Source: Synechococcus sp. A15-24
GTDB taxonomy: Bacteria; Cyanobacteriota; Cyanobacteriia; PCC-6307; Cyanobiaceae
NCBI RefSeq assembly: GCF_014280195.1
Contig: NZ_CP047960.1
Location: forward strand, 270,001-302,000
Length of the DNA stretch: 32,000 bases
Direction of reading: 5' to 3'
Made by a program: the position numbers and the translations under genes
Notes under the pieces: generated by a model
What the model saw: only the letters and a program-made list of their open reading frames with translations
Told to the model about the DNA's origin: nothing
The model's database searches: none
Shown: positions 1 to 32,000 of the stretch, in pieces
How the letters are laid out: every line of letters starts with the position of its first letter
Numbering within the stretch: the stretch's first letter is position 1

Positions 1-423
1 GGGGCGTCCCTGGCGGTGCCGATCACAGCGGATGGCCATGTGGTGTTGCTGCGCCAGTACCGCTTCGCCGTGCAGGCGCGCTTGTTGGAATTTCCGGCCG
101 GCACCCTGGAGGAGGGGGAGGACCCGCTGGAATCGATGCAGCGGGAACTGGGGGAAGAGGCCGGCTACAGCGCGGCCCGCTGGGATGCCTTGGGCCCGAT
201 GCTGCCTTGCCCCGGCTATTCAGATGAGGTGATCCATTGCTTCCTGGCCCGGGAGCTGACGCCCCTGGAGAACCCGCCGGCTGGCGATGAAGACGAGGAC
301 CTGGAGGTGGTGTTAATGACTCCTATGGATCTCGATGCGCGGCTGGGATCCGGCGATGAATGGCTCGATGGCAAAAGCGTCACCGCCTGGTATCGCGCCA
401 AACAATTGTTAGGACTGGGATGA
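1..423 (+). CDS. NUDIX hydrolase (ADP-ribose pyrophosphatase-like), 5' end cut by the window edge
   Basis: Frame 1 is open from nt 1 (GASLAVPITADG...). It carries a Nudix box, GTLEEGEDPLESMQRELGEEAGY. The stop TGA at 421-423 overlaps the next gene's ATG (ATGA). Confidence 0.85.
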   Translation, partial: GASLAVPITADGHVVLLRQYRFAVQARLLEFPAGTLEEGEDPLESMQRELGEEAGYSAARWDALGPMLPCPGYSDEVIHCFLARELTPLENPPAGDEDEDLEVVLMTPMDLDARLGSGDEWLDGKSVTAWYRAKQLLGLG

Positions 424-1853
424 CTACGCCACGCGTTCTCTTCTGGCACCGGCGTGATCTCCGCCTGACGGACAACCTCGGTTTGGCTGCTGCTGCAGCG
501 ATCAGCCCCGCCATCACTGGTGTCTATGTGCTGGATCCGCAGGTGATCTCCCCACCGGAGCATCTGCCGCCGATGGCTCCGGCTCGATTGTGGTTTCTGA
601 TCGAGAGCCTGATTGAGCTGCAACAGCGCTGGCGGGATGCCGGCAGTCGACTGCTGGTTGTGGAGGGCGATCCTGTGCAGCTACTGCCGCAGTTGGCGGA
701 GCAGATTGCTGCCGAGGCGGTGGTGTGGAACCGAGACGTGGAGCCCTATTCCCGTGAACGGGATCGTCAGGTGGCCCAGCGGCTGCAGTCCGATGGCCGC
801 AAGGTGGTGGTGGATTGGGACCAGCTGCTGATTGCCCCGGAGCTGCTCAAGACCGGCGGTGGAGACCCCTATCGCGTTTATGGCCCATTCCTGCGCAACT
901 GGCGCGGCCAGGTGCAGGCCAAACAGCCCGTCACTGTTCCAGCACCGGCGGGCCTCGTTGATCTCGATCCGGCATCCGTCCCATCGAGCGACCCCCTCAT
1001 GGCACGGCGGGACAGCCATGGTTTCAAGGGGACCGAGCTCTGCCCCTGCCGTCCCGGCGAGGCAGCGGCCATGCAGCAGCTCACCAGCTTCTGTGATGGC
1101 GCCTTGTTCGGTTACGAGCCGGACCGCAACTTCCCTGGCGTCGTCGGTACCTCGTACCTCAGTGCCGCGCTGAGCGTTGGCACCCTCAGCCCCCGCCAGG
1201 CCTGGTCTGCGGCCCAGGAGGCCCGTGGGCAGGCCCGCAGCGAAGAGCAGCTTCATGCCATTGCCGTTTGGGAGCAGGAGTTGTGCTGGCGCGAGTTCTA
1301 CCAACAGGCTCTGTTTCATTTCCCCGAATTGGCGGATGGTCCCTACCGCGAGCAGTGGCGCCGCTTCCCCTGGGAGAACAACGAAGACTGGTTCGATTTC
1401 TGGAGGGAGGGTCAGACCGGCATGCCGATCATTGACGCTGCCATGCGCCAGCTGAACCAGACCGGTTGGATGCACAACCGCTGCCGCATGATCGTGGCCT
1501 CTTATCTGGTGAAGGATCTGATCTGCGACTGGCGCTGGGGGGAGCGCTCCTTCATGGAACTGGAGGTGGATGGCGATCTGGCCGCCAACAACGGCGGCTG
1601 GCAGTGGAGTGCCAGCAGTGGCATGGACCCCAAGCCCCTGCGGATCTTCAACCCCGCCACCCAGGCCTCAAAGTTCGATGCAACCGGCGATTACATCCGC
1701 CAGTGGGTACCGGAACTGCGCCATGTGAACACCAAGGATCTGCTCGGTGGTGACATCGGTGCTCTTGAACGGCGCGACTATCCCGAACCACTGGTGAATC
1801 ACAAGACTCAGCAGGCCAAATTCAAGGCGCTCTACGCAACCATCCGCTCCTGA
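420..1853 (+). CDS. phr: Deoxyribodipyrimidine photolyase (class I CPD-type)
   Basis: The N-terminal alpha/beta domain shows VLFWHRRDLRLTDN. The FAD domain shows TGMPIIDAAMRQLNQTGWMHNRCRMIVASYL and DGDLAANNGGWQWSASSG. I prefer ATG 420 (MTTPRVLFW) to the track start at 360 because it forms an ATGA overlap with the upstream stop. Confidence 0.93.
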   Translation: MTTPRVLFWHRRDLRLTDNLGLAAAAAISPAITGVYVLDPQVISPPEHLPPMAPARLWFLIESLIELQQRWRDAGSRLLVVEGDPVQLLPQLAEQIAAEAVVWNRDVEPYSRERDRQVAQRLQSDGRKVVVDWDQLLIAPELLKTGGGDPYRVYGPFLRNWRGQVQAKQPVTVPAPAGLVDLDPASVPSSDPLMARRDSHGFKGTELCPCRPGEAAAMQQLTSFCDGALFGYEPDRNFPGVVGTSYLSAALSVGTLSPRQAWSAAQEARGQARSEEQLHAIAVWEQELCWREFYQQALFHFPELADGPYREQWRRFPWENNEDWFDFWREGQTGMPIIDAAMRQLNQTGWMHNRCRMIVASYLVKDLICDWRWGERSFMELEVDGDLAANNGGWQWSASSGMDPKPLRIFNPATQASKFDATGDYIRQWVPELRHVNTKDLLGGDIGALERRDYPEPLVNHKTQQAKFKALYATIRS

Positions 1854-3067
1854 CCGCCCGCTACCGGCAACGGTGTGGGTCTGGATCGCTCCAGTAATTG
1901 CGTCACGGTGTCGATCACGGTTTGCTGCTGCTCCTGTTCCAATTCCGGGAAGATCGGCAGGCTCAGAACCTGGCTGCAGAGCTGCTCTGTCACGGGAAGG
2001 GAGCCCTGTTCGAGCCCCAGGTCGGCGTAGGCCGGCTGACGGTGGATCGGGATGGGGTAATAAATGATCGTGTTCACGCCACGCTCCATCAGGGTCTGCT
2101 TCAGCCAGTCGCGGCAGCAGCTTTCCGGCAGTCCATGGCTCGCACTGGTCGCCGAGGGTGAGCAGCGGGCGTTGCAGAGGGGCTGACCCGTAGGGCAGCT
2201 GCCGATGCGCACCACAAACTGATTCCAGCTGTGACCCTCCTGCGGGTTGGGCAGGGTGAGTCCAGGCAAGTCGGTCAGGTGCGTGCGGTAACGCTCTGCG
2301 ATTGCTGTGCGGCGCTCAATCCAGCCCTTCAGCTTGGGCAGCTTCACGTTCAGTACAGCTGCCTGGATTGCATCGAGGCGGCTGTTGTATCCCAGAGCCG
2401 TGTGCAGGTAGCGCTTCGGCATACCGTGCACCGCCAGCTCCCGCATGGTTTGTGTCAGGGAATCGTCGTTGCTGGTTGCTGCACCGCCGTCCCCAGCCGC
2501 ACCAAGATTCTTAGTGGGGAAAAAGCTGAAGCAGCCCACATCACCAAAACTTCCCACGGGCTGGCCGTTCCACTGGGCTCCGGTGGCCTGGGCACAGTCC
2601 TCAACCACCTTGAGGTTGTGGGTTTCGGCGATGGCCATCAGTCGGCTCATGTCCACCGGCCGGCCGAACAGATGCACCGGCATCAAGGCTTTCGTCGCTG
2701 TGGTGATCGCCGATTCGATCTGATCGAGATCGATGAGGTACGTGGCCGGGTCTACATCCACGAAAACCGGCGTGGCACCAACGGCGCTGATGGCTTCAGC
2801 CGTGGCAAAAAAACTGAAGGAGCAGGTGATCACTTCATCCCCAGCACCAATGCCCAGGGCTCTCAGAGCAAGGATCAGAGCATCGGTGCCGCTGTTGCAT
2901 CCCACGGCATGGCGGCAGCCGACGCTGGCGGCAAAGGAGTCTTCAAACGCCTTGATCTGCGGTCCGCCGATGTATTGACCGCTGCGCAACACGTTCAGCA
3001 CCGCCTCCTCGAGGTCCTGGCCCAGATCGCTGATCTGTTGGCTGAGGCTGAAGGGGGGCACCTGCAT
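1832..3067 (-). CDS. DegT/DnrJ/EryC1/StrS-family PLP-dependent sugar aminotransferase, with a Cys-rich insertion
   Basis: Family motifs are present: GGPQIKAFEDSFA, AVGCNSGTDALILALRALG, FSFFPTKNLGAAGDGG and YYPIPIHRQPAY. The track start at 3073 is TTG, and the first ATG is at 3067 (MQVPPF). The 3' end overlaps the phr 3' end by 22 nt. Confidence 0.88.
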   Translation of the reverse strand: MQVPPFSLSQQISDLGQDLEEAVLNVLRSGQYIGGPQIKAFEDSFAASVGCRHAVGCNSGTDALILALRALGIGAGDEVITCSFSFFATAEAISAVGATPVFVDVDPATYLIDLDQIESAITTATKALMPVHLFGRPVDMSRLMAIAETHNLKVVEDCAQATGAQWNGQPVGSFGDVGCFSFFPTKNLGAAGDGGAATSNDDSLTQTMRELAVHGMPKRYLHTALGYNSRLDAIQAAVLNVKLPKLKGWIERRTAIAERYRTHLTDLPGLTLPNPQEGHSWNQFVVRIGSCPTGQPLCNARCSPSATSASHGLPESCCRDWLKQTLMERGVNTIIYYPIPIHRQPAYADLGLEQGSLPVTEQLCSQVLSLPIFPELEQEQQQTVIDTVTQLLERSRPTPLPVAGGQERMVA

Positions 3068-3086
3068 ATACAAAAGCTTAAGCGGA

Positions 3087-3671
3087 TCAGCCGAACCAGT
3101 CCGGTTCCTGTCCGGGGTTCCATTTCACGTTGCAGCCCACCGAAGGACGTTGCTCTGGATGGACGGTCTGGCCAGCGAGCACTGCATCCAGGGCTGCGCG
3201 CAGATCAACGCCGTTGAGCGGCACGTCGTTGCCGGGGCGGCTGCCATCGAGCTGACCGCGATACCGCAGGGTCTGCAGGCTATTCGCATCAGCGTCGAAC
3301 AGATAAAACTCTGGGGTGCAGGCGGCCCGCAGGGCCTTGGCCAGGCTCTGTTCCTCATCAAGCAGATATGGAAAGCTCCAGCCCCAACGTTTGGCCTGAT
3401 CGGCCAACTGCTCTGGTCCGTCCTGGGGATGGGTGATCAGGCTGTTACTGCTGACCGCCAGCAATTGAACCGCTGTGCCGTATTCATACTCCAGCCGGCT
3501 CAGTTCCGGTTCCACGTGCTTCACAAACGGGCAGTGGGCACAGATCACCATCAGCAGCAGTGGCCGCCCATGCAGGTCGGCAGAGCTGATGCTGCCGCCA
3601 GCAACTGCCGGCAGGGAGAACGCCGGCAATGAAGTTCCCAGCTCTAACATCGTTGAAGTTTTGAGGGCCAT
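3087..3671 (-). CDS. Thioredoxin-fold thiol-disulfide oxidoreductase (AhpC/TSA/redoxin-like)
   Basis: A CxxC motif sits in VICAHCPFVKH within a redoxin-like layout. The gene ends 19 nt upstream of the DegT gene on the same strand. Confidence 0.75.
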   Translation of the reverse strand: MALKTSTMLELGTSLPAFSLPAVAGGSISSADLHGRPLLLMVICAHCPFVKHVEPELSRLEYEYGTAVQLLAVSSNSLITHPQDGPEQLADQAKRWGWSFPYLLDEEQSLAKALRAACTPEFYLFDADANSLQTLRYRGQLDGSRPGNDVPLNGVDLRAALDAVLAGQTVHPEQRPSVGCNVKWNPGQEPDWFG

Positions 3672-3729
3672 GGCGATTCCTGCAGGTCCGTCGGGTTGCC
3701 ATCAGGATGGCCGCTGCTTGTGAAAAGCG

Positions 3730-4242
3730 ATGCAGCGCAGGCTGGCCATGGCAGGGGTGATGGTGTTGCTGGGTTGTACGGCGCCGGCGGAACCCCCCAG
3801 CTGGCGGGTCATGCCCCTGCAGCGCTATGCCCCCCATGACGGCTTGGCGGTGGTGAACCAGCCGGATGGCTACGGACTGCATATCTTTCTGGAGACCGAC
3901 ACCAGTGATCCAGCGATTTGTCGACCGCGCTGGCTACCGGACCCAGCCCGTTTGTTCAACGGCAACGGCACGACACCGTTCAGCTCCGGACTGGCGACCC
4001 GCGGCGAGTTCTTTGCGGCGGTGGCACGCAAGGACGTGACGAAAGCCCTGCAGCGTGAGCTGGAAGCACTTTGCAAGCAGCGCGCCCCTGATGCCCGTTG
4101 GCTCTGGACTGAACCGCCGCGGTCCGAGGCGGAGGTGGTGCCTGTGCAACTGCCGGCCCTGGAGCAGGGAGAGCTGCTCACCAACCCCGTCGATGAGTTG
4201 GAGCGGGTCGAAGCCTTGCTGCGCAATCAGCCGGGGCTGTAG
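3730..4242 (+). CDS. Hypothetical lipoprotein
   Basis: There is a signal peptide with a lipobox (MAGVMVLLGC). Third-position GC is good. I recognised no family motif. Confidence 0.6.
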   Translation: MQRRLAMAGVMVLLGCTAPAEPPSWRVMPLQRYAPHDGLAVVNQPDGYGLHIFLETDTSDPAICRPRWLPDPARLFNGNGTTPFSSGLATRGEFFAAVARKDVTKALQRELEALCKQRAPDARWLWTEPPRSEAEVVPVQLPALEQGELLTNPVDELERVEALLRNQPGL

Positions 4243-4664
4243 CCCTCCCACACCACCGGTTCCGCCTCCCGCCAATAACGGCTGAAGCGTCCGAGCCGTG
4301 GCGGCCGGGGAAGCTCCACAAAGGGATCCGGATCCAGTTCGTCGAGAGGAAGCTTCGCTCCAATCGCATCGGCGATCTGCTGCAGGCGCGGATCCACGGC
4401 GGAGCTGGTCACCACGCCGTCAGCGTCGTGGCGCTGCGCGAAGGCCAGCACTTCAGCGGCCACATCGCCCTTGCGCAGGGTGACCGGTAGCTCCAGGGCC
4501 GCCTCGTAGAGAAAGCCCAGCCGTTTGCGGCTGATTCGGCTGGCCTGGATCCACTGGGTGTCAAAGACGAACAGAGCGAGGGCATCCGGCCAGGTCCGCA
4601 GGGCGGGATTGGCGGGGCCAAGGGCCTCGTCGTGAATCCAGAGGATCGGTCGTTGCATTGCCAT
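4227..4664 (-). CDS. Stand-alone photolyase N-terminal alpha/beta-domain-like protein
   Basis: PILWIHDEALGPANPAL...LFVFD...RLGFLYEAALEL...GDVAAEVLAFAQRHDADGVVTS follows the same pattern as the phr N-domain in this window (VLFWHRRDLRLTDNLGL...VYVLD...RLWFLIESLIEL...GDPVQLLPQLAEQIAAEAVVWN). It starts 15 nt after the stop of the upstream FAD-domain gene. Confidence 0.65.
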   Translation of the reverse strand: MAMQRPILWIHDEALGPANPALRTWPDALALFVFDTQWIQASRISRKRLGFLYEAALELPVTLRKGDVAAEVLAFAQRHDADGVVTSSAVDPRLQQIADAIGAKLPLDELDPDPFVELPRPPRLGRFSRYWREAEPVVWEGYSPG

Positions 4665-4679
4665 GGTGTCTGTCCAGAT

Positions 4680-5579
4680 CTATCGCTTGGGTCGGGCCAG
4701 CGCGGCACTGGCGCCTCCGCCGTTCCTGCGCTGGCGGTTGCGTCCCGTTCCGGTGTCCCGAATGGCCGGCATCGGGGTAAACAGCTGGCTTTCCAGCTGG
4801 TCGTAACTGCCCTCGAACGGACAGGCATCGGCGCTGGGGCATCCCTCGCAATACCGGCCATCGCTGTAGCGCTCCAGGTTGCCGCGGTTGAAGAAGTAGG
4901 GCTTTTGGCTGAAGCTGCTGGCCACCCACTGCCAACTCAGGTGATTACTGGCGGGATCGCCATCCAGCAGATGCTCGAGGAACCAGTTGGCCCCGGCTGT
5001 CCAATGCACCCGCCGCCAGTGCACCAGCCAGGCGGCCATCCACATCCGGGCGTGGTTGTGCAGCCATCCCGTGGTCACCAGCTCGTCGCGGAAGCCATCC
5101 ATGCAGGCCAGTCCGGTGCGGCCGTCGCGCACGTCCTGAGGTAGCTCTCTGGCATAGGAGCTGGCGTCGTGACCGGTCTTGAATGCCTCCTGGTCGTCGT
5201 GGATGCCGTCGCCCAGATCGAGCCACATCCGCTGCCAGAAGTCGCGCCAGCCCAATTCGTTGATCAATTTCCCGCCATCGTCCCGCTTGCGGATCCGCTC
5301 AAACACCGCCTGCTTCACCTCCGCCAGCGTCAGCACGCCATGGCGGATGTACGGAGAGAGGCCAGTGACGGCACCGTTCAGATGGTTGCGACTTTTGGCG
5401 TAGCGAGCCGGTTGCACCCGCGCCAACTTGGCTTCCGCGGCCTGGCGGCCACCGGGGATCGGACTGAGCGGACCCTCTGCGCTGGGAAATTCCTCAACCA
5501 GCAGCGCCTCGAGGGCGTCTCGTGAGGCGAACTGACGGGGCAGATCGCCAGGGTTGTGGGGTGACGGGGTGCTGGGCAC
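4680..5579 (-). CDS. Short photolyase/cryptochrome-like protein (FAD-binding helical domain only) with a putative Fe-S cysteine set
   Basis: FAD-domain motifs are present: LSPYIRHGVL, ELGWRDFW, TGWLHNHARMWMAAWLV and DGDPASNHLSWQWVASS. There is no N-terminal alpha/beta domain. Cysteines lie at residues 159, 244, 247 and 253 (C...CEGCPSADAC). Confidence 0.8.
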   Translation of the reverse strand: MPSTPSPHNPGDLPRQFASRDALEALLVEEFPSAEGPLSPIPGGRQAAEAKLARVQPARYAKSRNHLNGAVTGLSPYIRHGVLTLAEVKQAVFERIRKRDDGGKLINELGWRDFWQRMWLDLGDGIHDDQEAFKTGHDASSYARELPQDVRDGRTGLACMDGFRDELVTTGWLHNHARMWMAAWLVHWRRVHWTAGANWFLEHLLDGDPASNHLSWQWVASSFSQKPYFFNRGNLERYSDGRYCEGCPSADACPFEGSYDQLESQLFTPMPAIRDTGTGRNRQRRNGGGASAALARPKR

Positions 5580-5662
5580 CGGCCTTTTGAAGCAAGCAAG
5601 CCGAGATCCTGGCGGGGGATGGGGGAGAATCGCGCGATCTCAACCCGTTCCGGTCCGTTCCG

Positions 5663-6445
5663 ATGCTGCTTGATCTCACCGGCAAGAAGATCCTCGTCAC
5701 CGGCATCGCTAACAACCGTTCGATCGCCTGGGGGATTGCTCAGCAGCTCAAGGCGGCCGGTGCTGAGCTCGGCATCACCTATCTGCCTGATGAAAAAGGC
5801 CGCTTCGAGGCCAAGGTGCGCGAACTCACTGCTCCCCTGGAGCCCAGCCTCTTCTTGCCTCTGAATGTTCAGGACGCCGACCAGATGGCTGAGGTTTTCG
5901 GCGAGATCAAGGCGAAGTGGGGAGTTCTTGATGGTCTGGTGCATTGCCTGGCCTTTGCCGGCAAGGAGGAGTTGATCGGCGATTACAGCGCCACCACGGC
6001 GGAAGGCTTTGCCCGCTCCCTCGACATCAGCGCCTATTCCCTGGCGCCCCTCTGTGCCCATGCCAAGCCGCTGTTCAGCGAGAAGGCCGGCGTGATCACG
6101 CTGTCCTATCTCGGCGCTGAGCGGGCGATTCCCAACTACAACGTGATGGGCGTCGCCAAGGCGGCTCTTGAGGCTTCCGTTCGCTATCTGGCCGCTGAGC
6201 TGGGTCCCGAGAAGCAGGTACGCGTCAACGCCATCAGCGCCGGCCCGATCCGCACCCTGGCCAGCTCTGCCATCGGCGGCATTCTCGACATGATCCACAA
6301 CGTGGAGGAAAAGGCTCCCCTGCGCCGCACCGTGACTCAGATGGAGGTGGGTGGCACCGCTGCCTTCCTGCTCAGTGATCTGGCCAGCGGCATCTCCGGT
6401 CAGACCATCTACGTCGATGCGGGCTACTGCGTCACCGGCATGTGA
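5663..6445 (+). CDS. fabI: Enoyl-[acyl-carrier-protein] reductase (NADH)
   Basis: [39 protein letters not shown] and [12 protein letters not shown] are typical FabI SDR motifs. Confidence 0.95.
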
Positions 6446-6474
6446 GGCAGCATGAGGGCAGTGGAGCAACGGTG

Positions 6475-7083
6475 ATGGCACGTCAGGGAACGATCCATCG
6501 GGTTACCGGTGAAACCGACGTGAAGGTGCGGCTGGACCTGGACGGCTCTGGCCAGTGCCAGGCCAGCACCGGGGTGCCGTTCCTTGACCACATGCTTCAT
6601 CAGATCAGCAGCCACGGCCTGATCGACCTGGAGATCAATGCGGTGGGAGACACCCACATTGACGATCACCACACCAATGAAGATGTGGGCATCGCTGTGG
6701 GTCAGGCCCTGGCCCAGGCCCTGGGGGACCGCCGGGGCATCCACCGCTTCGGTCACTTTGTGGCACCGCTGGATGAGGCCTTGGTGCAGGTCGCCCTGGA
6801 TTGTTCCGGACGCCCCCATCTGAGCTACAGCCTCAGCATTCCCAGTCAGAAGATCGGCAGCTACGACACCGAGCTGGTGAAGGAGTTCTTCGTGGCGGTG
6901 GTCAACAACAGCGGCCTCACGTTGCACATCCGCCAGCTCGATGGCGTGAACTCTCACCACATCGTGGAGGCCTGTTTCAAGGCCTTTTCCAGGGCGTTGC
7001 GCATGGCCACGGAAATCGATCCCCGTCGTGCGGGTGCCATTCCAAGCAGCAAAGGGGTGCTTGAGCAAGCTGGCGCCAACTGA
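6475..7083 (+). CDS. hisB: Imidazoleglycerol-phosphate dehydratase
   Basis: Motifs [45 protein letters not shown] and [13 protein letters not shown] are present. I prefer ATG 6475. GTG 6442, which overlaps the fabI stop, is an alternative start. Confidence 0.93.
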
Positions 7084-7143
7084 CGCCATCCCCGCGCTTC
7101 ACAGTCCGTTGCGAGAGGATGGGCCAAAGTCGTTCGTTGGCCT

Positions 7144-8613
7144 GTGACCGTCGCCCCCGCCCGTCCCTACAACCGCAGCGACTGGGCCAGCTCCTTCGTC
7201 AACGTCGACGAGGAACTCACCGATGTAGCTCTCACCCCTGTACGAGGGGTCGTGCCGGCGGAGCTCCAAGGCACCTTTTACCGCAACGGTCCTGGCCGCT
7301 TGGAGCGGGATGGCCAGCGGGTCCATCACCCCTTTGATGGCGACGGCATGATCGCCGCCATGCGGTTTGACAACGGACGCGTCCAGCTGACCAATCGCTT
7401 CGTTCGCACCGAGGGCTTGCTGGCGGAGGAGAAGGCCGACAAGGTGTTGTACCGCGGTGTTTTTGGGAGTCAGAAGCCCGGCGGACGTTTGGCCAATGCC
7501 TTCGACCTGCGGTTGAAGAACATTGCCAACACCAATGTGGTTCGACTGGGGGACCAGCTCCTGGCTCTCTGGGAAGCGGCCGAGCCCCACGCCCTTGATC
7601 CTCAAAGCCTGGAAACGCGTGGGCTGTCACGGCTGGACGGCGTGCTGAAAAAGGGTGAGGCCTTCAGTGCCCACCCCCGCTTCGACCCCGGCCATAACGG
7701 CCGACCCAGCATGGTCACCTTTGGGGTCAAGACCGGTCCCCGCAGCACCATCCGCCTGATGGAATTCGCCACGGAGGGCCCTGACGCTGGAACCCTGCTG
7801 CACGATCGTTCCGACAACTTCCCTGGTTTCGCCTTCCTGCACGACTTCGCCATCACCCCCAATTGGGCGGTGTTCCTGCAGAACGCCATCGCCTTCAACC
7901 CCCTGCCTTTCGTCACCGGTGAAAAAGGGGCAGCCCAGTGCTTGCAGTCCAAACCGGGCGGCAAGGGGCGCTTCTGGCTGATTCCGCGGGATTCCGGCGA
8001 GTTCGCGGGGCAGAAGCCCCGCATCCTGGAAGCCCCTGAGGGCTTTGTTTTCCATCACCTCAACGCTTTTGAGGACGGCGATCACGTGGTGGTGGAGAGC
8101 ATCGTCTACGACGACTTCCCCTCCATCGGCCCTGACGATGACTTCGCCGAGGTGGATTTCGACACGGTGCCGAACGGAATCCTGCATCGCTGCCGCCTTG
8201 ATCTGAGCCGCGAGATAGTGAAGACCGAGCGGATTTCAGAGCGCACCTGCGAGTTCGCCATGGTGAACCCGGAGCGGCAGGGGCTGAGTGCCCAGTTCGC
8301 CTGGATGGCGGTGGCCGAGCGGGAGACTGGCAACGATCCGCTGCAGGCGATTCAGAAGTTGGATCTCAGCAGCGGTGCCACCCACACCTGGAGTGCTGCA
8401 CCCCGCGGATTCGTGAGTGAACCATTGATGGTGCGTCGTCCCGGTGCTGAAGCCGAAGACGACGGCTGGGTGCTCGATCTCGTCTGGAACGGTGCACGAC
8501 GGGCCTCCGATCTGGTGATCCTCAACGCCCGTGATCTGTCTGAAGTGGCGGTGCTGGAGCTGCCGTTGGCGGTGCCCCATGGGCTCCATGGCAGTTGGGC
8601 TGCAGAGTCCTGA
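7144..8613 (+). CDS. Carotenoid/apocarotenoid cleavage oxygenase (RPE65 family)
   Basis: Motifs FYRNGPGRLERDGQRVHHPFDGDGMI, HDFAITPNWAVF, FHHLNAFE and HGLHGSW are present, including the four-His iron ligand pattern. The start is GTG. Confidence 0.9.
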   Translation: MTVAPARPYNRSDWASSFVNVDEELTDVALTPVRGVVPAELQGTFYRNGPGRLERDGQRVHHPFDGDGMIAAMRFDNGRVQLTNRFVRTEGLLAEEKADKVLYRGVFGSQKPGGRLANAFDLRLKNIANTNVVRLGDQLLALWEAAEPHALDPQSLETRGLSRLDGVLKKGEAFSAHPRFDPGHNGRPSMVTFGVKTGPRSTIRLMEFATEGPDAGTLLHDRSDNFPGFAFLHDFAITPNWAVFLQNAIAFNPLPFVTGEKGAAQCLQSKPGGKGRFWLIPRDSGEFAGQKPRILEAPEGFVFHHLNAFEDGDHVVVESIVYDDFPSIGPDDDFAEVDFDTVPNGILHRCRLDLSREIVKTERISERTCEFAMVNPERQGLSAQFAWMAVAERETGNDPLQAIQKLDLSSGATHTWSAAPRGFVSEPLMVRRPGAEAEDDGWVLDLVWNGARRASDLVILNARDLSEVAVLELPLAVPHGLHGSWAAES

Positions 8614-8719
8614 GCTTTCCGTCAAATCTGGTCACATCTTCTCCGTTCTTTGACATTGCCTGGTTGCCTTCAGCGGCGGCTGCGGCGCTACAGCAGTTGA
8701 AGAGACCGCGGCGACAGGA

Positions 8720-9418
8720 ATGTTTGTGAAGGGCGAAAGGATTGCTGCGTGGACATTGCCTGTCTTGTCAGCCTGCATCCTTATTCCTTCGCCTCGCCCC
8801 CTGCGGGCGGAAACCTGGTCCTGTTCCGGAACCAGGCTGAAACTTTCGGTGCAGGAGCGGGGCCGCAGTGCAGTGGAGCGTTTTCGCTTTTCCCTGGCCG
8901 TTTCGGGTGAGGGAGCTGATGAGGCAAAAGCACTGCAGCAGCTCAACCGTCGTCTGGACAGCGTGCGCCGGGAGTTGAAGCCGCTGGTGCAGGGTCAGCT
9001 GGTTGTGCCAGCGCCCCACACCCACAAACGGGGACGAGCGTCAGAACAGCGCTACATGGCCAACACAGGCGTGTCCGGGCACGTCGGGCTGGGCACGTAC
9101 AACCGTTTGATTCAAGCGGTGGGTGGTATGCCAGGGGTGCGACTGCAGGGCATGGAATCTGTGGCGGCGCCAGAGAAGGAAGCTGCCCTGCGGCAGCGCT
9201 TGATGACGGACGCGTTGAATCAGGGTCAGGCTGATGCTGAAACGACGGCCCGGGCCATCGGTGCTTCGGAAGTCAGATTGCTAAGCATCGATCGTGCGGG
9301 GGCTATGGGCAGGCCAAGACCGTTGCGGATGGAGGCAGTCTCCCAGGGGTTTGATCCGGAGGAAGCTCCCGAACCAACGATCACCCTCCGCCTGCAACTG
9401 GAATACTGCCTCAGCTGA
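8720..9418 (+). CDS. SIMPL/DUF541-like periplasmic protein (tentative)
   Basis: It has a hydrophobic N-terminus and the overall DUF541-like pattern (…ALRQRLMTDALNQGQADAETTARAIGASEVRLLSI…TITLRLQLEY). This call comes from pattern memory only. Confidence 0.5.
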   Translation: MFVKGERIAAWTLPVLSACILIPSPRPLRAETWSCSGTRLKLSVQERGRSAVERFRFSLAVSGEGADEAKALQQLNRRLDSVRRELKPLVQGQLVVPAPHTHKRGRASEQRYMANTGVSGHVGLGTYNRLIQAVGGMPGVRLQGMESVAAPEKEAALRQRLMTDALNQGQADAETTARAIGASEVRLLSIDRAGAMGRPRPLRMEAVSQGFDPEEAPEPTITLRLQLEYCLS

Positions 9419-10958
9419 GTCCTTCTCGCTGCGCCTCCTTCCAGGCCAGCCGAGGAGCACTCCAAAGGGTGGCCAGCACCAGAGGGGTGACCGGTACGGC
9501 GGTGATCACGATGAAGGCCTGCAGCGCATCGATGGAGGTGCTGTCCCCCAGACCACTGCCGATGCGGAGCAGCACAAGGGTGAGGCTGCCGATCATCAGC
9601 GCCCAGAACAAGCGCAGCGGGGCAGGCGGTTCGTTGCGGCCACTCATCACCATGGCGGCCGCGTAGCTCATCGAGTCGGCACTGGTGCACATGAACAGCA
9701 CCACCAACACCAGTCCGATCGGGATCAGCAAACCGGCCAGGGGGAGTTGGCTGAGGATCGCGAATAGGGCAGCCGCTGCACCGTTCTGGGCCAGGGCCTC
9801 ACTGATTCCCGCACCCGCCAGTTCCAGTTGCAAGCCGGTGCCCCCGAGCAGGGTGAACCAGATGTTGGTCACGATCGGGCAGAGAATCGCAACGGCAAGC
9901 ACCAGCTCGCGGATGCTGCGGCCGCGGCTGACGCCAGCGGTGAAAAGTCCCATCAGTGGTGCATACCCAAGGAACCAGCCCCAGTAGAAGACCGTCCATC
10001 CGTTGATCCAGTTGCCCGGCGCCACGTTGGGCGTCAGGGCCATCCGAGGCAGGTGGATCAGATATGTGAGAAAGCCGCTGAAAAAGTGCTGAATCAGCCA
10101 CAGGCCAGGCCCGAGTAGCAGCAGCCCGGCCGCCATGGTGAGCGTCAGCCAGACGTTGAGTTCAGACAGCCACTTGATCCCCTTCTGAATGCCGCTGACG
10201 GTGGAGCTGGCGAAGACAGCGGTGAGCAGCACCACCACCAGCGATTGCAGCCCGGCGCTGTCGCTGAGCCAGGGCAGTTGGCCGGCGGCGTTGCTGAGTT
10301 GCAGCGAGAGAAATCCCAGGGGGCCAACCGTGCCGGCAATCGCGGCGACCACCGACAGCCCATCGGCCAGGTGACCGATCGGTCCATCCACCCAGCCCCG
10401 TGGCACGACATTCACCAGCAGGGTGCGTGGCCTGAGAGGCTCGCCCCGCCGTTCCAGGATCGAAAAGGTGATGGTGGTGGTGGTGGCCACCAGGGCCCAG
10501 GCGAGAAAGCCCCAGTGCAGAAAGCTCACCGCCAAGGCCGGATCCACCGCTTCTGCGGTGCCGCCCTGGATGCCTTCAAAAACGGGTGATGGGGTCTGGA
10601 AGTGATACAGCGGTTCAGCGGCAGACCAGAACACGCCCCCACCGGCCAGCAGGGTGCAGATCAGCACCGCGCACCAATCGAACAGTTTCAGGCTCGGTTT
10701 GGCCTCAGCTCCACCCAGCCGGAGTTTGCCGACGGGACTGATGGCAATGACCACGGCAATCAGAAACACCAGCAACACCATCCATTGCCACAGCCCGCCG
10801 AGGGCCGTGCTCACCACGGCTTTGCCGTTGTCGGTGAACTGCTTGGCCAGGGCGAGATCGATGGCTGACACCACCAAAAAGATCAGCAGCGGTGTGGCGC
10901 CGACCCACAGGGGTGGCTGTCGCCACCAGGACCGTTGGCTGGAGGATTGGATGGTCAT
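9411..10958 (-). CDS. BCCT-family (betaine/carnitine/choline-type) transporter
   Basis: It is a multi-TM protein with the BCCT signature region WTVFYWGWFLGYAPLMGLFTAGVSRGRSIRELV. Its ATG lies 3 nt after the stop of the upstream oxidase gene. Confidence 0.9.
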   Translation of the reverse strand: MTIQSSSQRSWWRQPPLWVGATPLLIFLVVSAIDLALAKQFTDNGKAVVSTALGGLWQWMVLLVFLIAVVIAISPVGKLRLGGAEAKPSLKLFDWCAVLICTLLAGGGVFWSAAEPLYHFQTPSPVFEGIQGGTAEAVDPALAVSFLHWGFLAWALVATTTTITFSILERRGEPLRPRTLLVNVVPRGWVDGPIGHLADGLSVVAAIAGTVGPLGFLSLQLSNAAGQLPWLSDSAGLQSLVVVLLTAVFASSTVSGIQKGIKWLSELNVWLTLTMAAGLLLLGPGLWLIQHFFSGFLTYLIHLPRMALTPNVAPGNWINGWTVFYWGWFLGYAPLMGLFTAGVSRGRSIRELVLAVAILCPIVTNIWFTLLGGTGLQLELAGAGISEALAQNGAAAALFAILSQLPLAGLLIPIGLVLVVLFMCTSADSMSYAAAMVMSGRNEPPAPLRLFWALMIGSLTLVLLRIGSGLGDSTSIDALQAFIVITAVPVTPLVLATLWSAPRLAWKEAQREGLS

Positions 10959-10961
10959 GCT

Positions 10962-12153
10962 TCAGGCTCGGACGGCATCGCGCTGGTGGCTCCAGCAGGT
11001 GAGGTCAACGGCGGGCTGCTCGCCGCAGGCCAGCCGTGCCAAGGAATCTCCGATCAGTGGCGCGAACTTGAAGGCCTGACCGGAGCCACCGGCGAAAAGG
11101 CTGAGGGTGGGGCTGAGGCGATCCAGCACGAAGTTCACATCGCTGGCCATGGAGTAGGGGCTCATAACCGTCTCCACCCGCTCTTGCACACCGGCCACCT
11201 CGTTGAACAGGAAGGTGTCCAGCAGTTCCACGAGCCTTTCCGGCGGCTCAGTGGCCATGGCATTGGGCTCAGCGACTCTGAGCTCTTTTGGTGCCCAGTC
11301 GATGCCGGCTTTGATCCGTGGCCGTCCATCGGCGGTGTGGCTCAGCACCGGGAAGGCGTAGTACAGGCCACCGTCGTCACCCCGTTCGCGCTGGAAGCAG
11401 AACCACTGGGGATAACGATCGGCGAGGGCCGGGTCGACGGTGTAGTGGGCCCAGAGCATCGGCCAGACCTCCAGTTTCGGCGCAAGGCCAAGGGGCGCCA
11501 GCAGCAGCTGAGTCCAGATGCCGCTGGTCACCACCACCTGGCCAGCACCGATGTGATGGCCGTTGTCCAGGGTCACGCCGGTTCCGTCGGCATCGATGCC
11601 TGCAACTGGGCAGTGCTCGATCAACTCCTGACCAGCTTGCCGGGCTGTGCGGGTCCAGTGGGCGATCACCTTGTCGCTGCGCACGGCACCGGCGGTCGGT
11701 TCGAACAATCCCGTGAACTCCGGCTTGGGCTTCAGCGGGAAACGCGCTCTGATGGCATCGGCATCAAGGGCTTCGTAGGGAATGCCCTGATCGTCCATCA
11801 CCCGGCGGGCGCCGGGGATTGAGCCTTCGATGGTCTCCTCGTCCCAGCTCTCGCCGTAAAACAGCAGGCCATGGGTTTCCCTGAGCTGCTCTCCGGCGTG
11901 GGTTTCCTCCTCCCGCCACAGACGGTTGGCCTCCTGGGCCAGGCGACAGAGCACCGGGTCGGAATACATCTCCCGGAACATCCTGGCCCACGCCAAAGCT
12001 GCTGGCTTTGGCGTGGGCCAGGGTCTTGGCTTCCAACAGCACCACATCACGGATGCCGCGGCGCGCCAGGGAAGCGGCGCAGCTGAGGCCAGCCATGCCA
12101 CCACCGACGATGACGACGGCCGCTTGGTTCGGCAGAGAGGAGGCTTGATTCAT
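10962..12153 (-). pseudogene. Monomeric sarcosine oxidase-like FAD-dependent amine oxidase (DAO family), interrupted by a 1-nt frameshift
   Basis: The N-terminus MNQASSLPNQAAVVIVGGGMAGLSCAASLARRGIRDVVLLEAKTLAHAKASSFGV (GxGxxG Rossmann) starts at ATG 12153 in one frame. The rest, ARMFREMYSDP...GGSGQAFKFAPLIGDSLARLA, continues in the frame of ORF 10962..12104. The switch is at the C-run 11987-11989. Confidence 0.8.
11982..12022. repeat. Perfect 18-bp inverted repeat with a 5-nt spacer, inside the oxidase gene at the frameshift site
   Basis: cctggcccacgccaaagc (11982-11999), tgctg, gctttggcgtgggccagg (12005-12022). The arms are exact reverse complements. Confidence 0.95.
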
Positions 12154-13205
12154 GCGGCGTCTCCGAAGCTGAGGCCGATGGGATCGGTGGCTGGGGCGGC
12201 TGCCACTTCGTTCAAAGCGGCTCCAACCGACAGGCCCTGATCGCGCTGGTTGAGGTAATCCGTGGCCCTGCGGCGCACTTCCTCCCGCACGAAGGCGTAA
12301 ACGTCCTTGGCGCCGGCATCCTTCCAGGCATCCGGCGAGAAGCGCTCGATCGAATCGGCGATCACAGCACCGGCGTTCACCAGGGGGTCCGGCAGGACGC
12401 GAATGCCCCGTTGACGCAATGCATCGGCTAGTTGAGGACTCTGGAACGGAGCATTGGCTGCCGGCACCACGGAGGTGACACGCAAGGCGGAGGCCATCTC
12501 CGCATTGATCAGACCGGAGATGGAACAGGGCAGCAGCAGGTCGAGCTTCAGTTCCCACCAAGGGCATCCCTGGGGAAGGGGCGTAGCACCGGGGAATCCA
12601 GCCCGCTCACGGCTGAGATCCACGGTGAACACGGTCCAGCCATGCTCCACCAAGGTTTGGGCCACAGTTCCCCCCACCGCGCCGCAGCCGTGCACCAGGG
12701 CACGGCCAGGTTTTGCATCCTTGAGTTCTGATTCGAGTACCGCTTCCACGGCGCCCAGGGTGCCGTGGGCCGTGGCGGCGCTGGCATCAACAGGACTGCC
12801 GACGGCAGCGAGCACATGTGGTGTCAGCTCTGTGAGCCTCTCCATGTCCTCGAGGCTGGTGTTGAGGTCACAGCCGGTGATCATGACCCCGTCAAGGGAC
12901 TTTAGCAGTTCTGCTGTCACGTTGATCAGCTCATCCTTGACGGCGGCGGGTTCCTTGGCCCGCGCCACGATCTTGCCGCCGGCAAAACCGGTGCCGTAAA
13001 GATCGTGCTTGTGGGTCATCAGGCCGGCCAGCCGCTCGCCGTCGGCGATACAGGCTTCATCGCTGGGGTAGTTCAGCAGGCGCAATCCACCGTTGGCGGG
13101 TCGCTTGGCATCGGTGTCCTCGGCCACCACAAACACCGAGAGATGGTCGGAGACGTGTTCCGCCAGCACCGAAACAGTCGGTGTGGGTCTGGTTGTGGTG
13201 GTCAT
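12150..13205 (-). CDS. Glu/Leu/Phe/Val-family amino-acid dehydrogenase (Leu/Phe dehydrogenase-like)
   Basis: It has the catalytic-Lys region NGGLRLLNY...MTHKHDLYGTGFAGGKIV and the NAD(P) fold ALVHGCGAVGGTVAQTL. ATG 13205 (MTTTTRP) shares one nt with the upstream stop (TGATG). Its stop overlaps the oxidase ATG (ATGA). Confidence 0.85.
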   Translation of the reverse strand: MTTTTRPTPTVSVLAEHVSDHLSVFVVAEDTDAKRPANGGLRLLNYPSDEACIADGERLAGLMTHKHDLYGTGFAGGKIVARAKEPAAVKDELINVTAELLKSLDGVMITGCDLNTSLEDMERLTELTPHVLAAVGSPVDASAATAHGTLGAVEAVLESELKDAKPGRALVHGCGAVGGTVAQTLVEHGWTVFTVDLSRERAGFPGATPLPQGCPWWELKLDLLLPCSISGLINAEMASALRVTSVVPAANAPFQSPQLADALRQRGIRVLPDPLVNAGAVIADSIERFSPDAWKDAGAKDVYAFVREEVRRRATDYLNQRDQGLSVGAALNEVAAAPATDPIGLSFGDAA

Positions 13206-14242
13206 CAGGCCACCTTCTCCATCATCTGGTGGTGCTCGACGTAATCGAGACTCCACTCACTCGGAGCATCCGCGATGCGCTGCTCCAGACGTGCGTAAAC
13301 CTGATCGGCCAACGCATCACCAGCAACACTGGCAAAGCTGTGGCGGCTCCAGCTGCGAATGGTGGCCATCAACCCAGCGGCAAAGCTGGCGGTGTCACCG
13401 TCCTCGTTCCAGCGACGGCGGTATGGACATTTCACGTACACCGTGCGCTCGTCGACCAGTCGCAGGCCATTGCGGTAGGGGGCTGAGGCCGTGTCCTTCA
13501 ACGGCGCCATGAATTCCTCTGGCGACTTGTAGAAGTTCAGTACGGTCCCTTTGCGGTACTGCTCCTCGCTGATCAGACCTTCATCGGCCATGCCGCGCCA
13601 GATCTGGTGCAACTGGTCGTGGACATTGCGGGTCTCACCACCGTTATGACCGAGGTAGCGACCTTCACCATCCCGGGACAGGTTCACCGTCAGCAGTCGT
13701 CCACCCACCTGCAGCTCCTTGCTGCGCAATTCCAGGATGTAGGTCCAGTCCTTGAGGGCCTGAGCGGTGAAACGCTGCAGGGCCTCAGCATCGCCGGAAG
13801 CCAGCACGTGGGTGTGGGTGTCCAGAGGACCCGGCGACGCACTGAGCCAGTGCATGGCCGTGGCGGAGAAGCCGAAACTCACCGTGTTCGGAGCCACAGC
13901 TGGCTCGTAGAAGCTGCGGGCGCTCACCAGCACCGTCGGTTTGGGTCCCCTGGGGATTTGCAGAGCCAGGTTCTCGGCCAGGGCCACGTTGTCGTTGCTC
14001 GGCAGGTCATTGCCGATCAGCGTCAGGTGAGCATCGGGCTGGTTGGCGTGCAGGCGGTCCAGCACCTGATGCCAGAGACCGACTGCGGTGCCACCATCGG
14101 CAGCTCCGTAATCGATCAGCACATGACTGGTTTGAGCAGTCAGTTGGTCAACACAAGTCAAGGCCCAGTCCGAGGCGGCTTCGATGCAGAGGAGAGCGCC
14201 TTCGGTCTGCGCGCTGTAACCCGTGGTCATGGCGATGGCCAT
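13205..14242 (-). CDS. SABATH-type (Methyltransf_7-like) SAM-dependent methyltransferase
   Basis: The SABATH hallmark blocks appear in order: VLIDYGAADGGTA, LIGNDLPSNDN, ARSFYEPAVAPNTVSFGFSATAMHWLS. An alternative start is ATG 14230. Confidence 0.8.
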   Translation of the reverse strand: MAIAMTTGYSAQTEGALLCIEAASDWALTCVDQLTAQTSHVLIDYGAADGGTAVGLWHQVLDRLHANQPDAHLTLIGNDLPSNDNVALAENLALQIPRGPKPTVLVSARSFYEPAVAPNTVSFGFSATAMHWLSASPGPLDTHTHVLASGDAEALQRFTAQALKDWTYILELRSKELQVGGRLLTVNLSRDGEGRYLGHNGGETRNVHDQLHQIWRGMADEGLISEEQYRKGTVLNFYKSPEEFMAPLKDTASAPYRNGLRLVDERTVYVKCPYRRRWNEDGDTASFAAGLMATIRSWSRHSFASVAGDALADQVYARLEQRIADAPSEWSLDYVEHHQMMEKVA

Positions 14243-14321
14243 CGACCTCGTCAGCGGCAGCCGTCACCGTACAGGACGCATTTGTCAGAGCTTCGTGACA
14301 GAGAGCACCTGCCTATCAAGG

Positions 14322-14900
14322 CTAGGCGGAGAGCAAGTCCCGCAACTGCGGTTCCAGCAGGGCAAAGGCCTTGCCGCGGTGGCCATGGGATTTTTTCTCC
14401 GTCAGCGGCATCTGAGCGAAGGTGAGCCCGGTGCCGCTCACTTCAAAAATCGGGTCGTAGCCAAAGCCGCAGTCGCCGCGGGGGGTTGTGGTGATCCAGC
14501 CATCACAATGCCCTTCCACTTCGATCAACACGCTGCCATCAGGGGAGACAACACAAAGTGCGGCACAGAACTGAGCGTCACGTTCGCTGGCGTTGCTCAG
14601 CGCCCCGAGCAGTTTTTCGATCCGTTCCGGGTCTGTGGGGGCGTAACGCGCCGAATGAACGCCTGGGGCTCCCCCCAGAGCGTTCACGCTCAACCCGGAA
14701 TCATCAGCAAGGGCCCAGCTGCCTGTCATGGCGGCCACAGCCGTGGCCTTGATCCGGGCATTGGCTGCGAATGTGCTGCCGGTCTCCTCCACATCAAACC
14801 CCTGCGGCTGCGCCTGAACGTTGAGAGGTAGGTGCTGCAGCAGGCCCTGAAATTCACGGATCTTGCCGGCGTTCCCGCTGGCGATCACCAGGGTTCTCAT
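14322..14900 (-). CDS. rdgB: Non-canonical purine NTP pyrophosphatase (RdgB/HAM1 family)
   Basis: MRTLVIASGNAGKIREF, DVEETGSTFAANARIKA, DDSGLSV and GFGYDPIF...SHRGKA are present. ATG 14900 overlaps the upstream stop (ATGA). I reject the track extension to 15017. Confidence 0.92.
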   Translation of the reverse strand: MRTLVIASGNAGKIREFQGLLQHLPLNVQAQPQGFDVEETGSTFAANARIKATAVAAMTGSWALADDSGLSVNALGGAPGVHSARYAPTDPERIEKLLGALSNASERDAQFCAALCVVSPDGSVLIEVEGHCDGWITTTPRGDCGFGYDPIFEVSGTGLTFAQMPLTEKKSHGHRGKAFALLEPQLRDLLSA

Positions 14901-16360
14901 GCGGCTTCGGCGTAACGCTTTGCCCAGGCCAGCACAGCACGGACCCGATCGCGATCCGGGGCTTCGCAGTACAGGCGCAGCAGGGGCTCCGTGCCGGAGA
15001 AGCGCAGCATCAGCCAATGGCTGGCGCCCATGCGCAGCTTGATGCCGTCTGTGGTGTTCACTTCAACCACCGCGGCACCGGCCACCTCCTGGGGTGTGGA
15101 GCTCGCCAGCAGGGTCTCCAGACGTCGTCGCGCCTCCATGTCCGGCAGCCGCAGGTCCAGCCGGTCGTAATGGCTGGCACCACTATGGCGTCGCTGCAGA
15201 GCGTCAAGTCGGCGGCCGAGGGGTTGGCCGCCTTCCACCAGCGCTTCCAGCACGAGCATCGCGGCGAACAGGGCATCCCGTTCCGGCAGATGCATGCCGA
15301 AGCCCACCCCCCCGGACTCCTCCCCACCGATCAGCACCTCACCCGTCAGCATCTCGCTGGCGATGTACTTGAACCCGACGGCTAGTTCCAGGACTTCACG
15401 GTCCTGAGCTTCTGCCACCAGGCGCATCAGATCGGAACCGCTCACAGTCTTCACCACCGTTCCAGGCAGCTGGCGGGCCCGGGCGAGATGGTCGATCAGC
15501 AGGGGCATCAGCAGCTGAGTACTGCAGAACCGACCGTTCTCATCCACGGCGGCGATGCGATCACCATCCCCATCGAAGACCAGACCCACCGCTGGTGTGC
15601 CCGCTGCCGTGGAGTGCTGAACCGCTGTGATCAGGTCGCTGAGGTATGGGGCCAGGGGTTCCGGTGGATGGCCGCCGAACAGGGGATCACGCGTGCTGCG
15701 GATCTCGTCCACCAACTCAGAGGCTTCAGGGCCGAGCAGATCGCTGACACAGCCGGCTGCAGATCCATGCATCGGGTCGACGAACACCTTCAGGTTCATC
15801 GCCTTCAGGCCCGTCACCAAAGCGGTGAGGTCCAATTTGCGACGCAATCCCTCAAGGTGCTCACCCCGCCCGTCGAAACGGCTGGTGGTCGCTGCAATGG
15901 GTGGTGTGATGCCGCCAGCCGCCAGGCGTCGCTCCACCGATGCGGTGAAGTCCCCCTCCACCGAGCCTCCGAAGGGACCTTTGATTTTCAGACCCAGCCA
16001 TTCAGGGGGGTTATGGCTGGCAGTGATCACCAGGGCTCCCAGCGCTTTGCGTTCCACCACCGCCCAGCTGCAGGCAGGTGTCGGCACGGGCGTCTCGGTG
16101 AGGAGTGGCTCAAGCTCGCAGCCACGCACGGCATTGGCGATGGCTTCCGCCAGTTCCGGTGCCAGGAAGCGGCGATCGAAGCCGATGATCACCGTGCGGC
16201 TGTTCAGACCGTCTGGTGCGCGATGGGCCAGCTCCTGGGCCGCTGCAGCTGCGACTGGCAGCAACCGCTCAACGGTGATGTCCACCCCCAGGACGCCGCG
16301 CCAGCCGTCGGTGCCGAACTTGATCGGCGCGGGTATGAGGCGGAGAGGTGCTGACGCCAT
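14897..16360 (-). CDS. alpha-D-phosphohexomutase (phosphoglucomutase/phosphomannomutase family)
   Basis: It has the active-site loop ITASHNPPEWLGLK, the metal loop FDGDGDRIAAVD and the sugar loop GGEESGG. Confidence 0.9.
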   Translation of the reverse strand: MASAPLRLIPAPIKFGTDGWRGVLGVDITVERLLPVAAAAAQELAHRAPDGLNSRTVIIGFDRRFLAPELAEAIANAVRGCELEPLLTETPVPTPACSWAVVERKALGALVITASHNPPEWLGLKIKGPFGGSVEGDFTASVERRLAAGGITPPIAATTSRFDGRGEHLEGLRRKLDLTALVTGLKAMNLKVFVDPMHGSAAGCVSDLLGPEASELVDEIRSTRDPLFGGHPPEPLAPYLSDLITAVQHSTAAGTPAVGLVFDGDGDRIAAVDENGRFCSTQLLMPLLIDHLARARQLPGTVVKTVSGSDLMRLVAEAQDREVLELAVGFKYIASEMLTGEVLIGGEESGGVGFGMHLPERDALFAAMLVLEALVEGGQPLGRRLDALQRRHSGASHYDRLDLRLPDMEARRRLETLLASSTPQEVAGAAVVEVNTTDGIKLRMGASHWLMLRFSGTEPLLRLYCEAPDRDRVRAVLAWAKRYAEAA

Positions 16361-16413
16361 GGCCGAAAGGGCAATGATCAGGATTTAGCAGTTGGCAGCC
16401 GTAAGGTCGGCCC

Positions 16414-17889
16414 ATGGGTGCCACCCCGCCTGCCGACAACGTTCTCACCGACCGGTTGCTGCGGAGCTGGCTGCGTTGTCGCCGCAGGGCCTGGCTGGAT
16501 CGTCATGGTGATCCAGCCTTACGGCAGTGGACGGCGCACCGCAATCTGATGCTGGACGATCAGCAACGTTGTTTTGTGGCGTTGCTGCCCCAGAAGCCCG
16601 GCCGCGGTGAGGCGGCCTGTGCCGAGGGCGCGGATGGCGTTGTTGGACTGCGGTTCAAAGGGAAGGGCCCTGGAGGGGAAGCCCTGGAGGCCCATCCCCC
16701 GCTGCTGATGCGGGTGAGCGGTCGCAGCCGCTGGGGAGATTTCGCCTACCAGCCGGTGCTGGCTCGCCAGGGTCGACGCATGACGCGGGAACATCAGCTT
16801 CCTCTGGCGCTGATGGCGCTGCTGCTGGAGCAGGAGCAGCAGGCGCCGGTGACGGAGATGCTCGTGGTCGGTGGGGGTGGCCGCCGACTTGAGCGGGATC
16901 GGGTTGGTTTGTCCGCCGGACTCCGCAAGCAACTGGCGGATGCGTTGCGCAAGCTGAGGCTGGATCTGCAGCGGGAGGAGCCGCCTGATCTGGCAGCGGA
17001 TCGCCGTAAGTGCACCCTTTGCAGTTGGCGCCAGGTCTGCAATGGCGTCGCAGCTAGCGAGGGTCACCTCAGCGAAGTGAGCGGTATCGGGGCCAAGCGT
17101 CGGGAGATGCTCCAGGAGCTCAACATCCGCGGTCTGGCTGATCTGGCTGCTGCCGATCGGGAGCAGTTGGCCACGGCCATGGAACGCTTCGGGGAACAGC
17201 ACGGTGACGTCGCCCGCACCCTGGTGGCCCAGGCCCGATGCCAGCGCAGCGGCAAGCCGGAACGGCTCAGCAGCACGCCGGCTCTGCCGGAACTGATTCC
17301 TGCCCCGGGGGTGCTGCTGTACGACATCGAGTCAGATCCGGACGCTCGCCATGACTTCCTGCATGGGTTCTGGAGTCTGCCCCGCGGCAGTGATGGACGT
17401 TGGGATCTGGCTGCTGCGCGTTATCAGCCGCTGATGGTGTTGGAGGAACACGGTGAGCCCCGCTGCTGGCAGCGCATCGCGCGTTACATCAGTCGATACG
17501 ACGACTGGCCGGTGCTCCACTACGGCGAAACCGAATCTCTGGCACTGCTGCGCATGGCGCAACGGCAAGGCGTATCAGAGCAGGAGCAGGCTCGGTTGCG
17601 GCGGCGATTGGTCGATGTTCATGCCCGAATTCGCCAGAACTGGCGCCTTCCTCTCAATAGCTATGGCCTGAAGTCTGTGGCCTCCTGGCGTGGTTTTCAG
17701 TGGGGCCAGAGCGGTGTGGATGGGGCCCATGCCCTGCTGTGGTGGCGCCATTGGCAGGGGGAGGGACCGGAGCGACGCGGCAGTTCCCATGCCCTGCTTT
17801 GGATCTTTCAGTACAACCGGGATGATTGCCGTGCCACCTGGGCCGTCGCCGATTGGCTTCGCCATCAGGATCAGGCTGGCGGCTCCTGA
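16414..17889 (+). CDS. TM0106-family RecB-like nuclease
   Basis: It has a Cas4/AddB-type cysteine set (WLRC...KCTLCSWRQVC), a central helix-hairpin-helix-like stretch (SGIGAKRREMLQELNIRGLADLA), and a C-terminal RNase-H/DEDD-like block (LLYDIESDP...HYGETE). Confidence 0.7.
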   Translation: MGATPPADNVLTDRLLRSWLRCRRRAWLDRHGDPALRQWTAHRNLMLDDQQRCFVALLPQKPGRGEAACAEGADGVVGLRFKGKGPGGEALEAHPPLLMRVSGRSRWGDFAYQPVLARQGRRMTREHQLPLALMALLLEQEQQAPVTEMLVVGGGGRRLERDRVGLSAGLRKQLADALRKLRLDLQREEPPDLAADRRKCTLCSWRQVCNGVAASEGHLSEVSGIGAKRREMLQELNIRGLADLAAADREQLATAMERFGEQHGDVARTLVAQARCQRSGKPERLSSTPALPELIPAPGVLLYDIESDPDARHDFLHGFWSLPRGSDGRWDLAAARYQPLMVLEEHGEPRCWQRIARYISRYDDWPVLHYGETESLALLRMAQRQGVSEQEQARLRRRLVDVHARIRQNWRLPLNSYGLKSVASWRGFQWGQSGVDGAHALLWWRHWQGEGPERRGSSHALLWIFQYNRDDCRATWAVADWLRHQDQAGGS

Positions 17890-18668
17890 AAGGCTGCCGG
17901 CTCTGCGAGCTGTACGGTCTGGCCGGTCGGCCCCTCCACGGAGGAGTGATCAAGAAACTGGCGACGCACCAGAGCCAGCCCCAGCGCGGCTCCCGGGTGT
18001 GAAAGGGCACTGGTGATGGTGCCGGCCCGGTCGGACCCGACGTTGAGCTGATCACCGGGTTGCAGGGGCTGGTCGCTGCGCCAGCAACGCAGTTGCTGCT
18101 TCACCCCTCCCTTGCCAGTGAGTTTCGCCATCGTTTCCTGACCCAGATAACAACCTTTGTCGAGGCTGATCCGCCCTGATAAGCCCAATTCAAGGGGGTT
18201 GGTTTCACCGTTCATCTCTGCTGGGCCAGGCGGGAATCCCTGTTGCAGGCGATGGCGTTCCAGCGCATCGCTCTCCAGTTGGGTGGACGCGTTGAGCTCC
18301 GCGGGCAACGGCTGGTCCTTGTCGAGCCACAACGCCGGACCCACAGGGTCAAGTCCTTGCACACGCCGCTGACGACGCGATGCATTCAGCCGGACCCGAT
18401 CGGCGGGAAAAATCACCTGATCGAAGCCGCCTCTGACGGATTCCACATCGCCAGCCAGCACGAGAACATCAGCACCGGTGGCATCAAGTCTTAGTTCCAG
18501 CAGAGCGCGAAGCCGGCCCGTGGCCGTGAGCCAGCAACTTTGCTGAAGTTCTCCGTCAACGAGGCCGGAGAGATCAGCTGTTGTCTGCCCTTGCAGAAAA
18601 TCCCTGGCACCCTTGCCCTCCAGTCGCAGCAGGGGAAAGGCGTCATCCCAGTGGATGGTGGTCGTCAT
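17871..18668 (-). CDS. ygfZ: Folate-binding YgfZ/GcvT-like protein
   Basis: The KGCYLGQE motif appears in the C-terminal half of a GcvT-like fold. The ATG overlaps the pyrE stop (ATGA). Confidence 0.8.
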
Positions 18669-19249
18669 CGGTTGAGCTCCTCGGCGGCGCTGGACACCTC
18701 CGACAGGCGGAACAGGCTCACCAATTCCAGGTTCGCAGCAGCCACGGCTGTGGCTCCTCCCTCCTCACGGTCCACGATCGTGATGACCCGTTTGACCACG
18801 TAGCCGGCCTTTCGCAGTTGATGAACTGCTTTCAACGATGAGCCACCGGTGGTGACCACGTCCTCCAGAACGGTGATCAATGCGCCCTTCAGTGGCAATG
18901 GCCCTTCCAGCCAAGCGCCGGTGCCATGCCCCTTGGCTTGTTTCCGAACGATCAAGGCGTTCAGGGGGCGCTCGACCAGCGCCGCCGCCATCGCGACTCC
19001 ACTGACCAGCGGATCAGCGCCCAGGGTCAGTCCTGCGACGGCAACGGCCTGAGCGTCGAGATGATCGAGCATGGCGCTGCTGATCAGAGCCAGACCGGAT
19101 CCGCTCAAGCTGACCGGTTTGCAATTCACGTAGTGCTCGCTCTCCCGTCCGGAGGCCAGCGTGAACTGACCACGGCGGTAGGCCTCCCGCGCCAGACGCT
19201 TCAACAGGATGCGTCTGGCGTCGTGGTCGTAGCGGAACGCTGAGGTCAT
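18665..19249 (-). CDS. pyrE: Orotate phosphoribosyltransferase
   Basis: It has the PRPP-binding loop [11 protein letters not shown] and [17 protein letters not shown] prefer ATG 19249 to GTG 19264. Confidence 0.92.
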
Positions 19250-19408
19250 GGACTGGCCGCGCACACGAACAGTTCTTAGTTTGCGCTTAGCCGTGTTGAG
19301 CTCTTGGGATCCACAACACAGTTGTCTGCGCCTTGGCGGCTCGGCCTGCTTGTGGTCGGCGTTGCCACAGGCTTAGGGCCCGTTGTTGCGGCAGGCCCTG
19401 TGATGTGA

Positions 19409-19845
19409 ACAACAACGCTGGAGGCTCCTGAGCTGTCGTCTGCAGCCACCGAGCCCGTGGAGGTCACCACCTGCGCTCCGGTGGAGACCACCAGTGAGCT
19501 GGTGGAGCGTCGCCTCTACACCTGGACCGCTTCTTACGAACGGGGTGTTGATCTGGTGCATCAGACACCGATCTGTTCGGGATCGCCGTCGCAGGTGAGG
19601 GGGGTACCCAGCTGATGGGCCTGGGGCTCCCGGATCAGACCATCATCTGGGATGCCGTGGCGACCAGCTCCACCACCCGGGCGCTGCTGGAGGAGCAGAG
19701 CTCAGCACTGCCATTGAGAACTCAGGATCTGGCCAACGGTTTCGACAGCAGCCTTGCGTTGGAGAGCATCGGTTCGGAGCAGACCCTGCAGTCCAAACCG
19801 GAATTTTTGGAGATCGACAACGCAGCCCTTCAACCCCTGTGGTAA
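19409..19845 (+). pseudogene. Disrupted hypothetical ORF (two coding-like frames joined by a frameshift near 19552-19612)
   Basis: Frame 2 reads ...TTCAPVETTSELVERRLYTWTASYERGVDLVHQ and stops at 19613. Frame 1 is open from 19552 and reads SDTDLFGIAVAGEGGTQLMGLGLPDQTIIWDAV...LQPLW*. Both segments have GC-rich third positions. A TM/signal-like stretch upstream is cut off by an in-frame TGA at 19406. Confidence 0.4.
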
Positions 19846-19860
19846 CAATCGTGTTGACCT

Positions 19861-19933
19861 GGGGGTCTAGCAATCTGGTGAATGCAGCGAACTCATAATT
19901 CGCCTAAGGCGAGTTCGATCCTCGCGACCCCCA
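19861..19933 (+). tRNA. tRNA with CAU anticodon (elongator tRNA-Met, or tRNA-Ile2 if the C is lysidinylated)
   Basis: The cloverleaf reads GGGGGTC / TA / GCAA-TCTGGTGA-ATGC / A / GCGAA-CTCATAA-TTCGC / CTAAG / GCGAG-TTCGATC-CTCGC / GACCCCC-A. It is 73 nt, and CCA is not encoded. Confidence 0.9.
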
Positions 19934-19946
19934 TTTCTTTCGACTG

Positions 19947-21230
19947 ATGCGGTTGCCACTGCTGGCCCTGCTTCTGCTGCTGCCGGCTTTCTTCGCTGCC
20001 GCTGAAGTCGCTCTTCTGCGACTGCGCCCCAGCCGCGTTGATGTCCTCGTGGAGGAGGGCAAGGCTGGTGCAGCCTCGATTCATCGGCTGCAGCGGCGGT
20101 TGCGCCGAGCCCTGATGCTGTCTCAGTTCGGAGCGACATTGGCCCTAGTGGCCCTGGGGTGGGCTGGTCGCGGTCTTGGCCAGCGTCTCTGGCCCGATGG
20201 CACCGCAGGGGTGGTTTGGTGGGATGTCGCTCTGTTTCTGGGGCTTGTGCTGCTGGCGACCCTGCTGGCTGGATTGCTGCCCAAGGCCTGGGTGCTCAGT
20301 CGTCCGGAACCCGCCGCTCTGCGCCTGGCACCTCTGCTGGAGATGGCGATGCGCTGCCTGTCGCCGCTGCTAAACCTGCTTGAGGGCCTGGCTGCCGTCT
20401 TGCTGCGGCTTGTGGGCCTGGCGCCGAAGTGGGATGAACTGGTGCCGGCCCTCTCCGCCGGCGAGCTGGAAACCCTGGTGGAATCTGGGCGCGTCACCGG
20501 CTTGTTCCCAGATGAGCGCAACATCCTCGAGGGGGTGTTTGCCTTGCGCGACACCCAGGTCCGCGAAGTGATGGTGCCCAGGTCCGGGATGGTGACGTTG
20601 TCGGTGGATGTCCGCTTTGCCGAGATGATGGAGGCCGTGCATCACACACGTCACGCCCGATTCCCAGTGATCGGGCAGTCTCTCGATGACGTGCGCGGCG
20701 TCCTGGATCTGCGGAGGATGGCCGAACCGATCGCCCGAGGCGAGCTGCAGGCGGACTCTCCACTGGAGCCCTACCTTCAGCCAGCAGTGCGCGTTCTGGA
20801 GACAAGCACCCTGGCGGAGCTGCTGCCGATGATCCGCAGCGGCCAGCCACTGCTGCTGGTGGTCGACGAACACGGCGGCACGGAGGGCTTGGTGACGGCG
20901 GCGGATCTCACCGGGGAAATTGTGGGAGATGAGCTGCAGGAAGACCCCAAGGAGCCTGAGCTCCTGCAGGACGACGACCAACCGGGGGCTTGGTTGGCGG
21001 CTGGCGATCTTGAAATCTTTGAACTGAACCGGCAGCTAGAGCTTGACCTGCCGGAAGCCGATGATCACCACACCCTGGCTGGGTTCCTGCTGGAACGCTT
21101 GCAGCACATTCCCGCCCCTGGAGAGGCCCTGCGTTTCAACGGCGTGCAGTTTGAGATCACCGCCATGGCCGGACCCCGGATTGAACGGGTGCGACTGGTG
21201 CTCCCGGATGCGTCCGAAGCAGTGGACTGA
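19947..21230 (+). CDS. CNNM/CorC/HlyC-family membrane protein (DUF21 + CBS pair + CorC_HlyC domain)
   Basis: It has an N-terminal TM domain with AEVALLRLRPSRV, a CBS region (VREVMVPRS...HARFPVIG...LLLVVDEHGGTEGLVTAADL), and a C-terminal HTLAGFLLERLQHIPAPGE...FEI. Confidence 0.88.
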   Translation: MRLPLLALLLLLPAFFAAAEVALLRLRPSRVDVLVEEGKAGAASIHRLQRRLRRALMLSQFGATLALVALGWAGRGLGQRLWPDGTAGVVWWDVALFLGLVLLATLLAGLLPKAWVLSRPEPAALRLAPLLEMAMRCLSPLLNLLEGLAAVLLRLVGLAPKWDELVPALSAGELETLVESGRVTGLFPDERNILEGVFALRDTQVREVMVPRSGMVTLSVDVRFAEMMEAVHHTRHARFPVIGQSLDDVRGVLDLRRMAEPIARGELQADSPLEPYLQPAVRVLETSTLAELLPMIRSGQPLLLVVDEHGGTEGLVTAADLTGEIVGDELQEDPKEPELLQDDDQPGAWLAAGDLEIFELNRQLELDLPEADDHHTLAGFLLERLQHIPAPGEALRFNGVQFEITAMAGPRIERVRLVLPDASEAVD

Positions 21231-21267
21231 AGCCGGATAACCTGCCCGCAATCACCCCGGCTTGTCG

Positions 21268-22275
21268 ATGTCTCCCGACCCCATGCGTCCGGTCAAGGTC
21301 GGGGTCATCGGCATTGGAAACATGGGCTGGCATCACGCCAGGGTGCTGAGCCTCCTGAAAGATGCTGATCTTGTGGGTGTGGCTGATCCCGATGGCGATC
21401 GCGGTGCCCTGGCGGTGGAGCAATTCGGCTGCCGTTGGTTCGCTGACTACCGCACGATGCTCAGCGAGGTGGAGGCCGTTTGCATTGCCGTGCCGACCCT
21501 GCTGCACCATCCAGTCGGCCTGGCCTGCCTGGAAGCCGGTCTGCATGTGTTGATCGAGAAGCCGATCGCTGCCAGTCAGGACGAAGCAACGGCACTGATC
21601 AGTGCTGCAAACGACGCCGGCCGTCTGCTGCAGGTGGGTCACATCGAGCGCTTCAACCCCGCCTTCCGTGAGCTCACGAAAGTGGTGGCCAATGAGGAGG
21701 TGGTGGTCCTGGAGGGGCGGCGCCACAGCCCCCATGCGGACCGAGCCAACGATGTGTCAGTGGTGCTGGATCTGATGATTCACGACATCGACTTGGTGCT
21801 GGAACTGGCTCAGGCGCCGGTGGTGCGGCTCGCCGCCGCCGGAGGTCGCAGTGCCGATGGACCGATCGATTACGTCAACGCGACCCTCGGGTTTGCGAAC
21901 GGTGTGGTGGCCAGTCTCACGGCCAGCAAGATGAGCCACCGCAAGATCCGCAGCCTCAGTGCGCACTGCCGTTCCAGCTTGGTCGAGACCGATTTCCTGA
22001 ATCACACCCTGCATATCCACCGCCGCGCCCACGAGTGGTATTCCGCCGATCACGGTGAGTTGCTTTACAGAAACGATGGCTTTATCGAGGAGGTCAGCAC
22101 CACGTCGATCGAACCTCTCTACGCCGAGCTCGAGCATTTTCTGCAGTGTGTCCGTGGCCGTGAAACGCCCGCTGTTGACGGCCTGCAGGCCTCCAGAGCA
22201 CTGCGTTTGGCCGATCTGATCGAGCAGGCGGTGGAACATCCCGACATGGGTGTCCCCCTCACCGATCCGATCTAG
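21268..22275 (+). CDS. Gfo/Idh/MocA-family NAD(P)-dependent oxidoreductase
   Basis: It has the Rossmann N-terminus VKVGVIGIGNMGWHHARVL and the EKPIA motif. The start could be ATG 21268 or 21283. Confidence 0.85.
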   Translation: MSPDPMRPVKVGVIGIGNMGWHHARVLSLLKDADLVGVADPDGDRGALAVEQFGCRWFADYRTMLSEVEAVCIAVPTLLHHPVGLACLEAGLHVLIEKPIAASQDEATALISAANDAGRLLQVGHIERFNPAFRELTKVVANEEVVVLEGRRHSPHADRANDVSVVLDLMIHDIDLVLELAQAPVVRLAAAGGRSADGPIDYVNATLGFANGVVASLTASKMSHRKIRSLSAHCRSSLVETDFLNHTLHIHRRAHEWYSADHGELLYRNDGFIEEVSTTSIEPLYAELEHFLQCVRGRETPAVDGLQASRALRLADLIEQAVEHPDMGVPLTDPI

Positions 22276-22293
22276 CGACGCGGACGGCGCCCG

Positions 22294-25200
22294 TCAGACC
22301 AGCCCTTCCTGTTCAGCCAGTTCCCGCAGAGCCGCCACCTGCCAGCGGCGGCAGTCACCAGGAGATGCGGCATAGAACTGCCCCCAGGCTCGGGCTTTGT
22401 GCTGGCTATAGCTGGCGGCGCTCAGCGAGGGATGCGTCTGTTGCCAGCCCACACGCACGGAGTGGCCAATCACCACATCCAACGCCAGGTCGTCATCGAA
22501 GTGCACCTCCGGGTTGGCTTCCACGAAGGCCATCAGAGACAAGAGGCACTCCGTACAGAGCTGTCGATATTCCGGCGCCTGGATTCGGCTGAGCAGATGC
22601 TCCACCAACGTGGCGAAGTTCTTTTCCCCCGCAGTTTTCTCGAGGATCAGGCGGCTGTTCAGTCGATTGCGGCGTTCCAGCTTGTCGCCGACCACCAGGC
22701 CGCGGCAGTGGTGCAACAACGACCAGATGCCGGCATAAAAATCCCTGGGCACCTTCTGCAGTGAACCAAGACGGATGCGGTGCTGCAGCCAGTCGCCGCC
22801 GCTGGGGGGCTGGTCAATGGGATCCGGCACCTTCCACTGCACCCGGCCGGTGACATGCAGCTGCTCACCGCGCTGCAGGGCAGCCCTGGCATGTTCAACA
22901 TCGCTGAGGAGTTGTCGCAGCCGATCCCGGATCCGATGCGGTGAGCTGCTGCACAACGCTTCAAAGGCCTCGTCCTGGCTGAGCTGATCCTCTGCCGCCA
23001 GTTCAGAGGTGAGCAGCAGCAGCAGTTGACTGAGCTGCAGGGTGAGGATCCCTTTCAGCAGCCCGGGATCGCGCCGGGCCACGCCGTCCAGGGCCAGCAG
23101 CAGCTCCTGCTCAAGCATCCGCTCGCGTCCGTCCACCCCGCTGGTGCGTGCGATCCGTTCGGCGATGGCGCTGCTGTCTAGGGGGTGGCTGAGCCGTGCA
23201 TCAGCGGTGTAGTTGCGGCCCACGACCACCTGTTTCTGACGCACCAGCAGATCGGTCAGGGCATCCTCCAGTTGGGGATGGACCATGCCCATCGCACCGG
23301 CGCAGCGCCGCACCACACTCCAGTCCTGGCAGCGCAGTCCGCGGTGGTACACCTCCTCCAGCAACTGCTGAATCGTCACGCTGCGGCCGTGCGGACTGGT
23401 TTCAAGGGCCTTGGCTCCGAAGCGGCGTTGCAGCAGGTCCAGAACGTCGGCCTGTTCATGCAGCGACTGGGTGTTCCACAACCTCCTCCGCAGGACGTCC
23501 GCGTCGGTTTCGTCGAGCTCCTGTTCTTCAGCGGCCGTGAGATCGCGGAGGTCGGTGGCGTCCTGTAGCAGAGAGGATCGGCTCGGCTCCAGGGCCGTCG
23601 GCTCAGTGTCGGCCCCCCCCTCTCGCAGGGTCACCCAACTGGCCTGAATGGCCAGCTGTTTCAGTTGGTCGAACTGCACAGGGATGTCCCCGATGCGGCC
23701 GCTGAGCAGCGTTTGTCCCAGCTGCAGGAACACCTCGGGATGATGCTGGAAGGATTCATCGCTGACGGGGATCAACAGCAGCGGCAGCCCGGGACCACGC
23801 CAGTGACGCTTCAACAGATGGAGTTCATCCACCACGCTGTCCTCCAACTGAAGCGGGTCATCGGCCAGGTAGCTGATGCCGTCCTCCAGCACCGCCGTCG
23901 TGAAGGCCAGGGTCTGTTCCCCCAGGCGGTACAGCCGTGCGGTGTCTTCGGTTTCGGTGCGCTGCACCGGTTTGCCACTCAGGCCGAGCCTCGGATTGGC
24001 CCCGATAGAGCTCCACCGGGTTGCCAGGGCATCCGAGGGCTGGATTGTGATCCCATCACCACTGTCCAGCGGTAGGCCGGCATCGATCAGGGCCTGCCTG
24101 ACGAAGGTTGTCTCTGCAGCGAAGGCCACCAGCACGGCATCAGCTCCGAGCGCCATGGCCTGTCGCCGCTCGCACGGATCAAGATCCTCTGGGGTGATCA
24201 ACCCCTCCAGCAGCATTTCGCCCAGCCAGGCCAGGCTTTGCGTCCAGATCAGGGGGAGATTGCTGTTGGCCTGGCGAGGTTGGCTGCCGGGCTGTCTCCG
24301 TTCCGCTTCGACCCGATCAGCGGCCACCTGATACAGCTCGGGGTAAAGCGCTTCCCCATCCCGATGCACGGCCAGGGTTGTCAGCTTGTCCTGCCAGGAG
24401 CGGGCATCCTGCCAGCGTTCCTCGCAGCAGGCGGTGACCAGTTCAAAGGCCAGAAACAGCGGCCATTCCGATTCGATCCCTTCGAACTGGGCGAGCTCCT
24501 CCGGTTCGTAGTGAAGACGATTGATGTCTTCCACGGCGGTTTGATGGCCATCCCGGAGAAAGCGTTTGTAGCCATAGGTGCCTCCCAGTTCCCGTCGCAC
24601 CCGGCGCAGGGTCCGCTGCAACAGGTCCTGGTTTTCGATGGCCCAGGCCGGGAAGCCCACCACCGACAGGCAAGCGCTGTCGGCTTCCTTGCTGGCGGAT
24701 TCCCGCGGCAGCAGGCTTTCGAGCGCCCGCCGCAGACGAACCACAGCTCCCTGGGGGATGAGCAGTTGGCACGTCCCATCGCCGTGGACTTCGAAGAGGT
24801 CGAGGCCTTCCAGGGCCTCCAGAGCGGCTTTCGCCATGCCGATGGAGCTGGAATTGCGTTCGGGCAAGCCGTTGTTGCCTTTGTCGCCCCGTTCCCAGAT
24901 GCCGTAATCAGGGGTTCGATACGCCCGGGCGACGTAATACACGAGGTTCTGAATGAAATCCACCTCATCCCGGCTCTGGATCACGGTGCAGCCACCGCGG
25001 GTGAGTTGAGCCAGCTGGAGCAGAAACAGGGAGGTGGCATCGAGTTGCAGATGTCCCCAGGCGTCATCCGCCACCACCGGATCACCGCTGCTGCTGTCGT
25101 ACTTCGCGTGCAGAGCGTCGAGAGGATCGAGGCTCACTTTGAAGCGCTCCACCTTCCCGGCCTGGCGGAGCATGGCTCGCAGCAACCCCCGCATCAGCGC

Positions 25201-25482
25201 GATCACCCGTTGCTCGAGCTCCCAGGCCCGCCGGTCGTGGGCTCCATGGCGGCGACGGTGGGCCATGGCCAGAGCCCAGACGCACTGCACGGAGTAGACA
25301 CAGTCCCGCACCCAGGCATCGCCGTAGTTGCCGTGAACCGTGTGGGCGGTGCTGGCGGGCAGCAAACCACTAATTGGGTCCTGGCGTTGCAGCACCACCT
25401 GCTCAATCGAATGATCGAGCCGAGCCAGGACTGAATCGCGATGATCTTGATCCTGTTGGGTCTGTGTTGCCGTCACCACCAT
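22294..25482 (-). CDS. Large GH15-domain protein resembling phosphorylase kinase alpha/beta regulatory subunits
   Basis: It has N-terminal glucoamylase-like (GH15) motifs (GNYGDAWVRDCVYSV, LQLDATSLFLLQLAQ, DYGIWERGDK), followed by about 600 aa of helical extension. The track start at 25515 is TTG, and the first ATG is at 25482. Confidence 0.7.
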   Translation of the reverse strand: MVVTATQTQQDQDHRDSVLARLDHSIEQVVLQRQDPISGLLPASTAHTVHGNYGDAWVRDCVYSVQCVWALAMAHRRRHGAHDRRAWELEQRVIALMRGLLRAMLRQAGKVERFKVSLDPLDALHAKYDSSSGDPVVADDAWGHLQLDATSLFLLQLAQLTRGGCTVIQSRDEVDFIQNLVYYVARAYRTPDYGIWERGDKGNNGLPERNSSSIGMAKAALEALEGLDLFEVHGDGTCQLLIPQGAVVRLRRALESLLPRESASKEADSACLSVVGFPAWAIENQDLLQRTLRRVRRELGGTYGYKRFLRDGHQTAVEDINRLHYEPEELAQFEGIESEWPLFLAFELVTACCEERWQDARSWQDKLTTLAVHRDGEALYPELYQVAADRVEAERRQPGSQPRQANSNLPLIWTQSLAWLGEMLLEGLITPEDLDPCERRQAMALGADAVLVAFAAETTFVRQALIDAGLPLDSGDGITIQPSDALATRWSSIGANPRLGLSGKPVQRTETEDTARLYRLGEQTLAFTTAVLEDGISYLADDPLQLEDSVVDELHLLKRHWRGPGLPLLLIPVSDESFQHHPEVFLQLGQTLLSGRIGDIPVQFDQLKQLAIQASWVTLREGGADTEPTALEPSRSSLLQDATDLRDLTAAEEQELDETDADVLRRRLWNTQSLHEQADVLDLLQRRFGAKALETSPHGRSVTIQQLLEEVYHRGLRCQDWSVVRRCAGAMGMVHPQLEDALTDLLVRQKQVVVGRNYTADARLSHPLDSSAIAERIARTSGVDGRERMLEQELLLALDGVARRDPGLLKGILTLQLSQLLLLLTSELAAEDQLSQDEAFEALCSSSPHRIRDRLRQLLSDVEHARAALQRGEQLHVTGRVQWKVPDPIDQPPSGGDWLQHRIRLGSLQKVPRDFYAGIWSLLHHCRGLVVGDKLERRNRLNSRLILEKTAGEKNFATLVEHLLSRIQAPEYRQLCTECLLSLMAFVEANPEVHFDDDLALDVVIGHSVRVGWQQTHPSLSAASYSQHKARAWGQFYAASPGDCRRWQVAALRELAEQEGLV

Positions 25483-25530
25483 GACCCGTCTTGTCGCCGC
25501 TTTTAAATTCTCCAATGCAGCCCTTCGGCG

Positions 25531-26265
25531 ATGGACTCAGTTACAACCACTCCAGACGATCGCCGCCGGTGCCGGGTTCTCGGAATCCCCGTGGATGCCT
25601 GCCGTGATGTTCAGGCAGCTGCCATCGGGCTGCACGCCCGTGGTGGTGGTCGCATCGTCACCCTCAACGCTGAGATGACGATGACGGCTCGCAGCTTGCC
25701 GGAGCTTGGCCACGCCATCGAGGGGGCAGACCTGGTGATCCCTGATGGTGCTGGAGTGGTTTGGGCGCTGGCCCGGCAACGGGTCAGCGTGGTGAAGACC
25801 GCCGGCATCGAACTGGCCTGGACGCTCCTCGAATACGCCGCAGCGCACAGCTGGAGAGTGGCTCTCGTGGGCGCAGCGCCTGCTGTGATGGACAGCCTTC
25901 GTAAATCGCTGCCCCAACGCATTCCAGGCCTGAACCTAGTCATGGCAGTGGATGGCTACCAGGCTGCAGATGCCTGGGATGGCGTCGAAGCCGAACTCCA
26001 TCAGCTCAATCCCGATCTGGTCTTGGTTGCCCTGGGTGTTCCTCGTCAGGAAACCTGGTCGGAACGGTTGAGTGAAAGCCGAGCAGGACTCTGGATGGGG
26101 GTCGGCGGCAGCTTCGATGTCTGGGCTGGCGTCAAGAGGCGAGCTCCGGCATGGATGTGCCGCTATCGCATTGAGTGGCTGTATCGCCTGATTCAGGAGC
26201 CCAGTCGCTGGAGGCGAATGCTGTCTCTGCCTGCCTTCGCCTGGGCTGTCTTGCGGGGTGGCTGA
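25531..26265 (+). CDS. WecB/TagA/CpsF-family glycosyltransferase
   Basis: Motifs LGIPVD, IVTLNAEM, DLVIPDGAGVVWA, ALGVPRQETW and GVGGSFDVWAG...RAPAWM...EWLYRLIQEPSRWRRM are present. Confidence 0.88.
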   Translation: MDSVTTTPDDRRRCRVLGIPVDACRDVQAAAIGLHARGGGRIVTLNAEMTMTARSLPELGHAIEGADLVIPDGAGVVWALARQRVSVVKTAGIELAWTLLEYAAAHSWRVALVGAAPAVMDSLRKSLPQRIPGLNLVMAVDGYQAADAWDGVEAELHQLNPDLVLVALGVPRQETWSERLSESRAGLWMGVGGSFDVWAGVKRRAPAWMCRYRIEWLYRLIQEPSRWRRMLSLPAFAWAVLRGG

Positions 26266-26409
26266 TCAGCGGAAACCAACGGAGGCCTGCCAGACAAAGG
26301 CCAGAAGCAGGAAGAAGACCGGGATCAGCGGAAGGATGTCGATCAACGGTGAGAAGGCCTGATAGGCCTCGGGCAGCTGTGCCAGCAGGTCGTGGGTGAA
26401 GGCGGCCAT
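26266..26409 (-). CDS. psbK: Photosystem II reaction centre protein K
   Basis: I translated this 47-aa ORF by hand, since it is not in the track: [47 protein letters not shown]. It matches the conserved PsbK pattern (LPEAY..F.PL.D.LP.IP..F..LAFVWQA.VGFR). Confidence 0.9.
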
Positions 26410-26440
26410 CCCTAGTATTCAAAAGGCGTTGGGCTGGACG

Positions 26441-27562
26441 CTACCACGTGTGATGGGCTGGTGAGTCCGGCTCCCAGGGAGCGAAATCCTCTGAAAAGCA
26501 GCCATCCCGGATTGCCTTGGATATCGCAGTGGTGAAGCGCAGGAGATGGGTGATGTTGTGGAGGCTCAGCAGGGTGAGTCCGAGCAATTCCTCACTGCGG
26601 ATCAGATGGTTCAGGTATGCCCTGGTATGCCCTCCGCTGCATGTGGGACAGGGGCAGGACGGGTCCAGGGGTGTGTGGTCATGGCGGAAACGCGCATTGC
26701 GCAGGTTCCAGCGTTCACCACCTACGAGGGCTGTGCCATGACGGCCGAGCCGGGTGGGGAGAACGCAATCGAAGAGGTCGATGCCGCTGGCCACGGCCAC
26801 GGCCATCTCCCGCAATGTGCCGATGCCCATCAAGTAGCGCGGTTTGTGTGTCGGGAGCAGCGGTGTGACGTCTCGCACGATCCGGTGCATCTCCTCCACC
26901 GGTTCGCCCACGCTGACCCCACCAACAGCAATTCCCGGCAGGTCGAAATCGGCGACGGCCCGCGCACTCTCCCGGCGCAAATGGGGAAAACATCCGCCCT
27001 GCACGATGCCGAAAAGGGCCTGGTTGTCGCGGCTGTGGGCTTCGACGCAGCGGGCCAGCCAGGCATGGGTGCGCCGGCAGGCATCGATTACATCGTTTTC
27101 GGTGGCCGTATAAGGAGGGCACTGATCAAAGGCCATCGCTACGTCAGCCCCGAGGGCCATCTGAATCTGCGTGGCGTGCTCCGGGGTCATGTCGATGATC
27201 CGGCCGTCCCGGGGGTTGCGGAAGACAACGCCGCGGTCATCGATTTTGTTCAGGTCTCCAAGGCTGAACACCTGAAAGCCGCCGGAGTCGGTGAGCATCG
27301 GACCGTCCCACCCCATAAAACGGTGCAACCCCCCGGCGGCCGCAACGATCTCCTCGCCGGGCTGAAGGTGCAGGTGATAAGTGTTGGACAGAACCATCTG
27401 TGCCCCGGTGCGGGCGAGCTGGTCCGTGCTGATCCCTTTGACAGTGGCCAGGGTGCCAACGGGCATGAAGCGGGGCGTGTGCACCGGTCCATGGGGTGTG
27501 TGAAAACAGCCGCAGCGGGCAGCGGTGTTGGCGCAATGGGCGCTGATCTCGAAGCCGAACAA
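26441..27562 (-). CDS. tgt: Queuine tRNA-ribosyltransferase
   Basis: Motifs [21 protein letters not shown] and [11 protein letters not shown] are present, along with the zinc site [18 protein letters not shown]. Confidence 0.95.
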
Positions 27563-27591
27563 GGCAAGGACCCCCCTGTCTCGACCCTACG

Positions 27592-28353
27592 GTGAGACCA
27601 GGACCGTGCAACAGAGCCATCGCCCGGAGCGTTTCCCCCTGGTTGTCCGATCTGGCGGGGGCCTGGATCTTCTACAGCGTCCTGCCTGCCTGGCCTTGGC
27701 CGTCACCCCGGTTTCAACGCATTGCCCGATTCGCCTCCTGGATCGGTTTGGTGATCGGTGCGATACAGGCGCTGCTCTGCTGGGGACTGCTTCAGCTCGG
27801 CTGGACCATGAGCGCTGCGGCGCCCATGGTGATCGCCCTCGGCATCTGGCTCAGCGGCGGGCTGCATCACGACGGAGTGATGGACACGGCAGATGGTCTG
27901 GCCGCTGGCCCGGAGCGTTGTCTTGAGGCGATGGAGGACAGCCGTGTGGGGGCCAGCGGTGTGCTGGCCCTGGTCATAGTGCTGATGCTGCAGCTGGGCG
28001 CTTTGGTCCAGCTCGGTTCGGCCGCGCCAGCGGCCCTGGTGACGGTCGGTGTCTGGAGCCGTGTGGCACCGCTCTGGGCGATGGCCCGATTTCCTTATTT
28101 ACGCCGCGACGGTACGGCCGGCTTTCATCGCCGCCATGGACGCCCCCGCTGGGATGCCCTCCCCAGCGGAGTTGTGCTGCTGATTCTCTGCCTGGTGCTG
28201 AATCCGGTGATGCTGTTAGCCGGGGCTCCCGTTGCGCTGGTGGTCGCAGAGGGCCTCGGTCGGCGCCTGGGGGGGCACACCGGCGATAGTTATGGCGCCG
28301 TCCTGGTGCTGACGGAAACGTTCACGTTGGTGCTTCTGGCTCTGACCAGGTGA
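27592..28353 (+). CDS. cobS: Adenosylcobinamide-GDP ribazoletransferase (cobalamin synthase)
   Basis: It is a polytopic membrane protein with GGLHHDGVMDTADG and LGGHTGDSYGA. There is no in-frame ATG near the 5' end. The start is GTG 27592 or TTG 27643. Confidence 0.85.
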   Translation: MRPGPCNRAIARSVSPWLSDLAGAWIFYSVLPAWPWPSPRFQRIARFASWIGLVIGAIQALLCWGLLQLGWTMSAAAPMVIALGIWLSGGLHHDGVMDTADGLAAGPERCLEAMEDSRVGASGVLALVIVLMLQLGALVQLGSAAPAALVTVGVWSRVAPLWAMARFPYLRRDGTAGFHRRHGRPRWDALPSGVVLLILCLVLNPVMLLAGAPVALVVAEGLGRRLGGHTGDSYGAVLVLTETFTLVLLALTR

Positions 28354-29476
28354 GATGGAAGGCATTCCCTTGCTGGGGAAGCTCTGCCGCTAAGCAAGAC
28401 GGCTCAACGCAGAGCTCAAGAGTCCCGCCATCGTTTTCTGCCAGCTGACGGGCCAGGGCGAGCCCGAGTCCGGTGCCCGGACGGTCACGACCCCGCTGGC
28501 CCCGCACCCCTTCCTGGAAAATCGCGTCTCGTTCATCGGCGTCGATCGGCGGGCCTTCATCCCAGATGCACAGACCATCGGGCAGAGCCATCAGACCAAT
28601 GGCCGACCCCGAGGGGCTGTAGCGGAAAGCATTTTCAAGAAGGTTGGCCACGATCTCCGCTGTGGCTGCGACCCGTGCCGATTCAGTGGCCCAGGCGGGC
28701 CAGTTGTCAGGCCCATGCCAAGGCCGCCCTTGCAGCGTGGCCATGGCCTTGGCCCGCTCGATCAAGGGCATCAACTGCTGTTGAAGGCTGGTGCCCACAG
28801 CACTGCTGTCCGGGGGAAGCATCAAGGGGGCAGGCTCCGGCTGACGTCCACTCAGGGCCGGTTGGCCGATGCTGTCGAGGGCATTGACGTAGCGATTGAG
28901 CTGGTTCTGCTCCGCCAGCATTCCCTCAACAAGTGGTCGATGTTCGCTGCTGCTCTCCAGACGCCGCAGCAGCAACTGGGCGTAGGTCCGCAGCGCTGAC
29001 AGGGGATTCCGCAGCTGATGAACCATGGTGCGCAGCTGGGACTGCTTTTGTTCCAGGGCGTTGCGCAGCTGAAGGCATTCGATATCTCGCGCCAACCCAT
29101 GACTGAGGGCAGCGGCGGTATCGCGCAGTTGCTGGTCCCGTTGCGGGTCCCACGCTTCGGCGGGGACAAGATCGGCGCGCAGGGCCCCAAGGATCAGTTC
29201 CCCATCGCGTAGGGGGTACCAGCGGCGTTCCTGAGCTGGACGCCTCAGCTCGGGATCGGCATCGGCGGGGGGGAGTGTTCGTTCAGCAGCCGAGAGCTGT
29301 CGAATCAGAACAAGGGGTGGTTGGTCCTTGTCTCCTGCCTGGCTGAAATAAAGGGCGAGATGCTGGAAGCAGCGGTTGCGGTTCAGTTGCTCCAGCTGTT
29401 GATCCGCAAAAGTCAGGAACGGTTCCGTCAGCTGCAATGGGCCTGGTGGGCGGATGGACACAGAACCAAGGAGCAA
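28322..29476 (-). CDS. Soluble sensor histidine kinase with an N-terminal GAF-like domain (Hik2/CSK-like, tentative)
   Basis: It has the H-box HQLRNPLSALRTYAQLL, an N-box region (IVANLLENAFRYS), and the G-box GTGLGLALARQLAENDGG. There are no TM segments and no adjacent response regulator. The start is non-ATG (TTG 29476 or GTG 29461). Confidence 0.8.
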   Translation of the reverse strand: MLLGSVSIRPPGPLQLTEPFLTFADQQLEQLNRNRCFQHLALYFSQAGDKDQPPLVLIRQLSAAERTLPPADADPELRRPAQERRWYPLRDGELILGALRADLVPAEAWDPQRDQQLRDTAAALSHGLARDIECLQLRNALEQKQSQLRTMVHQLRNPLSALRTYAQLLLRRLESSSEHRPLVEGMLAEQNQLNRYVNALDSIGQPALSGRQPEPAPLMLPPDSSAVGTSLQQQLMPLIERAKAMATLQGRPWHGPDNWPAWATESARVAATAEIVANLLENAFRYSPSGSAIGLMALPDGLCIWDEGPPIDADERDAIFQEGVRGQRGRDRPGTGLGLALARQLAENDGGTLELCVEPSCLAAELPQQGNAFHLTWSEPEAPT

Positions 29477-29489
29477 TGATTAAGGGGAC

Positions 29490-29517
29490 TTGAAAATTCT
29501 GGGAAAAGTCTTAAGAT
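29490..29517 (+). promoter_or_regulatory. Candidate sigma70-type promoter TTGAAA-N16-TAAGAT
   Basis: The -35 element TTGAAA is at 29490-29495, followed by a 16-nt spacer and the -10 element TAAGAT at 29512-29517. It lies in the lowest-GC stretch of the window. The predicted TSS is about 29524. Confidence 0.4.
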
Positions 29518-29811
29518 CCATTTATTGACCGAGGCGATGTTCGTCAAGAGCAGACGCCCGCCAACCCTTGTATCGGTTGCATTTCTGATGCGACCAAAGT
29601 TACAGCAGAGGCTGAAGCGTTCTCTGCTGGGTGCCGAATCCGGCATTGCTTTGGTGTTGGTGTTCTTTTGATGGTTGTGGGTCGTCCGCAGCCGTTGCAT
29701 GACGCGGTCTGCAGACGCCCCTGCGTCGACCAGCCCCAGGTAATGACGGAGGGTTTCGGCCTCTCCGGTCCCCTTCTCTCTTCCTTTATTCACGTTCACC
29801 GGAGCTCGACC

Positions 29812-30180
29812 ATGTCCAAGAAGCGCAAGCGCATCAGCCGCCGTCGTCTGGCTGGCCAACGGGTCCTTGCCCATGTGTCCACCCATCATCTGGAAACCGG
29901 TGAGTACAAGCCTGTGACGGCTGCACGTCGGTACATCGCTGAGGCCGGTTTGGTGCCTCCTGCGTTGCTCAACGTGCGACGCAATGAGCACACCACCGAT
30001 CGCTTCTTCTGGGGCGAAAAGGGACTGTTCAGCGCCCAGTACGCCGAAGAGAATCACTTCCTCTTCCCGTCCTTGCGCACCATCGTCGATTCGATCGGTG
30101 AAGACACCTTGTTTGAGGGTCTCGATCTCGCTGCCGACGATTGGGAGGAGATGGAAGAGTACGAATACGCGTTCGTTTGA
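29812..30180 (+). CDS. Conserved hypothetical protein with a basic N-terminus and acidic C-terminus
   Basis: ATG 29812 is preceded by GGAG 8 nt upstream. The product, MSKKRKRISRRRLAG...FFWGEKGLF...DDWEEMEEYEYAFV, is 122 aa. I reject the track extension to 29668. Confidence 0.7.
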   Translation: MSKKRKRISRRRLAGQRVLAHVSTHHLETGEYKPVTAARRYIAEAGLVPPALLNVRRNEHTTDRFFWGEKGLFSAQYAEENHFLFPSLRTIVDSIGEDTLFEGLDLAADDWEEMEEYEYAFV

Positions 30181-30181
30181 A

Positions 30182-30751
30182 TCAGGATCCTTTCAAGACC
30201 CTCTTTAGAAACGTCAGCATCGGTTGCACCATCTCTTCAGGGATGGTGTGACCGTTGTCGAATGAGATGGTTTCACAGCGGTCGGATCGGAGCCGTTCAG
30301 TGATGCCGTCCATGGCTGTTGCAGGGACGATCGTGTCCTGCCGGCCGTGCATCACCAGAACTGGCGGGTGTTCATCCGCTGGCTGCCAGTTTGGGTGGGG
30401 ATAGCCACTGCAGGAGATCACACCCGCCAGGGGCAGGCTGCAACCGCTGCTAAGCGCCATGGCGCCCCCCTGGGAAAATCCGAGCAGCACCGTGAGTTCC
30501 ATCGACGGCCCATGACGGGTGATTGCCTTCAGGCGCTCCTGAAGCGCCTCGACGGCTGCTGGGACGGCATCCCAGTCGGCGGGGAAAAGGCCATACCACT
30601 GGCGGCCAGGGGGCTGGGGGTGGAGGTAGGGAGCCGCCAGCGCCACCACCTCCAGAGGAAGATTGATGGCGGCCGCGAGTGATCGTCCAAGGGGTTCCAG
30701 ATCATCCGACGTGGCCCCCCAGCCGTGAAGCAACACCAGGCGGCTGTTCAT
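30182..30751 (-). CDS. alpha/beta hydrolase, phospholipase/carboxylesterase family
   Basis: LLHGWGA, the nucleophile elbow GFSQGGAMA, and the C-terminal MHGRQD...GH catalytic pattern are present. Confidence 0.85.
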   Translation of the reverse strand: MNSRLVLLHGWGATSDDLEPLGRSLAAAINLPLEVVALAAPYLHPQPPGRQWYGLFPADWDAVPAAVEALQERLKAITRHGPSMELTVLLGFSQGGAMALSSGCSLPLAGVISCSGYPHPNWQPADEHPPVLVMHGRQDTIVPATAMDGITERLRSDRCETISFDNGHTIPEEMVQPMLTFLKRVLKGS

Positions 30752-30808
30752 TCGATCCCCCGTAACCCTGCTGCGTAGTTTGGCTCAGGACCCAGTCGTC
30801 ACGAATCC

Positions 30809-32000
30809 ATGGCTCCTTTTGCGCTGCTGAGCGTGTCCGATAAAAACGGCGTTGCGGCGCTGGCGGAGGCGTTGCATCGCACCCATGGTTATGCGCTTCT
30901 GTCCAGTGGTGGGACCGCCAAGGTTCTGGAAGATGCCGGACTTCCGGTGACCCGTGTGTCCGAGCACACCGGCGCACCGGAGATTCTCGGCGGACGGGTG
31001 AAGACCCTGCATCCGAGGGTGCACGGCGGCATCCTCGCCAAACGCGGTGATGACTCCCATCAGGCTGATCTGGAGCAGCAGGGCATCCCCGCCATTGATC
31101 TCGTGGTGGTGAACCTGTACCCGTTCCGGGAAACGGTGGCCCGAGCGGAATTCACCTGGGATCAGGCGATCGAAAACATCGATATCGGAGGTCCGGCGAT
31201 GGTCCGGGCCGCTGCCAAAAATCATGCTGATGTGGCGGTGCTCACCAGCCCGGATCAGTACACATCTGTGCTGGCGGCCATGGCGGAATCGGCCGGTCGT
31301 GTGCCTGCGGACCTACGCCGCCGGCTGGCCCTCGAAGCGTTTCAGCACACCGCGGCCTACGACACCGCCATCAGCCGTTGGATGGCTGGCGAGGTTGAGC
31401 TTGAGAGCAGCCCCTGGCTGGAGGCAGTACCGCTTCGCCAGACCTTGCGTTATGGGGAGAACCCACACCAGAAGGCACGCTGGTTCAGCCATCCCCGTCA
31501 GGGATGGGGAGGAGCGATTCAGCTGCAGGGCAAGGAGCTCAGCACCAACAACCTGTTGGATCTGGAGGCAGCTCTGGCGACGGTTCGTGAGTTTGGTTAC
31601 GGCCCAAACGCCGTCGGCCCCGCCGCTGTGGTGGTGAAGCACACCAACCCCTGTGGTGTGGCCGTGGGACCGGTGGTGGCTTCCGCGCTGACGAGCGCGC
31701 TGGATGCGGATCGCGTCAGTGCGTTCGGCGGCATCGTGGCGATCAACGGAACCGTGGAGGCCGCCGCAGCCCGTGAGCTCACCGGGTTGTTCCTGGAATG
31801 CGTCGTGGCCCCATCCTTCTCCCCGGAAGCCAGGGAAATCCTGGCCGCCAAGGCCAATCTCCGGCTGCTGGAGCTGTCGCCGGATGCGATCGCTGCTGCT
31901 GGTCCAGATCACGTCCGCAGCATCCTCGGGGGACTGCTGGTGCAGGACCTCGATGATCAAGCGATGACCCCTGATCAGTGGACGGTGGCAACCAAGAGGC
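30809..32000 (+). CDS. purH: Bifunctional AICAR transformylase / IMP cyclohydrolase, 3' end cut by the window edge
   Basis: I translated this by hand. The frame is open to the window end, so it is absent from the track: [15 protein letters not shown]...GGTAKVL...[15 protein letters not shown]...VVVNLYPF...[16 protein letters not shown]...[12 protein letters not shown]...SAFGGIVA. Confidence 0.95.

Follow-up and report, generated by a model that had tools for sequence, protein, structure and literature searches.

A four-gene operon of marine Synechococcus as a candidate locus for homarine biosynthesis and transport

Four adjoining minus-strand genes in a 32,000-nucleotide stretch of Synechococcus sp. 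A15-24 DNA (the window) probably form an operon that makes homarine (N-methylpicolinate), a compatible solute of the betaine type, and that also encodes its carrier. Homarine is a very abundant ocean osmolyte, its pathway was called uncharacterised in a 2021 paper, and no genes for its synthesis were described in the literature that we searched. In the route proposed here, an ELFV dehydrogenase would strip the 2-amino group from L-lysine to give 2-oxo-6-aminohexanoate, which would cyclise spontaneously to delta1-piperideine-2-carboxylate. A NikD-like flavoprotein oxidase would then withdraw four electrons from the piperideine-2-carboxylate ring to form picolinate, and a SABATH-type methyltransferase would place the methyl group of SAM on the ring nitrogen, with the adjacent carboxylate as its anchor, giving homarine. 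The fourth protein, a BCCT carrier, would recover leaked or external homarine.

We lean towards the view that the three enzymes represent the missing homarine pathway common to marine Synechococcus, diatoms and other algae, and that they include a first gene for the orphan lysine 2-dehydrogenase activity EC 1.4.1.15 as well as the first picolinate N-methyltransferase from a microbe. If this is true, homarine production becomes traceable in ocean genomes and transcriptomes.

Organization of the locus

The methyltransferase gene (13205-14242, minus strand, 345 aa) is followed by the ELFV dehydrogenase gene (12150-13205 when counted from its ATG, minus strand, 351 aa), the MSOX-family oxidase gene (10962-12153, minus strand, in two frames and 396 aa once repaired) and the BCCT carrier gene (9411-10958, minus strand, 515 aa). 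One A is shared between the TGA that ends the methyltransferase gene (13207-13205) and the ATG that opens the dehydrogenase gene (13205-13203), the dehydrogenase and oxidase genes overlap through ATGA (12153-12150), and the oxidase stop TGA (10964-10962) is separated by 'agc' from the BCCT ATG (10958-10956). The block is bordered on one side by genes for FabI, HisB, an RPE65-type carotenoid oxygenase and a SIMPL/DUF541 protein, and on the other by those for Ham1/RdgB and a phosphohexomutase. A preliminary description of this DNA had given the same junctions and neighbours and had noted the lack of mobility genes, and all of this was seen again. A genomic island or mobile element was considered and rejected, given that G+C content is flat over the block (0.62-0.65), the flanks are constant in all Synechococcus loci, and no mobility genes were found among the open reading frames and flanks of the window.

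The spacer between rdgB and the methyltransferase gene (14243-14321, minus strand) likely supplies the four genes with a promoter and a short leader. It holds a -10-like hexamer, TACGGT, at 14271-14266 and a GAGG ribosome-binding site at 14249-14246. Conservation over 12 Synechococcus loci, subcluster 5.3 included, extends through about the last 40 nt before the methyltransferase ATG, and the hexamer fits TAnnnT in all 12. A generic sigma-70 scan of the spacer returned no promoter match.

Distribution of the three-enzyme module

The order methyltransferase, dehydrogenase, oxidase and BCCT carrier, with near-zero spacing, recurs in every complete locus among about 50 from Synechococcus, including that of RCC307 from subcluster 5.3, and the chromosomal position of the block is common to subclusters 5.1 and 5.3. 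The four-gene order ending in BCCT is also present in one Myxococcota genome and one further bacterium, and in Okeania the three enzymes adjoin an OpuAC betaine-binding protein. Elsewhere the enzymes are joined in single polypeptides, either as dehydrogenase-oxidase-methyltransferase or as methyltransferase-dehydrogenase-oxidase, besides two-domain fusions; the sources include Shewanella surugensis, Tribonema minus, Porphyridium purpureum, Pterosperma and one more alga. Diatoms carry dehydrogenase-oxidase fusions, which in Nitzschia inconspicua and Cylindrotheca closterium stand head-to-head with a Methyltransf_7 gene. From these operons and fusions over bacteria and algae, the methyltransferase, dehydrogenase and oxidase are one functional unit. 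Several of the fusion carriers are not known as homarine producers, and Emiliania huxleyi is absent from the named matches for the dehydrogenase-oxidase fusion. Our genome scan for the block gave no match from WH8102, CC9605 or CC9311; for WH8102 this is a miss of the scan, as the published operon of that strain indicates (PMC2874817).

Functional assignment of the four proteins

The family assignments of the preliminary description withstood profile searches, in which Methyltransf_7, ELFV_dehydrog with ELFV_dehydrog_N, DAO and BCCT all scored above their gathering thresholds. The dehydrogenase matches ELFV_dehydrog (PF00208) at 7e-17 as well as ELFV_dehydrog_N (PF02812). It is approximately 30% identical to leucine, tryptophan and phenylalanine dehydrogenases, whose fold, cofactor site and catalytic Lys/Lys/Asp (equivalents of Lys68, Lys80 and Asp115) it shares, and its 'KH', 'GGK' and 'TGCD' motifs are conserved. 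Specificity among ELFV enzymes is set by two pocket positions, Leu40/Val294 in leucine dehydrogenase and Lys89/Ser380 in glutamate dehydrogenase. Unlike its Leu/Phe/Trp relatives, the block enzyme has Asn for Leu40 and Asp for Val294 (leucine dehydrogenase numbering) and an invariant Cys in 'TGCD'. These two pocket substitutions and a third, Gly for Ala113, are invariant over the family, and the Asn and Asp are invariant in the diatom homologues too. The Val294 position falls in a gap in one of three pairwise alignments. Identity as a leucine dehydrogenase was rejected, since the protein, though an ELFV member, lacks the hydrophobic pocket of Leu40, Ala113, Val291 and Val294. Likewise, it scores 95.7 bits against an equivalog cutoff of 600 for the tryptophan dehydrogenase ScyB (NCBIfam NF035922).

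Such a polar and acidic pocket fits a basic side chain, and we propose that the enzyme is an NAD(P)-dependent L-lysine 2-dehydrogenase; ornithine or another basic amino acid suits the pocket argument equally. EC 1.4.1.15, lysine dehydrogenase (deaminating, cyclising), converts lysine to piperideine-2-carboxylate, the very product that the proposed reaction would give, and this orphan activity has, as far as we know, not been linked to any gene.

The oxidase matches Pfam DAO (4e-30) and contains the FAD-binding GxGxxG motif as GGGMAG. Among PDB entries the single protein matches NikD best (121 bits), and the family profile scores 192 bits against NikD, 166 against sarcosine oxidase and 144 against N-methyltryptophan oxidase, although identity to NikD, the closest relative among solved structures, is only about 30%. 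The NikD residues Arg53, Glu101, Tyr258, Asp276 and Lys358 are kept, with 'ETIEGS' and 'KAGIDW' aligning to NikD 'TNEGQ' (Glu101) and 'CGPDF' (Asp276); in sarcosine and N-methyltryptophan oxidases the first of these sites is deleted and the second is His. The equivalents of Glu101 and Asp276 are retained in the diatom fusions, and the WFxF and AFKF motifs are common to the oxidase and NikD but absent from sarcosine and N-methyltryptophan oxidases. Two NikD features differ: an invariant Ser ('SPY') takes the place of Cys321, the residue of the covalent 8-alpha-S-cysteinyl FAD, so that the block oxidase is without this linkage, and Gln or Arg that of the stacking Trp355. Assignment as SolA N-methyltryptophan oxidase (NCBIfam NF008425) was rejected at 144 bits against an equivalog cutoff of 257.

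NikD oxidises piperideine-2-carboxylate to picolinate after 2-deamination of lysine by NikC, and these intermediates of the NikC/NikD branch of nikkomycin biosynthesis in Streptomyces tendae are the same as those of the first two proposed steps. The residue signature suggests that the block oxidase is a NikD-like imino-acid oxidase catalyzing the same four-electron reaction. The two systems would differ in the deaminating enzyme, which is the aminotransferase NikC in the nikkomycin branch and an NAD(P)-dependent ELFV dehydrogenase in the block, and in the fate of picolinate, which becomes an antibiotic component in the former and would become a methylated solute in the latter.

The preliminary description treated the oxidase as one gene and hinted at a defect only by speaking of a repaired operon; its family assignment holds, while in the window the gene is broken by a +1 frameshift at 11987-11990 (minus strand). 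The 5' part (11988-12153, minus strand) comprises codons 1 to about 55 with the GGGMAG motif and covers DAO profile positions 2-44, and the remaining 340 codons, also matching DAO, lie in another frame (10962-11987, minus strand). Compared over 3 kb with the metagenome contig L062 (97% DNA identity), the window has TGGG where the contig has AAA, which is the only indel. The oxidase is uninterrupted in every other complete locus (approximately 50 other Synechococcus genomes). The frameshift is either a genuine inactivating lesion peculiar to this strain, which would then be unable to carry out the picolinate-forming step, or an error in the sequence.

The preliminary description had made its reading depend on the SABATH character of the methyltransferase, and this is borne out by a match to Methyltransf_7 (PF03492) over residues 44-328 (3e-21, 76.4 bits, cutoff 29.8). 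Among solved structures its closest relative is the Mycobacterium marinum fatty-acid O-methyltransferase 5f2k (1.8e-17), with plant salicylate methyltransferase second, and its 'ATAMHWLS' aligns to 'SSWAIQWLS' of 5f2k. The Pfam family, the fold and the carboxylate-holding Trp (Trp151 of SAMT) are common to the block enzyme and the known SABATH enzymes, among them trigonelline and caffeine synthases and the salicylate and M. marinum fatty-acid methyltransferases. The block enzyme nevertheless falls into a distinct subfamily of microbes and algae, which is recognisable by 'TAMHWLS', the motif that holds this Trp and that most members examined retain. It is at best 25-30% identical to solved SABATH members, and unlike the known ones it is constantly partnered by a dehydrogenase and an oxidase, to which it may also be fused.

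We propose that it is a picolinate N-methyltransferase (homarine synthase). Methylation of a pyridine nitrogen is possible within the family, as plant members demonstrate, and we infer N- rather than O-methylation because betaine-type transporters accompany the module. The nearest solved relatives are O-methyltransferases, which counts against N-methylation.

The carrier matches Pfam BCCT (PF02028) over its full length (residues 19-506, 1.7e-128, 429.6 bits). It was not assigned to the glycine betaine BCCT equivalog (NCBIfam NF047988), where its 298.6 bits fall short of the cutoff of 650. That it takes up or recaptures the betaine product, as the preliminary description already suggested, is proposed here as well and is in keeping with the betaine-type transporters next to the module in other bacteria.

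Homarine producers and the response to salt

Homarine has been demonstrated in two Synechococcus strains, WH8102 (up to 400 mM) and WH7803 (4-5 mM) (PMC8269262), and diatoms are the other main producers. Both strains carry the block. It is intact in WH7803, yet the homarine content of that strain is about 100-fold lower than that of WH8102. In WH8102 a predicted operon consists of SYNW0229 (BCCT), SYNW0230 (sarcosine oxidase-like, annotated solA), SYNW0231-0232 (leucine dehydrogenase-like, both mapped to KEGG valine, leucine and isoleucine metabolism) and SYNW0233 (conserved hypothetical) (PMC2874817). Judged by its place in the gene order, SYNW0233 would correspond to the block methyltransferase. 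The annotation of the dehydrogenase as two open reading frames could reflect a frameshift in the strain that makes the most homarine.

When 0.125 M NaCl was added to WH8102, SYNW0230, SYNW0232 and SYNW0233 were among only 102 genes that changed at a 1% FDR, rising by a mean log2 of 0.40-0.47 alongside ggpS and proV (PMC2874817). The preliminary proposal of an undescribed route from an amino acid through a cyclic imino acid and ring oxidation to an N-methylated pyridine betaine is supported by the conserved unit, the polar and acidic pocket, the NikD-closest oxidase and the accompanying betaine-type transporters, and its suggestion of homarine as a possible product by the presence of the block in both producing strains.

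Alternative products and roles

Trigonelline, N-methylpipecolate, a DMSP-like route and catabolism, which the preliminary description had also allowed for, have weaker support than homarine. The same three-enzyme logic might lead to another product, such as a betaine or ester of ornithine or another basic amino acid, a partly oxidised piperideine, an N-methylpipecolate-type solute or the methyl ester of picolinate. We consider this possible but rather unlikely. The Asn/Asp pocket indicates a basic or polar side chain and not lysine specifically, an oxidase without the covalent Cys and Trp355 of NikD may halt after two electrons, the closest solved methyltransferases act on carboxyl oxygens, and fusion proteins exist in algae for which we know of no homarine report. 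However, the NikD-specific Glu101 and Asp276 are invariant, and the Synechococcus and diatoms that share the module are the reported main homarine producers. Moreover, neither a pyrrole carboxylate derived from ornithine nor a methyl ester is a zwitterion, and either would leave the recurrent BCCT or OpuAC partner and the salt induction unexplained.

It is very unlikely that the block is a catabolic or scavenging operon, in which the BCCT carrier would import an N-methylated amino acid or betaine, the oxidase would demethylate it and the dehydrogenase would deaminate it for nitrogen. BCCT carriers do import betaines, SYNW0230 bears the annotation solA, and the best NCBIfam matches of the oxidase, weak and below cutoff, are N-methyltryptophan oxidase and sarcosine oxidase. 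Yet a SAM-dependent methyltransferase has no part in demethylation and is fused to both other enzymes in many organisms, the oxidase lacks the sarcosine oxidase His and groups with NikD, and the WH8102 genes rise with osmolyte synthesis genes on salt upshift. The preliminary description had raised the prospect of a universally conserved block tied to catabolic genes; the block is neither universal nor linked to such genes.

A route in which methionine is deaminated, S-methylated and oxidised to a DMSP-like sulfonium compound is the least probable reading, and extremely so: DMSP is also moved by BCCT carriers and the three enzymes loosely resemble parts of the DMSP pathway, but the invariant Asp and Asn are unsuited to the side chain of methionine, a reductase or decarboxylase is absent from the unit, the oxidase bears the NikD imino-acid signature, and we know of no SABATH enzyme that is an S-methyltransferase.

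Relation to known homarine and betaine gene clusters

The proposed homarine operon has its metabolite in common with the catabolic operon homABCDER of heterotrophic bacteria, but the latter is a different gene set that works in the opposite direction, with ring opening to N-methylglutamate by different enzymes, and bears no relation to the block (PMC13236597). A parallel in design is the glycine betaine cluster of marine Synechococcus (GSMT/SDMT and ProVWX; SYNW1913-1917), in which genes for SAM-dependent synthesis of a betaine likewise adjoin a betaine transporter and which is also salt-induced in WH8102 (PMC2874817), although its enzymes are unrelated, its precursor is glycine and its transporter is of the ABC type instead of BCCT.

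The four-gene block and its families

Reading of the open reading frames places a block of four genes on the minus strand at 9411-14242, encoding a SABATH-type methyltransferase (13205-14242), an amino-acid dehydrogenase (12150-13205), a flavoprotein oxidase (10962-12153) and a BCCT carrier (9411-10958). All four proteins exceed the curated Pfam scores, for Methyltransf_7, ELFV_dehydrog with its N-terminal domain, DAO and BCCT, respectively, and none of the four reaches an NCBIfam equivalog cutoff. On these profile comparisons the family of each protein is clear and its specific function is predicted to be none already named. The preliminary description had reported four minus-strand genes with almost no spacing, and the observation as a whole is confirmed: the methyltransferase stop overlaps the dehydrogenase start in a common TGATG, the dehydrogenase stop overlaps the oxidase start in a common ATGA, and the oxidase stop and the BCCT start are separated by three bases in the sequence.

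The block is flanked on one side by genes for FabI, HisB, an RPE65-type carotenoid oxygenase and a SIMPL/DUF541 protein and on the opposite side by those for Ham1/RdgB and a phosphohexomutase, and the G+C content is flat across the region. Elsewhere in the window (22294-25515, minus strand), a protein of 1073 aa has both a glycoside hydrolase family 15 domain and a phosphorylase-kinase C-terminal domain.

Operons and fusions beyond picocyanobacteria

The four-gene order is identical in a Myxococcota genome and in one other bacterium, and in Okeania an OpuAC betaine-binding protein adjoins the three enzymes. A search of 1.8 billion representative proteins returned long proteins with the methyltransferase at one end, which Pfam and BLAST resolved into two-enzyme fusions and fusions of the complete trio, the latter in two domain orders. 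Named carriers include Shewanella surugensis, Porphyridium purpureum, Pterosperma, Tribonema minus and one alga listed as 'Nep...'. A profile built from the fusions recovered dehydrogenase-oxidase fusions in the diatoms Nitzschia, Cylindrotheca, Pseudo-nitzschia and Cyclotella, probably also in Chaetoceros and Corethron (names incomplete in the output), and such fusions also in Dunaliella, Pycnococcus and Pavlovales. In both diatom genomes inspected the fusion gene and a Methyltransf_7 gene are arranged head-to-head, at 8230-12547 of the compared locus of Nitzschia inconspicua and at 8286-12660 of that of Cylindrotheca closterium; the methyltransferase of Nitzschia, the one compared, is a homologue of that in the window. 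Given independent fusions as well as conserved linkage in bacteria and eukaryotes, there is strong evidence from gene organization that the three proteins act in one pathway.

The divergent diatom genes are 450-600 bp apart and likely share a bidirectional promoter, a rare eukaryotic example of two metabolic genes that have stayed together. In Okeania sp. SIO2C2 (locus L058, 1-12625), the genes for OpuAC, dehydrogenase and methyltransferase and a divergently oriented oxidase gene adjoin a large NRPS gene and a flavin monooxygenase gene with a weak Lys/Orn N-oxygenase match, and secondary metabolism there might also draw on picolinate or related compounds.

The methyltransferase subfamily is wider than the module, and the methyltransferase alone is no marker of it, because a Thioglobus-type cluster (P0132/P0306, 40% identity) has no dehydrogenase alongside. 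On a TARA scaffold of this type (L063), a methyltransferase of the same subfamily (40% identity, 444-member cluster) again lacks the dehydrogenase and lies beside genes for a PNPOx-like protein, amidohydrolases and a mandelate racemase-like enzyme, with a DAO gene at the locus edge; it may belong to another pathway that is likewise undescribed. The eukaryote-like methyltransferases that stand alone (P0154, P0164) are on short metagenome contigs, which gave no clue to their origin.

Residue signatures and the proposed route

The dehydrogenase retains the catalytic Lys, Lys and Asp. Specificity in the ELFV family is associated with Leu40 and Val294 in leucine dehydrogenase and with Lys89 and Ser380 in glutamate dehydrogenase; unlike both, the block dehydrogenase has Asn and Asp at these positions in every member from Synechococcus to diatoms. 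The second position fell in a gap in one pairwise alignment, with no gap in the multiple alignment or in two other pairwise ones. Such a pocket points to a substrate with a basic side chain, of which lysine is the presumed one, and ornithine would suit the pocket argument equally.

NikD, the nikkomycin-pathway oxidase of Streptomyces tendae, is the best solved relative of the oxidase, both for the single protein and for the family profile, which scored 192 bits against NikD and 166 against the next entry in the whole PDB. Like NikD, the oxidase has the Glu101 loop, an Asp in place of the His of sarcosine oxidases, and two further motifs; unlike NikD, it has neither the covalent FAD-binding Cys nor Trp355. 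NikD converts piperideine-2-carboxylate to picolinate after lysine has been deaminated by NikC. Aminotransferase-oxidase fusions (P0445-P0447, including Actinoplanes) were considered as an analogue of NikC plus NikD and rejected, since their oxidase domains are about 40% identical to the sarcosine oxidase 7exs and 27-28% to NikD and do not carry the signature. The methyltransferase is a distant SABATH member whose nearest solved relative is a mycobacterial fatty-acid O-methyltransferase, and it retains the Trp that holds the substrate carboxylate.

We propose that the dehydrogenase would deaminate lysine to piperideine-2-carboxylate, the oxidase would oxidise the ring to picolinate and the methyltransferase would N-methylate picolinate to homarine, which would be the shortest chemistry using all three enzymes once. 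Nikkomycin synthesis offers a precedent for the first two steps, and the enzymes all belong to known families. N-methylation is inferred from the betaine-type transporters, and a zwitterionic end product would fit their position next to the enzymes. We consider it reasonably probable that the block encodes a homarine pathway. The preliminary description had likewise interpreted it as a candidate pathway to a betaine, possibly a pyridine or piperidine betaine of the homarine/trigonelline/N-methylpipecolate type, an interpretation supported by the conserved unit, the residue signatures, the betaine transporters and the presence of the block in both homarine-producing Synechococcus strains. That the same enzymes make a related product is a tentative alternative, which we hold to be rather unlikely; a catabolic role and a sulfonium product are both of low probability.

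Homarine-producing strains and the salt response

In North Pacific particles, no other measured metabolite was as abundant as homarine, which made up as much as 3% of the particulate carbon, and its concentration in Synechococcus reaches hundreds of millimolar (PMC8269262). It was detected in both Synechococcus strains tested, at up to 400 mM in WH8102 and 4-5 mM in WH7803, as well as in four of six diatoms and one Emiliania strain, and its synthesis was termed uncharacterised (PMC8269262), so that homarine is not traceable by gene-based methods. Genes for its breakdown were described only in 2026, in a paper that names producers and gives no synthesis genes (PMC13236597). In the literature searched, up to mid-2026, no paper describes homarine synthesis genes, and none connects homarine to SABATH enzymes or to a cluster of synthesis genes; Cyanorak-based papers yielded nothing on BCCT.

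Our methyltransferase scan of one genome per species did not recover WH8102. In a 2010 study, one predicted operon of this strain spans SYNW0229 to SYNW0233, annotated in turn as BCCT, putative sarcosine oxidase, hypothetical, possible leucine dehydrogenase and conserved hypothetical (PMC2874817). In the microarray of that study, SYNW0230, SYNW0232 and SYNW0233 were among the 102 genes changed (1% FDR) 2 h after addition of 0.125 M NaCl, and rose together with ggpS and proV (PMC2874817). According to its additional files 6 and 11, the adjacent SYNW0231 and SYNW0232 are both assigned to valine, leucine and isoleucine metabolism in KEGG (PMC2874817). The dehydrogenase of this top homarine maker, annotated as two reading frames, may truly be split, or the 2003 sequence may contain an error; if real, the split would matter for the assignment to homarine.

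Further weak points of this assignment are that WH7803 carries the block intact, yet contains little homarine, and that several carriers of the fusions have no known homarine record. None was found for Porphyridium, Nephroselmis, Tribonema or Pterosperma in the literature searched; in Thalassiosira pseudonana, homarine has been reported as an osmolyte. The three-enzyme set is common in ocean metagenomes, where methyltransferase clusters run to hundreds of members. If the proposal is true, the set would be a marker with which homarine producers could be mapped, might account in part for differences between strains, for example the 100-fold homarine gap between WH8102 and WH7803, and would provide a compact and transferable means of making a pyridine betaine. 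The block would render an open question of marine biochemistry directly testable.

Distribution, inheritance and loss

In the same genome scan, the methyltransferase was found at 79-92% identity in more than 50 marine Synechococcus genomes, including WH7803, WH8017, RCC307 and several MIT strains, and at 55% identity in one Prochlorococcus single-cell genome; no record matched the methyltransferase of the window exactly. The order methyltransferase-dehydrogenase-oxidase-BCCT and the tight spacing are kept in every sufficiently long locus, and identical neighbours flank the block across Synechococcus loci, also in subcluster 5.3, which argues that the block is an ancient chromosomal feature passed on by vertical descent rather than an island.

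In Prochlorococcus sp. AG-321-D23 (L053, 7998-11288), the three enzymes are encoded at 49-55% identity without a BCCT gene, and the neighbours are unlike those in Synechococcus (phosphoribosyltransferase-like, helix-hairpin-helix and VTT-domain proteins). A metagenome-assembled genome titled Salipiger bermudensis 3um_C4B0804_5.29 (L008) carries the whole Synechococcus block with its flanks at 73-94% protein identity, and its alphaproteobacterial assignment most likely reflects misbinning in the public record.

A relic is present in the metagenome-assembled genome Synechococcus xHP1_bin.305 (L056, 8001-8340), where the first 57 methyltransferase codons are followed immediately by the 3' portion of the BCCT gene, with the conserved leader upstream and the usual DUF541 and carotenoid oxygenase genes after it. 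This arrangement is what one deletion of about 4 kb left behind and indicates that the block can be lost. In the window itself, oxidase codons 1 to about 55, with the FAD-binding motif, and the remaining 340 codons lie in different frames. A DNA comparison over 3 kb with a 97%-identical metagenome contig gave 88 substitutions and a single indel, at 11987-11990, where the window has TGGG and the contig and all other relatives have AAA, encoding Gly-Glu-Thr-Arg-Met. The change is compound (three substitutions plus one inserted base), and all other complete loci encode an uninterrupted oxidase. It is either a lesion private to the window strain or a sequence error, and its form suggests a local error, or one unusual mutational event, rather than ordinary divergence. 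With the relic and this frameshift, the block clearly exemplifies an ancestral accessory operon that has been lost repeatedly.

Upstream region

A Rfam scan of 8500-15500 for riboswitches or known RNAs upstream of or within the block gave one chance-level match only, and a generic sigma-70 promoter and terminator scan performed no better than on shuffled sequence. The -10-like element was recognised instead by comparison of loci: the 40 bases preceding the methyltransferase start are conserved and contain a TAnnnT hexamer (14266-14271), 24-31 bases before the ATG, and a GAGG (14246-14249), 4-9 bases before it. Both elements are retained in 12 loci and even in the deletion relic, and this conservation suggests that the block has its own promoter.

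Follow-up and report, generated by a model that had tools for sequence, protein, structure and literature searches.

In the template-switch process described for quasi-palindromes, the growing strand anneals to the opposite arm of an imperfect inverted repeat, copies it and returns, leaving behind a more perfect palindrome and often a frameshift or a complex change (PMC7202029, PMC5941160). Reporters based on E. coli lacZ capture such events at an 18-bp quasi-palindrome as a 4-bp frameshift (PMC7202029), and comparative evidence from bacteria likewise documents the correction of imperfect inverted repeats to perfect ones (PMC5941160). Here we analyze a locus of Synechococcus sp. A15-24 at which, with a probability that we put at roughly 0.8, a single quasi-palindrome template-switch event of the kind modelled by Ripley would have broken an oxidase gene, the allele in question being known to us from the deposited sequence. 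The A15-24 genome is assembled into one closed contig, with completeness scored at 100% and contamination at 0.04%, and the window referred to throughout is the whole 32,000-nt stretch that was analyzed, corresponding to positions 270,001-302,000 of that contig; coordinates below are window positions unless a genome position is specified.

A perfect hairpin in a split oxidase gene

The first-pass annotation of the window had claimed an exact 41-nt hairpin inside an oxidase gene whose N- and C-terminal parts lie in different frames, with the switch between frames in a CCC run (plus strand 11987-11989, GGG on the coding strand). We recovered precisely this hairpin, CCTGGCCCACGCCAAAGC-TGCTG-GCTTTGGCGTGGGCCAGG, at 11982-12022, with a stem of 18/18 bp and a loop of 5 nt; the two parts of the gene give separate matches to the Pfam DAO domain, each in its own frame, and the switch falls within the repeat as described (Table 1). 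The runner-up among perfect short-loop inverted repeats in the window has a stem of 10 bp. A genome-wide scan for perfect stems with loops of at most 12 nt detected nine repeats with stems of at least 14 bp in 2,305,373 bp, among which the 18-bp repeat is the second longest; by a crude test combining an open frame with GC3 it is also the sole one of the nine situated in an open frame with coding-type GC3 (0.78), the same crude test assigning the remaining repeats to low-GC or non-coding-type sequence. Elsewhere in the genome, the longest perfect hairpins, with stems of 21, 17, 15 and 15 bp (C1:1734848-1734891, 1477657-1477697 and 2212753-2214528), have a local GC content of 42-46% versus a genome mean of 60%, and are probably parts of genomic islands or terminators.

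As deposited, the shifted gene specifies a product of 129 aa, with 54 native residues followed by 75 out-of-frame residues, and the Glu-Thr of a conserved GETR motif is lost at the junction. The C-terminal part is 82-98% identical to intact orthologues from the same genus. Exact look-ups of five alternative gene calls for the broken products returned no record, pseudogenes usually having no protein entry. Loss of oxidase function would be the expected outcome of such a lesion, and, judging from the sequence, inactivation of the corresponding pathway is plausible.

Table 1. Features of the operon, the split oxidase gene and its hairpin (window coordinates)
Feature	Position	Strand	Remarks
SABATH-type (Methyltransf_7) SAM methyltransferase, first operon gene	13205..14242	-	345 aa, intact
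Glu/Leu/Phe/Val-type (ELFV) amino-acid dehydrogenase, second operon gene	12150..13205	-	351 aa, intact; stop overlaps the oxidase start (ATGA)
Oxidase start ATG	12153-12151	-	
Oxidase, native N-terminal 54 codons	11992..12153	-	GxGxxG Rossmann FAD-binding start, MNQ...VVIVGGGMAGLS...SSFG; Pfam DAO positions 2-39, E 6e-10
Presumed template arm	12005..12022		5' arm CCTGGCCCACGCCAAAGC on the coding strand, encodes ..LAHAKA..; identical in G007 and in environmental contigs L058-L063
Loop	12000..12004		5 nt, CAGCA on the coding strand
Presumed corrected arm	11982..11999		coding-strand 3' arm GCTTTGGCG-TGGG-CCAGG; ancestral form GCTTTGGCG-AAA-CCAGG
Putatively templated patch (site of the frameshift)	11987..11990	-	TGGG for ancestral AAA; exact complement of CCCA at 12014-12017
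Premature stop of the shifted N-terminal frame	11764..11766	-	codon 130
Oxidase, remainder in the second frame	10962..11987	-	341 codons and stop, ARMFREMY...DAVRA*; Pfam DAO positions 59-353, E 4e-30
BCCT betaine-type transporter, last operon gene	9411..10958	-	515 aa, intact; starts 3 nt past the oxidase stop

The ancestral junction and its hairpin

Orthologues of the oxidase were searched for in 41 related genomes and then in 51 genomes of the genus. The gene is present in 40 of 50 congeners, always as one open frame of about 396 codons, and the coding-strand junction in all other genomes reads AGC TTY GGC GAA ACC MGN ATG TTC, encoding SS(F/Y)GETRMF, with the GETR invariant across all congeners that possess the gene (about 40 genomes). 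A15-24 alone reads AGC TTT GGC G-TGGG-CC AGG ATG. Its nearest relative, G007, is 96.5% identical to it over 10 kb and differs at the junction by AAA in place of TGGG, and six environmental contigs of the same subclade, 96-97.5% identical to A15-24, retain the ancestral GGCG-AAA-CCAGG along with an intact 396-codon gene. When JGI metagenome contigs were searched, the mutant junction had no matches and the ancestral junction, which served as a positive control, had five.

Given that relatives read AAA where A15-24 alone reads TGGG, the lesion consists of three adjacent substitutions and one insertion rather than of the single added base that had originally been proposed. When G007, G010 and a metagenome contig were used to polarise the changes, the four contiguous ones at the junction proved private to A15-24, and they include the sole private indel within 3.8 kb of the operon; no intermediate allele, with a subset of the four changes, was found in about 46 related sequences. 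An alignment of orthologues had been suggested as a check on whether one arm differs at several positions. It does, and every altered base now complements the opposite arm; furthermore, no orthologue carries the perfect repeat, and all of them keep the Rossmann N-terminus in frame. Removal of one base from the run does yield SSFGVARMF, as the first-pass annotation had stated, when read as a plain translation, but the ancestral protein reads SSFGETRMF. A one-base deletion, giving G-V-A-R in place of GETR, would hence not restore the native enzyme, and the gene should be annotated as a pseudogene with ancestral ...GETR... and not repaired in this manner.

In the oxidase outside the junction, the changes private to A15-24 comprise eight synonymous and no non-synonymous ones, which indicates that purifying selection acted on the gene until very recently and that the event is itself very recent. 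It may have occurred in culture; the absence of further decay fits a very recent mutation and an artefact equally well.

To compare the hairpins, the homologous 51-nt segment of every lineage was folded. The ancestral fold, as found in G007 and the environmental contigs, has a 9-bp inner stem (CGCCAAAGC/GCTTTGGCG), a 5-nt loop and a 5-bp outer stem (CCTGG/CCAGG), between which CCCA stands opposite AAA in a 4x3 internal loop, and not the 1-nt bulge envisaged earlier. From this ancestor to the derived form, pairing increases from 14 positions plus the internal loop to 18/18, and the DNA folding energy drops from -15.1 kcal/mol to the -26.3 kcal/mol of the perfect 18-bp stem, the patch being positioned exactly at the internal loop of the strong quasi-palindrome. 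The strong ancestral hairpin (-15.1 to -15.3 kcal/mol) is limited to the subclade that unites A15-24, G007 and the environmental contigs, and the homologous segment of the other lineages folds at -5.5 to -10.2 kcal/mol on account of the AAG, TAC/TTC or CGG codons present there. As the strong hairpin is thus confined to one subclade by codon choice, synonymous drift assembled a mutational hazard before the event took place. Only four other quasi-palindromes of comparable strength are found in the present genome.

Origin of the patch

Based on the above, we propose that in the ancestor of the subclade synonymous codons (AAA for Lys, TTT for Phe and AGG for Arg) built an imperfect hairpin in the coding sequence, from which a nascent 3' end could later have left its proper template during DNA synthesis. 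This end would have paired via one already complementary segment, used the other arm as its template through the internal loop, and come back to the proper template via the second complementary segment. Such copying would write TGGG over AAA, giving the perfect 18-bp repeat and one extra base, and because the templated copy added that base, the oxidase would be truncated and its Glu-Thr lost. The agent would accordingly be a polymerase switching template in a living cell. In the ancestor the patch is flanked by two paired segments (9 bp inner, 5 bp outer), enabling both the switch and the return, and TGGG is the exact complement of the CCCA facing it in the opposite arm, a match that a random 4-mer would attain with a probability of about 0.005. 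Differences are clustered elsewhere too, with two other clusters of at least four in the same 10-kb comparison with G007; since clusters are not rare in the vicinity, the argument is one of exact complementarity and position, not of clustering. The central suggestion of the first-pass annotation, namely a quasi-palindrome-templated mutation that perfected an imperfect repeat, is in this form supported by the orthologues and by the full complementarity of the changed bases.

Several further differences were observed. At 8812-8819 and 9262-9268, inside a 232-codon ORF (8720-9418), A15-24 shows six and five changes relative to G007 within 8 nt. The first of these clusters lengthens a small inverted repeat, CCTGGT...ACCAGG, in A15-24 and may represent another small templated change; the outgroup is unaligned there, so that the cluster is unpolarised. 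At 8613, about 100 nt upstream of the same ORF and probably in intergenic sequence, A15-24 is without one G that is found in G007 and G010 (CTGA-GC versus CTGAGGC).

The cumulative GC skew has its minimum at the contig start and its maximum at 1.12 Mb, placing the origin near position 1 and the terminus near 1.12 Mb. Based on these extremes, the fork at 0.28 Mb runs toward higher coordinates, with the plus strand as the leading strand and the gene oriented head-on. The corrected arm is the low-coordinate arm. An intramolecular model, with a hairpin in the nascent strand, would place the event on the nascent minus strand, i.e. the lagging strand; an intermolecular, cross-fork model would place it on the nascent leading plus strand, primed with CCTGG on the lagging-strand template. 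As the two models give opposite answers and the same product, we dropped the assignment of the event to the leading or the lagging strand.

A different possibility is that the allele arose outside the cell, through template switching during amplification, through a mutation acquired in a clone, or through faulty assembly or polishing at the hairpin, in which case the gene of the strain itself would be intact. We regard this as unlikely: base-calling and homopolymer errors take the form of simple indels, not of a three-to-four-nucleotide replacement in which all bases match the opposite arm, in-vitro template switches hit few molecules and should not win the consensus at normal coverage, and the assembly is closed in one contig with the completeness and contamination values given above. 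Some weight is nevertheless lent to an artefact by the restriction of the allele to one assembly, by the metagenome contigs, which include the ancestral junction and none with the mutant one, and by the rest of the oxidase, which is without sign of relaxed constraint. A further hint in the same direction comes from G007, where the gene next to the oxidase carries an insertion of one base, likewise private, though this strain, if it is WH8102, is reported to be high in homarine (PMC13236597); single-genome frameshifts in this operon may hence not all be real.

Far less probable is that the four changes accumulated one after another through ordinary point mutations and slippage, perhaps because a stable regulatory or RNA hairpin in the operon was favored by selection. 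In the mRNA, a hairpin of -26 kcal/mol that separates the upstream genes from the transporter gene might conceivably alter expression, but no T-run follows it, no relevant Rfam match was obtained, and selection for a hairpin need not destroy a gene that is intact in all other genomes examined. Similarly, the mutation clusters nearby are compatible with a gradual process, against which stand the lack of intermediates among the related sequences and the very low joint chance probability of an exact complement.

We assign a still smaller probability to continued expression of the oxidase, whether its two parts are joined through programmed ribosomal frameshifting at the GGG run or made separately and assembled as two polypeptides. 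In favor of this stand the high stability of the hairpin and an in-frame ATG (MFREMY...) directly past it; however, the shift site is within the hairpin and not upstream of it, no relative has such an arrangement, and restoration of the frame would still replace the Glu-Thr of the invariant GETR. With regard to two polypeptides, a 54-residue Rossmann start separated from the DAO fold would be unlikely to assemble with it. Finally, ectopic gene conversion from another locus, to which a 15-nt identity (TCCTGGCCCACGCCA) in groEL (genome C1:480672) might point, can be practically dismissed, as groEL has zero flanking similarity, recombination needs far more than 15 nt, the opposite arm is 5 nt distant and was already paired at 14/18 positions, no other plausible donor for the patch was found in the genome, and the groEL identity is a chance match attributable to the common peptide LAHA and codon usage.

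Operon context and comparison with known systems

The oxidase is the third of four tightly packed minus-strand genes (9411-14242), which constitute an operon found in 40 of the 50 genomes of the genus; nearly all congeners have it intact. We considered and rejected a general decay of this operon, the oxidase being intact in every other congener. The dehydrogenase is likewise intact in congeners other than G007, apart from two MAGs in which its matches are partial or split over separate contigs. In G007 (locus L056, G007:C1, about 231,360; equivalent to window 12586) a private insertion of one base (plus strand, GG to GGC) splits the dehydrogenase into pieces of 238 and 222 codons and creates an 8-nt perfect palindrome, GTGGCCAC; it is missing in all other genomes and in the six environmental contigs. 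The two sister isolate genomes of A15-24 and G007 therefore have different private frameshifts in the operon, and 0/6 wild contigs have either.

The intact orthologue of the oxidase aligns end to end with PDB 7exs, 2oln, 1el5 and 2uzz (E about 1e-34 to 1e-25). Its best solved relatives are a sarcosine oxidase and NikD, the E-values of which are equal, and for this reason we abandoned the choice between a NikD-like and a sarcosine-oxidase-like enzyme by sequence. On the model for N-methyl-L-tryptophan oxidase (NF008425) the oxidase scores 187.7 bits against a curated NCBIfam cut-off of 257, and on that for monomeric sarcosine oxidase (TIGR01377) 145.8 bits against a curated cut-off of 479.65, reaching neither; among family assignments, the broad Pfam DAO domain alone applies. 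With scores so far under the curated cut-offs, the name 'sarcosine oxidase' used in the sources is a mere family label. The likeness to the monomeric sarcosine oxidase/N-methyltryptophan oxidase/NikD family extends over the full-length alignment, and the broken spot corresponds to the G-x-T-R segment that follows directly on the FAD-binding beta-alpha-beta unit, the GETR aligning with G-K-T-R in the sarcosine oxidase 7exs and with G-A-E-R in NikD. NikD catalyzes the oxidation of piperideine-2-carboxylate to picolinate.

As a tentative suggestion, which we hold to be possible though doubtful, the operon might specify a cyanobacterial homarine route leading from lysine through piperideine-2-carboxylate and picolinate to N-methylpicolinate. 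In that case A15-24 would lack the picolinate-forming step through a natural knockout, and its closest sequenced relative would carry a natural frameshift in the dehydrogenase. High homarine production has been reported for Synechococcus and especially for WH8102 (PMC13236597); in the literature we found no description of such a lysine-to-picolinate-to-homarine operon pathway. Should G007 be WH8102, three explanations come into question: its dehydrogenase frameshift is a sequence error, the cell can do without the dehydrogenase, or homarine is made by a route other than this operon. A15-24 probably lacks the product of a conserved operon, possibly homarine, an abundant marine metabolite, and this matters for those who use the strain.

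The mechanism that we favor, a template switch within a quasi-palindrome, is not new, and the locus is best viewed as a natural and very clean instance of a mutational process familiar from textbooks; in addition, it points to the capacity of silent changes to create a mutational hazard within a conserved gene. In common with the quasi-palindrome mutations of the Ripley 1982 model, the E. coli thyA hotspot and the lacZ QP5/QP6 constructs of the Lovett laboratory (PMC7202029), it would involve one concerted, multi-base event that perfects the repeat and includes a frameshift. As in the Ripley-model and lacZ systems, the new bases would all be templated by the opposite arm, and paired segments flank the patch. 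With an 18-bp stem and a 4-nt patch, the locus also comes very close to the dimensions of the lacZ QP reporters; in those, however, the events were selected in a reporter, whereas the A15-24 case would be a natural gene-inactivating event in a marine cyanobacterium, reconstructed by comparison. The work on bacteria in which short imperfect inverted repeats become corrected (PMC5941160) and that on template-switch clusters in yeast and human genomes (PMC8604942, PMC7954356) share a common logic with the present case, in that homogenisation of the arms gives rise to multinucleotide mutation clusters. Those studies are statistical, and the E. coli part of PMC5941160 deals mainly with non-coding repeats, whereas A15-24 offers a single coding event that can be traced base by base against a densely sampled ancestral state.
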